DNA of 64,000 bases from positions 160,001 through 224,000 of the forward strand of contig JBMNLI010000017.1 of NCBI GenBank assembly GCA_050952645.1, in the 5' to 3' direction. Numbering within the stretch: the first letter of the stretch is position 1; every line of letters starts with the position of its first letter. This document shows positions 1 to 64,000 of this stretch, in pieces. Source of the DNA: Bdellovibrionota bacterium (GTDB lineage Bacteria > Bdellovibrionota_C > UBA2361 > CAKMMH01). The notes under the pieces were generated by a model, which was given only the letters and a program-made list of their open reading frames with translations, was not told where the DNA came from and did not search any database. Position numbers and translations under genes: made by a program.

Positions 1-614
1 CCCTTTTTCTTGCCTATAAAATCATCTTTCCCATTTCCAGTAACGTCGGCGCAGTAAACGTGTTTGTAATTAGCTCTTGGAAGTTTTATTTGTCTTTGTT
101 TCCCATTAAAATCTTTATAATAAAGCGTTTTCCTATCTATATAAGCTAAATCCGTTTTGCCATTTCCATTAAAATCACATCCAGTAAGAACTCTAACTTT
201 TCCACTACCAAACCTATTCACTTTAGATAGCCTACTATCTTGACTAATACCACTATATTTCCAAACTACAAAATTTTTTTTCTTTCCTACTCCTACTATA
301 CCAACATCACACTTATTATCACCATCATAATCACCTAGAGCTATTTTTTCGCCTTTAACTTTGCCGAGTGTTAAACTTGCAGTTTGACCATCATCAAGAA
401 AAAATCCGTGACCAAAATTAACATTATTGCCATTTTTCCCATATAGATGAAAATCTGTGTTGCCATTAGCATTAAAATCGACATTTACTGCATAGGCATC
501 ATTTAAATTACTAGAAAAAAGTAAGACAAAACTACAAAAAAACATCATCCTTAATGACATCCTAAATGATGTTTTTATTGATGTTTTTGTTAGTTTAAAT
601 ATATTTGAAAACAT
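1..614 (-). CDS. Secreted protein with FG-GAP/VCBS-like repeats (partial, runs off window start; not in ORF track)
   Basis: Hand translation from ATG at 614: hydrophobic leader (MMFFCSFVLLFSSNLNDAYA), then repeated motifs VDFNANGNTDF, GDYDGDNKCDVGIV, CDFNGNGKTDLAYI; no stop seen in the stretches translated. Confidence 0.7.
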   Translation of the reverse strand, partial: MFSNIFKLTKTSIKTSFRMSLRMMFFCSFVLLFSSNLNDAYAVNVDFNANGNTDFHLYGKNGNNVNFGHGFFLDDGQTASLTLGKVKGEKIALGDYDGDNKCDVGIVGVGKKKNFVVWKYSGISQDSRLSKVNRFGSGKVRVLTGCDFNGNGKTDLAYIDRKTLYYKDFNGKQRQIKLPRANYKHVYCADVTGNGKDDFIGKKK

Positions 615-677
615 ACAAAGACCCCATAATTTAAGAAAATAAGACCAATCGATCACTTGTATATGATATTTTAAATT

Positions 678-1832
678 TTAATTCTTCGCAATAGATAATA
701 TCGGAAAGAACCTTTCTAAATGTTTATATGAAGTAGAAGGAAGTTTTATAAGAGTAGCATCTGATACTATATTTAAAGCATTTTCTTCATCATCTTGAAA
801 AATAGTATTATTTGAAGATTTGCCTAGTTTTACTACTATATTTTCTAAAACCATTAAAACTATCATATACGGGTCTTTCTTATTTAAACACTCTTTCGAG
901 CATTCTATAATTTCTACTAAAAGACCTTCATTTTGTTTAAAATCATCTAAGAAGTCCCAAGCAAAAATGCTCTCTAACCTACAATCATCTTCAATATTAC
1001 CTTTAGTGTTTATATCGCCCATTTCACTCTCTATATTATCTATTTCATAATTTATATTACTCTCATTATTTTTATTTTCATTTTTATTTTCATCTCGCAT
1101 TGCACGCCTTTTTGCTTTTAAATTTTTAGCTTCTAATTTTGTAAAAGAATGAATTTCTTTTATAGGAGCGCTTACAGATAGCATTAGCCTTGCATGTCTT
1201 AATAATTCATCTCTAGTTAGTTTTTCATTATATGCCATCTGCGAATAACATTTAGCTTCTTGCAAATCACCTATATTAAAATACAAGTCGGAAAGTCGTC
1301 TATAAGTCTTATACCGATAATCTTTTATATCTTCCTTTCCTTGTAAACTTTCTAGAACTTCATTGTAGATGGAAATAGCATCATCTTTTTTACCAACTAA
1401 ATCTAGCATTCTAGCACTAGCCATTTTAAAATTAATATTTTCGGGATAATTATAATAAAGCTCAGTCATAATAGATAGCGCTTTATCGGTATCACCAAGC
1501 CTTTCTAAAGCTAGTGCTAAATTATATCTAGTTTTTGCATTATCACTAATTTGCAAAGCTCTTTCAAACGATTGAGTAGCTGCTAAGTATCTATTATTTT
1601 TAAAATAATACATCCCCTCTCGAACGTAAGACATAAGCTCAATCTCACGCTCTGAAACTATATCTTGTCTAATCTCTTTTTTATTCGTTATAGCACAAGA
1701 TGAGAAAAAAATTGAAAAGAAAATTAAAAAAAATACACAAAAAAATTTTTTTAAAAAATTAAATTTACTATTAGACATTTCTATTTCTTTACTTATTTTT
1801 CTATTTATTTCTTTATGTATTTCTCTATTCAT
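678..1832 (-). CDS. TPR-repeat lipoprotein
   Basis: Lipobox-like FFSSC; TPR motifs (YLAATQSFERALQI, RYNLALALERLGDTDKA). Confidence 0.75.
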   Translation of the reverse strand: MNREIHKEINRKISKEIEMSNSKFNFLKKFFCVFFLIFFSIFFSSCAITNKKEIRQDIVSEREIELMSYVREGMYYFKNNRYLAATQSFERALQISDNAKTRYNLALALERLGDTDKALSIMTELYYNYPENINFKMASARMLDLVGKKDDAISIYNEVLESLQGKEDIKDYRYKTYRRLSDLYFNIGDLQEAKCYSQMAYNEKLTRDELLRHARLMLSVSAPIKEIHSFTKLEAKNLKAKRRAMRDENKNENKNNESNINYEIDNIESEMGDINTKGNIEDDCRLESIFAWDFLDDFKQNEGLLVEIIECSKECLNKKDPYMIVLMVLENIVVKLGKSSNNTIFQDDEENALNIVSDATLIKLPSTSYKHLERFFPILSIAKN

Positions 1833-1877
1833 TTTTATTCTTCTTTATATTATTCTTTTATTATTCTTCTTTTATTT

Positions 1878-1981
1878 GGCTCTTCACGTTTTAAGGTAGG
1901 TTTTAGACTTTAAAATTAGTATCACTCACCCCACGAAGCCCAAAAAACAATTTTTCTAACCCACCTAAAACGTGAAGAACC
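1878..1981. mobile_element. ISL3-like MITE, copy 1 (104 bp)
   Basis: Terminal inverted repeats GGCTCTTCACGTTTTA...TAAAACGTGAAGAACC; near-identical copy at 25011; T-rich 8-mer flanks matching 7/8. Confidence 0.75.
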
Positions 1982-1996
1982 TTTTTTTTTCTAGCT

Positions 1997-2737
1997 TTAC
2001 ATTTTAAGCTTTTTAAAAATACATTCAGGGATAAGCTTTACTATAAGCATTATCAAACCCCAAAAACAAGGCGTATACAAAATATTTTTATTTTTCTTAA
2101 TTGCCTTATAAATAGTTTTACCTACATAATCAGACGATGCAAACAAAAGCCCCTTTTCTAAATGGGCAGTCATCGGAGTAGCAACAAACCCAGGTTTTAC
2201 GGTTAGCACATTTACCCCTTTCGATGAAAGTCTCGCTCTTAAACCACTTAAGAAAATACTAAGAGCCCCCTTGCTAGCACCATAAAAATAATTACTTTGT
2301 CTTCCTCTATCTCCTGCAACGGAAGATACCGCCATAATATTTCCACGTTTTTCTTTTTCAAACTTATTTGCGACTATCGACAGCAGTGATGCTACACTTA
2401 TAAAATTTGTATCGAAAAGTTCTTTTCCTTTAGAAAAATCTTGTTGCATTTCCTTTTGATTGCCTAGCATGCCATAAAAAACTAAAAAATTATCAAAATT
2501 TTCTAATGTTTTATCTGCCTCATCTATCAACGCTTGGTGTAAAGAGATATCACATATATCTTTTAAAACTTTTACATGAACGCTAGTAGCACCATGCACG
2601 GTTAAATCGTTGGCTACTTCGCTAAGTTTTTCCTTATTTCTTCCTACTAATAAAAAAGAATCTTTATCTTTCGCAAAATTTTTAAGCGTCCCTTGCGCTA
2701 TTAAAGATGTAGCTCCTAATACTAAAATTTTTCTCAT
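1997..2737 (-). CDS. SDR family reductase, DprE2-like
   Basis: GATSLIA Rossmann motif, SSVAGDRGRQSNYFYGASK, TVKPGFV; adjacent to DprE1-like gene. Confidence 0.85.
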   Translation of the reverse strand: MRKILVLGATSLIAQGTLKNFAKDKDSFLLVGRNKEKLSEVANDLTVHGATSVHVKVLKDICDISLHQALIDEADKTLENFDNFLVFYGMLGNQKEMQQDFSKGKELFDTNFISVASLLSIVANKFEKEKRGNIMAVSSVAGDRGRQSNYFYGASKGALSIFLSGLRARLSSKGVNVLTVKPGFVATPMTAHLEKGLLFASSDYVGKTIYKAIKKNKNILYTPCFWGLIMLIVKLIPECIFKKLKM

Positions 2738-2823
2738 AATTTATTTAATCTCCCTAAAAACAAGTTAGCTAATTATCCTTGCATTTTATCTTTGTATTTT
2801 ATTATTGCATTTTATTCATGTAT

Positions 2824-4173
2824 TTATTCATGTATTCTTCTCCAAAAACTAGATGAAATTTTTGGATCTACGTATTGCGAAAACTCTTCTACCTTCGGAT
2901 AAAACTGCTTAAAAGAGCTTCCTTTCATAAACGTATCTTTAGATGGATTCATTTTTCCATTATACTTTTTAACTAAATCTTCTAAAGTATGTAATATCTT
3001 TAAAGTTTTATCTCCTAAATTTATAAAGTCTAAACATAAAGTTATCCCTGGGGCTGGAAATGAAAGCATGCCAGGGGACTCTATCTCTCCACATTCCTTT
3101 AGAACTGCTAAAAAAGATGCCGAGCGAGATTCCACTATGGTTTTAAAAACTTCCTTTATAGCCTTATCATCATTATCCCTTGGCACTACACATTGATATT
3201 GATAAAAACCATTTTTACCATAAATTTTATTCCAATCTGCTACCGCATCTAGTGGGTAGAAAAATGGCTCGTAGTGAACCGTCTTTTTAACAAACTTTGG
3301 AAGCTGTTTATTATAATACGCAAAATTAAACGCTCTAACGGTGAAATTACATAACGACCAAGAAGGAAAATTAAATGGGACTATCAAGGGAATTTTTAAA
3401 GGCTCTCTAGGAAGCTCATTTAGAGTTTTTTTACTATGGTTTGCTCTCATATAAATTCCTCTTCCAAAGTTTTTCCCAGTAGCCGTGCAATCTAGCCAAG
3501 AAACGGTATAATCGAACTGTTTTTTTGAGTCCTTATTTATATCAAAGAATTCTTCAAGTCCTGAAAATTTTATGAACTCTCCATCAAAAAAACCACTTTG
3601 CACAGGTAGCAATTGAATATCTGCATAAAGAATGATTCCCGTTAAACCAAGCCCCCCGATAGTAGCTTTATATAAATCTATTTCATTTTCCAAAGATACT
3701 TCGTAAATTTTATTATCAGACCTTAATATGGCAATTTTTTTTACGTAGCAACCAAAAGTTCCAGCTACATGATGATTTTTTCCGTGAACATCATTAGCAA
3801 TCGCACCCCCAACGGTCACGAATTTAGTTCCAGGACTTACTGGCAAAAACCAACCCTTAGGAAGAGCTATCTTCAATATATCGTTAAGTGTAATTCCAGA
3901 GGTGCAACGGATAACCCCAGTTTTTTCATTAAAATTTATAAATCTTCTAAAGTATTCAGTAGAAAGAAGAATTCCGTTTTCATTAAGACAGCTATCTCCA
4001 TAACTTCTCCCTAGCCCTCTTGGGAGAATAGGTTTATCACTAGTAGGAAATTTAGCATCTGCTAGCCACTCTAAATATCTTATCTCTTGGGAAACCTTAG
4101 GAATTCTCCCCCAAGATAAATACTTATCAGAAATTACCCCTTTTGACATACTTTCAGACATACCTTTAAGCAT
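2824..4173 (-). CDS. FAD-binding oxidoreductase, DprE1-like
   Basis: RGLGRSYGD, PGTKFVTVGGAIANDVHGKNHH, SFLAVLK motifs. Confidence 0.9.
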   Translation of the reverse strand: MLKGMSESMSKGVISDKYLSWGRIPKVSQEIRYLEWLADAKFPTSDKPILPRGLGRSYGDSCLNENGILLSTEYFRRFINFNEKTGVIRCTSGITLNDILKIALPKGWFLPVSPGTKFVTVGGAIANDVHGKNHHVAGTFGCYVKKIAILRSDNKIYEVSLENEIDLYKATIGGLGLTGIILYADIQLLPVQSGFFDGEFIKFSGLEEFFDINKDSKKQFDYTVSWLDCTATGKNFGRGIYMRANHSKKTLNELPREPLKIPLIVPFNFPSWSLCNFTVRAFNFAYYNKQLPKFVKKTVHYEPFFYPLDAVADWNKIYGKNGFYQYQCVVPRDNDDKAIKEVFKTIVESRSASFLAVLKECGEIESPGMLSFPAPGITLCLDFINLGDKTLKILHTLEDLVKKYNGKMNPSKDTFMKGSSFKQFYPKVEEFSQYVDPKISSSFWRRIHE

Positions 4174-5629
4174 ACTTTGCCACTACAAAAATTATTACTA
4201 CAAAAACTAAAATTATATAACTAGCCTTATCTTTCATGGCAAAAATTATAGGGTCTTGCTCCATTTGTCCTCTATGAGATATAAGCCACACTCTACTAAT
4301 CCAGTAAAGCATAAGTGGACAAAGTCCCCATAGGAAACTTGGCGTTTTATATAATCTTACCGAGACATCACTTTGAATATATAAAGCAAAAATAAGCACT
4401 GCTATATAGCCACTACTAGAGCCGAAAATTTGGATTTGCTCTAAATCTGAGGCTTGATAACCACGCCCCATAATCTTATGTTGTAAATTATTTTTTACTG
4501 CGTAAAGCTCAGCATATCTTTTAGCGCAAGCCAAACTAAAAAACATAAATAGAGAAAACATAGCTAACCAAGGAGATAGAGCGATATTTAAAGCCACTCC
4601 TCCTGCTAAAATTCTAACCGTATATAACAATGATAAAATCAGTATATCTACTAGAACTATTTTTTTAAAGAAGATAGAATAAAGCGTAGTAGTAATAAAA
4701 TATAGAGTTAAAATAAGCAAAAACTCTTTTCCTAAGGAAAGACTAATCACGATGGAAAAAGGAATAAGAAATATCACCGTTTTTAAACCAAGACTTATCG
4801 GAATATCCCCTGAAGCTATGGCTCTATGTTTTTTACTCGGATGCATCCTATCGGCGTTAATATCAAATATATCATTTATGATATACACGCTCGAAGCTAA
4901 AAAGGAAAATGAAAAAAACGCTACTATCGCCTTTAAAACTAAGTCTATATTTAAAAACTTATGAGATAAAATTAGTGGTATAAAAATTAGCAGATTCTTA
5001 ACCCATTGATAGGTGCGAATCATACTTAAGAAACTCGTTATTGAAAACTTTGCACTTTCAGCTATAAATTTAGCATTTTTGTTTTTTAATTTTATTTTAT
5101 TATAAATTTTTTCATTACCTACTATTATAGGCTCTTTAGCTTCATTAAAGATAACGATATCTGCCGTGCTATCTCCAATATATGAAAACTCTTTACTAAA
5201 ATTATTATCTGATAAATAAGATTTAATTTTTTTTAATTTATTTTTTCCCTTTAAGTTTTCTTTTTTATTAGATGCGATAACATCATCAAATAGTCCTAGA
5301 AAACCCGATATAGGCTTAGCTAAATTGTGATTTGAAGCGGTAGCTAAAATAATTCTTATACCCTTTTCTTTCTTAGCTTTTATATAGGCTACTACCTCTT
5401 GATTATATGGTAAAAGCTCTACATTTAACTCTATTAGCAAAGAAAATTTTTCTTTTAAATACGCTTTTCCTTTTAATAGCCAGATAGGAATAAAAAATAT
5501 AGAAAAAAAAGATTTCTTTATAATCGAAATAAGGCATTCATAAAGCAGGTCGCCTTTTATAAGCGTTCCATCTAAGTCTACGAATAAGCATTCTTTTTCT
5601 TTATTTATTTCTTTATTCATTTCTTGCAT
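4166..5629 (-). CDS. HAD-domain + UbiA-family prenyltransferase (polyprenyl-phosphate phosphoribosyltransferase-like)
   Basis: N-terminal DLDGTL HAD motif; QWVKNLL, YIINDIFD..ADRMHPSK, multiple TM segments. Confidence 0.85.
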   Translation of the reverse strand: MQEMNKEINKEKECLFVDLDGTLIKGDLLYECLISIIKKSFFSIFFIPIWLLKGKAYLKEKFSLLIELNVELLPYNQEVVAYIKAKKEKGIRIILATASNHNLAKPISGFLGLFDDVIASNKKENLKGKNKLKKIKSYLSDNNFSKEFSYIGDSTADIVIFNEAKEPIIVGNEKIYNKIKLKNKNAKFIAESAKFSITSFLSMIRTYQWVKNLLIFIPLILSHKFLNIDLVLKAIVAFFSFSFLASSVYIINDIFDINADRMHPSKKHRAIASGDIPISLGLKTVIFLIPFSIVISLSLGKEFLLILTLYFITTTLYSIFFKKIVLVDILILSLLYTVRILAGGVALNIALSPWLAMFSLFMFFSLACAKRYAELYAVKNNLQHKIMGRGYQASDLEQIQIFGSSSGYIAVLIFALYIQSDVSVRLYKTPSFLWGLCPLMLYWISRVWLISHRGQMEQDPIIFAMKDKASYIILVFVVIIFVVAKYA

Positions 5630-5678
5630 TTTTTCTTGCCTAAAGAACCTTTGATAAAGATTTAAGTCTTAAAAAATT

Positions 5679-6368
5679 TTAAGAAAATAAATTATACTTT
5701 ATAATGCAATATATCGCTCTAAAGCCATCTTTCCAGCCTATTTTTTTACCCTCTTCGTAAGTTCTACCATGGTATGAGATCCCCACTTCATATATTCTGC
5801 AACCAGTTTTTGCAACTTTAGCTGTAATCTCAGGCTCAAAGCCAAAACGATTTTCCTTTATTTCTATATTTTGTATTATTTCTCTTTTGAAAACTTTATA
5901 GCAAGTTTCCATGTCGGTTAAATTTAAGTCGCTAAACATATTTGAGCAGAGAGTTAAAAATTTATTACCTAGACAATGCCAAAAATATAAAACTCTATGA
6001 GGCATCCCTCCCATAAATCTAGAGCCAAAAACCACGTCTGCTTTTCCACTTTCTATTGGCTCTACTAAATTTGGGTACTCTGCAGGGTCGTATTCTAAAT
6101 CTGCATCTTGCACGACTACCATATCTCCCGTTGCTTCTTTAAAGCCCGTTCTTAAGGCAGCACCTTTTCCCATATTTTTCTCGTGGTAAATAATTTTATC
6201 TACTTTTTTTGAAATTACATCTTTTAATATATCTCTCGTGCCGTCTGTTGAGTAATCATCTACTACTATTATTTCTAAATCTTTTTTAGGAGATGCTTTT
6301 ACTGCATCTACTATTTCTTCAATCGTTGTTTTTTCGTTATAACAAGGAATAATAACACTAAGCTTCAT
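5679..6368 (-). CDS. GT2 glycosyltransferase (polyprenol-phosphate glycosyltransferase-like)
   Basis: [25 protein letters not shown]. Confidence 0.9.
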
Positions 6369-6554
6369 CTTTAATTACCTTTATAAAAAACTTATAAAAT
6401 AAAATACTTTAACAAAAATACTTTAAGAGTTTACATTGTATGGTTTTTTTTGTAAATAACACAAAATAAATGCTTTAAAAAGTTTAAGATCTATAAGAAA
6501 CATTTTATTAGCTATGCCCTTAGTTATAACAATATTTTATAATCACATTGTTCT

Positions 6555-7991
6555 CTAACTAAAAAATTTAATTTCATCATTTTTATATAAACTAAAAAAT
6601 GCTAGATATGATAATCTTTTCGATTTTAATTCTTCTGCAAGGTATAATAAACTTTCAACGCTTAAAACTCCCCCATTTACTCGAGTTCTGCTCGCAATAT
6701 ATTTTAAATTACTTTTAAATCCACCTTTAAAGAACGAAGACACAAAAAAGTAGTTAAAGTTTTTTACCTTTTCATCAAAATTCTCCCACCATTTATTAGG
6801 ATTAATTTTTTCATCTCTAGTTTTGTTTTCATCTATATAGCGAATCATTTCATCAGCTTGACTAATTGGCAAATTATATCCACTCGCGTAAGCCTTGTTA
6901 TCTATGATTACGCCGTTAGCATTATAAAAAATTATTCCATCTAGCTTTCTATTTCCACCTAATCTTAAGCCCTTAAATTCTAATTCATTTATTAGAAGAT
7001 CCATCGTTTGTATTTCAAAATCTCTGCTTGCTTTTCCATCATAAACGAGGTCTATCAAAGATAAATATCTATGATCTAAATGAATTAATTTTTCTCTTAC
7101 CTTGTCTTTTAATTCTAAAACATTAGTTTTCGATATCTTAGTCCTTGGGATTACCAAATTGATAATAGTATCACAAATGCTATACTTTCCACTTGATTCA
7201 CTAAGAGATAATCCCATAGCTTCAATAACTTTTAATTCATCTTTAATTGTAGCGATGCTTTCATTTATATCATTTTCTTTTAGATAATCCTTAATTTCTT
7301 CTAAAGTTCTTTTTTTATTATTTATCGAAACTATAATATGAGCTCTTCTATTTCTTATATAATCTCGATCTCTTCCCTTTGTCGCAAGCATTTGCTAATA
7401 TACAATTTTATTAAGCCTCTCGGATGAAGACGTCCCTTTTACTCTCTTTAACTCTTTTATCCCATTTAATGTAATTCTAAAAGCATGGCCAATCGTAATC
7501 TTATATTCTCTCTTACCAATTTGTGCAGACACCGCTTTTTCAACCCTTTGAACTAAACCAACTTTAGACAGTCAACCACATATCATCCTAGCATATTTAT
7601 CTGCTGACCCTTCTGTATTAGCTCTTATATTCGCCTTGTCGCTATCGATTGCAGTCGCAACCGCTTGAATAAATAAATCTTGTGGTATAGAAGTAAACCC
7701 AGCTTCCCCTAAACCACCTATCTGCTTACCTAATTCAAATTTTGTCAAGTGGCTATTATTGCTCTCAAGCAATTTAAGGATTCTCACAGCAGATGGATAA
7801 GACAAAAACGCTGTAATCAAAACATTCTTTTCTTCCTTCTCTGTTTTTGAATAAATAAACTTCTTTCCTAGTGAAGTTATAAAAACCTCATCGCTATCCA
7901 TATCGTATTGAAGAAGCCCAATAGAAATAGCCCATCTTAAAAAACCGTCTGCAGTCCAATCATCAGTATATCCTCGTCCTCCCCTAGGCAC
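6555..7991 (-). pseudogene. FokI-family type IIS restriction endonuclease pseudogene
   Basis: Two ORFs in one frame joined through in-frame TGA (7572-7574) and TAG (7395-7397); FokI-like motifs DKYARMI, HAFRIT, MLAT, DNKAYASGYNLPISQADEM, NPNKWW; N-terminus missing. Confidence 0.85.
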
Positions 7992-8274
7992 TCTACAACT
8001 TCCTAAAATATCTCACTTTCGGCACATGGCTATAATTAAATGACTATAAATATTACTATAAGTAGCTATAGGTAATGTAAAAACTCTATAAAATTATCTA
8101 TAAAATTAATTGAATAATTACAAATTATAAATAACAATATAGAAAATTATTAAATAAAAAAGAAAAAATCAAAACCCCAAAATCAAGTATAACTATTTGC
8201 ATATTGCAAATCTTAATTTATAATACATTTAAGTTTTTAATGTTCTAAAGGTTATTTATTAAAGGACTAAAATT

Positions 8275-8925
8275 ATGGAAAAAATATTGCGTATCGCTTC
8301 TTTATTCTTATTATCATTCTCACTGTTTTTTTATGTTTCTTGCTCTGGAAAAGATATCGACGCTTCTGACCCACACGAGTTTAACTCAGGTCCCGTTGTA
8401 GATACTAGCGAACCTATCGAAGAGCTAGTAAAAAAAGCTAATAGACATTATGAGAAAAAAAACTACAGATCGGCTTTAAAATTTTTCGATAAGATTTATA
8501 AAAGAGAGCCTTACGGACGATACGCTTTATACGCCAAAACGAAAATGGCTGATGCATATTTTGAAAATAAAATGTATGAAGAGGCAGTAAATAATTATTA
8601 CGATTTAGTTAAAAGTCATATAGGCAACTATAACAAAGAATATGCTATATACATGACTGGTCTTTCAAACTTAAAATCTTTTAAAGGCACAGGGAGAAAT
8701 ACGACGTGCGTAAAAAAAGCCATAGAGTTTTTCGATGTTATACTAAACGATTATCCAAACTCAAAATACACTCTCGATGCTAAAAAATATAAATTAGAAT
8801 GCTACAAAATTTTAGCTAAAAGAGAAAAAGAAATATTAAAATATTATAAGAAACAAGGTGATACGGAAGCTCTAAAGGCTAGAGAGTTAGATTTTAAAAA
8901 TAATTGGGAAAAATATCTCTACTAA
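8275..8925 (+). CDS. bamD: Outer membrane protein assembly factor BamD-like TPR lipoprotein
   Basis: Lipobox YVSC; TPRs; YPNSKY..DAK..LAKRE..I.KYY pattern. Confidence 0.75.
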   Translation: MEKILRIASLFLLSFSLFFYVSCSGKDIDASDPHEFNSGPVVDTSEPIEELVKKANRHYEKKNYRSALKFFDKIYKREPYGRYALYAKTKMADAYFENKMYEEAVNNYYDLVKSHIGNYNKEYAIYMTGLSNLKSFKGTGRNTTCVKKAIEFFDVILNDYPNSKYTLDAKKYKLECYKILAKREKEILKYYKKQGDTEALKARELDFKNNWEKYLY

Positions 8926-8938
8926 TTAAAAATGTGAT

Positions 8939-9277
8939 TTAATTAAAAATATAATTCCCCTCTTTGCGAACTTCACTTATTTTTTTTGAAATTGAAAATT
9001 TAGTGATAAGTCTTTTTATAAAGATATTATCAGGATTTTTTTGGTTTAAATATAAGAGTTCCTTAAGGGCAAAGTCTACATATCCACAATCGTAATAAGT
9101 TCTAGCAAGGACTAGTCTTCCTCTATCTACCGATGGATATTTGCTTAACCCCTCAAGGCAAACTCTTATCGAGGCAGAGTGCTTTTTAACAAGCCTTAAC
9201 TTCTCGGCATACTCTGGAAAAAATTCCATTTCTGCACTCTGTCTTAAATTATGTTTTAAATTATTAGTATACTTCAT
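8939..9277 (-). CDS. Hypothetical TPR-like protein
   Basis: VCLEGLSKYP...GRLVLARTY...NPDNI TPR-like pattern; overlaps the stop of the upstream gene. Confidence 0.6.
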   Translation of the reverse strand: MKYTNNLKHNLRQSAEMEFFPEYAEKLRLVKKHSASIRVCLEGLSKYPSVDRGRLVLARTYYDCGYVDFALKELLYLNQKNPDNIFIKRLITKFSISKKISEVRKEGNYIFN

Positions 9278-9998
9278 CTATCACTTCTACTTCATCAACC
9301 CCATCCCCTTGAACCACATCTTCTTGCCCTTGAGATGCATAATTAGGCCCCGAACAAGCGATTTTGTCTTCTTCACATTGATTAAATTGTGCAAACAAAA
9401 CTGCTATGGATCTTGAAAATGTAAGTATCTCGCCAGTTTTAGAAACTGCTGTTAAATAAAATATAACGTTCTTCGTTCCTACTCCTTCTATGCGCTCATT
9501 ACCACCAATCAATCTTTGTCCATTAGATGCATTTTCGGTAAATTGCCCAAACGTTACTATCTCATTAGGATTACGAGCCGAAGCGTCCCCTTCGTTTATA
9601 TCTCTACCACCTACGTAATTATTTCCGTAAAAAGCAATATTAGGTGAAACGTAATCATTACCACCACCATAATAATTTTTTACCACATAATAATAGTGTG
9701 AAAGTTCCACGTCGTATCCTAAATCATTTATCACTTGAAACCTTACGATACCATTAAAATAAGGTTCAGATGTAATTTCAATATCACCACTACCAGTTGA
9801 GCAGCAAAGGTGAGCTTCTATGTCGATCTCATTTCCTACTACATCTTCACTCTCAATAAATACCTTAGTATTTCCAACGGCAATCTTATTTACTCTTACT
9901 TGAGAAATCTCATTATGAACTTTTCCGCAAGCTACACAGAAAACCGATATCACCATAGCAGAAACTACTAAGATTAACCCTTTATTTATTTTGCTCAT
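9264..9998 (-). CDS. Hypothetical lipoprotein downstream of pilQ
   Basis: Signal peptide with CVAC lipobox; AAGGAG RBS. Confidence 0.7.
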   Translation of the reverse strand: MSKINKGLILVVSAMVISVFCVACGKVHNEISQVRVNKIAVGNTKVFIESEDVVGNEIDIEAHLCCSTGSGDIEITSEPYFNGIVRFQVINDLGYDVELSHYYYVVKNYYGGGNDYVSPNIAFYGNNYVGGRDINEGDASARNPNEIVTFGQFTENASNGQRLIGGNERIEGVGTKNVIFYLTAVSKTGEILTFSRSIAVLFAQFNQCEEDKIACSGPNYASQGQEDVVQGDGVDEVEVIDEVY

Positions 9999-10057
9999 TT
10001 ATATCTCCTTTATGTTTAAAATTCGTATATTAATTTTTTACTAATTCTGCTTAAATA

Positions 10058-12910
10058 CTACTTAGCATCATCAAAACTACCCTCTACAATCCTTGGCGTT
10101 ACGAAGAACAACAATTCTTCATCAGAGTTATCAACACTCGATTTTCTAAAGAAATGCCCAAGAACTGGAATATCTTTCAAAAAAGGCACGCCTGCAAGAG
10201 TATCTTTATCGGTAACTTTATATATACCACCTAAAGCAAACGTTTGCCCACTAGATACAAGCACGGTTGATGTAGCACGTCTGATAACTATCGATGGAAT
10301 CCCATCAACTGCTCTTGAACCAAAGTGGCTAGACTCGCCCATGATATCTAAAAGCACGTAATAGTCTGGTGAAGCTTGTGGAGTAACTTTTAAAGTAATA
10401 CCTGCATCGATACTTTCTGTTGCAGATTTGCTTACGCCTGATGCAGATGAACCTTGCCCAGTTGCTATTGAGGTTCCCCCATCTGGCAATCTTATGGATA
10501 CAGTTTCAACACTCTTTATTTCAGCAGGTGTATTGTTAGTAGTTACTACAGATGGTTTGCTAACAATTTTAAGCCTTCCTTCGTTTTCAAGTCCTGAAAT
10601 GCGAGCTTGCAGGCTTTTAGAGCCATCAAGGCTATCAAATATAAGGCTTACAGCAGAACCACCAACTTCACTAATAGCTGCAGGGAAGCTTGAAAAATTC
10701 CCACCATTGCTCCCTCCTACTGCAACAGTTGAAGGGAAATTATACCCAGTAGCATTCCCCGTTAGTTCAGATTGAATTAACGTAAAACCAAACTCAGAAC
10801 CTAGCTCTCTAACTAAATTTCTTTCTGCCTCTATAATTTGAGTTTCTAAAAGAATTTGTGGAGTTCTTAAGTCTGCTTTTTTTATTATCTCAAAAGCATC
10901 TTTTATTCTTGGCTTAATATCCTTAATAAAAATTTGATTACTTCTATCATCAAACGTAACGCTTCCTCTATCAGATAGCACGGATTCGACTAAAGCTTGA
11001 AGCTCGGCAGCTTTTGCATAACTTACCTTTCTGTAAGCTAGTTGCAAAGGCTCTAAATTTTCTTCAGCTTGACGAGCGGCCTTTAGTTCCTCTCTTTCAC
11101 TTTTTAACTTATTTACAGGAGCGATTCTAACGACATTTCCCTCTTGCACTTTATCTAGTCCGTTAGTTTTTAAAATAACATCTAACGCTTGATCCCAAGG
11201 CACATTGTTTAATCTTAGTGAAACTTTTCCCGTGATATCATCGCTAGCTACAATATTTAAGTTTGACACTTCAGCTATAATTTTTAATGCATTACCAATA
11301 TCGGTGTCTTGGAAATCTAAGCTTATAAGTTTTCCAGTATAGCCTGATGCTGGGTCTAAAAGTTTAACTATCTCTTCATCGATACCTTCAAAATCTTCTT
11401 TTATCATTTCATCTTCATTGCCTAGCCCCTTTTTATCATCTGAATACTCTTGAGAGATATCATCTATTTCAATAGTACCACCTAAGCCGCTATTTATCTC
11501 CTCTCCTAAATTTTTCTCTTTAGCATCATCGTTTACATTCTCGTTAGTATCATTAATTGCTTTATTACTACTTTCCATATTAAATTTCTCTTTTAATTTT
11601 GATAAATCCATTTGAGCTTTAATATTTTCTTTTGCGGTAGTAGCATCAGCTTTTTGAATAGTTGCTTTTAAAGAATCGTTATTTTTAAGCTTGCCGCCGA
11701 GCACATCTTTATCAGCTACAATTTTATGTGTTTCCTTAATTTCTTTTGCGCTTTTTTTAATATCATTTTTTATATTATTTTTAGCATTATTTTGTGCATT
11801 ATAATTTTCTGAAATTAAAACCCCTAAGTTAGTCCTAGTGGCATTAAGCTCAGTATCTTTATTTACGTATAATTTAATAACTGTATCATTATCGCTTTTA
11901 TTTGCTTGGATACTATTTAATGAACTATACGTTTTTGGTAAAGCTATAGGTTTATCTGCTTCTTTTGCTAAAATAGTATTTTTTAATCTTAGACTATATT
12001 CACTATCAGAGTTTTTTTCTAAATCAAACGTCACATTGCTATCAACATTTACATTTACTTGTAATCTATTTGCTTTTTCTTGACATTGTATTTTTGAAAC
12101 TACATATTGTTTATTTAATTTAATTTTATCATTCTTTAATTTTGCTTCTTTAATTTTTGCTTCTCGCATTTTTATCTCGCTATTAGCAAGGTTAGCAAGT
12201 TTTTGATTTTCTTTTTCTGAAACTTGCTTTTCAGCTAACTTGTTAGCTTCCATAATGCCTTTTTTATCTTCATTAATTTTAGCTAAAATAGCACTATTTA
12301 AATCACTGCTTTCTTCATTAATTTTATCAACTTTACTAGCTTCTTTAGTAGTATTTAACTTAGTAGTATTTAAAACGTTTGCTATTTTTGTTTTATTATC
12401 TGAAATAAAAACATCAAAACCTTGATTATTCTTAACTACATCGTAAGACACATTATTTAAGTTTGATGAGTTTAAATCGAAAACAAATCTTGCTTTATCA
12501 GGATGAGCTCCTAACCTTAAAGATGAAACATACTTACTATTGATAGAAAAGTTTTGGTTTCTCCCTTTCCCCTCTCCTTTTAAGTCGAGAACTAATCTTA
12601 GTGGACTTTGCATAACGTTTGCGCTATAAGAACTATTAGGATTTTTAGTGCCTATGTGATACTTCTCTACATCATTATAGTGCATAGTTTTAATATTTAA
12701 TGTGTGGGATAACACTTTTTCATTTCCTAAAACTGCTCTATTTACAGCATTTTCTATCGCTTGAGAAATATTTTTATTATATCTATCTTGACTAGTTTGC
12801 ACCTTTACAGCATCTTCTTTTTGCACCGTTGAACAAGCAAGCATATTTAATGATAAGAGCACTACTATAAGTGATTTATTTATTAAGTGCTTTTTGTTAT
12901 TCTTTTTCAT
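10058..12910 (-). CDS. pilQ: Type IV pilus secretin PilQ with AMIN domains
   Basis: YTGKLISLDFQDTDI, VPWDQALDVIL, GVPFLKDIPVLGHFF, ELLFFVTPRIV; AMIN-like PLRLVLDL. Confidence 0.9.
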   Translation of the reverse strand: MKKNNKKHLINKSLIVVLLSLNMLACSTVQKEDAVKVQTSQDRYNKNISQAIENAVNRAVLGNEKVLSHTLNIKTMHYNDVEKYHIGTKNPNSSYSANVMQSPLRLVLDLKGEGKGRNQNFSINSKYVSSLRLGAHPDKARFVFDLNSSNLNNVSYDVVKNNQGFDVFISDNKTKIANVLNTTKLNTTKEASKVDKINEESSDLNSAILAKINEDKKGIMEANKLAEKQVSEKENQKLANLANSEIKMREAKIKEAKLKNDKIKLNKQYVVSKIQCQEKANRLQVNVNVDSNVTFDLEKNSDSEYSLRLKNTILAKEADKPIALPKTYSSLNSIQANKSDNDTVIKLYVNKDTELNATRTNLGVLISENYNAQNNAKNNIKNDIKKSAKEIKETHKIVADKDVLGGKLKNNDSLKATIQKADATTAKENIKAQMDLSKLKEKFNMESSNKAINDTNENVNDDAKEKNLGEEINSGLGGTIEIDDISQEYSDDKKGLGNEDEMIKEDFEGIDEEIVKLLDPASGYTGKLISLDFQDTDIGNALKIIAEVSNLNIVASDDITGKVSLRLNNVPWDQALDVILKTNGLDKVQEGNVVRIAPVNKLKSEREELKAARQAEENLEPLQLAYRKVSYAKAAELQALVESVLSDRGSVTFDDRSNQIFIKDIKPRIKDAFEIIKKADLRTPQILLETQIIEAERNLVRELGSEFGFTLIQSELTGNATGYNFPSTVAVGGSNGGNFSSFPAAISEVGGSAVSLIFDSLDGSKSLQARISGLENEGRLKIVSKPSVVTTNNTPAEIKSVETVSIRLPDGGTSIATGQGSSASGVSKSATESIDAGITLKVTPQASPDYYVLLDIMGESSHFGSRAVDGIPSIVIRRATSTVLVSSGQTFALGGIYKVTDKDTLAGVPFLKDIPVLGHFFRKSSVDNSDEELLFFVTPRIVEGSFDDAK

Positions 12911-13257
12911 TGGAATTTTTCCTTAAAATTAAATAATTAAAATTAAATAAATTACATTCTTTTCGTTTTATAAAAGAAACTGTAAATTATGATGCGAAAG
13001 AGGATTATAAGTTGTCAAAAATTTATTTTATTACAAATTTGATACAAAACACTTTAATTCTTTGATCTTATTCTTTAATATTATTCTTTGATTATCATTC
13101 TAGTTATCATTCTAGTTATCATTCTGCTTACCATTCTATGGTATATGATATTTGATATATTATTATTTGGTATATTATTAGATGTATCGCTACTTTTTTA
13201 GCATTGATTATACGTAAAATTTATTAAATAAATTTATTAAGCTACCATGAAATCGCA

Positions 13258-14007
13258 TTAAATCGTTATCTCATAAATATAGACGAAACCGCCTAACATA
13301 ATTTCATAATGTGAACAATTTAAATTATTTCTAGAAAGTATTTCTATAAACTCTTTGCTAGATGGAAAATTAAGCACTGAAGAAGATAAGTATTTATACG
13401 CTTTTTTATTTCCACAAAAAACTTTTATAATTAGTGGCATTATTTTTAGAAAATAAAATGAAAAAATTTTTCCCCAGAAATTATTATTTTTTTGCTTTCC
13501 AAACTCTAGTATATATATAATGCCATCCTTTTTTAAAGTTCTTCTAATTTCTTTTAAGCCTTTATCTAAATCATAAAAATTCCTAACGCCATACGAAACT
13601 ACGATTAAATCGAAAAACTCATCGCTAAATCGTAAATTTTCAGCTTCGCTATTTATAAACTCGACATCTATATTTTGTTTTTTGCATCTTTCTTTTGCTA
13701 AACTCAGCATCTCTTTAGAAATATCTACTGCATATAAGTTTTTAGAAATGCGTTTTAAATCTTTTAAAAGCGCTCCCGTTCCAGTGCATAAATCGAGAGC
13801 GTTTTCGTATAATTTTTTTTCGTTATAAAAATTTTCTTTATCAAAATTTTCTTGGCATAAATTTTTATAAGTTTTCTTTAAGGTAATTTTTTTTATTAGT
13901 CTTTTTTCCCAAAACTTATGGATACCAAAACTAATTACATTATTAAAGAAATCGTATCTTTTAGATATGCTTGAGAAAATTTCTATAATTTCACGCTTTT
14001 TATTCAT
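13258..14007 (-). CDS. ubiE: UbiE/MenG family methyltransferase
   Basis: RYDFFNNVISFGIH..W, LDLCTGTG, YGVRNF, ILEF, AYKYLSSS. Confidence 0.8.
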   Translation of the reverse strand: MNKKREIIEIFSSISKRYDFFNNVISFGIHKFWEKRLIKKITLKKTYKNLCQENFDKENFYNEKKLYENALDLCTGTGALLKDLKRISKNLYAVDISKEMLSLAKERCKKQNIDVEFINSEAENLRFSDEFFDLIVVSYGVRNFYDLDKGLKEIRRTLKKDGIIYILEFGKQKNNNFWGKIFSFYFLKIMPLIIKVFCGNKKAYKYLSSSVLNFPSSKEFIEILSRNNLNCSHYEIMLGGFVYIYEITI

Positions 14008-14089
14008 AGACAAACAAAGTATAATATATATAGTGTTTTTTACTTTTATAAATTTTAAAAGTTTTACAAAAAATTTTAAGGTATCTTAT

Positions 14090-14698
14090 ATGAAATACTA
14101 TATCAAAAATAATATCAAAAAAAATTACGATTTGAAAAGCAAAAGTTTATTAAAAACAATCTTGCTATTTACATTAATATTTAGCCAAGCTTGTTCAATA
14201 TTCGATAATAAACAAGTTAATAATAAGCAAGTAGCACAAACGTCAGATGCTCAAAATTTACAGAATTTAGAGCAAAATGCGGGGCAAAATAACACCTATG
14301 ATAATATTTATGATGACAGCTCTTACGGTGAAACGAATCCGTATAAAGGAGAGAAGGATTTTACTAGTAGGAAAGAGTGGCAAGCAAACGGCGTTTTAGG
14401 AAACGCACAATCTAGCACCTCTCTTTTGATTTCAGACGTAGAAGTGCTCTGGTTAATACCTAACCAAGAGGTCGAAGGGTTTATTTTAAGTTATGGATTT
14501 GATGAAAATAATTTAAATAATAAAGTGCAAATCCTTACTAGCGAGCTTGAGGTAGTGTCAGACCCTATTTATAACAGGGTATACAGGTACGTTTTAAAAA
14601 ATATTCCTAAAGACAAGAAGCTTTTTATACAACTTACCTCGTTTAACAATAATGAATTTTCTTTACCAAGTAAAGTTTTTACATTGCGCGTAAACTAA
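14090..14698 (+). CDS. Hypothetical lipoprotein, possible C-terminal FN3-like domain
   Basis: Start refined to ATG 14090 to avoid overlap with ubiE; lipobox SQAC; W..VEGFILSYG..Y.L..P..S.PS pattern. Confidence 0.6.
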   Translation: MKYYIKNNIKKNYDLKSKSLLKTILLFTLIFSQACSIFDNKQVNNKQVAQTSDAQNLQNLEQNAGQNNTYDNIYDDSSYGETNPYKGEKDFTSRKEWQANGVLGNAQSSTSLLISDVEVLWLIPNQEVEGFILSYGFDENNLNNKVQILTSELEVVSDPIYNRVYRYVLKNIPKDKKLFIQLTSFNNNEFSLPSKVFTLRVN

Positions 14699-14919
14699 AC
14701 TAGTTATAAACTAGTAGTAGTTAGTTATGCTTTATGCGTAATGAATGAGCCATATTATTTTTAAAGTTAAGTTTAAATAGCTAAGCTTTGAAATTTTGAT
14801 TTATTTAGTTTTACGCTTACATACATTTAATAAGCTTGTATTATTTTTATGCTATATAGCGCTATATAAATGTTTATTATGTAAGTATTTAATGTTGTTT
14901 TTATTAAAGGATTTCAATT

Positions 14920-15966
14920 ATGAAGAAAGGAACAATTATTATTATATCGATTATATTGCTTATCGTAGGTATATATTGGTATGCTAAAGATAGTAGCAAA
15001 GATGCAAAGCCACAAAAAGCCGCTAGCGTAGAAAGTACTCAAACGACGACGCTAAATGATGCGCAAGAAGAAAGTGCTAGGGAAGCACAAGAAGAAAGCG
15101 ATGAAGATAGCGAAGATATTACAGATGATGAAGGAGAACTCGACATCCGCCCTGCTGTTGACGTATATAGCTCTGCTGACGAAGCACTTAAAGCAGTAAG
15201 AAAAGCTGCTATAAATTATGATGATATCGTAATAGAGCAATTTTATATGCTAGGAAATTGCTCGTGGTGCGAAAAATTTTATACTGATATTACGAATCTT
15301 ACGCTCGATAAAAGAATAAGTAGCGATGAGAGAACTTACTATGCAGAGATTTTAGGCACTAGTGGTAGAAAAGAAAATATTGAAACGTTAGTTTACGCCG
15401 CTACTAATAGCGAAAATGAGACTGAAAAAGATATTTTTACCGAAGCGCTAGAGCTTTCTAACTTATCAAACGAGTCTTTAAATTACTTAAAAGAAGAATA
15501 TAAAAATTTTTATGATGAAGAATTGAAAATAGCAACTATCGCTGCTATAAGCAATCAAGGCACGAAGGATTCAATCGAAATTTTATATGAAATGACTAAA
15601 GAATCTAACGACCCTAAAGGATTTTACGACGATGGCGTAGGTCTAGGCGAGGTAGTTCCTGAAGATGCAGCTTTCCCACTATTAGACGAGATTGCTTCTA
15701 AGAGAGATAATTACTCTCATCTTGCTATAAAGGCTTTGCTTAATGGCGGACTCGAGGGAACGAAAAGAGTAATCGACATCTTAGCTAATGGTAAAAATTC
15801 AAAAGATGATATCAAAAAACTAGATCTTGAAAATGCCGCAGATCACGTTTTATATGATGATGAAACTAAATCATTTTTACAGAGCGTTCAAAATCCAAAC
15901 GAAGCTCAAGAATTCTTTATCGATGAAATTATTAGAGTTTCTGCTGAAAGCAAAAATGATGAATAA
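14920..15966 (+). CDS. Hypothetical membrane-anchored acidic protein, HEAT-like helices
   Basis: N-terminal TM anchor, acidic linker, helical repeats. Confidence 0.65.
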   Translation: MKKGTIIIISIILLIVGIYWYAKDSSKDAKPQKAASVESTQTTTLNDAQEESAREAQEESDEDSEDITDDEGELDIRPAVDVYSSADEALKAVRKAAINYDDIVIEQFYMLGNCSWCEKFYTDITNLTLDKRISSDERTYYAEILGTSGRKENIETLVYAATNSENETEKDIFTEALELSNLSNESLNYLKEEYKNFYDEELKIATIAAISNQGTKDSIEILYEMTKESNDPKGFYDDGVGLGEVVPEDAAFPLLDEIASKRDNYSHLAIKALLNGGLEGTKRVIDILANGKNSKDDIKKLDLENAADHVLYDDETKSFLQSVQNPNEAQEFFIDEIIRVSAESKNDE

Positions 15967-16011
15967 TAATAAAAATAATAATGAAAATATAGAGTAATCT
16001 CTTAAAATAAT

Positions 16012-16052
16012 AAAAAGGAGTTCTTGATTTTTAAAAGGGACTCCTTTTTTTT
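16012..16052 (+). terminator. Rho-independent terminator
   Basis: AAAAAGGAGTTCTT/AAGGGACTCCTTTTT stem followed by a T run. Confidence 0.75.
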
Positions 16053-16169
16053 ATATTTTTTTTATATTTTTTTATATCTCTCTATTTATTTATATCCTTT
16101 AAAAAAAATTAAAAACATAATATAATTATTTATATTTGTTAGAATTTTACGTTTTTTTTAAAGGCTTTT

Positions 16170-16871
16170 ATGGATAATAAATTTTACAGGTTCCGTGTTC
16201 CCTTATCGTTTATTTTTTCATTTATTTTTTTACTGCTTATAAACTTAATCTTTTTCCCTAAAATATCTTATTCTAAGGAAGATAGCGATTTTACAGTAAG
16301 CGAAAAAAGCCTTTATTTTGAAAAAACACAAAAGCCTATAAGAAATATAGTTATAACTAATCAAAGCGAAACTACCCTATATATAAAAGGCGAAATAAAA
16401 AAGATTATTAACGATGATTTTTTTGCTCCAGAATTTTCAGAGACTAAGGAAGTGATTATTACTCCTAAGAATGCTTCGATAAAACCTAAAGAGTCTTTAA
16501 CATTTAGAGTAGTCTATCTTCCTACTACCTCTCAAAAGGAAAACCAATATAAACTTTCTTTTACTCCTTATAATAAAGATTTTAGCAAACCAAATACTAA
16601 GGAAACTTTCGATATCGATGTATTAACAGACCCTCTTATAGTAAACGATGCTTTTTCTATTATCAGAGGGAAAAAAGATATCACATTTAAAAATAGCGGA
16701 AATAGAAGCGTTTATATTTACGATGCTAAAAGCTGTGATAGCAAAAATTGCGAGAAACTTTTAGATATACGAATTCCAAGTGGCACTGAGCTAAAATTAG
16801 ATATAGAAAGAAATAAAACTTTTTATGGAATACAAAAAATAGGAACAGATTATAAAAACATTAAATATTAA
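16170..16871 (+). CDS. Pilus assembly chaperone (PapD-like, EcpB/CooB type)
   Basis: Signal peptide; ITNQSETTLYI, IITPKNASIKP..FRV, FKNSGNRSV..C..C; upstream of the usher. Confidence 0.7.
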   Translation: MDNKFYRFRVPLSFIFSFIFLLLINLIFFPKISYSKEDSDFTVSEKSLYFEKTQKPIRNIVITNQSETTLYIKGEIKKIINDDFFAPEFSETKEVIITPKNASIKPKESLTFRVVYLPTTSQKENQYKLSFTPYNKDFSKPNTKETFDIDVLTDPLIVNDAFSIIRGKKDITFKNSGNRSVYIYDAKSCDSKNCEKLLDIRIPSGTELKLDIERNKTFYGIQKIGTDYKNIKY

Positions 16872-16904
16872 GAAATAAAATATTAATAAATATAAATAAA
16901 AAAT

Positions 16905-19900
16905 ATGAATAAAAAGGTTTTTTTTACTATACTATTTTTTATAGGAATAATAGCTTTTGCACTCCCTGTGCACTCGACTAATACTAATATTAGTGTAGAA
17001 ACAACTAAAGACCAAACTAACACATCAGAAATTTTTTTAAAAAATAACTTAAAAAAGAAAGCATCTATAAGATTAAAAAGAGAAAAAAGAAAAAGCGAGG
17101 ATTTAATAGAAAAAGCTTCTACAAATGAAGCTACTAGTAGCAGTTATAATGCTAATAATAATACTAATAATAATACTAATAATAATACTAATAATAATAC
17201 TAATAATAATACTGAGAATATTATCAAAACTAAAAACGATATAGATAACAAAAATAATAACGAAGATAATAAAGAAAATAATAACGGGAATAATAACGAT
17301 ATAAAAATTTTAAAAAATGAAAATATGGAGGCAAGACCGCTAGGTGCTGTATGGTGGGAAGATACTACTAAAGATGGCGCTTCTCTATCTGAAACTCAAT
17401 ATAATAAAACTCAAAATAAAACTCGAGATGGCGTAAAACAAAATTGGTGGGAGAAAACATCTAAAGGCGATGAACTTATAAAAATAAAAAACATTAAAGA
17501 AAATCATAATTGGTGGGAAAAACCAAAAGGTGCTAGCAAGGAGTTAGGAAGCGATACTGAAGCGCTCCCTTGGTGGTTAGATGGCAAGAACACTAAAGAG
17601 TACGATAAATTCTTGCAATTTACGGATGATACCGCTACCGCTAATTACGACATTACACTATTTGATCTATATCTAGGAGATAATCACGTAGGACTTGCGC
17701 TAGTTAATTATACCGATAAGTGGTTTACTCTCCCTGAGCCAGAGGATCTCTTAGAACAACTTTCTGGAGTAAAGAGTCCTAGTAAATTGCTACCTTTATT
17801 AAAAGGAAAAATTCCAAATTATAGAAATATCGACGGCATTGGAGAAATAGCCATAGAGAGAGATACATTTAAATTACTGATTAACGTAGATAAGGAAAAT
17901 TTAACTGAAACGAGGCTCGCTATAAATAAACTTATGCAAAATCCTCAAAATAAATTCTCACTAGAAAATAGAGTTTCTTTTACGACTTATGGAAATATAG
18001 ATGAGGATGAAACTACTAATTCTTTTGCACATAAAACGTTAGCAAGCTATGGAAAGCAATTTATGTTAGCTCAAGGCTATGTAGATGATGAAGATTCTTA
18101 TGAATTACAAGAATTAAATTTAGGAACCATCATAGATAAATATAGTGCAAAAGGCGGATTTTTACAAAACAGAGGCAACACTTTTACACCTAGTTTAAAT
18201 ATATTAGGTATGAAAATCGAGACTGAAGAGCAACTATTTTTAGATAGCGATTTAACGAAAGGAAGTAGGATAGAAATTTTCGTTCCATCTACTTCAAAAG
18301 TTTTATTTTATAGAAATAATATTTTAATCGATTACCAAATTTTAAATTACGGACTCCAAGAAATAGACACCACTAGATTCCCTCAAGGTAGCTACACTGT
18401 CGATATAGAAATAAGAGAGTATAACGGGCGTGTTACTAGGGAAAGTCAATTTTTCACAAAGAGTGGTTTGCTAGCATCTAGAGAGCGTCCTATTTATTAT
18501 GCAAGTTTAGGTTCTGCTCGTGATAAAACCGACATAATTGAGATTCCAGTTTTAGAAGCAGGATTTAGAGTGCGAGCAAATGATTTTTTAGAAACTGAGA
18601 ATTCTATTTTTGCCACTGAGTCTATCGGTATAGCTTCGGCAGCTTTAAAAGGACTTTGGAAAAATTATTATTTTAATGTTGAAGCGAGCGTTTCTAATGA
18701 GGGAGACGTTGGTTTTAACACGACATTAAATACTACATTTAAAGATACATTCTTTAGTATTTCTTGGACTGAGGTTCCGGGAGATAGCAACTTTGCTAAC
18801 GATTACACAACAGATTCTAAGAAAGATAGATTTTTACATGCTGCTTCATCTATAAAAAACAAGCGAAGAACTGTAAGCGGTAATATCCAAAGAAATTATA
18901 AAAATATTAGCTACGGAGTTCAAGGGAGCTACACTACTAATACTACAAGAGATAAAAAATATGATGAAGATATTTACGATGAAAACTTTTTTCTTATTTC
19001 AGAAGACAATTATGCTATTGGCCCTTGGGTTAACGTTAAACTTTTACAAGATGAAACTCAAAGTTTAGATTTTAAAACGAACTATTACTTTAAAAAGCAA
19101 GATGATAATTTAAATACGCAACTACAATACAACAAAAGATTAGATAGTAAAATATACAATAACACTAGTTTAAGCTTTAACAAAGAGACTGCTAAGTTCG
19201 CAAAATTATCGAACAGTTTAACGTATAGTGGTTTAAATACTACTACTAACACTGGGCTAGATGTAAATTTAGATGTAGAAGGCAGCAAGTATGAAGACGT
19301 TGATAATATACCTGTAAATAGCAACTTACAAATGGCTTATGGAAACCGTTACGTTTATATGACTGGAAATTTAAATAATCAGCTTTATGATTCTAAGAGC
19401 AATACTAGCTATGGAGGCACTATCCAATCTAGCATGATATTGACTGAAGATGGGTTTGGAAGAATTATGACCCCACAAAGAAGCAATTCAATGGTGATAA
19501 TAAATATTAAAGATAAATCTTCAAGTGAGAGTCGAAATGAGAGTTCAAGTAAAAAAAGTTCTAATAGTATCTTTTCAGTTATTGTAAATGATATAAAGTA
19601 CACGGAAGCTAGGGCTAATACCCCTACTTTGATAACTTTAAGCCCATATAAGACTTATAAAATAAGGATACAATCGACTGAAGACTCAGATTTAACCGAC
19701 TACGACAACAAGTCGAAAGTGATTACTTTATTCCCAGGAAATATTGGAGAGGTCTCTTGGGAGATAAAGAAAGTCTTTATAGGAATCGGCGTTATCGTAG
19801 ATGAGAGTGGCAAGCCTATAAAACATCAAAAAATTAAAGGTGTTGCCGACTACGTTTATACTGAAGAAGATGGCTCTTTTCAGGCTAATCTTACGGGGAA

Positions 19901-20006
19901 AGAGAAGCTTTATATAAAATCTAGCAATTATGATTGTGCTATTTCGCTTCCTAAAAAAGAGCTAGATGATATCGTAGTAGATTTTGGCGAGATAGTGTGC
20001 AAATAA
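16905..20006 (+). CDS. Outer membrane usher, TcfC/EcpC/CooC-like
   Basis: GLQEIDTTRFPQGSYTVDIEIRE; C-terminal YTEEDGSFQ...C...VDFGEIVC. Confidence 0.8.
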   Translation: MNKKVFFTILFFIGIIAFALPVHSTNTNISVETTKDQTNTSEIFLKNNLKKKASIRLKREKRKSEDLIEKASTNEATSSSYNANNNTNNNTNNNTNNNTNNNTENIIKTKNDIDNKNNNEDNKENNNGNNNDIKILKNENMEARPLGAVWWEDTTKDGASLSETQYNKTQNKTRDGVKQNWWEKTSKGDELIKIKNIKENHNWWEKPKGASKELGSDTEALPWWLDGKNTKEYDKFLQFTDDTATANYDITLFDLYLGDNHVGLALVNYTDKWFTLPEPEDLLEQLSGVKSPSKLLPLLKGKIPNYRNIDGIGEIAIERDTFKLLINVDKENLTETRLAINKLMQNPQNKFSLENRVSFTTYGNIDEDETTNSFAHKTLASYGKQFMLAQGYVDDEDSYELQELNLGTIIDKYSAKGGFLQNRGNTFTPSLNILGMKIETEEQLFLDSDLTKGSRIEIFVPSTSKVLFYRNNILIDYQILNYGLQEIDTTRFPQGSYTVDIEIREYNGRVTRESQFFTKSGLLASRERPIYYASLGSARDKTDIIEIPVLEAGFRVRANDFLETENSIFATESIGIASAALKGLWKNYYFNVEASVSNEGDVGFNTTLNTTFKDTFFSISWTEVPGDSNFANDYTTDSKKDRFLHAASSIKNKRRTVSGNIQRNYKNISYGVQGSYTTNTTRDKKYDEDIYDENFFLISEDNYAIGPWVNVKLLQDETQSLDFKTNYYFKKQDDNLNTQLQYNKRLDSKIYNNTSLSFNKETAKFAKLSNSLTYSGLNTTTNTGLDVNLDVEGSKYEDVDNIPVNSNLQMAYGNRYVYMTGNLNNQLYDSKSNTSYGGTIQSSMILTEDGFGRIMTPQRSNSMVIINIKDKSSSESRNESSSKKSSNSIFSVIVNDIKYTEARANTPTLITLSPYKTYKIRIQSTEDSDLTDYDNKSKVITLFPGNIGEVSWEIKKVFIGIGVIVDESGKPIKHQKIKGVADYVYTEEDGSFQANLTGKEKLYIKSSNYDCAISLPKKELDDIVVDFGEIVCK

Positions 20007-20157
20007 AATTCTTTATTTTCAATATGTTATAGTAGATATCTATTTTCTTCAAAAATAAATTTAAGAAAAGAAGTATTTTGCTTAAGTTTTTCATCTAAAA
20101 TTCCGTTCATATGTTTCAAGGTTAGTTTTTTTTATTCTTACTTAAAGGAGAGATACA

Positions 20158-20781
20158 ATGAAAAAAATATTTATATTGTTTGCATTATTAGCATTGCCTA
20201 TGTCTAGTTTTGCAGCAACACAAGGTTCAAAGGGTGAAAAATCAGAGGCAACCTCAGTAATTACTTTAAAAATTCCTGAGATGATTATTGCAAATGGGTT
20301 TGCAGACGTTACGCTCGACGTAAATTTGAAAACTCTAGATACTCCTAACCAATTTCCTGAAGGTTCTGCAAATTACACGAAATCTGATACCATATGTGTA
20401 GCAAGTAATAATAGTAGATCTGGTAATAACGAATATTCACTAGTCGTTACGAGTTCTAACAACACTGGTTCTTCAGATTATTTTGTGGTAGATAGCGGTG
20501 GAACTGCGGGCAACAAAGTATATTTTGATTTAAAATATAGTGATGGAGCAACTACTCAAAGTTTAGTTCAGAACCAAGCTAGTAGCACTAGTTATGTTGC
20601 ACATACTTCTTTAATAAGTTGCGATGGGGGTTCGCCGACTGATAATGCTACTTACACGGTAACTTTTACAGATAGAAGTGGGACTACTGGAAGACCAAGT
20701 ATAGATATGGTTCCTGCAGGTGTTTACACGACTACATTAACTTTCTTATTTACTCCTAATAATGAAAGTGATAATTACTAA
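20158..20781 (+). CDS. Putative major pilin subunit
   Basis: Signal peptide, Cys pair, C-terminal PAGVYTTTLTFLFTP strand; AAGGAG RBS; follows the usher. Confidence 0.7.
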   Translation: MKKIFILFALLALPMSSFAATQGSKGEKSEATSVITLKIPEMIIANGFADVTLDVNLKTLDTPNQFPEGSANYTKSDTICVASNNSRSGNNEYSLVVTSSNNTGSSDYFVVDSGGTAGNKVYFDLKYSDGATTQSLVQNQASSTSYVAHTSLISCDGGSPTDNATYTVTFTDRSGTTGRPSIDMVPAGVYTTTLTFLFTPNNESDNY

Positions 20782-20820
20782 TTTATTACTATTATTATAA
20801 GTAAGAATAGAATGTAGATA

Positions 20821-20885
20821 AAAAAGCGAGTGCTTTTATAATTTAATATTTTATATATTAGTTAAATAAGCATCTCGCTTTTTTT
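20821..20885 (+). terminator. Terminator-like hairpin after pilin
   Basis: AAAAAGCGAG-TGCTT...AAGCATCTCGCTTTTTTT. Confidence 0.6.
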
Positions 20886-21486
20886 ATTTAGGCTACTTTT
20901 TTAAATTTATTTAATTAAAGAATTATATTAAATTTACCTATAACTAACACTAAAAATTCCCCAAGTTTCTCTATAAAAATTATTCTAATCGCACTTTTGA
21001 CTAAATACTTAATATCCTATATATTTATTAGTTATCGCTTGTTACATAAGGTTGTATCAAATAGTTGATGGTTTTAAAAAGCTTTACAAAGGATTTTAGA
21101 AAGGAATTTTTATTATGGTGGCAACTTATAAGAATTTTAATGGGATATTGCCTTACAATATACTTTACAATTACAGATTTCATAATAAAATATGGCTAGA
21201 AGCTTTACCATATGAAGAGGGTGCTCACAAATACACGCCAACACTCCAGTTAAGAGAGATGCTGATTTGGCTTGCAATTATTATAGGAGCAGAAAACGTA
21301 TATTTAAAAAAAACTGACATTTTGGTAGGTTCCAAAGGTAGCATTAAATATTTAAATGGCGACGACTTACCTCCTCATATAGATATAAAATGCATAAGTC
21401 CCGACGAGGCTAATAAAAAAGCTGACCAAAAAGCTAACGACTCGGATGCTATCAAATTGTATGTTAATAGAAATGCCACTCAATAT

Positions 21487-23344
21487 CCTTAACTTTGCAA
21501 AAAAGTTCACCTAAAATTTTTTTTGTAATTTTTTATTTATTTGAGCAGCTTTTAATCTTACCTTATCAGCATCTATATCAAACGCATTTAATATAGTTTT
21601 TTGTCTTTTGCTTACTGCATAGCTCAGCTGATATAAATCCTTACTCCCTCTTACCATTTCAATTTTTTCAAGTTCTTTTAATGCGGCAGGAACATTCATA
21701 TAGTTTGGCTTTTTTGTTAGCTTAGAAAGTTCTTCATTAAGTAGAATATAAATGCGATTGCGAATTATAAGTGCTATAAACTCTATAAAAATTTTAGCAG
21801 ATACTGCCTGAGATGAATGAACTCTCATACTTTTTGAGCCTAAAAAAGTCTTATCAATAGCAAAAAGTTTCTCAGTTGCGTCTCTACCCTTGTAAAGTAT
21901 TATAGCTTCTTTAGCACTCATTTCTTCCGAACTAACAAGACAAAAATACCCACATAAATTAAGAGCCTTTTGAATTTCATCTGCTCTCTCTTCTACTTTT
22001 CTTAACTTTCCTTGATTGTCATAACTTAAATCAAAAAATTGCTTATACGTTTGTCCAAACTTTGTATCTTTGCCAATATGGTTTTTTAAAAATTGTTCAA
22101 ACTCCTCTAATTTAATTTCTAGTTGCTCCCTCTCAAATGCTTGCTTTTCCGCACTAAAATAAACATGAAAATAACGCTCCTTACTATCATCATCATATAA
22201 TTTTGATTTCACTGTAGTGCCATATACCTTGTATAAGCGAATACTACAGTCTCTTTTAGACTCAAATGTATTCCTGTTTTCTTCTACTAATTTAGAAACT
22301 AAAGCCTTACACCCTTTTACCATCAATAAAAAAGAAAAACCACTATTATCCATATATTGAATATTATATTTACTAAAATAACCACGGTCTAAAATAAATC
22401 CTATCTTTTTATATCCATACTCTATAACCTTATCTGCCATATGAGTAAATTGAGAAACGTCTGTAATAGAACCAGGATACTCTTCGTAAAATAACGGAAC
22501 TCTATTCGTTTGATCAAAGGCAATGGATAAATTAAATACTGGGAATCCTTTTTCGTCTTTCGCTTTACCAAACTCTACTAATTCAACATCACCTGCTTGA
22601 CAGTTCTTATTAGTCGAATCATATGAAACGTAAACCATTTGATTGCGATCTTTTCCCTTGTTCCAATCGTCAAGAAAGTTAATTATCTGCTCTTTGCTAA
22701 CAGAAGAAAGAAAACGACTTATGGTAGAATCACTATAGATGCGCATACCTTTTGTAAAGAGTGGATGAGAAAAGGCGTAGTCTGGATAATACTGACTGAC
22801 ATTCTCTTCATTTACAATAAAATAACTCGCTAAATCAAGTATAAGTTCACTACGTTCACCAAAATGTTTTTTTAGTAAAAAAGGCAAATTAAATTCATTT
22901 GCTACTTTTTCAATCACCAAGTGGGGACCTATACGAAGACAACAACTGCGTGAAGCGTCTGAAAATTTCTCGGGCATAGGGGCATCTGGAAAATAATTAC
23001 TATAATTGTCATTAGGGTACATAATATCATCTCTACCATCAACTAATTTTCCAATAACGCTACGCTTTGGATTAGTATACTGTTTCTCTTTATTATAAGT
23101 GCGATCGTATTCAAAAAGCACATATTTTGCTTCCCCTTTTTCTCTTATAATTATTTTATTTCTTTGCTCTGGTAATGGAACTGTTCGATTGTAATTCATA
23201 AAACCTCCTTTAGGTTAACGGTTGCACTAAAAGTATAGCATAGTAAATACACAGATGCAAGTAAAAAAATGCATAATTTAACGATTATTTCTTATTTATT
23301 TTAATTGATTATTTGTTTAGGTGAACTTTTTTGAAAAGTTAAGG
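21487..23344 (-). mobile_element. IS1634-family insertion sequence (1858 bp)
   Basis: TIRs CCTTAACTTTGCAAAAAAGTTCACCTAAA / TTTAGGTGAACTTTTTTGAAAAGTTAAGG; direct repeat AATAT at 21482-21486 and 23345-23349. Confidence 0.9.
21511..23199 (-). CDS. IS1634-family DDE transposase
   Basis: YDSTN, YPGSITD, LDRGY, YKGRDATEKLF..K motifs; 562 aa. Confidence 0.9.
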   Translation of the reverse strand: MNYNRTVPLPEQRNKIIIREKGEAKYVLFEYDRTYNKEKQYTNPKRSVIGKLVDGRDDIMYPNDNYSNYFPDAPMPEKFSDASRSCCLRIGPHLVIEKVANEFNLPFLLKKHFGERSELILDLASYFIVNEENVSQYYPDYAFSHPLFTKGMRIYSDSTISRFLSSVSKEQIINFLDDWNKGKDRNQMVYVSYDSTNKNCQAGDVELVEFGKAKDEKGFPVFNLSIAFDQTNRVPLFYEEYPGSITDVSQFTHMADKVIEYGYKKIGFILDRGYFSKYNIQYMDNSGFSFLLMVKGCKALVSKLVEENRNTFESKRDCSIRLYKVYGTTVKSKLYDDDSKERYFHVYFSAEKQAFEREQLEIKLEEFEQFLKNHIGKDTKFGQTYKQFFDLSYDNQGKLRKVEERADEIQKALNLCGYFCLVSSEEMSAKEAIILYKGRDATEKLFAIDKTFLGSKSMRVHSSQAVSAKIFIEFIALIIRNRIYILLNEELSKLTKKPNYMNVPAALKELEKIEMVRGSKDLYQLSYAVSKRQKTILNAFDIDADKVRLKAAQINKKLQKKF

Positions 23345-23864
23345 AATATATCGCATACGAGTTAAAAAATTATGCGATTTACACGAGAGTTTTAGATTAT
23401 CTCTATAATTGGTCGATAAACTTCAGAGATTTGCGAGTACTAACACTTAACAAATATGAGGCTAATAAGTTCAATTATAAAGATTTCCCTGGGGCAGTAT
23501 CATTAAGACAAGGAATTAATAAATGCAGGAAAAAATACGACGAAGCATTTTTTGCTAATAACAACTCAGTTTTTTTTGTTGTAAATTTTGAAAAAACTGG
23601 GACTTCTCGATGCCCTTCAGTTGATAACATTCTCTGTTATTTTCGTGAAAGAGGACCATTTCGGGGAAATTATATTCTCCATCCTAAATGTGCTATTGCT
23701 ATTTGACTAATAAAATCACGTAGGATGAGCAAGCGACAATTTATGCGACTTTAGAGCTAAAAAGTTTAAATGCTTTTTATGCTTTTAAAGTCGCTATTTT
23801 TTTTACCTCTTAACTTTTCCCTATTTTTTAAAATTTTTTCTTAAAAACTTCTTAAAACTCCTAC

Positions 23865-24863
23865 TTATCCTACTATCTTTTGTGAAATTCTATAAAGTAG
23901 CTCTTTTAAGCCTTCTCCTGCTACGCTTGAAATTAAGAAAACTTCCTTGCCTTTTGCATCGAAATATTCTTTAGCTTTTATTAAATAATCTTTATCTGCT
24001 ACCGCATCAATTTTACTAAATACTATAAACTCATCTTTCTTAACTAATAACTTTGAAAACGCACTTAACTCTATTCTTATTTTATTATACGCTTCTACAA
24101 TATCTTTATCGCTACCTAAAATAGATACATCGATTAAATGCACTAAAATCTTACACCTTTCAACATGCTTTAAAAAAGTAATTCCTAACCCCTTTCCCTT
24201 ACTAGCATCTGGGATAAGCCCTGGGATATCTGCCATCACGAAATCGCTATCTCCTACCTTTACCACTCCTAAATTTGGAACTAGCGTTGTAAATGGATAA
24301 TCTGCAATTTTAGGTCTCGATGCTGAAACTTTAGAAATTAAAGTAGATTTTCCAGCATTAGGAAAACCAATTAAACCAACATCCGCAACTAACTTTAGCG
24401 AAAACAAAACTTCTAACTCTTCCCCTACTTCTCCTTGCTGATACTTTATGGGTGCTTGATTTGTGCTACTTTTAAAAAACGCATTCCCTTTACCACCACG
24501 CCCACCTTTTGCTACTACGAAACTTTTCTCATCTTCATCTAAGTCTACAAGCAAAGCACTATCACTAACTCTAAAAATTTGCGTTCCTACAGGAACTTTA
24601 ATTATTAAATCTTCTCCATTTTTCCCAGTCTTTCTATTAGTTCCACCAGCTTCACCACTTTTAGCTACCCATTTAGACATAAAACGAAAATCTAACAACG
24701 TATGCTTATTTCTATCGGCAACAAAAATTACATCTCCCCCTTTTCCACCATCGCCACCATCTGGTCCCCCTAATGGAACGTATTTCTCACGTCTAAAATG
24801 GCTAGCCCCTTTTCCTCCATCTCCTGCTTTTACAAAAATTGTAGCTTCATCGATAAACTTCAT
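23865..24863 (-). CDS. obgE: GTPase ObgE
   Basis: FRREKYVPLGGPDGGDGG, GFPNAGKST, KIADYPFTT. Confidence 0.97.
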   Translation of the reverse strand: MKFIDEATIFVKAGDGGKGASHFRREKYVPLGGPDGGDGGKGGDVIFVADRNKHTLLDFRFMSKWVAKSGEAGGTNRKTGKNGEDLIIKVPVGTQIFRVSDSALLVDLDEDEKSFVVAKGGRGGKGNAFFKSSTNQAPIKYQQGEVGEELEVLFSLKLVADVGLIGFPNAGKSTLISKVSASRPKIADYPFTTLVPNLGVVKVGDSDFVMADIPGLIPDASKGKGLGITFLKHVERCKILVHLIDVSILGSDKDIVEAYNKIRIELSAFSKLLVKKDEFIVFSKIDAVADKDYLIKAKEYFDAKGKEVFLISSVAGEGLKELLYRISQKIVG

Positions 24864-25010
24864 AACAAAACTTTATAAAATGATTTAAAAATAAAATATT
24901 ATTAAACTAGAGAAAACTGTTAGGGATAACACGCACTTTAAGATGAAATTTATTTTTCAAGTTTCTTTTTTTAGCTAGACTTAAATTAAAAAAATCATCA
25001 CTAAAAAAAA

Positions 25011-25113
25011 GGCTCTTCACGTTTTAAGGTAGGTTTTAGACCTTAAAATTAGTATCACACACCCCACGAAGCCCAAAAAACAATTTTTCTAACCCACCTA
25101 AAACGTGAAGAAC
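25011..25113. mobile_element. ISL3-like MITE, copy 2
   Basis: Near-identical to 1878-1981; flanked by A8 on both sides (25003-25010, 25114-25121). Confidence 0.75.
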
Positions 25114-25297
25114 AAAAAAAAGAAACTTAAATAAATATATAAACTTTAAAAGGAACAAAAATGAAAAAAATTAACTAAAATATAATAATAAAATAAAAAA
25201 TAAAACTGTGAAAATATTAAAAATCACTAATCTTCTTTAAGCTACTTTATTTTAGTCGCCTTGTTTTAGCCACTTTGTTTTAGCCATCTTACATTTT

Positions 25298-25549
25298 TTA
25301 ACTATTAGCTATAACATTAACCGTATTTTTCCTGCCTTCTTTAAACTCTACAACGCCATCTGTCAATGCAAACAATGTATAATCTTTTCCTAAGCCAACG
25401 TTTACGCCTGGGTGAAAAGTCGTTCCTCTTTGTCTTACTAAAATATTTCCTGCTACTACCGATTGCCCACCAAACTTCTTAACGCCTAGCCTCTTCCCTC
25501 TACTATCTCTTCCATTCCTAGAACTACCACTCGCTTTCTTATGTGCCAT
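25298..25549 (-). CDS. rpmA: 50S ribosomal protein L27
   Basis: [22 protein letters not shown]. Confidence 0.98.
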
Positions 25550-25663
25550 TTTTATTCTCCCTAAAAAATTTTGTCTTTGCTTAAAATAACTTAAAAATAA
25601 ACTCTATTTAATGCATATCAATTTAATGTATTTTTTTAATGCATTTTTAAAGTATATAGAATT

Positions 25664-26059
25664 TTAAGCATTAATACTTTGAATTGAAATCTTAGTTAAA
25701 TTTTGACGATGACCTTGTCTATTAGTATAACCTTGACGACGTTTCTTTTTAAATACTAACAACTTTTCACCTTTAAATTGAGATAAAACTTTTGCTTTAA
25801 CATTTGCTCCCTCAACTAAAGGAGTGCCTACTTTTAAAGTGCCATCGTTTACTAACAAGACATTATCTAAAATTACCTCATCGCCCTTTTCTGCATTTAA
25901 AGTTTCTACATCGATTATATTACCTACACTTACTTTATATTGTTTTCCACCAGTAGCAATAACTGCATAAGGCTTAAACTCATCTTTGATTTCTTTTGTA
26001 GTTTCTTTTTTAGTTTCTTTTATTTGATCTACATTTTCCATTTTTTTACCATCTTCCAT
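25664..26059 (-). CDS. rplU: 50S ribosomal protein L21 with N-terminal extension
   Basis: YAVIATGGKQYKV, KKKRRQGY..QGHRQ. Confidence 0.95.
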   Translation of the reverse strand: MEDGKKMENVDQIKETKKETTKEIKDEFKPYAVIATGGKQYKVSVGNIIDVETLNAEKGDEVILDNVLLVNDGTLKVGTPLVEGANVKAKVLSQFKGEKLLVFKKKRRQGYTNRQGHRQNLTKISIQSINA

Positions 26060-26344
26060 TTTTCAATAACTTCTTAAATACACTAAATATTTGACTAATA
26101 TTTATCACGATTATATTCACGACTTTATCTTAACTTAAGTAGTGATCTTAAGTAGTGTTTAAAAATTCATAAACACGTAAAGACACGCTTTTGTAAGAAT
26201 ACATATTTTTAATGAATAAATCAAGTTTACATAAAAAATAAAAAACATCTGTCTAAAAAAGCGTTTTTACATTATATTGTAGGAGTAGTATAATCAACAA
26301 TTAAAATAAATGATATATCAAATAATATATTTAAGGTTATAAAT

Positions 26345-27034
26345 ATGGAAATAAAAGCTACCGTAGCAATAATAGATGATGATAGTTCTGTAAGAAAATC
26401 TGTAGTGCTAAATTTTGAACCCGAAGGCTTCAAAGTGCTTGAAGCCGAAGATGGCATCAAGGGAATAAGTTTAGTCAAAGAAAAAAAACCTGATGTAATT
26501 ATTCTAGATATAAAAATGCCAAGAAAAGACGGCTTTCAAGTGTGTAAAGAGTTAAGAAATAAAGGGATTTCTACCCCACTAATATTACTAACGGCTAGAA
26601 GCGAAGAGGTAGACAAGGTTTTAGGTTTAGAGCTTGGAGCCGATGATTACTTAGCTAAGCCTTTTGGAATGTTAGAGCTTTTAGCGAGAGTTAAAGCTTT
26701 GCTTCGTAGAAATAGAGGAACGCAAGAACTTGAAAAAATAGAATTTTCTAATATAAAAATCGACTTTAAGGCTTATAAGGCAGAAAAAAATCGAAAGCCT
26801 ATCGACCTTTCAGCTAGAGAATATAGATTATTAAAATGCTTAATATCTAAAAAAGGAAGCGTCGTAACTAGAGACGAACTCCTAGACGAGGTATGGGGTT
26901 ATAACACCTACCCTACTACTAGAACGGTTGATAACCATATAGCTAGACTTAGACAGAAAATAGAAGAAACTAGTGCATCAGCTCCAAAGCATATCTTAAC
27001 CGTCCATGGAGTCGGATATAAATTTGTAGTGTGA
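26345..27034 (+). CDS. OmpR/PhoB family response regulator
   Basis: Receiver LDIKMP, GADDYLAKPF; wHTH RTVDNHIARLRQK, TVHGVGYKF. Confidence 0.95.
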   Translation: MEIKATVAIIDDDSSVRKSVVLNFEPEGFKVLEAEDGIKGISLVKEKKPDVIILDIKMPRKDGFQVCKELRNKGISTPLILLTARSEEVDKVLGLELGADDYLAKPFGMLELLARVKALLRRNRGTQELEKIEFSNIKIDFKAYKAEKNRKPIDLSAREYRLLKCLISKKGSVVTRDELLDEVWGYNTYPTTRTVDNHIARLRQKIEETSASAPKHILTVHGVGYKFVV

Positions 27035-27040
27035 ATTTTA

Positions 27041-27054
27041 GTTCTTCACGTTTT
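27041..27054. repeat. Isolated MITE terminal-repeat remnant
   Basis: GTTCTTCACGTTTT just after the regulator stop codon. Confidence 0.4.
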
Positions 27055-27275
27055 GATATAATAATTTGATATAATAATTAGTTGATAAAATTAAAGCTAA
27101 CCTAGAAGTCCTTTTTATTTACTTTATTTTATTTACTTTATTTACGAATAATTTATCTTTAAAGCTAAGTCAACTTGTTAGTATTAAAAAAATAATCTAA
27201 TATATTAACCGTGCAATATAAATCACAAAAAAATTTAATAATAATAAATTTAAATAATAAACTTAAATAATAAAT

Positions 27276-27656
27276 ATGACTCGGAAAAATATCAATACTT
27301 TAGAACTAGTAGAAAACATCACTAAAATTGCCTCAGAAACTAAAGCGATCGATTTAAAAGCAATCGATTTAAAAAACATCTCATCTCTAGCAGATTATCT
27401 AGTAATTGCTAGTGCACGCTCACAAAAACAAGTCCAAGGTATCGCACGCAATATAACGGATAAATTACGAAAAATAGGTTTTAAAACTTATTCAATCGAA
27501 GGATTTACTACAGGACATTGGATACTTATCGATTACAATGATGTTATCGTTCATATCTTTCTAGATGATATAAGAGCGCATTATGAATTCGATGAGCTTT
27601 TAAGCGATTATAAACAGATTAACGTTGACCAAGAAACTGGAGATTTAATTTTATGA
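27276..27656 (+). CDS. rsfS: Ribosome silencing factor
   Basis: ADYLVIAS, EG..GHWILIDYNDVIVHIF..R.HY. Confidence 0.92.
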   Translation: MTRKNINTLELVENITKIASETKAIDLKAIDLKNISSLADYLVIASARSQKQVQGIARNITDKLRKIGFKTYSIEGFTTGHWILIDYNDVIVHIFLDDIRAHYEFDELLSDYKQINVDQETGDLIL

Positions 27657-28936
27657 TTAAACTAATAAAAAAAATTACTTTCGTGCTATGTGTTATATTA
27701 GTAGTCGTATTTATTATCGTAAATAATCACACCGATACTAAGTTAATATTCTGGCCTAATAAATCCGTGCAAACTGGGCTTGGCATCGTTTTAATTACTA
27801 GTTTCGTTTTCGGTTTTCTAATCGCTACCATTATTGGAAGTTATTTCTCATTTAAATCGTATTTAAAAGAAAAAAAACTTTTAAAAGAGAGGAGCAAGCA
27901 AGAGACTGTTTCTAAAAAAATCTTAGAAGCTAGAGTGCATACTTGTTTAAAAGATTACGACAAAGCTATAAAACTATGGAACGATTTAATAAAAATAGAA
28001 AAAACTTTTTTAGTGCCTTATATCGAAATAGCAAAAATTTATATAGAAAAAGGCGACTACAACTCTTCGCTAAAAATATTACAAACGGCTTTAAACTTTT
28101 CTAATAACAATAAAAATAATAATGGAAACGAAAATGAAGAAGTGTTATTTTATTTAGCCTTAACACATAATTTGCTACAAAACAATGCATCGGCCTTAAA
28201 TTATTACACTAGAATTTACGGGACTAAACCCTGCGCCCTAATCGCTAAGCTTGCTAGAGACGAAGCTATAAGCATAAAACAATACGACGATGCTCTTTTA
28301 TATCAAAAGAGCTTAAACTCTTTAGTAAAGGATAAAGATAAAAATGCAATCATAAAAAATGATGATAAAGAAAGCGATAAAGAAAACGATATAGAAAACA
28401 ATATAGAAAACAATATAAAGTATTTAAAAATATTAAAAGAAACTAAAGATGGAAGTGATGAACAAATATCAAGGCTAAAAGAATTTCATAAGATTGCACC
28501 TTCGCACATTGATACTGGATTAAAATTAAGCGAGCTTTTATTAAAAAAAGAAGATGTAAAACAAGCCTTGCTAGTTTTAACAAAAGTAGCAACTAATAGT
28601 AAAAAAGCATTCCTTTGGAAACGTATTATAGATATTTGGATAGAGAGCAATGAGCCTAAGAAAGCTATAAGCGCTATAAATACGGCTATAAAAGAGGCTA
28701 ATTCAAAGGAAATGATAAAAACTTATTTTATTGCGATAGAAAGTTTTATAAAACTCTCTATGCTTGATGATGCACGTGCTTACTTTGAAATGCTTGAAAA
28801 ATATGTAAAAGATAATAATATCGAGTTTAATGAAAAAGAAAAATTATTATTTGAGTTTTCTAACAATATTCTTTTCAGCAAAAAAAATATTAGCAATATA
28901 AATTTTAGTTCTTTTCTTTGTGAAAAAACTAAATAA
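27653..28936 (+). CDS. LapA-like membrane domain + TPR protein
   Basis: Two N-terminal TM helices in a LapA-like arrangement followed by TPR-like helices. Confidence 0.6.
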   Translation: MIKLIKKITFVLCVILVVVFIIVNNHTDTKLIFWPNKSVQTGLGIVLITSFVFGFLIATIIGSYFSFKSYLKEKKLLKERSKQETVSKKILEARVHTCLKDYDKAIKLWNDLIKIEKTFLVPYIEIAKIYIEKGDYNSSLKILQTALNFSNNNKNNNGNENEEVLFYLALTHNLLQNNASALNYYTRIYGTKPCALIAKLARDEAISIKQYDDALLYQKSLNSLVKDKDKNAIIKNDDKESDKENDIENNIENNIKYLKILKETKDGSDEQISRLKEFHKIAPSHIDTGLKLSELLLKKEDVKQALLVLTKVATNSKKAFLWKRIIDIWIESNEPKKAISAINTAIKEANSKEMIKTYFIAIESFIKLSMLDDARAYFEMLEKYVKDNNIEFNEKEKLLFEFSNNILFSKKNISNINFSSFLCEKTK

Positions 28937-28996
28937 AAAAACTTTAATAAGACCTAATAATTTATTATAAATACTATTTAACTTTTAGGAGGAAAC

Positions 28997-30502
28997 GTGA
29001 CCACATTACTATGTATTCTTGATGGGTTTGGTATAAATGAAAATCGTGAGCATAATGCCATAGCGCTAGCTAATACACCTTATATAGATAATCTTTTACA
29101 ACATTACCCGCACGCTAAACTTAATGCTTCTGGGCTTTCCGTAGGGCTTCCAGATGGACAAATGGGAAACTCTGAAGTTGGCCATCTAAATATTGGAGCT
29201 GGGCGTGTTATAGAACAATGGCTAGTTAGAATTTCACGAGAACTCGAGCAAGGTGATTTAACTAAAAATTCATCTTATAGCAATTTTATTTCAAACTTAA
29301 AACAAGACGGCAAAATACATCTATTTGGCTTATTTTCAAACGGTGGCATACATTCTCACATAGACCATTTAAAACTTTTAATAAAAAACCTTACTAAAAA
29401 TACCGACAAAACTATATGCATTCATATAATAACCGATGGACGTGATACAGAGCCGATGGATGCTATAAATCAGTATAAAGATTTCTTAAAATTTTTAGAA
29501 CCTTATAAAAACGTTTTAATCGCCGATATCTGCGGACGTTTTTACGCTATGGATAGAGATAAAAGATGGGAGCGAGTAAAAAAGGCATACGATGCTTATA
29601 CTAAACTCGATGCTCCTAGGATTACAAAAATCGAAGATTATTTAACTAAAAATTATGCTAATAATATTGGTGATGAATTTATCGAACCTGCAATCCTTGA
29701 AGAACTTCAAGTTTCACAAAACGACTCAATAATATTTTGGAATTATAGAGCAGATAGAATGAGAGAGATAGTGAAAGCTTTTGCGATAAAAGATTTTGAT
29801 GGCTTTCAAAGAAACATTCCTTGCTTTAACAAAGAGCAAGTTCTATGTTTTACAGAATACGACGAAACGTACGATTTGCCCGTTTTATTTGAAAAGATAG
29901 ATATAAAAAATCATTTAAGCGAGGTTATCTCAAAGCAAGGATTAAAACAATTTAAAACTGCTGAGACTGAAAAGTATGCTCACGTTACGTTCTTTTTAAA
30001 TGGTGGAATAGAAGCCCCGATGCAAAATGAGGATAGATGCGTTATCCCATCTCCTAGAGATGTAAAGACTTATGATGAAAAGCCTGAGATGAGTGCTAAG
30101 TTAGTTGCCGAGAAAGTGATTGAGGCTATAAATTCAGATACTTACGATTTAATCGTAGTAAATTTTGCTAATCCTGACATGGTAGGACACACTGGCATTG
30201 AAAGCGCTGCTATAAAAGCTATTGAAACTGTAGATGTTTGTATTCAAAAAATTTTTGATGTATTATTACCAAAAGGTGGGCAAGGACTTATTATCGCAGA
30301 CCATGGCAACGCTGAATCTATGGTAAATGAAAACGGCACACCAAACACTGCACACACAACGAACTTAGTCCCTGTAATACTTGTAAGATATAAGGAAAAA
30401 GTTTCACTAAAAGATGGTGCTCTATGTGATGTGGCTCCTACCGTGCTAAAGATGATGAACATTGAAAAGCCTAAAGAAATGACTGGAAATGCATTATTTT
30501 AA
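28997..30502 (+). CDS. gpmI: 2,3-bisphosphoglycerate-independent phosphoglycerate mutase
   Basis: ILDGFG, GQMGNSEVGH, AETEKYAHVTFF, ADHGNAE. Confidence 0.97.
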   Translation: MTTLLCILDGFGINENREHNAIALANTPYIDNLLQHYPHAKLNASGLSVGLPDGQMGNSEVGHLNIGAGRVIEQWLVRISRELEQGDLTKNSSYSNFISNLKQDGKIHLFGLFSNGGIHSHIDHLKLLIKNLTKNTDKTICIHIITDGRDTEPMDAINQYKDFLKFLEPYKNVLIADICGRFYAMDRDKRWERVKKAYDAYTKLDAPRITKIEDYLTKNYANNIGDEFIEPAILEELQVSQNDSIIFWNYRADRMREIVKAFAIKDFDGFQRNIPCFNKEQVLCFTEYDETYDLPVLFEKIDIKNHLSEVISKQGLKQFKTAETEKYAHVTFFLNGGIEAPMQNEDRCVIPSPRDVKTYDEKPEMSAKLVAEKVIEAINSDTYDLIVVNFANPDMVGHTGIESAAIKAIETVDVCIQKIFDVLLPKGGQGLIIADHGNAESMVNENGTPNTAHTTNLVPVILVRYKEKVSLKDGALCDVAPTVLKMMNIEKPKEMTGNALF

Positions 30503-30571
30503 ATGCATTATTTTAAAATGTGTGAATAATATTTTAAGGATAATAACTTAAAAAACGACTAAGGAGAGTTT

Positions 30572-31381
30572 ATGGAAGAATTTACAGAAGATCTTAGAAG
30601 CATAAAAGCATTAGAAACTATTTTCGAAAAACTACGAGACCCTAAAACTGGGTGTCCTTGGGAAAAAACCCGAACTCATGAAACTTTAAAACAAGATTTA
30701 GTCGAAGAAACCTATGAGGTGCTTGATGCGCTTGAGCAAAACGATCCTAGTATGCTAAAAGAGGAACTTGGCGACCTTTTGCTCCACATAATTCACCATA
30801 CTGAGATAGAAAGAGAAAAAAATAATTTTTCGATTGAAGATGTAATCGAGGAACTAGCAAAAAAACTTATAAGAAGACACCCTCACGTATTTACGACGGA
30901 TATAAAAGCAAATACTCCTTTAGAAGTCTTAGAAAATTGGGAAAAAATAAAAGCAAAAGAAAATATTGATAATAAAAAAACTTACGAACATACGCTTGAT
31001 AAAATTCCTAACTCCTTTCCCCCATTTTTAAGAGCATATAAGCAAGGCATTACAGCCTCTAGGCTTGGCTTTGATTGGAATAACGCTAATGATGTATTAG
31101 AAAAAATTTCAGAGGAACTAGAAGAGGTAAAAACGGAAGCTAAAAAAGATCTAAGCGTAAAAGAAAATCAAGATACATTAAAAGAAGAAATAGGAGACTT
31201 ACTATATGCGACTATTCAATACATTAGAAAATTAAATTTTTGCCAAGAAGAGATATTAAATAATGCTTGCAAGAAATTTAAAAAAAGGTTTGATAAGCTA
31301 GAAGATTTAGCTACTAAAGATCTTGGTAAGTATTCGCAAGAAGAATTTGATAAACTTTGGAGAGAAGCTAAAAAAATTTAA
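30572..31381 (+). CDS. mazG: Nucleoside triphosphate pyrophosphohydrolase
   Basis: GCPW, EETYEV, EELGDLL, RRHPHVF, GFDW. Confidence 0.93.
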   Translation: MEEFTEDLRSIKALETIFEKLRDPKTGCPWEKTRTHETLKQDLVEETYEVLDALEQNDPSMLKEELGDLLLHIIHHTEIEREKNNFSIEDVIEELAKKLIRRHPHVFTTDIKANTPLEVLENWEKIKAKENIDNKKTYEHTLDKIPNSFPPFLRAYKQGITASRLGFDWNNANDVLEKISEELEEVKTEAKKDLSVKENQDTLKEEIGDLLYATIQYIRKLNFCQEEILNNACKKFKKRFDKLEDLATKDLGKYSQEEFDKLWREAKKI

Positions 31382-31404
31382 ATTTATATTTAAAGGTTTT
31401 TCGT

Positions 31405-32196
31405 ATGACACTACTTTATATTATCCTTGCAGGTCTGCTACTATGCTTTGCCTCAATCATTGCATCTGGAATATTACTAATAAAAGAAGCTTACTTAAAA
31501 AAAATAATATTCCCCGTAGTTTCAATATCATCTGGTGTTTTTTTAGGCGCTGCTTTTTTATTTTTAATACCTGAAAGCTTAGAGTTATTAGGAGATGCAC
31601 ACCTTTCTTTATTTTTTGTATTGCTTGGATTTTTAACCTTTCTATTTTTAGAAGAAGTTTTAGAGTGGCACCATTGCCATAAAATGCCTAGTGAACATAA
31701 GCTTCATAATATGCATCATAATGAACATCATAATAAAAATCATAAAGACAAACTTGGCTGGCTTATAACATTTTCAGATTTTTTTCATAATGCAATAGAT
31801 GGCGCTAGCATAGCAGCTACCTTTATAATCTCCCCTAACCTTGGGCTAGTTACTACCATTTCAACTTTCTTACATGAGCTACCACAAGAAATTGGAGATA
31901 TCGGCATTTTAATTCATTCTGGGGCCAAGAAGAAGAAAGCTTTTTTATTAAATCTACTTTCTCAACTTACGTTTTTCGTAGGGGCCTTTTTCGTATACTT
32001 CTCAAAATCTAAAGGCATTACTTATTTTCTGATACCCTTTACGGCTGGAACTTTTATTTACATTAGTGCCGTTGACCTTTTACCCGAGATTAAATCTTCG
32101 AGTAAAACGAGTGAAAGGTTATTGCATATATTATATTTTCTTTTAGGAATATTTTTCATATATATTTTAATGATGCACTTTCATCATAATCATTAA
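31405..32196 (+). CDS. ZIP family metal transporter
   Basis: His-rich loop, HNAIDG, HELPQEIGD. Confidence 0.9.
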   Translation: MTLLYIILAGLLLCFASIIASGILLIKEAYLKKIIFPVVSISSGVFLGAAFLFLIPESLELLGDAHLSLFFVLLGFLTFLFLEEVLEWHHCHKMPSEHKLHNMHHNEHHNKNHKDKLGWLITFSDFFHNAIDGASIAATFIISPNLGLVTTISTFLHELPQEIGDIGILIHSGAKKKKAFLLNLLSQLTFFVGAFFVYFSKSKGITYFLIPFTAGTFIYISAVDLLPEIKSSSKTSERLLHILYFLLGIFFIYILMMHFHHNH

Positions 32197-32213
32197 AATA
32201 GCCATTAAAATTT

Positions 32214-32879
32214 TTAAGATACTTTTAGCAAATTAGCGTTATCTGCATTTTTTGATTCTTTATTTAATTCTACATTTATAAAATTTTGTAAAACCTCTAT
32301 AGATCTTTTCCTAATTCTTGAAATGTGGCATCTAGAATATCCTAACTCTTTAGCTACCTGCATAACTTGTTGTCCTTTAAAATATATTTTTTCGATTACG
32401 CTTCTTTCTATATCATCTAATTTTAAATAAGCCTCTTTACTTAATGAATACAATTCTTCTTTTAGGATATTTTCCACTGGGCTTTTACTCGAACTTCCTA
32501 TCGTAGCATCGGCAATCTCACTATTAAGGGCGTCTTGCAACTTTTCTTTTGCTAATATACTATCGCTCTTGCCAATTCTATCTAAATAAGCATCTCTATC
32601 TAAGCCATTAATCGTGGCACTATGCGTTATAGCCTTTATTAAGTTGCCTTTTAAATAATAATATAAGAATGTAATAAAACTCGCATTTTTACTTTCATCA
32701 AATCTACTAGCAGCTTCACAAAGTGATAAATCTGAAGTAGAAATTATCTCATCATCATCTAGATAACTCCCCCATTTTTTTAAAATGCTCTTTGCCATTT
32801 TTATTGCTTGTTCTCTATGATTTAAGATTAGTTTTATTTTAGCACTATCAAAATTATTATCGATAACGTTATTAAACAT
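32214..32879 (-). CDS. Sigma-70 family factor, FliA/SigB-like, divergent
   Basis: Region 2 EAASRFDESKNASFITF; region 4 QVAKELGYSRCHISRIRKRSI. Confidence 0.8.
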   Translation of the reverse strand: MFNNVIDNNFDSAKIKLILNHREQAIKMAKSILKKWGSYLDDDEIISTSDLSLCEAASRFDESKNASFITFLYYYLKGNLIKAITHSATINGLDRDAYLDRIGKSDSILAKEKLQDALNSEIADATIGSSSKSPVENILKEELYSLSKEAYLKLDDIERSVIEKIYFKGQQVMQVAKELGYSRCHISRIRKRSIEVLQNFINVELNKESKNADNANLLKVS

Positions 32880-33259
32880 TTTTATCCTTTTAATTTTACC
32901 TTTTTAATTTATCATTTTAATTTATCATTTTAATTTATCGTTTTAATATATTTATATCATCACGTTTTTTACTTTCGATAACCTTTTAGAAACCTTTTAG
33001 CAACCTCTTAGCAACTTTTACTTTTATAACTTTTACTTTAAAAAAAACGTTTACTTTATGTGTTCATACTGTAATACTAATCTTAACTTTTAAAGTTTTG
33101 CTTCTAGGAAACTAAAGTTTTCACACAATACTTTGAAAAATCAAAGGATTTCTAGCGATAGATTTTTTCAAAAATATGGCTTTATCTTTTGAAAAATTTC
33201 TATAAAGTGTTATAATCCTTTTTTGTTAGTGGAGTTCTTAAAATTTAGGAGAAACTATT

Positions 33260-33910
33260 TTGAAATTTAAAACTAATAAAAATGGCATTATAAAAAGAAA
33301 CGAGCCTAAAGTTATCGGTATTTTTATAGATGGCGTTGAGTTAGATAGAGCTACTAGAAGAGTTAATAAAAAAATCAATGTGAAAGAACTTCTAAAAACT
33401 CTATCTCTTGGAATTGTACCTACGGTGGTAAGATATTATACACTTATTCCATATGAAGACGATTCTAGACACCGTGCTTATTTAGATGCCGTAGAAGATG
33501 CAGGATTTCAAGTAGTAGTAAAGAGGTTGCCTCCTAAGGGTGTAAATCGCCAAGTGTTAGTCGACACTGAAATGGCTTCAGATATTGTAGCATTTGCGTT
33601 TGGTTATAATAACTTTTCTTTGATAAACGATTTAGATGCTAAAGGTGAGCTTATAAGAAATCTTACTTTAGATAATAAATTAGATAACAAATTAAATAAT
33701 AAAAATGCTTCTCTAACAGACTCATCAGTTAAAAAAGTAATAAATCTTGTATGTCCTAGTAAAGAGCTAACTTACGCCATTTCGCTTGCTAACACTCAAA
33801 ACACTGAAACTATAACGGCAGATTTTGGAAAAATAAAAGCCAATCAAGATATTTTAAAATCAGCTTCTAAGTGGATCGATTTGTCAGATTCTGAAACTAT
33901 TTGGAGATAA
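33260..33910 (+). CDS. NYN/LabA (DUF88) domain protein, degenerate active site
   Basis: IFIDG, RYY, GFQVVVK..VDTEMASD pattern. Confidence 0.65.
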   Translation: MKFKTNKNGIIKRNEPKVIGIFIDGVELDRATRRVNKKINVKELLKTLSLGIVPTVVRYYTLIPYEDDSRHRAYLDAVEDAGFQVVVKRLPPKGVNRQVLVDTEMASDIVAFAFGYNNFSLINDLDAKGELIRNLTLDNKLDNKLNNKNASLTDSSVKKVINLVCPSKELTYAISLANTQNTETITADFGKIKANQDILKSASKWIDLSDSETIWR

Positions 33911-33919
33911 TTAAAAGTA

Positions 33920-35383
33920 ATGAATGTAGCTAGACAAGACGAATTTACCAACTCTAAAAAAAGTAAGTTTACGGAGTCTAGTAAACAACAAGTTAGCTCT
34001 AATCTAGTTAGAGTTCCGCCCCATTCCTATGAAGCAGAAGAGTCGGTGCTAGGTGGCATCTTAGTCGACAATTTTACTATTAACGCTGCGATGGAAATTT
34101 TAAAACCATCAGATTTTTATAAAAGAGCGCACTTCAAAATTTTTGAAGCTATGATTTCTCTTACTGAGAGAAGCGAACCGATTGATGCTATTACATTAAG
34201 CGAAGAGCTTAAAAGGTATAATGTGCTAGAGGAATGTGGCGGATTAGAAATGATCTCTAGGTTAGCTTCATCAGTTCCTAGCGCTGCAAACGTTGCTTAT
34301 TATTCAGATGTAGTAAAAAACTTTTCTATTAGAAGAGCTGCTATTCATGAAGCTAGTGAGGTTATAAATAATGCGTTTGATACTGAAAAAAATTTAGATG
34401 AATTTATAGATGAAACTGAACAAAGAATTTTATCTATTGCAGATGAAAAAACTGATAAGGCTTTTACGCATATTGGTGATATAGCGCAAGACGCTTTACA
34501 ACTAGTAGAAAGGTTGTATGATAAGAAAAAATCCGTTACTGGCGTTCCGTCTGGATTTAACAAACTTGATGATTTAACGGCAGGCTTTCAAAAATCTAGT
34601 TTATTTATTTTAGCTGCTCGTCCTGGCGTTGGTAAGACTGCTTTTGCTTTAACTATCGCACAAAATGTAGCATTAAGAGAAGAATTAGCGGTGGGAATTT
34701 TTTCTTTAGAGATGTCGAAAGAAGAGCTTTTTATGAGAATGTTAAGTTCAGAGGCGAGAGTTTCAAATTCAAAATTAAAAACTGGTAAATTTCCCGAATC
34801 GGATTTTCCAAAAATAGTCAATGCCGCAAGCAGATTAACCGACGCCCCTATTTATATAGATGATACGGGGGGTTTAACTATTACGGAGCTAAAAGCTAAA
34901 GCGAGAAGATTAGCTAGAGAAAAAAAACTAGGATTGATCATAGTAGATTATTTACAACTTATGAGAAGCCCGACTTACAAATATAGTAGAGAGCAAGAGA
35001 TAGCGGATATTTCACGTTCATTAAAGGGGCTTGCTAAGGAGCTTGATATACCAGTTATAGCGATTTCACAATTAAATCGTAGCGTAGAGGGAAGAGATGA
35101 AAAGCGCCCAAGGATTGCAGACTTAAGAGAGTCGGGAGCTATTGAACAAGATGCCGACATTATAGCGTTTGTATATAGAGATGAGATGTATAACCCCGAC
35201 ACTCCAGATAAGGGCATTGCAGAAATTATTTTAGGCAAACATCGCTCAGGTCCAACTGGCACTGCAAGGGTTGCTTTTTCGGGAGAGTATACTAGGTTTG
35301 ACCCTCTAGATGAGTCTGGAATAACGGAACAATTCGAGGCTCAAGATTACGAGCAAGATGATTTTGATATAGATTCTTTTTAA
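33920..35383 (+). CDS. dnaB: Replicative DNA helicase
   Basis: PPHSYEAEESVLG, AARPGVGKT, FSLEM, DYLQL, SQLNR, LRESGAIEQDAD. Confidence 0.98.
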   Translation: MNVARQDEFTNSKKSKFTESSKQQVSSNLVRVPPHSYEAEESVLGGILVDNFTINAAMEILKPSDFYKRAHFKIFEAMISLTERSEPIDAITLSEELKRYNVLEECGGLEMISRLASSVPSAANVAYYSDVVKNFSIRRAAIHEASEVINNAFDTEKNLDEFIDETEQRILSIADEKTDKAFTHIGDIAQDALQLVERLYDKKKSVTGVPSGFNKLDDLTAGFQKSSLFILAARPGVGKTAFALTIAQNVALREELAVGIFSLEMSKEELFMRMLSSEARVSNSKLKTGKFPESDFPKIVNAASRLTDAPIYIDDTGGLTITELKAKARRLAREKKLGLIIVDYLQLMRSPTYKYSREQEIADISRSLKGLAKELDIPVIAISQLNRSVEGRDEKRPRIADLRESGAIEQDADIIAFVYRDEMYNPDTPDKGIAEIILGKHRSGPTGTARVAFSGEYTRFDPLDESGITEQFEAQDYEQDDFDIDSF

Positions 35384-35426
35384 TTAAAATCTGATTCTTT
35401 ATGTTTTAAGTTAGTTTAAAAGAAAA

Positions 35427-35454
35427 TTGACTTTAGTAAAGAACTAGCTATAGT
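35427..35454 (+). promoter_or_regulatory. Sigma70-like promoter P0
   Basis: TTGACT-N16-TATAGT; the -35 lies in one arm of an inverted repeat (~35419-35526). Confidence 0.45.
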
Positions 35455-35521
35455 TTAAAGAAAAATTACAACTATATTTAAAGTAATTTATTTTATGTAA
35501 ATTTCTTTAAAGTCAACTTTC

Positions 35522-35589
35522 TTTTTGGGCCCCGTGGAGAGCGATACTAATTCTTAAGGTCTAAAACCCACCTTAAAACGTGAAGAACT
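35522..35589. mobile_element. ISL3-like MITE, partial inverted copy
   Basis: TTTTTGGGC..CGTGG..GATACTAATT.TTAAGGTCTAAAACC.ACCTTAAAACGTGAAGAAC matches the reverse complement of copies 1 and 2. Confidence 0.7.
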
Positions 35590-35675
35590 AAATTTTTTCT
35601 TAAATTATTCCCCCTTCCAAACTCTAACATATTGAAATAACGAAACTATTTTTAAGAAAAATTTTGAGAAAAGGT

Positions 35676-35703
35676 TTGACTAATTATTTTAAAATGATAT
35701 ACT
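35676..35703 (+). promoter_or_regulatory. Sigma70 promoter P1 (extended -10)
   Basis: TTGACT-N16-TATACT with TG at 35695-35696. Confidence 0.7.
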
Positions 35704-35709
35704 TTTTCT

Positions 35710-36192
35710 TTGTGGTTGAAAGCTTCATGTCAGCTAGCCATAGGGGGTGGGGGGAGAGCGAAGATAGGCAAAGTATTTACTTGAAGAGTGAACGTTGATG
35801 CCTAAGCGTAATCGCTAGCTAAAGTAAGCTCTTAGCTTGCTTTGGCTTATTTTCTGCTCTCTCCCCTAGTTTTAAAATAAATATAACAGCAACAGTAAAA
35901 CGTAGCTTAGGCTTAAAGCTTTAAGTTATTTATGTCATGGGTAGCTAGTAGCAGGTAGCTTGTGGTTTTTGCTCATCGGAGCCACAGACAGCTACTTTCT
36001 CTCGCGGCTACGGCTATTAAGTGTGTTTTACTGTTCTTTCACTCGCTTGACACAAAAGTGTCCAAGGGCGGAGGCGTTTGATGACGACTCCAAACGCCAA
36101 CCTTTGTGAGGGCGAGTGAAGAGGGAGGGGGAATGCATTCTGCGCAAAAGAAACACTACCATGGCATTTCTTCGCGTACCCCCTCCCTCGGC
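35710..36192 (+). ncRNA. Putative structured ncRNA unit 1 (unknown family; may extend to ~36385)
   Basis: Back-to-back stems 35751-35775/35838-35866, 35891-35901/36025-36035, 36038-36046/36112-36120, 36121-36131/36179-36189; G-U pairs on + strand; no ORF. Confidence 0.6.
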
Positions 36193-36711
36193 TTACTTTT
36201 ATAAGGTTTTTCCTTAAGGGTTTTTATCTTAAAGAAGGTTTTCTCTTAAGGGTTAAGTCTTAAGGTTTAAAATCGCATATAATGCGAAAATTGAAGATTT
36301 CGGAGCAATGATTTTGAAACAGCTAAGTTTAAAATAACGAAGTTTAAAATAGCGAAGTTCAAAGATGACGCTTCGAAATTCTTCTCCCATATTTTTATAT
36401 TTTTACTTTTTCTACTTTTTTCATCTTTATACGTATTAGTACACATCCATATATCTTAATATATCTTTTATAATTTAACCTTTATAATTTACGCCTTACT
36501 CTTAGTAATTATCCTTTTTTAAAAAATATACTTCTAAAAATTCTAACATTAGCTTTAATCCTTAAAAATTATCTAAATCTTAAACTTTTCCTTGTTTTAC
36601 GTATAAAATTTAATTTTAACTTTATAACCTACTAAAAATAATTTAAGAAAAGCTTAAGACATAAAAGATAAAAAAATTTACAAATAATTTAAAAAAATTT
36701 TTCATAAACTA

Positions 36712-36739
36712 TTGACTTGATATCAAAAAGTGTTATATT
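36712..36739 (+). promoter_or_regulatory. Sigma70 promoter P2 (extended -10)
   Basis: TTGACT-N16-TATATT with TG; A-tract UP-like region upstream. Confidence 0.7.
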
Positions 36740-36745
36740 ACTTTT

Positions 36746-37370
36746 TCATTTAGTGACAACATCAGCAATATTTAATTGCTATAAGTATATAACGAAATAC
36801 GTAGCGACAAGTTGCTTTACAGAGTTCCTACTTGTTAGCTACGAGTTCCCATCACGAAAGAGGGCTAGGTCGTGCTAGTGCCACAATTGCGCGATCTTCT
36901 CCTTTGCTCTTTTTTAGAGCACTCTCTCTAGTGTGGGAAGCAAAGGTTTCGCCGAAGTGAAAGCTTGTTTCAGGCTCTTAAGTAGCGCCTGACTCTAAGA
37001 GTCTTACAAGTTTCACTTATCTTAGCATTTGCAAAGATTAGGGGGCTAGAGTTGGATAAAAAGCGAGAAATCGCACCTTCCTCCGCAGGCTCTAGCCCCC
37101 TACGGCGAAATCTTTAAATTAGATATAATAAAGGCTTAAACCCTTATAAGTCCCCCCTTAAAAGTTCGAAGAGATTCTATAGTAATCCGCCTAGGGGAGT
37201 CTATTCACTTTAAGGGTGGCAAACATAAAATCCTTGCTCTATGTTTTTGCTCTATATATCATTGCTTAGGTAAGCATTTTTTTTAGACGCACTTTTAGGA
37301 GCAAGGCAAAGGGGGGCGCAAGGAGGTTTCATCCTTTTTCCTCTGCGCGGCGCCCCCCCTCTTGGTTTAT
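36746..37370 (+). ncRNA. Putative structured ncRNA unit 2 (unknown family)
   Basis: Stems 36955-36968/37006-37018, perfect 13 bp 37039-37051/37090-37102, 37311-37319/37350-37358 followed by a T-rich tail. Confidence 0.6.
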
Positions 37371-37682
37371 TTTTATAGCGTTTATTTTTATAGCGTTTTT
37401 TAAAAGGTTCTTCTCGTCTTAATGTTTAAAAACAATTAAGCGATGAGCAACTAAAAAAAGAGGACAACTTGTAAAGGGTTTCGGTAATTTACGAAGCCCT
37501 TTTCCTATTTTTAATTAAATTTTTAATTAAACTCGTTTCTTTAATCTTTTTTATTTTTCACATTTTAACCTAAACATTTTAACCTAAACTTTTCTCTTTT
37601 TACATATAAAATTTTTATTTTAATCGACAAACTCACTTAAAAAAATTAAAAAAATTACCTTGCACCCTTACTTACAAAAACA

Positions 37683-37710
37683 TTGACTACATACTCAAAA
37701 ATGTTATATT
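37683..37710 (+). promoter_or_regulatory. Sigma70 promoter P3 (extended -10)
   Basis: TTGACT-N16-TATATT with TG; shares TCAAAAA.TGTTATATT and an upstream block with P2. Confidence 0.7.
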
Positions 37711-37716
37711 CAATAT

Positions 37717-38045
37717 TATCGTTTATAGATGCCTTCCTTGCCAACTTGCAATTTAGGTATCTAGAAAAGTGCTTACATTTCACTCCCAATATGCAAACAA
37801 AAGTGAAAGAACATTACAATTAACCTTTTGGATCATTTCTAAAGCTCGTAATGACAAGTTTTTTTAATTAACCCTAAAAAAACTGCATGCACTTTTCAAT
37901 TACCCTTTAATTTTAACTAATTACTAAAGAGAGAAATTAGAAAAAGAAAAGGAAGGCTTTCCCATCTCTAAAAAGTTTTAACCTTGCACTCTTTCTTTTT
38001 TCTCTCTTAGGAGGTAAAAATAACAAAAGGCTTTTTGCTTTTTTT
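37717..38045 (+). ncRNA. Putative structured ncRNA unit 3 (AT-richer, possibly decayed)
   Basis: Stems 37726-37734/37755-37763 and 37927-37936/37999-38008; no ORF. Confidence 0.4.
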
Positions 38046-38102
38046 ATAAATAATATTTTAAAAAGTTTTTTGCAAAAAAAATAAAAATATTTTGCAAAAA
38101 AC

Positions 38103-38132
38103 TTGACTTGCTTTAAAAAAAGAGGTTAATAT
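38103..38132 (+). promoter_or_regulatory. Sigma70-like promoter P4
   Basis: TTGACT followed by GTTAAT (N16) or TAATAT (N18); A-tracts upstream. Confidence 0.5.
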
Positions 38133-38138
38133 TGACCT

Positions 38139-39012
38139 TTGTTAGTTACTGAGACGTAGCTCACCCTACAATTTCTCATAGCTAACAATTTGCTCAATAC
38201 TTTAGCTAAGGAATTCCTTAAAGCTAGTGTCGAGCATGCTTTCGCCTTATAACAGAGAAATTTAGATATGCTTCTCGTTGAAACGTGTCTTCCTACAAAA
38301 TGCTACGTGCAGTAGGCATAGCAAATCTCTATAACATTTCCCTAGAGTTTGCTGTGGTTTCTTTGTTATGTTCAGGGAAGCGAGGAAGGTCGTCGAAAGT
38401 AGTTTAGCATTGGCTACTTTCTTAACCTTTACTTGCTTACCCTGAGGGCGAAAGTTAATTCTTGTTATTTTTAGTTTTGCAAACAACATTTTTTTTTAGC
38501 GTTCGCAATTAAAAATTGCAGTTAAAAAATCGCAGGTTAAAAAGTGTTATAAGGTATATTTATATTGGTGGTTTTAGCAAAGCACTATTTTAGAAAATAG
38601 CGATTATAAGGAAATAAAGAGATGCACTCTCCTTGGCTCCTACGCCCCTTTAGTTGATAAGGCTAACAAGCTGCAAGCCTTTCATTGGGGTAAAGCCTTT
38701 CACAAAATCAAAGGGGCGTAGGTGCTCTATTTGAGTTTACTCTTTTTCTTTTCTCGTTATTTACTATTATTATTGACGCCTGGCATCGATACATAAATAA
38801 TTATCTTGTCTATTATTTTAAGCGTCTTGCGTATTATTATTCGCATTTGCTAAAATACCACCTCTCGAGGCGGAGTGGAGGAACTTTTCTTTTCTAGCAT
38901 CTCTTATTTTCTACCCCTTGATGCTTAGAACCTCTTTGTGCGGGCAACGTGAATGTTTCGCACGGGCATTGCGCGTTGTGTTTCCCCACCACTCCACTCC
39001 GCCTCACTCTTT
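38139..39012 (+). ncRNA. Putative structured ncRNA unit 4 (unknown family, ~870 nt or two tandem RNAs)
   Basis: Nested stems 38240-38248/38444-38453, 38567-38581/38846-38862, perfect 13 bp 38639-38651/38710-38722, perfect 14 bp 38867-38880/38992-39005. Confidence 0.6.
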
Positions 39013-39451
39013 AACGCTTCTGTAAAAAAGGAAGCTATAAAGGTTCTTTAGAATGTTTTTATAGATGGTTTTTAAAAAATTATATATAATTTTTTCTATA
39101 AAAAGATTTTAAAGGTGGCAATAAAAAAGATTTAAAGGCTCGCCTTTAAAATCTTTTTCCCATTTTAATTCCTTACTTAATTATTATTTACTTAATTTTT
39201 TCTAATTTAATTTTCTCTAATTAAATTTTTTATTACATCTGTTAATTTTATTTTTTCAATTTCCCCCCTTTCTTTGCTTTCTTTTGCCTTGCTTTTATTT
39301 GCTTTTCCTTTTTTTTCCCTTAACTTTTTATATTTACTTTTTGATCCGTTTAAAACATTTCATTTTTTTATATTTCTTATGGTTGTTTTCTTTTACTTCA
39401 TTTTTTATAATAAAGTTTCAAACTTAAATTCTAAAATTTTAAAGGCTATTT

Positions 39452-40636
39452 ATGATAAGAGAAATTACTGAAAATATATATTCACTACGTGCTATAGATT
39501 GGAATGTAAGAGAATTCCATGGATACGAAACTAAAAGCGGTTCTACCTACAACTCATACTTTATAAAAGATAAGAAAAATGTGCTAATAGACTCTGTAAA
39601 ACATACATTTAAAGATACATTGTTAAATAATATATCTAGCGCGTTAGAAACTAGCAAGCTAGATTATATCGTTTGCAACCACGCAGAGCCAGACCACTCA
39701 AGTGCAATTAAGGATGTTATAAAAAAATATCCAAACGCTACTCTTATATGCAACCAAAGATGTAAAGATATTCTCTCTTTGTATTACAACACTACTGATT
39801 GGAAATTCCTAATTGTAAAAGATGGCGATACCATAAACTTAGGAGAAAATGAACTATATTTTTACGATACCCCAATGGTTCACTGGCCAGAATCTATGAT
39901 TACATACGTCCCTAATAAAAAACTCCTATTTTCCATGGATATTCTAGGACAACATTACGCCTCATCATTTATATTTGATTATGAAGAAAAAAAAGAAACT
40001 CTACTTTCTGAAGCAACGAAATATTATGCAAATATAGTTTTGCCCTACCCTAAACAAGTTTTAAATGCATTAGGAAAAATAAAAAAATTAGATGTCGAAA
40101 TAATCGCTAATAGCCACGGACTTATAATTAAAAAATATTTGCCTGAGATGCTCTCCTTATACGAAAATTTTGCTAATGGTATAAATAAAGAAAAAGCATT
40201 AGTAATTTACGATACAATGTGGGGAAGCACTGAAAATATAGCCTTTAGTTTAATAAGCGGCCTAAAAACTAATAAAGATTTAGAGATTAAAGTTTGCGAC
40301 CTAAAAACTACTCATAATACTATCGTTGCTAGCGAGGCAATAGATGCAAAATATATCTTAGTAGGCTCCCCTACCCTTAACTCAAATATCCTGCCTACGG
40401 TTGCTAGCACTCTTACTTACCTAGAGGGACTAAAACCATTAAATAAAACTTGCCTCTGCTTTGGCTCATATGGCTGGGCACCTGCATTTGCTAAGAAGAT
40501 AACCGAATATTTTGAAGCATTAAACTGGAATATATTTTCAGACCCTATAAGCGTTAAATACAAACCTACTAACGCTTTTTTAAATGATTGCTTTAATATT
40601 GGAAAAACTCTTAGCACTTATAATCAGCATCAATAA
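39452..40636 (+). CDS. fprA: Flavodiiron protein (FprA family A-type flavoprotein)
   Basis: GSTYNSY, NHAEPDHS, VHWPESM, flavodoxin YDTMWGST, FGSYGW. Confidence 0.92.
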   Translation: MIREITENIYSLRAIDWNVREFHGYETKSGSTYNSYFIKDKKNVLIDSVKHTFKDTLLNNISSALETSKLDYIVCNHAEPDHSSAIKDVIKKYPNATLICNQRCKDILSLYYNTTDWKFLIVKDGDTINLGENELYFYDTPMVHWPESMITYVPNKKLLFSMDILGQHYASSFIFDYEEKKETLLSEATKYYANIVLPYPKQVLNALGKIKKLDVEIIANSHGLIIKKYLPEMLSLYENFANGINKEKALVIYDTMWGSTENIAFSLISGLKTNKDLEIKVCDLKTTHNTIVASEAIDAKYILVGSPTLNSNILPTVASTLTYLEGLKPLNKTCLCFGSYGWAPAFAKKITEYFEALNWNIFSDPISVKYKPTNAFLNDCFNIGKTLSTYNQHQ

Positions 40637-40652
40637 TAAAAATGCGTTAGGA

Positions 40653-41348
40653 ATGAATAAAATAAAAATATTTATATTAAAAAATCTTGATTACAAACGA
40701 TGCACTAAATTCCAATACGCTTGTAGAGAAAATTTATTAAAAACTAACAGCAAAAGTTATTTAATTATCACTACTCACAATAACGTTATAACATTCGGTA
40801 AAAATAAGATTAAAACAGACTTATTAGTAAATGAAGCTTTTCTTAAAAAATTAAGTATCGATTTAGTAGATACTAAAAGAGGAGGAAAAATAACTTGCCA
40901 TGGAAATGGACAAATCGTATTTTACCCTATAATAAATATAAAAGATTTTAGTTTAAAAACTAAGGAATACGTACATATTTTAGAAAAAATTTTAATAGAC
41001 ACTCTTAAAAATTTTAATATGAACGCTAAGACTTGCGAAAATATGGAGGGAGTTTTTATAGAAAAAGATAACACCTTACAAAAAATAGGCTTTACTGGCG
41101 TTCATATAAATAAATACTGCACTATGCATGGAATATCTGTAAATATTGAAAACGATATCTTAAGAATATTTAATCTTATAAAACCTTGTGGATATGAAAA
41201 TTTAAAAGTAACTTCCGTAGAAGAAATTTTAAAAAATAAAATTTCATACGACCTATTTATAGATTGTTTTATACAAAACTTCTTAAAGCAATTTAATTTT
41301 AAAAGTATAAAAAGAATAGAAAAAAAGGATAAAAATAAATGCAAATAG
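40653..41348 (+). CDS. lipB: Lipoyl(octanoyl) transferase
   Basis: H..VITFG, RGGKITCHGNGQIVFYPI, KIG..G, TMHG, IKPCG; start refined to ATG 40653. Confidence 0.88.
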   Translation: MNKIKIFILKNLDYKRCTKFQYACRENLLKTNSKSYLIITTHNNVITFGKNKIKTDLLVNEAFLKKLSIDLVDTKRGGKITCHGNGQIVFYPIINIKDFSLKTKEYVHILEKILIDTLKNFNMNAKTCENMEGVFIEKDNTLQKIGFTGVHINKYCTMHGISVNIENDILRIFNLIKPCGYENLKVTSVEEILKNKISYDLFIDCFIQNFLKQFNFKSIKRIEKKDKNKCK

Positions 41349-41884
41349 TAGGTGGCACTAAAAAAGGACTAAAACTTTCCTCTGTAAAAGGCGATACGAC
41401 TAGACCTATACTAGATAGAGTTAAGACGGCACTTTTCGATATTATAAGAGAAGATATAAAAGAGAAAACCTTTCTAGACCTTTTTGCAGGGAGTGGCTCC
41501 GTCGGGCTAGAAGCTTTAAGTCAAGGCTCAAGGCATGCAACGTTTATCGATATAAATAAGAATGCTATAAAAACATTAAATGAAAATATTACGAAAACAA
41601 AATTCCAAAACAATTCTACTATTTATTTTAAAGACGCTTTTAAATTCTTACAAACTAACGAAGCTAATTTTGATATTATATTTATAGCCCCACCACAATA
41701 TAAAGAACTTTGGATAAAAGCACTAAAGTTAGTAGACGAAAAAATAAAAGCTCTCTCCCCTGATATGATTATCGTTCAAATAGACCCTAAAGAATATAAA
41801 GATATTCCACTTAAAAATATGATTTTAGAAAAACAAAAAAGATACGGAAACACTATTCTTCTTTTTTATAAATCTTCTTTATAA
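41339..41884 (+). CDS. rsmD: 16S rRNA m2G966 methyltransferase RsmD-like
   Basis: TRP..DRVK.ALF, FLDLFAGSGSVGLEALSQG, KRYG. Confidence 0.88.
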   Translation: MQIVGGTKKGLKLSSVKGDTTRPILDRVKTALFDIIREDIKEKTFLDLFAGSGSVGLEALSQGSRHATFIDINKNAIKTLNENITKTKFQNNSTIYFKDAFKFLQTNEANFDIIFIAPPQYKELWIKALKLVDEKIKALSPDMIIVQIDPKEYKDIPLKNMILEKQKRYGNTILLFYKSSL

Positions 41885-41942
41885 ATCTTCCTTATAAATC
41901 TTCTTTTTAATAAAACACTCACACTCTTTCTTATTAAAACTT

Positions 41943-42288
41943 TTATCCTAAAAGAGATTGAACTTTCTCTTTTAATTGATTAGCTTGCGCATCTAACGCA
42001 TTTTTAGAATTAGCTATATTTAGCGTTACCTTATTAGCTATTTTTGCTATCTCTTCAACGTCCCTTACCTCTGCTTCTGATGCTTCATAGTTAGTAGCTC
42101 TAACATCTACGATATCCCTATCTTCAAGTTCTCCTTTTACATATCCTGCCGATATTTTATCGTTAACTACAGCCTTAGAAACATCATCTTCACGTTTTCT
42201 AGATGCCGATTTTGATGTTGATTTTGATGTTGATTTTAAAGAATTAACATCTAAGCATAAATAATGCGTTTAATGATCGTATTTCCAT
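41943..42288 (-). pseudogene. Small flagellin C-terminus-like gene with a 1-nt frameshift (not in ORF track)
   Basis: GAGGTG RBS + ATG 42288 (MEIRSLNALF) shifts into an open frame ending NYEASEAEVRDVEE..ALDAQANQLKEKVQSLLG-stop at 41943. Confidence 0.6.
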
Positions 42289-42335
42289 ATACACCTCAAA
42301 CTTTTTTAATTTACCTTCCCATCCTTGTGAATAAT

Positions 42336-42362
42336 TTATCGGTATATAAGAAAAAACATTTA
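42336..42362 (-). promoter_or_regulatory. Sigma28 (FliA)-type promoter
   Basis: TAAA-N15-ACCGATAA versus consensus TAAA-N15-GCCGATAA. Confidence 0.6.
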
Positions 42363-42389
42363 TAATTTGAAGCTTTTTAATAAAAATTT

Positions 42390-42974
42390 TTAAAAGGCTA
42401 ATAAGTATAGGATGATTGTAGCTAATAATAAACCTATGCCTAATACTAATAATAGATCTATTTTACTAAAAAAACGCACCTTAACTATTTGAGAAAACGG
42501 ACCATTTTCTAATTTTTTAAAATATTCTTCTTTCGCTTTTTCAAACTTACTTTTTCTTTTTTCCTCTAACTCTCTAAAATAATTACTACCATCTTCAGTG
42601 CTACATAAAGTCGCTTCACGTTCTCTACTAGAATTTCTAATGCTAAAATCTATCGCCTTTTTCTTTAACATATCTTGAAAATAATCATCAACGGTCTCCT
42701 CCTCACTCCAATCCCTAAAGCTTACTAACGTGCTATCGTATTCTTTTCTTTTCTGGTCGTCAGTTAACACATTGAAAGCATTAGTGATTATTTGAAAATC
42801 TTTTAAGCTATCTTCACTTTCTTGTCTTGAACCTAAAATTTCATTAAAAAAATTAGAATCTGGGTGATATATAAGCGCAATATTTTTATAGGCTTTTTTT
42901 ATAGCCTCCTTACTAGCATTATTAGTAACGCCTAAAATTTCATAATAATTTTTACCTTCAAATTTACTAGACAT
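42390..42974 (-). CDS. DnaJ-domain protein with C-terminal TM anchor
   Basis: NYYEILGV..IKKAY..YHPD..F..I..AF.VLTD..RKEYD; start refined to ATG 42974. Confidence 0.85.
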   Translation of the reverse strand: MSSKFEGKNYYEILGVTNNASKEAIKKAYKNIALIYHPDSNFFNEILGSRQESEDSLKDFQIITNAFNVLTDDQKRKEYDSTLVSFRDWSEEETVDDYFQDMLKKKAIDFSIRNSSREREATLCSTEDGSNYFRELEEKRKSKFEKAKEEYFKKLENGPFSQIVKVRFFSKIDLLLVLGIGLLLATIILYLLAF

Positions 42975-43146
42975 ATAAAAATACCGATATCTTTTTATAA
43001 ACAAACTTATTGCTTCTTAAATATAACTTCGACATAATATACTTTTAACTTTATTAAAAAATATACTCATTTTTACAAAGAAGTATAAAAGATTAATAAT
43101 AAATGACTAACAATAAAAAAAAACTAACAATAAAAAAACTAACAAA

Positions 43147-45504
43147 ATGACTACATTATCAAACCTACAAGTAGGAAAATCTGCATACATAACTAAAATC
43201 GATTGCTCAGATAAACTCTTAAGAAGAAGAATCTTGCATATGGGATTAACACCTAAGGTAGAGGTAAAACTCGTTAAAAAAGCGCCTTTAGGAGACCCTT
43301 TACAAGTGCTTGTTAGAGGCTACGAGCTTACTATAAGGAAAGATGATGCAGAAAAAATCTTGATAGACGATATACACGATGATTATAAGTGGAATACTAC
43401 TAATTACAAAAAAGGAGCTACTAAAGAAATCGAGCACCCTAAAAAAGGCGAGTCCTCCTTAAGCGATGCTTCAAATATTAATTGCATAGCGGGAAGTTTT
43501 AATTTTGCACTAGTAGGCAACCAAAACTCTGGAAAAACTACTCTATTTAATGAGCTAACTAAAAGCAATCAACACGTAGGTAATTTCCCTGGGGTTACTG
43601 TAGAAAGAAAAGAAGGTGCTGTAAAAAGATATCCTAATATTACCATTACGGATCTTCCAGGGGTTTATACCTTATCGCCTTTTAGCAATGAAGAAATAGT
43701 AACGAGAAATTATTTAATAAACTCCACTCCAGATTTAATAATAAATATTATCGATGCTACTAACATAGAGAGAAATTTATTTTTAACACTAGAGCTAATG
43801 GAACTACAAATCCCAATGGTTATAGCGTTAAATATGATGGATGAGATAGTTAGTAATCGTGGGAAAATAGATATAAACGGCTTAGAACGAGATTTAGGAA
43901 TTCCAGTCGTGCCTATATCTGCTAGCAAGAGAGAGGGACTAGAAGAACTTCTCGAGCACTCTGTAAATATCGCAGTTAAAAAAGAGTTGCCTAAAAAGCT
44001 AGATTTTTGCAGGAATGATAATGAGAAAAATATCGTGCATAAATGCGTTCACTCAATTATGCATCTGCTTGAAAACAGGACAAAACAAAGGAATCTTCCT
44101 GTAAGGTTTGCAGCTACTAAAATTATAGAAAACGACCCCTTTATTTTAAAAGCTTTAGACTTAGACGCAAATACTCTTGAAAATTGCAAGCAAATCGTTT
44201 TACAAATGGAAGAGGAAAAAAAATTAGAAAAAGATGCAATCCTTGCAGATATGAGGTTTTCATTTATCGAAGAGCTATGTAAAGATTACGTTTGTAAACC
44301 TTGTGAAACTAAGGAGCATAAACTATCTACTAAATTAGATAAGATTTTAACTGGGCGCTATAGTGCAATCCCTATGTTTTTAGGAATTTTATCTATTATC
44401 TTTTATCTTACCTTTGGGCCTTTAGGTGGTTTTTTAGCAAAGTTAATGCAATTTGTTATAGATAAAATTACTAATATAACCGACATTACCCTTACTAATT
44501 ATGGGCTTAACGCATCCGTTCATTCACTTATTATAGATGGTGTATTTGCAGGAGTTGGAAGCGTTTTAATATTCCTACCTACCATTATAGTTTTATTTTT
44601 CTTTTTATCTATTCTAGAAGACACTGGCTACATGGCTAGGGTTGCTTTTGTGATGGATAAAATTTTAAGAAAGATAGGACTTTCAGGAAGAAGTTTCGTT
44701 CCTATGATACTTGGCTTTGGGTGCTCAGTTCCGGCCATTATGGCAACTAGAACTTTACCATCTGAAAGAGATAGAAAGATAACGATTTTCTTAACTCCAT
44801 TTATGAGTTGCTCTGCAAAACTTCCCATTTACGTTTTATTTACAGCAGTCTTTTTTAAGGAATATCAAGTCTTAGTAATTATTAGTCTATATCTTTTAGG
44901 AATTTTCGTAGGGATAATCGCTGCGCTACTTTTAAAAATTTTAGTATTTAAGGGAGAGCCAGTGCCATTTGTTATGGAGCTTCCTAATTATAGGCTGCCT
45001 ACTGCTACTAACATTTACAAGCTAATATGGAAAAAAGCGAAAGGATTTATAACTAAAGCTTTTAGTATTATTTTTATTGCTACCATAGTGATTTGGTTTT
45101 TGCAAAATTTTGATACACGTTTAAATTTAGTTAAAGATGCTCAAAATAGCTTGCTAGCATTATTAGGAAATATTTTTCTTCCTATATTTAAACCATTAGG
45201 AATGAACGATTGGAGGATAGGCACATCGCTAATTACAGGACTTATAGCTAAAGAAAGTGTTATAAGCACATTTTCAGTATTACTAAACGGTGATATATCA
45301 AAACTTTCTACTCTTTTTAATAATCTTACGGCTTTCGTATTTTTAACTTTCTCGCTATTATACACGCCTTGCGTAGCAACTATTGCGATAACAAAACAAG
45401 AGTTAGGAAAAAAGCATGCTCTATTTATCGCTTTTTTTCAATGTGCAGTAGCGTGGATAGTATCATTTATAATATACGAGTTAGGACTTATATTTATGCG
45501 ATAG
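43147..45504 (+). CDS. feoB: Ferrous iron transporter, FeoA-FeoB fusion
   Basis: FeoA (RRRILHMGL, APLGDP) fused to GTPase GNQNSGKT, VGNFPGVTV, DLPG and membrane domain PFMSCSAKLP. Confidence 0.95.
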   Translation: MTTLSNLQVGKSAYITKIDCSDKLLRRRILHMGLTPKVEVKLVKKAPLGDPLQVLVRGYELTIRKDDAEKILIDDIHDDYKWNTTNYKKGATKEIEHPKKGESSLSDASNINCIAGSFNFALVGNQNSGKTTLFNELTKSNQHVGNFPGVTVERKEGAVKRYPNITITDLPGVYTLSPFSNEEIVTRNYLINSTPDLIINIIDATNIERNLFLTLELMELQIPMVIALNMMDEIVSNRGKIDINGLERDLGIPVVPISASKREGLEELLEHSVNIAVKKELPKKLDFCRNDNEKNIVHKCVHSIMHLLENRTKQRNLPVRFAATKIIENDPFILKALDLDANTLENCKQIVLQMEEEKKLEKDAILADMRFSFIEELCKDYVCKPCETKEHKLSTKLDKILTGRYSAIPMFLGILSIIFYLTFGPLGGFLAKLMQFVIDKITNITDITLTNYGLNASVHSLIIDGVFAGVGSVLIFLPTIIVLFFFLSILEDTGYMARVAFVMDKILRKIGLSGRSFVPMILGFGCSVPAIMATRTLPSERDRKITIFLTPFMSCSAKLPIYVLFTAVFFKEYQVLVIISLYLLGIFVGIIAALLLKILVFKGEPVPFVMELPNYRLPTATNIYKLIWKKAKGFITKAFSIIFIATIVIWFLQNFDTRLNLVKDAQNSLLALLGNIFLPIFKPLGMNDWRIGTSLITGLIAKESVISTFSVLLNGDISKLSTLFNNLTAFVFLTFSLLYTPCVATIAITKQELGKKHALFIAFFQCAVAWIVSFIIYELGLIFMR

Positions 45505-46732
45505 CTTTAGTTTCTCCTAATGACTCCTCTTTACTAATTTCTTTATTAGCTTCTCTACTAGCTTCTTTACTAATTTCTTTACTAGCATCTTTACTAGCAT
45601 CTTTACTAGGTCTTTCGATTTCTTTACCCGTCAACTCACTATAAACATCTAAAACTTTTAAAATTACATTTTCTATTTTATATTTTTCTAACCTTTTTTC
45701 ATTTAATTTATAATTTATTCCACTTTCAAAAGAAAGTTGCAAAAAGTTTTTTATCACTTCAAAAAAATCTTCTTTAGACATGCTTTTAGCACAAAAATCA
45801 TTATTAGATAAAAGCTCGCATATCGCAGGAACTGGTCTACAAATAAAAGGAACTCCTAAAGATTGAGCATCGATAGCAGGAATATAAAACCCCTCTGCAA
45901 GAGATGGAACTAACATAGCTTTAGCATTTAAAATAAGCAAGGTAAGCCTTTTATTAGACACTGCCCCTAAAACTTTTATATTTTCCGAAATATCAAAATT
46001 TTTTATCTCTCCGCTTTCTAGCAATCTTTGAATGCCGTATCCTACTAAAACTAACTTTGGTAAATTTTGTTTAGAGAATCTTTCTTCTAGCTTCTTATAC
46101 GCCCATAAAAGGTCTTCTAGTCCTTTGTGTGGCATCGTATTAGAAAAAACTGAAATCAAGTAATTAAAAGGAAACTCAGCTTTGCTTTGCATCTCATCTT
46201 CATTTACGCTTCTTAACGATACTGCATTTGGCACTACTACTATTTTATCTTGATTTTCGTTTGCATACTTAAAATTTTTTATTAAAGCGCTTTTAGAAGC
46301 CTCGCTTACTGTAATAATTTTTGAAGCTCTTTTTAAAGTCGAGTTTATCCAAATTTTAGCTATAAACGGATAATAAAATTTTCTTGGATGCGTTATATGG
46401 ATAATATCATGCACTGTAGCTACGCTTGGAATACTTATTTTAAAAGGCAAAGTGTAATGTGGAGTATGGAAAATATCGTAATTTGAAAAATCTATTTTTT
46501 TTGATACTCTAAAACTTTCTTTAAAAGAATACGGCTTAGAGTTATCTTCAATTAAATTTACTAAATTACTCCAAGCATACTTTCCTATTTTTTCTTTATC
46601 ACCTAGAAGCGAAACCTCAATACCATGGCTCATTAATAGCCCTTCTATTAAATTCCTAAGTGAAGCTCCTATGCCTCCATCATCTATTTTTTTTGCATCG
46701 ATTAGCACTTTAAATTTATTTACATTAGACAT
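45494..46732 (-). CDS. GT4 glycosyltransferase
   Basis: GGIG, TVHDI, ITVSE, PHKG, PSLAEGF. Confidence 0.85.
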   Translation of the reverse strand: MSNVNKFKVLIDAKKIDDGGIGASLRNLIEGLLMSHGIEVSLLGDKEKIGKYAWSNLVNLIEDNSKPYSFKESFRVSKKIDFSNYDIFHTPHYTLPFKISIPSVATVHDIIHITHPRKFYYPFIAKIWINSTLKRASKIITVSEASKSALIKNFKYANENQDKIVVVPNAVSLRSVNEDEMQSKAEFPFNYLISVFSNTMPHKGLEDLLWAYKKLEERFSKQNLPKLVLVGYGIQRLLESGEIKNFDISENIKVLGAVSNKRLTLLILNAKAMLVPSLAEGFYIPAIDAQSLGVPFICRPVPAICELLSNNDFCAKSMSKEDFFEVIKNFLQLSFESGINYKLNEKRLEKYKIENVILKVLDVYSELTGKEIERPSKDASKDASKEISKEASREANKEISKEESLGETKAIA

Positions 46733-46867
46733 ACGTATACTTTTTTAGAAAAAAAATCCTTTTCCGATTTTACTTTAGGAGAAAAGTATGATTTTTACTC
46801 ATCATATTTTTATCATCTTTTTTGTCATCTTAAAATTCTTAAAATTTAAAAAAACTACTATTAAAAT

Positions 46868-46974
46868 ACTTCTTAACTTTTAATGCCTTTGCTTCAGATT
46901 AAATTAGTATCACCAACTTAGCAAAGCCTAAAAAAAAACGATTTTTCTAACCCATCTTAAAACGTCAAAGAGCC
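46868..46974. mobile_element. ISL3-like MITE, degenerate copy
   Basis: AAATTAGTATCAC..AAGCC.AAAAAA..ATTTTTCTAACCCA..TAAAACGT.AAGAGCC aligns with copies 1 and 2; left end approximate. Confidence 0.6.
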
Positions 46975-46975
46975 A

Positions 46976-47941
46976 TTAAATTCCTCCTTTAGGAGCATAA
47001 TTAAAAACATTTCTAATTCTATAAATCTTCTTATCTTGCGACTCGTAATAAGTCCTTACTTGCATTTCTGCTATTATACCAAACACTATAAATTGAATGC
47101 CTATAATTGCGAGCATTACCGCTATTGAAAGAAGCGGTCTATTCCCCATTGGGATATGCATATAAAATCTTTGGAATGTTAAATAGATAAATAGTATAAA
47201 ACTAAATAACTCAGAGATTAACCCTAAAAGTCCAAACAGGTGGATAGGCCTTTTTGAATAACCTAGCAAAAATTTTACTAAGATTAAATCTAAAAACACT
47301 CTAGTAGCTTTAGACAATCCGTATTTAGACTTCCCATACTTTCTTTCTCTATGATTAACGGGAACTTCAACTATTTTTGCCCCCATTTCGTTTGCTAGCG
47401 CCGCTATAAATCTATGCATCTCGCCATAAAGCTTTATTCCTCTTGCAACCTCTCCCGTCATAACTTTTAATGTGCATCCGTTATCGTGTAGGTAAACTCC
47501 AGTGATTTTTGCTATTATTTTATTTCCTATTTTACTAGGGAGCGTAACCGTTAATTTTTTATCTTGTCTTTTCTTTCTCCAACCTGCCACTAAATCATAG
47601 CCCTCTTCTAGCTTTTCAACCATCATCGGAATTTCATTCGGGTCGTTTTGCAAATCTCCGTCCATAGGGATAACTATATCTCCCCTACTATTTTCAAACC
47701 CTGCTGCCATAGCGGCAGTTTGCCCAAAGTTTCTTCTAAACTCTATTATTACTAGGCGAAAATCATCTTTTGCACATTCCTTTAGCACTTTTAACGTTTC
47801 ATCTTTAGAGCCATCATCTATAAAAATAATCTCATAAGGACGCCCCATTTTTTCTAAAACTTTTTTTACCTCAGTGTAGCATTCCTTGACGCTTTCCTCT
47901 TCGTTATAAACGGGTATTACTACAGATATACTTTGTTGCAT
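46976..47941 (-). CDS. GT2 glycosyltransferase, ArnC/GtrB-like
   Basis: VIPVYNEE, DDGSKD, RNFGQTAA, DGDLQNDP, two C-terminal TMs. Confidence 0.9.
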   Translation of the reverse strand: MQQSISVVIPVYNEEESVKECYTEVKKVLEKMGRPYEIIFIDDGSKDETLKVLKECAKDDFRLVIIEFRRNFGQTAAMAAGFENSRGDIVIPMDGDLQNDPNEIPMMVEKLEEGYDLVAGWRKKRQDKKLTVTLPSKIGNKIIAKITGVYLHDNGCTLKVMTGEVARGIKLYGEMHRFIAALANEMGAKIVEVPVNHRERKYGKSKYGLSKATRVFLDLILVKFLLGYSKRPIHLFGLLGLISELFSFILFIYLTFQRFYMHIPMGNRPLLSIAVMLAIIGIQFIVFGIIAEMQVRTYYESQDKKIYRIRNVFNYAPKGGI

Positions 47942-48217
47942 AAATAAATTTCCTAACTAAACTAAAAAATGACACTCTTTAAATTATACTTTAAAAAACT
48001 AAATTATAAAAGTTTTGAAAGCCTTATCTTATATAATTTTCTAACTCGTTTAAAATATTAACAAAATCCTTTTAATTTTAACAAACTTCTTGCATAATAG
48101 GAGTATTAGCTAGGAAAAAGGTCTTTTTATTTAAATTTTAAATTTTAAGCGTAATGCTAATAAGAGATAAAGCCATATTAAAACGCATAAAGAGCTTATT
48201 TTTTATATTGAAATATT

Positions 48218-48880
48218 ATGAAAAAAACTATTATCGCACCATCTATATTAGCTAGCAATTTAAGAAATTTTGAAGATGATATTTTATCCGTTATAGATAG
48301 TGGTGCCGATTGGCTCCACGTCGATATTATGGACGGCAGTTTCGTTCCTAGAATTACGTTTGGAGATAATATCGTAAAAGCTTTAAGAGAGTTTACGGAT
48401 ATATTTTTAGATGTTCACTTAATGGTTTCAAATCCTATGAAACTAATAGAAGCTTTTTATAATAGCAATGTCGATCAAATCACTATACATAAAGAAAGTT
48501 TTGATGATGATAAAAAGCTTTTAGATGCTATAGATTATATAAAATCATTAAATTTAAAATGCGGCCTTTCTATAAAGCCTGACACTCCTATAAGTGAAAT
48601 AGAAAATTTTTTAGAAAAACTAGACTTAGTCCTCGTTATGTCGGTAGAACCTGGGTTTGGGGGGCAAGAGTTTTTGGTCTCGTCACTAGAAAAAATAGCT
48701 TATTTAAAAAAAGTTATTAATAATTTAAAATTAAGTTGTTTGATTGAAGTAGATGGTGGGATAAATAAAGAAACCTCTAAACTTTGCATAGAGGCTGGGG
48801 CAGATGCATTAGTTGCAGGCACATTTGTTTTTAAATCTAGCGATAGAAAGTCGGCAATTAGAGCATTGCGTAATTTGTAG
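48218..48880 (+). CDS. rpe: Ribulose-phosphate 3-epimerase
   Basis: APSIL, HVDIMDG, DVHLM, MSVEPGFGGQ, VDGG. Confidence 0.97.
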   Translation: MKKTIIAPSILASNLRNFEDDILSVIDSGADWLHVDIMDGSFVPRITFGDNIVKALREFTDIFLDVHLMVSNPMKLIEAFYNSNVDQITIHKESFDDDKKLLDAIDYIKSLNLKCGLSIKPDTPISEIENFLEKLDLVLVMSVEPGFGGQEFLVSSLEKIAYLKKVINNLKLSCLIEVDGGINKETSKLCIEAGADALVAGTFVFKSSDRKSAIRALRNL

Positions 48881-48960
48881 CAATTTATCATAACAATTTT
48901 TAGTAGCAATTTTTTATAGCAATTTTTAGTAATTTATAAATTCTTTATAGGATTTTATAT

Positions 48961-49563
48961 ATGGATATATTATTAAATATTTTAAGACTAATTCCTTTTT
49001 ATTTAATAGGTGCATTTCCTACGGGACTTATAATCGCAAAAATAAATGGCATAGACATAACCGTAGCTGGTAGCGGAAACGTTGGTGCTACTAATTTAGC
49101 TAGAACCATAGGAAAGAAAGCTGGAATTTACACTCTTCTTGGCGACTTAGGAAAAGGCGTTATATCGGTCTTGCTATGTTATTTTTTTATTTCTAAGGAC
49201 TTAGAGATGCTAACCTTAGTAGCGCTCGCAACCGTTTTAGGACATTGTTTTTCACTCCCAAAATTAAAGGGAGGCAAAGGCGTTGCTACAACATTTGGAG
49301 TTATACTCGTTATAGACCCTAAAATTGCCTTAGGATTGCTTCTTATCTTTATTACGATTTTTGCTATTTTTAGGATTGTATCTTTATCATCTATTACTGC
49401 CGCTTTATTCTTACCTATTTTATTTTTACTATCTTACGAAGGAAAAGAAAATAGCATACATTATATAACGTTTATAAGCACCGTCGTTATTTTAAGGCAT
49501 GCTGTAAATATAAAACGTTTATTAAAAGGTGAAGAGAAAAAATTTAGCTTTAAAAAGAAATAA
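48961..49563 (+). CDS. plsY: Glycerol-3-phosphate acyltransferase
   Basis: GSGNVGATN, GH..GGKGVAT, H..NIKRL. Confidence 0.95.
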   Translation: MDILLNILRLIPFYLIGAFPTGLIIAKINGIDITVAGSGNVGATNLARTIGKKAGIYTLLGDLGKGVISVLLCYFFISKDLEMLTLVALATVLGHCFSLPKLKGGKGVATTFGVILVIDPKIALGLLLIFITIFAIFRIVSLSSITAALFLPILFLLSYEGKENSIHYITFISTVVILRHAVNIKRLLKGEEKKFSFKKK

Positions 49564-49841
49564 AATATTAAAGAAGTTTTTTTATTTTTTTAAAAAGAAT
49601 AGCTCTTCTTGTTTAATATAAAACCATATATAATTTATCTCTAAAATTTACTCTATAAATTTACCATATAAATTTACCATATAAATTTAGAAGCATTTTA
49701 GTAAAAAGTCTCGATACTATTTTTAGTTATCGTCTCGGCTGTTTATGTATCGATGCTACGTATGGCATTGAGAAACACAAGAGAATGTTTTGCTATTTAG
49801 CTTTTTAAAAAGCTAGTAGCTATAGATGGAAGGAGGACAAT

Positions 49842-50396
49842 ATGTCCTTTTTAAAACGATTTTGGAACTCCTTAGGGGAGCTCTTTGATTGGTTTGCAAT
49901 TGCTTGCTTTGCCTTGTTAGTAGTGTTTGCGTTTGCGCAAAATACTGAGATTGAGAGACTCGAAGGCCAAGTGGCACTTTCTGAATACGCAATTGCGTTA
50001 CATGGGTACACTGCGGCTCTGAAAAGCGAATTAGCATTTTACGACAAGCTTGCCGAATTGGCTAGGGAGTACAATGAAGTTGGAGAGGAAGCCGACGCAG
50101 CGGTAGGACGCCTTCGCAAACGCCTAGATGAAATCGAAGCAAGAAAGCAAGCTGCCAGCGAGCAAGGTTTGCAAGAAGCAGCACCGCAACAAGCGACAAT
50201 GCCAGAAGCGACAACGCCAGAGGCACCGCAACAAGCGACAACGCCGAAAGCAAAATCGCCTGAAGCACCGCAGGAAGCGGAAGCGCCAGAAACGGAAGCG
50301 CCGAAAGCAAAATCGCCAAATGCGACATCGCAAGCATTGCAAAACTCGCAAAAAAAGTCTGGCATCACAGTAAGGTACTACGAGCAGCACCCTTAA
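49842..50396 (+). CDS. Hypothetical membrane-anchored coiled-coil protein with Ala/Pro/Gln pentapeptide repeats
   Basis: AGGAGG RBS, hydrophobic N-terminal segment, coiled coil, 15-nt repeat units; terminator downstream. Confidence 0.7.
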   Translation: MSFLKRFWNSLGELFDWFAIACFALLVVFAFAQNTEIERLEGQVALSEYAIALHGYTAALKSELAFYDKLAELAREYNEVGEEADAAVGRLRKRLDEIEARKQAASEQGLQEAAPQQATMPEATTPEAPQQATTPKAKSPEAPQEAEAPETEAPKAKSPNATSQALQNSQKKSGITVRYYEQHP

Positions 50397-50466
50397 GTCG
50401 TTTAGAAGGTTCTAGGTCTTTTTTTAAGACCTTTTAGGTTCCTTCTAGAGACGCTAGCGACCACTA

Positions 50467-50500
50467 AGGAAGCTCTCTTTTTTGAGGGCTTCTTTCTTTT
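50467..50500 (+). terminator. Rho-independent terminator
   Basis: GAAGCTCTC/GAGGGCTTC stem followed by TTTCTTTT. Confidence 0.65.
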
Positions 50501-50604
50501 TATCTTTTAAAAATCTTCTCTGTCCCTCTTTTTATTTCTTATTTTTTATCCTAAACTTTTTTTATTCTAAACCCTACTCTCATTTTGCTTATGTTATATT
50601 TTTT

Positions 50605-50880
50605 GGTTCTTCACGTTTTAGGTGGGTTAGAGTCTATCTTCTAATTTAAATTGACAAAATTATTTTACAAAACTGTTGTTGTTTTATTAAAATAATAGTT
50701 AATTTTATTGGTAAAATAAATATTAGAGTTGTTAGGAAAAGTTATCCATAACTGATAGCTTGGCCCCAGCAATAAAAAGCTAAAGGTCAAGCTGTCAGGC
50801 TGTGGATAACTTTCACAAAGACTCCATTAAACAGAATGGCGTTTTGTTTCTCTAGGGGGCCATTTAAAACGTGAAGAGCT
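50605..50880. mobile_element. Long (276 bp) variant of the ISL3-like MITE with internal hairpin
   Basis: GGTTCTTCACGTTTTAGGTGGGTTAG left end and TTAAAACGTGAAGAGCT right end; internal stem 50736-50814. Confidence 0.6.
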
Positions 50881-50951
50881 AAAAGTTTGGGTTTTATCTT
50901 AGGAATATCAACAAAGCTCTGTAATAGAACTAAAATTTTTAGCTAAAAAGA

Positions 50952-52097
50952 TTACTCAAAAATACAAGGAATAATTATCCTAACCGTAGTTCCTCCTAAG
51001 TCTCTATTTTGAATTTCTAGACTACCCCCATGAGCTTTTATATACTCATCGCAAATAAACAACCCTACCCCTAAGCCTTGTTGTTCTTCTATTTCCCTAT
51101 CTATTTGTGTAAATAATTTTAAAGCACTTTGCGCTTTCTTATCATCAAAACCTATTCCTCTATCTTTAATTTCGATAACCGCATTATTTAATTCCTTAAG
51201 TAAATCTATTTCTATCTTAATTTCACCATTAGAAGAAAGCAAACTCGAAAACTTAACTGCATTTTCTAACACACGCTCTATCACATCTTTAAAATATACA
51301 TCATAAATATGCACATTTACGCCACAGCTACAATCTATTATTTCGATATCTATATTTATTTTATTTTCGAGATTATTTTTAAAATCACTTACTATATCAT
51401 TTACTAAATCTTTTAAATTATATTTTTTAGATTTTTTTTCTATCTCTTTTTTATGAATTCCTATTTCGAGTTGTTGCAAAGTTAAAAAATTAGCTATCAA
51501 TCTTTCTAATCTTTCGCTTCCTTCAACCATTGAATCTAAAAGCTTACTTATTTTTGTATCATCAAAAGAGTTTCTTCTATCTATTAAAAGCTGAGAAGTG
51601 CTTTGAATAGCGTAAAGTGGTGTTCTAAACTCGTGCGACATAGTGTGTAAAATTCTTTTCTTATTTTTCTCTAAATCTTTTTCTATCGAACATCTTAAAT
51701 CGTTTACTTTTTTTAACTTGCCTTTCGTTATTGAAATAATCTCATCTGCGTTATACGGTTTTATTATTATATCATCTACGCCTAACTCTCTTAATTTATT
51801 TAACTCATCTTTATCATCTAGAGAGGTGAGCACTACTATTTGCATATCATAGTAATCTTCAGAAGATTTAACACTCTCACAAAACTTAAAACCATCTAAA
51901 ACGGGCATTAGCAAATCGCAAAATACCAAATCAAACCTTTCCTCTTTAATAAGTTCTAAAGCCATTTGCCCATTATTTGCGCAAGTTATAGATACATCTA
52001 AAGTGCTAAGCAGTTTTTTTAAACTATCTTGAACTAAAAAATTATCATCTATTAGTAATATGGACGGTTTATTATTTAACAAAATATTTTCCCTCAA
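50952..52097 (-). CDS. Hybrid response regulator / histidine kinase
   Basis: Receiver DLLMPVLDG; SHEFRTPL; ENAVKF, DRGIG, GLGVGL. Confidence 0.92.
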   Translation of the reverse strand: MRENILLNNKPSILLIDDNFLVQDSLKKLLSTLDVSITCANNGQMALELIKEERFDLVFCDLLMPVLDGFKFCESVKSSEDYYDMQIVVLTSLDDKDELNKLRELGVDDIIIKPYNADEIISITKGKLKKVNDLRCSIEKDLEKNKKRILHTMSHEFRTPLYAIQSTSQLLIDRRNSFDDTKISKLLDSMVEGSERLERLIANFLTLQQLEIGIHKKEIEKKSKKYNLKDLVNDIVSDFKNNLENKINIDIEIIDCSCGVNVHIYDVYFKDVIERVLENAVKFSSLLSSNGEIKIEIDLLKELNNAVIEIKDRGIGFDDKKAQSALKLFTQIDREIEEQQGLGVGLFICDEYIKAHGGSLEIQNRDLGGTTVRIIIPCIFE

Positions 52098-52186
52098 GTA
52101 TAATATAATTTAAGATATAAACTATTATATGCTTTTAAAGTCGGAAAATATAAGTAAAATCTTAAGGTGAAAGCCCCCTCACAGAA

Positions 52187-53170
52187 TTATATTGAAAAAT
52201 CCCCTATATTTCTAAATTTTAAGTACCTTTTTTTAGTTAGCTCTTCGATACTTAATTTTTCTAACTCTTTTAAATTCCTAAATAATGATGATTTTAACAC
52301 TTCTGCCATTTCTTTATAATTTCTATGTGCACCCCCTAGAGGCTCTTCGACTATCTCATCTATAATGCCAAATTTCTTTAAATCCTGTGAAGTAAGTTTT
52401 AGAAGCTCTGCCGATTGCTTAATCCTATCTAAAGAAACCTCCTCTCCATCTTTTCCCCATAAAATCGAGGCGCATCCTTCAGGAGATATAACTGAATAAC
52501 AAGCATTTTGAAGCATAAGCACTCTATCTGCAACGCCTAGAGCTAAAGCACCACCACTTCCCCCTTCTCCTATTACTACCGAGATTATTCGAGTTTTTAA
52601 TGTAGACAAAATCTCTAAATTTTTAGCGATAGCTTGCGCCTGTCCCCTTTCCTCTGCCTCTATCCCTGGATAGGCTCCCGCAGTATCGATAAAATTTATA
52701 ACCGGCAAGCCAAACTTTTCTGCCATAAAAAACAATCTCTGAGATTTTCTATACCCATCGGGTTCAGCCATTCCAAAATTACGCTTTAATCTTTCTTGCA
52801 TGTCTTTTCCACGTTGATGCCCTATAACTATAACGCTTTTACCAGATAATTTTGCTAACCCTCCTACGATAGCAGGATCATCTCTAAAGCACCTATCTCC
52901 ATGAAGCTCTACAAAATCTGTAAATATAAGGTCTATATAATCTAGCGTTAACGGTCTATTTTGATGGCGTGATATTTGAACTTTTTGATATACAGAAAGC
53001 CCTTTATAAGTTTCTTTTCTTAATTTCGATACTTTCTCTTCTAACTCTGCATAATCTTTTCTTACCTCTTCATCCCCAGCATTTAAACGTTCCCCGAGTT
53101 CTGCTAGCCTAACTTCTTGCATTATTAGTTCCTTTTCAAAATCTAGTGGGTTTTTTATTACATTATTCAT
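52187..53170 (-). CDS. accA: Acetyl-CoA carboxylase carboxyltransferase alpha subunit
   Basis: ELHGDR, DTAGAYPG..AEERGQ, GEGGSGGAL, YSVISPEGCA. Confidence 0.97.
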   Translation of the reverse strand: MNNVIKNPLDFEKELIMQEVRLAELGERLNAGDEEVRKDYAELEEKVSKLRKETYKGLSVYQKVQISRHQNRPLTLDYIDLIFTDFVELHGDRCFRDDPAIVGGLAKLSGKSVIVIGHQRGKDMQERLKRNFGMAEPDGYRKSQRLFFMAEKFGLPVINFIDTAGAYPGIEAEERGQAQAIAKNLEILSTLKTRIISVVIGEGGSGGALALGVADRVLMLQNACYSVISPEGCASILWGKDGEEVSLDRIKQSAELLKLTSQDLKKFGIIDEIVEEPLGGAHRNYKEMAEVLKSSLFRNLKELEKLSIEELTKKRYLKFRNIGDFSI

Positions 53171-53236
53171 TTTATTTTCAAACTCCTCTTAAAAGTCTTC
53201 ATTTCTAAAATTTTTAAGCGATGCTAAAAGCCTTTT

Positions 53237-54289
53237 TTACAACAAACACTTAGGCGATATATAAGAAAGCCTAACTCCTTTAATGCCATTTTTCATATTT
53301 GTTTTTATATCATCTACTAGTTCATTGAAAGTATAATTATATACTAGAAAATCTTTCAACGTTCCTTTTCCTACGATAGTAGAATTATCACTTAAAATCA
53401 TACTAGCTTTATTATCTTCGTATTTTGGGAAAATATCCCAACCTCTTTTTTCAGGCTCATTTCTAAAATACGTCATTTGCCTTTTAGCTAAGTTCCTAGT
53501 TCGTTTAGCTATATCTTCAATCATACCATCTTTAGAAATTTTTTGCTCTATATATTGCACAGCTTGCTTATACCCTATACTTAAAAATGGAGCTAAGTTT
53601 TTATCGTATTTTTCTAGTAGTTTTTTAGTTTCTTCTATAAGCCCTAAATCGATTAGCTTTCTAGTTCTTTCGTTAATATTATTATAAAGCTCCTCTCTTT
53701 TTTGACATATTACGTATGCTAGACAATCGTATTTTTTCTCTAAAAAACTATGTTCTTTTTGCACATCTTTTATGCTTTTATTTGATAAAATCTTAACCTC
53801 TAATGCACGAATTATTCTAGTTCTATCATTTGCACTTAAACTTTTAGAAGCCTTACCATCTAACCTTTTCAGTAGTGCATAAAGAGCGCTCGTTTCTTTT
53901 TTTTCTAATCTTTCTCTTAAATTTTTATCGCTACTTTTAAGCGTTGCTAAACCGTGAATTAGCGGCGTTATGTACATAGTAGTTCCACCTACTATTATTA
54001 CATTTTTATCTTTATCATAAATATTAGAAATAGCCTTGCGAGCAAGTTTTAAGTATTTTGCTACATCGAAATGAGAATTAGGCTCTAATACATCTAGCAA
54101 GTAGTGTTCTATTCCTTGCATTTCTTCTTTAGTAATTTTAGCACTTCCTATATTAAAGCCTTTATATACTTGCACGGAATCGATACTTACTATTTCCGCA
54201 CTTATAGCTTTCGCTAACTTTACCGCTAAGGAGCTTTTGCCACTACACGTAGCACCAGTTATTAAAATTAAAGGTTTATGATTTAACAC
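53237..54289 (-). CDS. miaA: tRNA dimethylallyltransferase
   Basis: GATCSGKS, DSVQVY..IGSAK, RIIRALEV, AKRQMTYF. Confidence 0.95.
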   Translation of the reverse strand: MLNHKPLILITGATCSGKSSLAVKLAKAISAEIVSIDSVQVYKGFNIGSAKITKEEMQGIEHYLLDVLEPNSHFDVAKYLKLARKAISNIYDKDKNVIIVGGTTMYITPLIHGLATLKSSDKNLRERLEKKETSALYALLKRLDGKASKSLSANDRTRIIRALEVKILSNKSIKDVQKEHSFLEKKYDCLAYVICQKREELYNNINERTRKLIDLGLIEETKKLLEKYDKNLAPFLSIGYKQAVQYIEQKISKDGMIEDIAKRTRNLAKRQMTYFRNEPEKRGWDIFPKYEDNKASMILSDNSTIVGKGTLKDFLVYNYTFNELVDDIKTNMKNGIKGVRLSYISPKCLL

Positions 54290-54333
54290 TTTGCCTTAAA
54301 ATATTTATATATTATTTATATATTTATGATTTT

Positions 54334-54936
54334 TTATTTATCTTTTATAAAAACTAGGTCTTCGCCGTCCTTTTCTTTAAAAATCATTTTTACTTTTTTA
54401 TTTCGTGGAATTATTATCTGTTTTCCATAATAATCTGGTCTTATCGGATATTCCCCACAATTCCTATCTACTACTACCGCTAATTTCACGATTTTAGGTC
54501 TTCCAAAATCGATAAGGGCATCTAGAGCCGCTCTTATAGTTCTTCCCGTAAAAAACACATCATCGAGCAATACTATTTTTTTACCTAAAACATTAAAATC
54601 TATTTCCGTTCCGTTTAGTATAGGGTCAGTTACTACATTTATTAAATCATCTCTATAAAGAGCGATATCGATAAAGCCCATTTCTAAATCTACGCTAGTT
54701 ATATCTTTTATCAACGCTTGCAAACGTCTAGCTACAAACTCTCCTCCGCTTTTTATACCAACTAACGCAACGCTATTATCTAAAGGATAATTATCTTCTA
54801 TTATCTGGTATGCTATTCTCGTTAGGGAAAGAGAGATCTCCGTTTTATTCATTACTTTTGCTATATTATTCTCTACCGTATTGCCTACATTATTACCTAC
54901 ATTATTACCTACATTATTTGAATTTATTTTTTCCAT
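54334..54936 (-). CDS. pyrR: PyrR bifunctional regulator/uracil phosphoribosyltransferase
   Basis: DIALYRDDL, LLDDVFFTGRTIRAALDAL..GRP, PIRPDY. Confidence 0.92.
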   Translation of the reverse strand: MEKINSNNVGNNVGNNVGNTVENNIAKVMNKTEISLSLTRIAYQIIEDNYPLDNSVALVGIKSGGEFVARRLQALIKDITSVDLEMGFIDIALYRDDLINVVTDPILNGTEIDFNVLGKKIVLLDDVFFTGRTIRAALDALIDFGRPKIVKLAVVVDRNCGEYPIRPDYYGKQIIIPRNKKVKMIFKEKDGEDLVFIKDK

Positions 54937-54984
54937 TTTAAATCCTTTTTTATCATTTTAATTTTAAATTTTTTATTAGCGATT

Positions 54985-55356
54985 TTAAATCTTATTTTTA
55001 ACTTCTGCTAAAAAATTAAAAATATATAAATCATAATCTTTTTTACCAATAGTAATATAAAAAACCTCGTTATATTCTAAAGAAATTTTTATTTCATTTC
55101 TAGTCCTAGTTATAATAATATCGTCTTTTCTAGCTGGAATTTTAAGATATTTGATTTGAGCGTATAATTTTTCTTTTATTTCTATATCAGTTTTCTCATT
55201 AGTTAAATTACTGAGTTTAAACATTTGATTTTTTATTTCAAAATAGTAATAATAAAAGGGGATTACATTATAAAGCACAAAAACTATAATTAATGCTAAA
55301 CAAGAAAGCATTATATTTTTAAGTCTTGTGTATACTTTATCATTACTATAAGACAT
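54985..55356 (-). CDS. Hypothetical membrane protein (DUF4845-like)
   Basis: Single TM followed by PFYYYYFEIK..M; family guess from pattern only. Confidence 0.55.
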   Translation of the reverse strand: MSYSNDKVYTRLKNIMLSCLALIIVFVLYNVIPFYYYYFEIKNQMFKLSNLTNEKTDIEIKEKLYAQIKYLKIPARKDDIIITRTRNEIKISLEYNEVFYITIGKKDYDLYIFNFLAEVKNKI

Positions 55357-55375
55357 TTTTTTATATTAACAAAAA

Positions 55376-55756
55376 ATGATATTACGAGAAAGACACAAAA
55401 TACAGTATTTACTATCTACTGCCATGATATTCTTAGTTCTTGGTCTAGGGAATGTGATTTATGGTCGTGTAAAATACAAAGAATATAAAAGAATTTATGA
55501 GAAAGTGATACTAGAGATCGATGAGAATTCCCCTTACGATAATTTAGAGATCAAAGGTAGCGATTTACCAAATATTTCTTTGATGCAAAACGGCAATTTA
55601 ACTGAAAAAACTCGCCATTTAAAAAGAAGTCATGGGAGAATTATATTCTACCAATTTTTCGTAAAAGGCGGAAAGATTTTTTTAGGAATTAGTTTAATTT
55701 TCTTCTTAATAGCTTTTGCCCTTTTTATTAACAAGAAAGATAAAAAAGAATTATAA
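55376..55756 (+). CDS. Hypothetical two-TM membrane protein
   Basis: Two hydrophobic segments. Confidence 0.55.
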   Translation: MILRERHKIQYLLSTAMIFLVLGLGNVIYGRVKYKEYKRIYEKVILEIDENSPYDNLEIKGSDLPNISLMQNGNLTEKTRHLKRSHGRIIFYQFFVKGGKIFLGISLIFFLIAFALFINKKDKKEL

Positions 55757-55800
55757 AAATTCATTAAAGTTTTTTATAGGAAAGTTCCGATTAGATAATT

Positions 55801-56676
55801 GTGAAGCAAGATCTTGAGAATGATAACACACTAAATAATACATTAAGCATGGAAGAGGCTAATGCGCTCGTAGTAGAGAACCAAGCTTGGGCCGAGTCTA
55901 TCGCTAAATCTGTGGCTCGTGCTTGGAATTTAGACTGGAAAATCGATGGCCTAGACGGTGCTGCTCTAGAGGCTTTAATTTTTTGCTCAAGACGTTTCGA
56001 CCCGACTTTAGAGGTTCCATTTAAAGCGTATGCAAGAAAAAGAATTCATGAAGCTTCGCAGGAAGCTGCGAGAAAATCTAAAGGCTGGGCGATCTCTAGG
56101 AAAAAAGACCCAGAAGCACATAAAGCAAAAGAGGTTTCACAAGAATTATTAAAAAGATATCCAGAGTTAATGGAAGGACAGCTCGTTATTTATGAAGATG
56201 GCGAGGAAGTGGCGAAAGCTAAAAAAGTAAAAAGTCTAGAAGCTCAAAATGAGGTTAAAGAAAAAGCTACGAGACTAGTTTTAAGAGAAATGTTATTAGG
56301 TGCAGATATTATAGCGACTAGGCAAGAGCTATTACAAGAATATGTAGATCCTGATGAATTATTAGAAGCAAAAAGGATTATATGCACGATAGCTCTTTTG
56401 GAAATAATTCATCAACAACTTATATGGGCAGTTTATTGGGAAGATTTATCTCTTAGAAGCCTTGCGCAAGAATGGAAGACCGATGAGTTAAATGTTATAA
56501 GGGAGCACCGAGTCCTTTTAGATTGGTTTTCTAAAAATCCTAGTGAGCTTAAAAAAGCACTAATTCCGAAAGTGCGTCCAGGGTTGCGAGCGATAGCCCT
56601 TCAAATGAAAAAAAACAATGTAGTAGGTAAATTTACAGAGCTTATTAAAAAGATAGAGGAAGAGTATGGGAAATGA
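55801..56676 (+). CDS. Divergent FliA/WhiG-like sigma factor
   Basis: Region 2-like ALIFCSRRFDPTLEVPFKAYARKRI; region 4-like YWEDLSLRSLAQEW..NVIREH. Confidence 0.65.
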   Translation: MKQDLENDNTLNNTLSMEEANALVVENQAWAESIAKSVARAWNLDWKIDGLDGAALEALIFCSRRFDPTLEVPFKAYARKRIHEASQEAARKSKGWAISRKKDPEAHKAKEVSQELLKRYPELMEGQLVIYEDGEEVAKAKKVKSLEAQNEVKEKATRLVLREMLLGADIIATRQELLQEYVDPDELLEAKRIICTIALLEIIHQQLIWAVYWEDLSLRSLAQEWKTDELNVIREHRVLLDWFSKNPSELKKALIPKVRPGLRAIALQMKKNNVVGKFTELIKKIEEEYGK

Positions 56677-57013
56677 TATTAAAAATAAAAAAATAGGTGG
56701 GATAGGCAAAACTTCTAAAGCTAATGAGATAAAGAGCACGAGTGAGGTTTCTTCGGTAGATAATGTAGAAAATATTGATGGAGTTAATAGTGTTAGTGGC
56801 GTTCATAGAGTTTCAAACGTATCGGGTATAAATAGCGTTGGTGGTATAAGGGCCAATAAAACTACTAGGATTATAACGCTTGAAGAAAGAGAAGCGATTT
56901 TTAATATGATTAACGAAGAAGCGGACAGCCTCTTTGGCAAAGATTCAAAACGTGGAAAGGTAGCTAGCGATGCAGTAAAAATGGCTATCGATGCAGCGAT
57001 AGTAAAAGATTAG
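56666..57013 (+). CDS. Hypothetical small protein, translationally coupled to the sigma-like gene
   Basis: Overlapping start, GAGG RBS, low-complexity VxxV N-terminal half. Confidence 0.65.
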   Translation: MGNDIKNKKIGGIGKTSKANEIKSTSEVSSVDNVENIDGVNSVSGVHRVSNVSGINSVGGIRANKTTRIITLEEREAIFNMINEEADSLFGKDSKRGKVASDAVKMAIDAAIVKD

Positions 57014-57090
57014 CTCAATTTAGAAGACTCTTCTTGCATATATTAAGTGGGTAAATTGTAATACTTAACGCTACACATTTTTAAAAAAAC

Positions 57091-57119
57091 TTGACTAACA
57101 CTTAATAAGTATCTATGCT
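57091..57119 (+). promoter_or_regulatory. Sigma70-like promoter
   Basis: TTGACT-N17-TATGCT. Confidence 0.5.
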
Positions 57120-57198
57120 AAATACTGGTTGTTTTTAGGTTTTTATAAGATGCGTGTCTTATCTTAAAAACACAGTAGACATACATGAGGTTAAAATC

Positions 57199-57834
57199 AT
57201 GGGCATTAATCTTCTAGGTAGATTTGGTAAAATTAGTCGAGATCAAAAATTATTATTCGGTTTCGTTGGATATCATAGGGGGACAATCTATTTAAAGCCA
57301 AAAGACCAAGACTTTGAAAAAGAAGAAGAATTGATAAACGAGGCTATAGCTTATGCAACCCTACAAGATAGAAAAGTTTTATTTACACTATACGATCCTG
57401 AAGAACGTAGATATAAACTTTACATTATTACTAAGGAAAGTACTCTTGAAGCGGTTCGAAACATGCCTAAACCATCCCCAGTAGACTTCTCCTTGATCTT
57501 AGGCTGTTCGCCTAAGCTTAAAAATTTTGAAGATTATGGGGAATATGTACTTTGTGATACAGTTCCGTATAGTCGTCTTATTGGTGATGTAATAAAAACT
57601 GCAGTAAAAGTAGCAAGAGCAATGGAAAAATGTGTTGTTTTTGAATTCCGTTGGTTTTGTATTGTGTTTCACTGTATGATTACGCCTGATAGCACCGAAC
57701 AAGAGAGCATGGATCTTTGCACAACCATTATCGAAGGTGATAGATTCCCCTATTGGAAAGGGGATTTTGAGGATGAAATGAGATGTGAGGAATCACAAAA
57801 AATTCATAACTTTTTTATAGAGTCTTTAGAATAG
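57199..57834 (+). CDS. Hypothetical protein with internal duplication
   Basis: GAGG RBS before ATG 57199 (frame open from 57154). Confidence 0.65.
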   Translation: MGINLLGRFGKISRDQKLLFGFVGYHRGTIYLKPKDQDFEKEEELINEAIAYATLQDRKVLFTLYDPEERRYKLYIITKESTLEAVRNMPKPSPVDFSLILGCSPKLKNFEDYGEYVLCDTVPYSRLIGDVIKTAVKVARAMEKCVVFEFRWFCIVFHCMITPDSTEQESMDLCTTIIEGDRFPYWKGDFEDEMRCEESQKIHNFFIESLE

Positions 57835-57975
57835 CTCTAATGAGGGATTAGTAGCTAGAGCCTCCGCTCGACAGCCACCACTTATAGCGAATGCCTTTGC
57901 ACTTGGGCATAAGGATTTTTCAAAAATATTTCCTTTTATAATCCTTTTACAATCCGATTTAAGATCACTTTTTAG

Positions 57976-58200
57976 CTAAAATCCAACAAAACCTTTTACC
58001 TCTAATTTTAAATCTTCAGTTTCATCGTCGAAAAGAATTTTTGCTTTGTTATTATTTAAAAGAGCTTTTACTTTAGATATTTCCTTATCCATATCTAAGT
58101 CTAAACTTAAATTCATAGTTTGCTCAAATATAAATTCTTTTATTATACCTGTAAGCGCCTCATCGGATAATTTTTTATAATCTATATTTATAATCGTCAT
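57976..58200 (-). CDS. YheU/UPF0270-like small protein
   Basis: IDY..LSDEAL..II.EFI..KVK..L..AKILFD.ETE. Confidence 0.65.
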   Translation of the reverse strand: MTIINIDYKKLSDEALTGIIKEFIFEQTMNLSLDLDMDKEISKVKALLNNNKAKILFDDETEDLKLEVKGFVGF

Positions 58201-61200
58201 AACTTATATACTTTGCCTGCCATAACAAACATTAGCACAGTATCTACATTAGCCACTTCACCATACTGCTTAACTAACGCATTTTTATATATCTCTATTT
58301 GTGGCTTATAAAAAGATAGCTTGCTTCCTACGTTTTCACTACTTACACTATCAGTCTTAAAATCTATTATCTCTATATTAGAAATTTTACCTTTTTTATA
58401 ACCTAAAACCACCCTATCTATAAAACCCTTATAAATAACATCATTTTGCTTAAACATGATCGGCTCTTCTACTAGCACCTCTATATCATCTATTTCCCAC
58501 GTATCAAAATAATACGCCTTGCTAAGCCTTTCTCTTATTTTAGGAAAAGTTAAACTATTTTTAAACTTTTCAAACATCTCGCTTAACTCACTTTCACTAA
58601 AATCATTCTGAGCATCTCTTATAATAAAATTTTTAGCCTCTACATCAACTTCATCTAACCAAGAAATATTCTCAAAAAATTTATGGTATACACTTCCCCT
58701 TTTTAAAGTCTGCTCTAAATTTATATTTAAAATATCTTTTACTAAATACTCCCCATCTCCCTCTTCGTTTGACGGACTTTTAACGCTTAAATTTTTTTCC
58801 TTTTCTTTCTTCTTAAACGATGTAAAAAGTATTTCTTTATCTTTATTCTTATCTTTATTCTTATCTTTACATTTTTTAGCTTCAGATTTTTTTTCTTCTT
58901 TTACCTTGTAAAAATCATCATCGCCTATTTTAAAAACCTCTTCGTTAGATATTTTACTTCCTAAGATTTGTAAAATAAAAGAAGCCATACTATAATAATT
59001 TTTCTTAGTTAATTTATTTTTATAATCCTTAGAAATAAAAATACTAAGAGATTGCTTTGCCCTAGTTAGTGCTACATACAAAAGACAAAAAGTTTCTTCT
59101 AATTTTATTTTTTTCTCTTGCAATGCCATTTCAGAATAAACCTCGTGCTCTTTTTCAAGAACTCTACTTACACTAGCTTTAGCCCCGAGGAGAACTCTTT
59201 TAGGCTTTTTCGTTCTATCTTCATAGTAGTGTAATATTTTATCTTGATGCTTAAATATATCATCTTCTATATTAGGAAGCACCACGGCGTCAAACTCTAG
59301 CCCCTTTGCCGCATGCATAGTCATCACTCTAACATTAGAAGAAGTTATATTTACCATAGTTTGCAAAGATACGTAATTTAAAAACTCATCTATATTTTTC
59401 TTTCCTTCTTGGTCATATAAAATACATATATCGATAAGTTGCTCTACTACTAATTTTTCTAAGCTAGATAATTTATCTTTTATATCTTTATATAAAAATG
59501 ATACTACCCCTTTAAAACCATCATCTATAAAAATTCTTTTTAATAATTGAAGCGTCTTATCTCGAACCTCATCACCAAAAAGCTCCTTTGATACGCTTTT
59601 TATCTTAAACAGGCACATCGTATCTCTTCGGTGCTCCATATATTTTAAAACGGAAAGAATAAAAATTACGCTTTTAAAATCTACTAAGCGAACCTTTCCC
59701 TCTTGACTAGCTTTAATATTGTAAGGTGGTTCATTTAAAGCAAAAATTATCTCTCCTACTAGGTTATTACTTCTACATAAAACGCCTATGGAAATTTGAG
59801 GATATTTATCTACTAACTCCTTTACTCTTTTACAAGTGCTTATTACATGAATATTATCCTCCCTATCTTCCTTATCCTCCTTAACATTCTCGTTTGTATC
59901 TTCTTTATTCTCTTCTTCTTTTTCTTTCGATATAATTTGAACTAAAACATTCCCCCTTAACTCTTTGTTATGAGCTAAATGCTCAGAAAAATTTTCATCC
60001 CATTTTTCTATTACATCTTTAAAGCATTCTTCAACATCGATGCTTTTAAAATTTTTACAAATTAAGTTTACAAAATCTATAATTACAGGGGATGAACGAT
60101 AACTTTTTGCTAACACCTCTTTTTTAACTTGAGGCCAATTATCTTTAATAGTTTTAAATATATCTGCTACCCCTCCACGCCAAGCATATATCGCCTGTTT
60201 TGGGTCTCCTACACAAAAGAAAGTCCTTTCTATGCTAGATAAAATTTCATCGACCATAGGCTTAATAATAACCCACTCTTCTCTTGAAGTATCCTGAAAC
60301 TCATCTAGTAAAATATGCCTTAAACGAGTATCTAACCTGTAATAGATTTCATTTAAATTATCTAACGAAGCGATTTTAGAAAGCGTCCATTTTAATTCTG
60401 AAAAATCTAACGCCCCGATTTTATCTCTAGTTTCTTCATAAATTTTTGAAAATTTTTTTATTAAACCATAAATAAGGTTAGTTTTATTATTTAGTTTTTC
60501 AATATTGTAAGCACAAAAAAGTTTGATAACTTTTTGTGCTATAAACTTTATATCGATAGGTATTTCTATTCGATCAAAAGTAGAAACGCCATTTATTATA
60601 TTTTGAAACAACTGAGAGGTAAGAAGATTATCAAAATTTCCATTCTCTAAATCGCTTAATAGTTGAGTTTTTACTTTTAAGTAATTTGCTTTCTCACTTC
60701 CATTTTTATTTTTAGGAACTTTAGTATTACTAATATCATTTATAAGAGAAGCGATATAATCTTTACTTAAAAGCTCTTTATCATAACTTAAACTACCCCA
60801 TGCTTCTTTTGTAGTGTTTTTAAATTCACTATAAAAACTATTAAAATGCTCAAATAAACTATCACTAACGCTTTTTATCTCATTTTTATTACTTATATCG
60901 TTTAGAAAATCATATATTTTTTTAGGTTCTTCTTCCTTAAAAAGCTTTATCATAGCCTCTGCTAAGATTCCATTTTTTACATCTTCCGATGATATATCTA
61001 TTTTCGATATAAACCCGAGTTCAGTAGAAAAGATGGTCGCAATTTTTGCGAAAAAGCTATCCATCGTAGATATCATTATTTTATGTTGAAACTTTATAAG
61101 ATTATTTAACGCTACTTTAGGAGAAAGCTTTATATTTTCCGAATTTATTTGTAAGAGTAATTCCTTTTCTTCCTCTTTATCTAAAACTGCCATTGCAAGT

Positions 61201-61379
61201 CTCTCTATTACTCTTGAAAGGATTTCGCTTGCTGCTTTTTTTGTAAAGGTAGTCGCTAGAATATTTTCTACGCTTTCACCTTCAAGGAGAAGTTTTATAT
61301 ATTCTAAAGTTAATGAAAAAGTTTTTCCTGAACCTGCGTTTGCTTCAATAAGTTTTGCCGTTGCTAAATTATTTACCAT
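58197..61379 (-). CDS. addA: UvrD/AddA-type helicase-nuclease
   Basis: ANAGSGKT, TFTKKAA, LLDEFQDTS, VGDPKQAIY, LYVALTRA; C-terminal GFIDR..IIDFKT nuclease. Confidence 0.85.
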   Translation of the reverse strand: MVNNLATAKLIEANAGSGKTFSLTLEYIKLLLEGESVENILATTFTKKAASEILSRVIERLAMAVLDKEEEKELLLQINSENIKLSPKVALNNLIKFQHKIMISTMDSFFAKIATIFSTELGFISKIDISSEDVKNGILAEAMIKLFKEEEPKKIYDFLNDISNKNEIKSVSDSLFEHFNSFYSEFKNTTKEAWGSLSYDKELLSKDYIASLINDISNTKVPKNKNGSEKANYLKVKTQLLSDLENGNFDNLLTSQLFQNIINGVSTFDRIEIPIDIKFIAQKVIKLFCAYNIEKLNNKTNLIYGLIKKFSKIYEETRDKIGALDFSELKWTLSKIASLDNLNEIYYRLDTRLRHILLDEFQDTSREEWVIIKPMVDEILSSIERTFFCVGDPKQAIYAWRGGVADIFKTIKDNWPQVKKEVLAKSYRSSPVIIDFVNLICKNFKSIDVEECFKDVIEKWDENFSEHLAHNKELRGNVLVQIISKEKEEENKEDTNENVKEDKEDREDNIHVISTCKRVKELVDKYPQISIGVLCRSNNLVGEIIFALNEPPYNIKASQEGKVRLVDFKSVIFILSVLKYMEHRRDTMCLFKIKSVSKELFGDEVRDKTLQLLKRIFIDDGFKGVVSFLYKDIKDKLSSLEKLVVEQLIDICILYDQEGKKNIDEFLNYVSLQTMVNITSSNVRVMTMHAAKGLEFDAVVLPNIEDDIFKHQDKILHYYEDRTKKPKRVLLGAKASVSRVLEKEHEVYSEMALQEKKIKLEETFCLLYVALTRAKQSLSIFISKDYKNKLTKKNYYSMASFILQILGSKISNEEVFKIGDDDFYKVKEEKKSEAKKCKDKNKDKNKDKEILFTSFKKKEKEKNLSVKSPSNEEGDGEYLVKDILNINLEQTLKRGSVYHKFFENISWLDEVDVEAKNFIIRDAQNDFSESELSEMFEKFKNSLTFPKIRERLSKAYYFDTWEIDDIEVLVEEPIMFKQNDVIYKGFIDRVVLGYKKGKISNIEIIDFKTDSVSSENVGSKLSFYKPQIEIYKNALVKQYGEVANVDTVLMFVMAGKVYKL

Positions 61380-61420
61380 AGCTTCTAGTTTATATTTTAT
61401 CTTTACTTTTAACTAGATAT

Positions 61421-61460
61421 AAAAAAGGCTCTTTTGAAAAAACCTTACAAAAGAGCCTTT
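61421..61460 (-). terminator. Rho-independent terminator after pyk
   Basis: Perfect stem AAAGGCTCTTTTG/CAAAAGAGCCTTT with a T run on the minus strand. Confidence 0.75.
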
Positions 61461-61579
61461 GTATATTTTTTATTTAGTAAATTTTTATTTGCAAAATAAT
61501 TTACCAAATACTTAACTAAATACTTTATTAAATACTTTACTAAATACTTTGCTAAATAAAATTATAGCTAATTTTAAAA

Positions 61580-63061
61580 CTAAAACGGAATGATTTGAAC
61601 TGCCGTAGAGCGACGGTCATCACTTCCTTCTACGTTTATTGCACGTGTGCAAACTGCTATATCCCCTACTTCAGGTTTTAAAATCTCTCTAACTCTATCT
61701 ACTGCCACTTTTAGCGGAACTGGTGAGCCTTCCTCTAGTGTATCTATAAAAACTGGTTGCACACCAAAGAGCAAACACATTTGTCTTAACGTTAATTTAG
61801 TCGCAGTAACTCCAAATAAAGTTTGTGCTGGCCTATATTTAGCGATTAGCCTAGTAGTTCTTCCCGTATCTGAAGAAACGATAAGCGCCTTAGCTTGTAC
61901 TTTATCGGCAGCGGCGCAAGCAGCATATGCGATTGAATCTTGAACGGCCTCTCTTTCTTCATTCTCTATTTTTTCTAAATATCCTTCTTCACTTAAATAA
62001 GGCTCAATCTCTAATGCAACTTTTCTTAAATATCCTACCGCCTCTTCTGGATTATTTCCGATAGCGGTTTCCTCAGAAAGCATCACTGCATCTGCACCGT
62101 CAAAAATAGCGTTAGCAACGTCCGTCACCTCAGCTCTAGTAGGTCTAATATTAGTTACCATTGAATGAAGCATTTGAGTAGCAACTATTACAGGTTTTCC
62201 TAGTATGTTAGCTTTTGCGATAAGTTCTTTTTGAACTACGGGCAATCTTTCCATAGGGATTTCAACCCCAAGGTCGCCACGAGCTACCATAATGCCATCC
62301 GTTACTTCTAAAATTTCATCTATCTTTTTTAAAGATGTTTTACATTCAATCTTAGAAATTACTTTTAATTTTGAGTTTTTAGATTTTATATAATCCTTTA
62401 TTCTCTTAACATCCTCAGGAGTTTGAACGAATGAAAGAGCTACATAATCAAAATTTCTTTCTAATCCCCATTTTAAATCTTCTATATCTTTTTCAGTAGT
62501 TGCAGGAAGTGGAATTACATTATCAGGGAAAATTATTCCTACTCTACTTCTTAATTTACCACCTCTAGTAACTACGCAAGATACAACGCCATCTACTACA
62601 TCCACAACCTCTAGCTCTATAATACCATCTGCTAAAAGCACCCTATTGGTTTTTTGTAAAACTAACGATGGATCGAAAACGCCAACGTATAAAGTATCTA
62701 CCGAACTTTTCTCCGTTTTACTATGTTTAATTTGAATTTTATGGCCATTTTTTAACTCTGGGAACTCTTCTCCATCTAACTCGGTAATTCTTATTTTTGG
62801 GCCCGATAAATCTTGGAGCACGGCCACTGGAACTTTTAGCCTTTCACTTACGTTTCTAACTCTTTCTAAAAGAGCGCCATGTTCTTCATAAGAACCGTGC
62901 GAAAAATTTTGTCTAAATACGTTAACTCCAGCTTTGATAAGCTTTTCAATCATTTCTTCGCTACTAGATGCTGGCCCTAAAGTCGCAACAATCTTAGTTT
63001 TCCTAAACACTTGCTCGTTTGAACACGAACAACAATCACAATCAGCTTTACATTCCGTCAT
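61580..63061 (-). CDS. pyk: Pyruvate kinase
   Basis: RKTKIVATLGP, NFSHG, MVARGDLGVE, ATQML, PTRAE. Confidence 0.97.
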   Translation of the reverse strand: MTECKADCDCCSCSNEQVFRKTKIVATLGPASSSEEMIEKLIKAGVNVFRQNFSHGSYEEHGALLERVRNVSERLKVPVAVLQDLSGPKIRITELDGEEFPELKNGHKIQIKHSKTEKSSVDTLYVGVFDPSLVLQKTNRVLLADGIIELEVVDVVDGVVSCVVTRGGKLRSRVGIIFPDNVIPLPATTEKDIEDLKWGLERNFDYVALSFVQTPEDVKRIKDYIKSKNSKLKVISKIECKTSLKKIDEILEVTDGIMVARGDLGVEIPMERLPVVQKELIAKANILGKPVIVATQMLHSMVTNIRPTRAEVTDVANAIFDGADAVMLSEETAIGNNPEEAVGYLRKVALEIEPYLSEEGYLEKIENEEREAVQDSIAYAACAAADKVQAKALIVSSDTGRTTRLIAKYRPAQTLFGVTATKLTLRQMCLLFGVQPVFIDTLEEGSPVPLKVAVDRVREILKPEVGDIAVCTRAINVEGSDDRRSTAVQIIPF

Positions 63062-63527
63062 AAATGCACCTTTCTCCTTTTATTTGATTATAATTATAAA
63101 TTTATATTCACAATATATATTACGCACATACATATCATAAATGTATTATGCGTATATAATGTTTAAAAAACGTTATACATATATAACTTTATACACATAT
63201 ATATATGATGCTAAAAAATTTAAGATGATTTTGTAAAATATCTTCTTTCTTTTTTATCTTTTATTTTTAAATTACCAAAATTTAATTATAATTTTTAAAA
63301 CAACTAAAAAATTATACTCCGATAATATTATTTTTAAAGATAAAAAGTTTAAGGCTATAAATAACACCATTTAAGCTTTTTAAAATCAACTAGTTAGATA
63401 AGGGTTTTAGAAAAAAATATTTTTTTAGATAAAACTATAAAACTAGTAAGTAAATTAACTAATAAGAAGATCAACTAATAAATAGATTAACTAATAATAG
63501 CTAATAAAAAGATTAATAATAAAAAGA

Positions 63528-64000
63528 TTAATGAGTAGATAAAGAGACACCCTCATCTTTTTCAGGATAGTTTATTTTTCCATCATTATTATCATCTTCA
63601 TATAAAAATTTATCTCTTATTTCTCTTTCTTCTTGTAATTTCTCAAAAGCCTCTTTGCTATCTATACGCAAAGCCTCAAAAAGTGCCTCATCGGCATGAG
63701 AGATAGGCACTAACTCTAAATCTTTTCTTACAGTAGCTGGTATTTCTTCTATATTCTGCTCATTTTCTTTAGGAAAAAGTATCTTTTTAATTCCCCCCCT
63801 ATGAGCTGCTAGTGCTTTTTCTTTTAAACCACCAATAGCAAGGATATTTCCTCTAAGTGTAATCTCACCAGTCATCGCTACATTTTTATCTACTGGAATT
63901 CCCGTTAATGCAGAAACGATAGTAGTAGCGATAGTTACGCCCGCAGATGGACCATCTTTAGGGATCGCCCCTTCAGGAACATGCACATGGAGGTCTATTT
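63528..64000 (-). CDS. lon: Lon protease, C-terminal part (partial)
   Basis: HVPEGAIPKDGPSAG, AMTGEITLRG, IGGLKEK. Confidence 0.95.
   Translation of the reverse strand, partial: IDLHVHVPEGAIPKDGPSAGVTIATTIVSALTGIPVDKNVAMTGEITLRGNILAIGGLKEKALAAHRGGIKKILFPKENEQNIEEIPATVRKDLELVPISHADEALFEALRIDSKEAFEKLQEEREIRDKFLYEDDNNDGKINYPEKDEGVSLSTH

Follow-up and report, generated by a model that had tools for sequence, protein, structure and literature searches.

Between dnaB and fprA of an uncultured digester bacterium (genome G000) lies a gap of ~4 kb (positions 35384-39451 of the window, i.e. the whole 64-kb stretch of DNA analysed here), which raises the question of what, if not protein, this island encodes. 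A preliminary description had seen no credible coding sequence in it. Indeed, no ORF of more than 75 aa is found within 35384-39451, and none of the small ORFs inspected by eye has a clear ribosome site. The island represents the third-longest ORF-free stretch genome-wide, the second-longest including the start of the rRNA operon. Pieces of it are recovered nearly unchanged in contigs of all eight public DNA runs examined, none of which covers the whole island, and misassembly is thus unlikely. The island is positioned mid-replichore without a DnaA-box cluster; its reading as a replication origin was dropped, because on this contig the skew changes sign ~150 kb away. All units described below are oriented against the replication fork, an orientation that is unusual in very highly expressed genes.

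Results and Discussion

Architecture of the island

As proposed in the preliminary description, four segments can be discerned (U1 to U4, Table 1), three of them GC-enriched (GC content of 0.46, 0.43, 0.30 and 0.38, respectively) and separated by AT-rich spacers (0.17-0.24). Each unit is 330-880 nt long and single-copy in the genome. The spacers are AT-rich as described, but are not unique sequence throughout, since three stretches correspond to dispersed genome repeats. These repeats are confined to the spacers and absent from U1 to U4. The longest of them has 65 blast matches of >80 nt at other places in the genome, and of ten 5' ends of group II introns nine come after a member of this repeat family.

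Table 1. Positions of the predicted units, promoter-like sites and repeats in the island (z, folding z-score).
Feature	Position	Strand	Remarks
MITE-like hairpin repeat copy, dispersed, ~190 bp	35404..35600		one terminal repeat only recognisable; outside RNA units
P1, promoter-like (TTGACT, 16 bp, extended -10)	35676..35703	+	rRNA-operon promoter shape
U1, predicted ~490-nt RNA	35710..36200	+	z -7.2; tight four-way junction, domain ~35748-35866
Second dispersed repeat, copy, ~80 bp	36570..36660		upstream of P2; 26 matches >40 nt
P2, promoter-like	36712..36739	+	rRNA-type shape
U2, predicted ~630-nt RNA	36746..37375	+	z -7.6; perfect four-way junction domain 36947-37110
Second dispersed repeat (~80 bp), weaker copy	37570..37655		upstream of P3
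P3, promoter-like	37683..37710	+	rRNA-type shape; 76% identical to P2 over 34 nt
U3, predicted ~330-nt RNA	37717..38050	+ (less certain)	z -6.3; AT-rich, GC 0.30; without tight junction
P4, promoter-like (TTGACT, 18 bp, TAATAT)	38103..38132	+	weaker match
U4, predicted ~870-nt RNA	38139..39012	+	z -12.5; tight four-way junction in domain 38240-38453
AT-rich terminator-like hairpins between U4 and fprA	39009..39158	+	similar hairpin after sister-genome unit

All four units fold more stably than their dinucleotide shuffles (Table 1; a z-score of -18.6 obtained for U2 in one run is a small-sample artefact and was disregarded). In the predicted folds 62-70% of the bases are paired in long regular helices, and the perfect helices of 11-14 bp noted earlier are recovered as Watson-Crick helices of 11, 11, 13, 13 and 14 bp. 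Apart from its tight junction, U1 is predicted to contain two three-way domains, a terminal GC helix (36121-36189) and a U-rich tail, to which the terminal GC helix (~37311-37359) and U-rich tail of U2 can be aligned. For U4, a long rod (38566-38866) and a terminal 14-bp GC helix (38867-39005) are predicted. Of 1,009 intergenic windows scanned for folding across the genome, 134 were flagged, including 15 in the island; the flagged regions that were read (21, plus those listed of 17) consist for the most part of terminators, tRNAs, introns, repeats and one array each of repeats and palindromes.

Including three units from a sister genome of the same genus (G001, see below), eight tight and confident four-way junctions are found in five of the seven units (4,364 nt), U3 and one G001 unit lacking them. 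Shuffled sequence yielded a single such junction in 77,220 nt, a control which overstates the enrichment because shuffles fold weakly. A loose descriptor search for four-way junctions was swamped by chance (9,032 matches).

U1, U2 and U4 have common domain ends and look like diverged paralogues. The closure TTTCGCC...GGCGAAA at a distance of 60-320 nt occurs twice in the genome, in U2 and in U4, with the same AGGG/CCCT last arm, and the junction domain of U4 is paralogous to that of U2. Alignment z-scores are 5.8 for the 3' ends of U1 and U2, and 4.3 (U2/U3) and 7.0 (U2/U4) for the stretches from promoter to 5' end; MAFFT failed to align the junction domains across units.

Comparison with related genomes

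In G001, of whose 69 flagged regions 13 were read (with ~0.35 Mb left out), three comparable units are present, none of which can be aligned to U1 to U4; one of them is located at the dnaB-fprA locus, where the opposite strand shows the stronger z-score (-9.4 vs -6.9). Another unit of ~1,035 nt is led by a promoter of the same rRNA-type shape and contains one four-way junction repeated four times. Across these four paralogous repeats, which were chosen by their motif, 78 of 78 cells pair and four pairs are changed on both sides, a score reached by 2 of 500 shuffles. The junction letters are kept while the arms vary, which points to the junction as the relevant part. A model of the U2 junction returned one of the G001 repeats as top non-self match, in register (E 0.036 in 28 kb). 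At genome scale the same model found nothing in G001-G003, and the G001 junction model found no unit in the window. Cross-species homology of the units is thus weakly supported and not established by these searches.

Although DnaB is 88% identical in the two species, no alignment of their units is possible; their RNase P RNA is alignable. Neither the 60 relatives searched nor 1.94 Mb of G001 yielded an alignable relative; the DNA search of the 60 gave matches in six, to AT-rich spacer only. The G001 junction motif is present in 1 of 81 genomes of the order, and among the 144 matches listed from genome and viral scans the four that complete the junction all belong to this same locus. In the sister genus, dnaB and fprA are 127 nt apart and no such unit was seen there, while in other families of the order 25 of 26 dnaB loci examined have an ORF within ~450 nt, the remaining one being cut by a contig end. 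The corresponding gap in G003 spans two contig ends and shows, as judged by eye, short repeated hairpins. A scan of metagenome contigs for FprA yielded no close relative (best 49%), and the best of the 80 loci, the one inspected, is not syntenic. The 30 strain SNPs in the units give no clear evidence that purifying selection maintains the fold: 16 fall on unpaired or uncertain positions, pairing is preserved by 4, disrupted at helix ends by 5 and within helix interiors by another 5 (null 8.3; P = 0.10), and compensatory changes are absent.

Transcribed RNA or palindromic DNA

Structures of this kind might be DNA palindromes nested in one another, or remnants of miniature mobile elements of the REPIN or bcr1 type, with a symmetry maintained by template-switch correction and at most incidental transcription. 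With REP/REPIN and bcr1-type elements the units share branched palindromic intergenic DNA and a patchy, species-specific placement, as seen in the glnS-nrdR gap (~1.6 kb in G001 vs ~80 bp in G000). Also compatible with such an origin are the unconserved sequences, the loops without RNA motifs and the non-significant SNP test, and the genome readily gains hairpins (an ~80-nt insert in RNase P RNA, many MITE copies). REP/REPIN and bcr1-type repeats are multicopy and short, however, whereas the units are single-copy, long, strand-biased and promoter-led; multiple copies and terminal inverted repeats are not seen for U1 to U4, and the multicopy repeats are those of the spacers.

The strand bias is that expected for RNA. 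The earlier statement that mismatches are mostly G-U on the + strand is supported by an energy-neutral strand test, in which helix interruptions are G.T in eight cases and A.C in none (p = 0.009), a stricter first version having left too few cases (2:2). Addition of two G001 units raises the ratio to 15:0, while a double-stranded palindrome should show no G.T preference. At all four loci it is the C-rich strand that folds, on which replication-linked deamination would favour A.C, opposite to the observed bias.

A TTGACT promoter had also been described ahead of each segment. Such sites do precede all four units, but a generic promoter scan is at chance (13 found vs 12.8 expected), significance being reached only for the rRNA-type shape. 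TTGAC...TGnTAnnnT has 16 occurrences in 1.95 Mb, three of them in the island (0.2% of the genome), and precedes the rRNA operon and tRNA-Val at the same 16-bp spacing. In U1 to U3 the rRNA-type sites are located ~7 nt upstream of the first hairpin, which again speaks against palindromic relics. No RNA run appeared among the 14 public runs listed for the stretch, which counts neither for nor against transcription. Weighing both sides, we regard the palindrome or relic origin as unlikely, and transcription of U1 to U4 as probable. The preliminary notion of large structured RNAs that lack a catalogued family and have promoters of their own is partly supported, namely by promoter shape, G.U bias, folding and the covarying look-alike in the sister genome.

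A proposed shape-dependent function and its possible partner

These data are best read as a set of large RNAs that evolve fast, are restricted to the genus and are under selection for shape. As to their function, we tentatively favour four non-coding RNA genes in tandem, each transcribed on its own, whose products would act by shape on structure-specific proteins, most plausibly the nucleoid protein HU. Hereby, a promoter-plus-RNA cassette would have been duplicated, followed by arm expansion and turnover with selection acting on the RNA shape, and the tight four-way junctions with their long variable arms would bind such proteins. Four HU/IHF-family genes are present in G000. In E. coli, HU and naRNA4 are described to condense DNA, which needs the hairpin structure of the RNA and not its sequence (PMC4550694), and HU is described as a binder of three- and four-way DNA junctions (PMC5683647). 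We propose that the units may work like naRNA4/REP325, with which they share the intergenic cluster of hairpin RNAs and, putatively, a structure-dependent HU activity (PMC4550694); HU might serve naRNA4-like nucleoid packing, or be titrated. At least two hairpins of unimportant sequence, as in naRNA4, are contained in the predicted folds. The naRNAs are, however, described as two-hairpin RNAs of ~77 nt that derive from multicopy, near-identical REP repeats (PMC4550694), whereas the island units are far longer, single-copy, diverged, junction-based and equipped with separate promoter-like sites. The sister genus, in which no such unit was seen, has HU as well, so that HU is not specifically tied to these RNAs; it is the single most likely partner in our analysis, as a candidate only.

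Alternatively, the RNAs could be decoys for a double-stranded RNA protein other than HU, such as RNase III or a protein from phage or defence systems, with the long arms instead of the junctions as the active part. The extensive pairing in long regular helices and the presence of RNase III would suit this function, and a fast turnover would be compatible with an arms race. The G001 repeats, on the other hand, keep the junction letters and vary the arms, and neither a defence gene nor a common neighbour was found flanking the loci, which makes decoys an improbable explanation.

Relation to known RNA families

No match at gathering score was obtained with Rfam models in the island. The preliminary description had reported rRNA, tRNA, tmRNA, RNase P and SRP to be missing; signatures of the latter four are absent, the genome's own copies lying elsewhere. 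Rfam signatures of group I/II introns, ribozymes and HEARO/omega RNAs are likewise absent from the island, and no adjacent RT, IscB or TnpB ORF is found there.

The units had been placed in the size class of OLE, ROOL and GOLLD, and ornate RNAs of the ROOL/GOLLD kind that assemble into RNA-only oligomers or cages are a further alternative, ranking behind decoys and likewise improbable. The resemblance extends to size (330-1,035 nt), multiple multibranch junctions and stand-alone location (PMC12286853, PMC5737381), and U1 carries a self-complementary 10-nt bulge at about 36131-36140. As a class assignment only the size fits, the sequences not being conserved even between two species of one genus. 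Conserved kissing loops and A-minor contacts are described for ROOL, GOLLD and OLE, the former two of which are located in prophages or near tRNA islands (PMC12286853). For the units, by comparison, 1 of 41 hairpin loops is GNRA, and neither clear kissing-loop partners nor signs of a pseudoknot were seen (only short, mostly AT-rich complementarities, compared without alignment). No tRNA is present within the 64-kb window, no prophage or tRNA-island context was found, and phage blastn with the island was blank; plasmid blastn gave 31 chance-level matches, all to one AT spacer, and two short unit motifs are absent from the viral contigs searched. The covariance models of ROOL, GOLLD and OLE have no match in the window or the G001 units. 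Unlike these families, the island comprises several tandem paralogues, each with its own promoter-like site, without Rfam match or cross-species conservation. No Rfam match comes near threshold; the faint match of U1 to GEBRO (RF02988) scores 16.8 bits (E 0.12) at a cut-off of 284.7. A GC-enriched intergenic fold and a short purine-rich stretch of U1 resembling the consensus are shared with GEBRO, one instance of which lies between plasmid replication origins (PMC5737381), a setting that differs from the mid-replichore island devoid of a DnaA-box cluster.

Least probable among the alternatives are expanded regulatory RNAs, be it the missing 6S RNA of the order (of 81 genomes, 0 have a match to the Rfam 6S model, and the 6S landmark ygfA was not found in 5 of 5 genomes), antitoxins or sRNAs acting by base pairing, or an fprA leader. 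Both U4 and the G001 unit carry a long rod with a pyrimidine-rich bulge and are located just upstream of fprA, which would suit this alternative. However, neither the window nor the G001 units give a 6S score at E<=10, the island shows neither a match to RF00013 nor its ~190-nt rod with central bubble, and the units have 2-5 times the size of 6S RNA. Moreover, long complementarity to other loci is absent (at best 22 of 24 nt, E 0.02), U4 is set apart from fprA by the terminator-like hairpins, a clear ribosome site was not noticed by eye at any small ORF, and such units were not seen at this locus in the sister genus.

Conclusions

Our preferred explanation, shape-dependent RNAs acting on HU or similar proteins, has a more far-reaching version, which we consider doubtful as a whole: a genus repertoire with fast turnover, driven by promoters of rRNA strength, selected for shape only and consisting of Holliday-junction mimics of modular build, with HU or other proteins that process junctions as their binding partners. 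If true, this would constitute a class of bacterial non-coding RNA whose lack of conserved sequence hides it from comparative discovery pipelines, the known large bacterial RNAs having been discovered because they are conserved. If expressed, the units, seemingly as large and as strongly folded as those known RNAs, would point to a hidden class selected for shape. The four-fold junction of the sister genome, with its natural arm swaps, would offer a ready test to identify the protein that reads RNA four-way junctions in bacteria.

Results

The genome under study (G000; 1.95 Mb, 31% GC, 17 contigs) carries a gene-free island flanked by two ORFs (33920-35383 and 39452-40636), which we read as dnaB and fprA, respectively. 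It holds four single-copy predicted RNA units, U1 to U4; no shuffle folded as well as any of them. The gene-free island with four strongly folded segments of the preliminary description is confirmed in detail. Over the window no Rfam family matched at gathering score and all seven island matches at E<=10 lie far under the cut-off, while the genome's own RNase P RNA, SRP RNA and tmRNA are located elsewhere, in agreement with the earlier statement that the island bears no signature of them.

Features of the dnaB-fprA island (window coordinates)
Feature	Position	Strand	Folding z	Remark
MITE-like hairpin repeat, ~190 bp	35404-35600			dispersed genome-wide
U1	35710-36200	+	-7.2	
U2	36746-37375	+	-7.6	
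U3	37717-38050	+	-6.3	
U4	38139-39020	+	-12.5	

The spacers are AT-rich as described, but two dispersed repeat families within them had been overlooked, the MITE-like repeat and a second one (~80 bp) preceding the promoter-like sites of U2 and U3; neither reaches into any unit. Elsewhere in G000 the MITE-like repeat is the landing site of nine of ten group II intron copies, whose 5' ends directly follow it and which we take, from their features, to be class IIC. Its family comprises several internal hairpin variants, and its terminal motif has 94 matches in G000 and 0 in the fetched pieces of a same-genus genome (G001).

The promoters reported before each unit hold up in part: a generic sigma70 scan yields about as many sites as chance would, whereas a stricter rRNA-type shape (TTGAC plus extended -10) stands before U1, U2 and U3. 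This shape occurs at 16 sites across G000, nine of them with a 16-bp spacer; these nine include the three island sites, one before the 16S rRNA gene and another ~100 nt ahead of tRNA-Val. The strict pattern was suggested by the island itself, the match to the rRNA promoter being independent. A further rRNA-type promoter (G000:C12:137431, - strand) falls within a folding region and is directly followed by a leaderless ORF of 66 aa.

To distinguish RNA (or a single strand) from a double-stranded palindrome, both strands were folded without G-U pairs, helices common to both were kept and their interruptions classed. Hereby, U1 to U4 gave eight G.T and no A.C mismatches (p=0.009), 15:0 when two G001 units are included, and a third G001 unit adds 2:0; an earlier, stricter version of the test gave only 2:2. 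The preferential G-U mismatch on the + strand is thus upheld, which argues against the units being palindromic DNA relics. Replication-linked deamination would be expected to push the bias the opposite way, and the folding strand, being the C-rich one at four of four loci, is not the fork-exposed strand. C-to-T changes linked to transcription are another possible source of the bias; however, they too imply + strand transcription.

U1, U2 and U4 each consist of a series of hairpins and multibranch domains, with a GC-rich helix and then a U-rich tail at the end. Their bodies cannot be aligned; the ends can. Alignment z values are 5.8 for the 3' ends of U1/U2, and 4.3 and 7.0 for the promoter-5' ends of U2/U3 and U2/U4 (0/100 shuffles each). 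Domains closed by TTTCGCC/GGCGAAA occur twice in G000, in U2 (36947) and U4 (38240), with an identical last arm; since chance alone would place about 0.8 closures of this kind somewhere in the genome, the signal lies in co-location and the shared arm. A 9-nt piece of the U4 closure is also present in U1. Four-way junctions contain two (U1), zero (U2) and three (U4) unpaired bases, and one of 41 hairpin loops in U1 to U4 is a GNRA loop. The terminal helix of U1 carries a self-complementary 10-nt bulge (window ~36131-36140), a possible dimerisation site or chance. Across seven units of both species, eight tight, confident four-way junctions occur in 4,364 nt, compared to one in 152 shuffles totalling 77,220 nt, an enrichment that is overstated because shuffles fold weakly.

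Among GTDB relatives, one genome (G001) belongs to the same genus and two (G002, G003) to a sister genus. The dnaB-fprA spacing is 127 nt in G002, and in other families genes directly follow dnaB. The 2.5-kb gap of G001 contains two cargo ORFs on the reverse strand as well as a promoter-led unit that folds at z -8.2 and has a perfect four-way junction. This unit does not align to U1 to U4; in contrast, the RNase P RNAs of these genomes can be aligned well. The inserted cargo ORFs (L022:2714-4070; 234 and 219 aa) are presumably VTC-like and DUF4956-like. The 502-nt RNase P RNA of G000 (L027:1500-2002; G000:C7:130421-130922) has an ~80-nt AT-rich hairpin insert missing from three relatives.

Searching G001 to G003 with the promoter shape gave six matches, one of which leads a unit of ~1,035 nt (L139:1500-2570; G001:C32) between genes read as glnS and nrdR, which lie ~80 bp apart in G000. 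In this G001 unit one junction, GCGGYG/AAYGC..GCRUU/ARAG..CUYU/U/GGG..CCC/CRYCGC, is repeated four times with arms of very unequal length. All 78 cells of the four copies pair, compared to 43-52% in slid controls, 4/20 pairs are altered on both sides, and 2/500 shuffles reached the covariation score; as the copies are related and were picked by motif, this is support rather than proof. The best non-self match of a U2 model in 28 kb is one of these G001 repeats, in register (E 0.036); the reverse model does not recover the window units, and whole-genome model searches were blank. Scanning G001 over 1.94 of its ~2.3 Mb yielded the third unit (L374:3935-4500, G001:C72; ~566 nt, non-coding, single-copy, z -6.0), which lacks a clear promoter and a tight junction and lies at a synteny break.

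At least 30 strain SNPs fall within units, those outside being dropped; sparing of structure is not significant (P 0.10), and none of the 30 listed is compensatory. Public DNA runs containing the island come from digesters, bioreactors, landfill and wastewater. Contigs of all eight runs examined contain long near-identical island pieces, none spanning it whole.

Elsewhere, the palindrome TGTTCYACGTGGAACA, presumably parS-like, forms a long array of many copies in 1.6 kb (G000:C11:44451-46059). Two further intergenic units that fold strongly (G000:C17:339321-341347; L381:8672-9922) carry small ORFs behind strong ribosome sites and, by eye, resemble type I toxin-antitoxin mRNAs. Rfam 6S RNA matched 0/81 genomes of the order, and ygfA was found in 0/5 tested.

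Discussion

Taken together, we consider it likely that U1 to U4 are RNA genes. The simplest account would be a promoter-plus-RNA cassette that was duplicated in tandem and then diverged, pairing and tight junctions being kept while arms lengthened, shortened and changed. Base pairing or conserved tertiary contacts have little to build on in an RNA of this kind, so its partner would most likely be a structure-specific protein. By analogy, HU would be our first choice: its binding to DNA junctions shows no sequence preference (excerpts of PMC5683647), and in E. coli HU and naRNA4 together condense DNA, structure rather than sequence being what matters (excerpts of PMC4550694). G000 has four HU/IHF-family genes. 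The whole reading, duplicated RNA genes kept in shape with HU as candidate partner, is tentative, and we would sooner expect some part of it to be wrong; its rivals are palindromic DNA relics, regulatory RNAs, ROOL/GOLLD-like cages and dsRNA decoys.

Our literature search found no account of the element, and supplementary motif lists could contain relatives; in the accessible portion of bioRxiv 10.64898/2026.10.21.760802, "Bdellovibrio", "junction" and "dnaB" each occur 0 times. Literature cited beside the cluster, in extracts, comprises PMC12286853, PMC11109978 and PMC5737381. In conclusion, the cluster is a real, undescribed and probably transcribed set of large, shape-conserved RNAs, so far restricted to two species of one genus.
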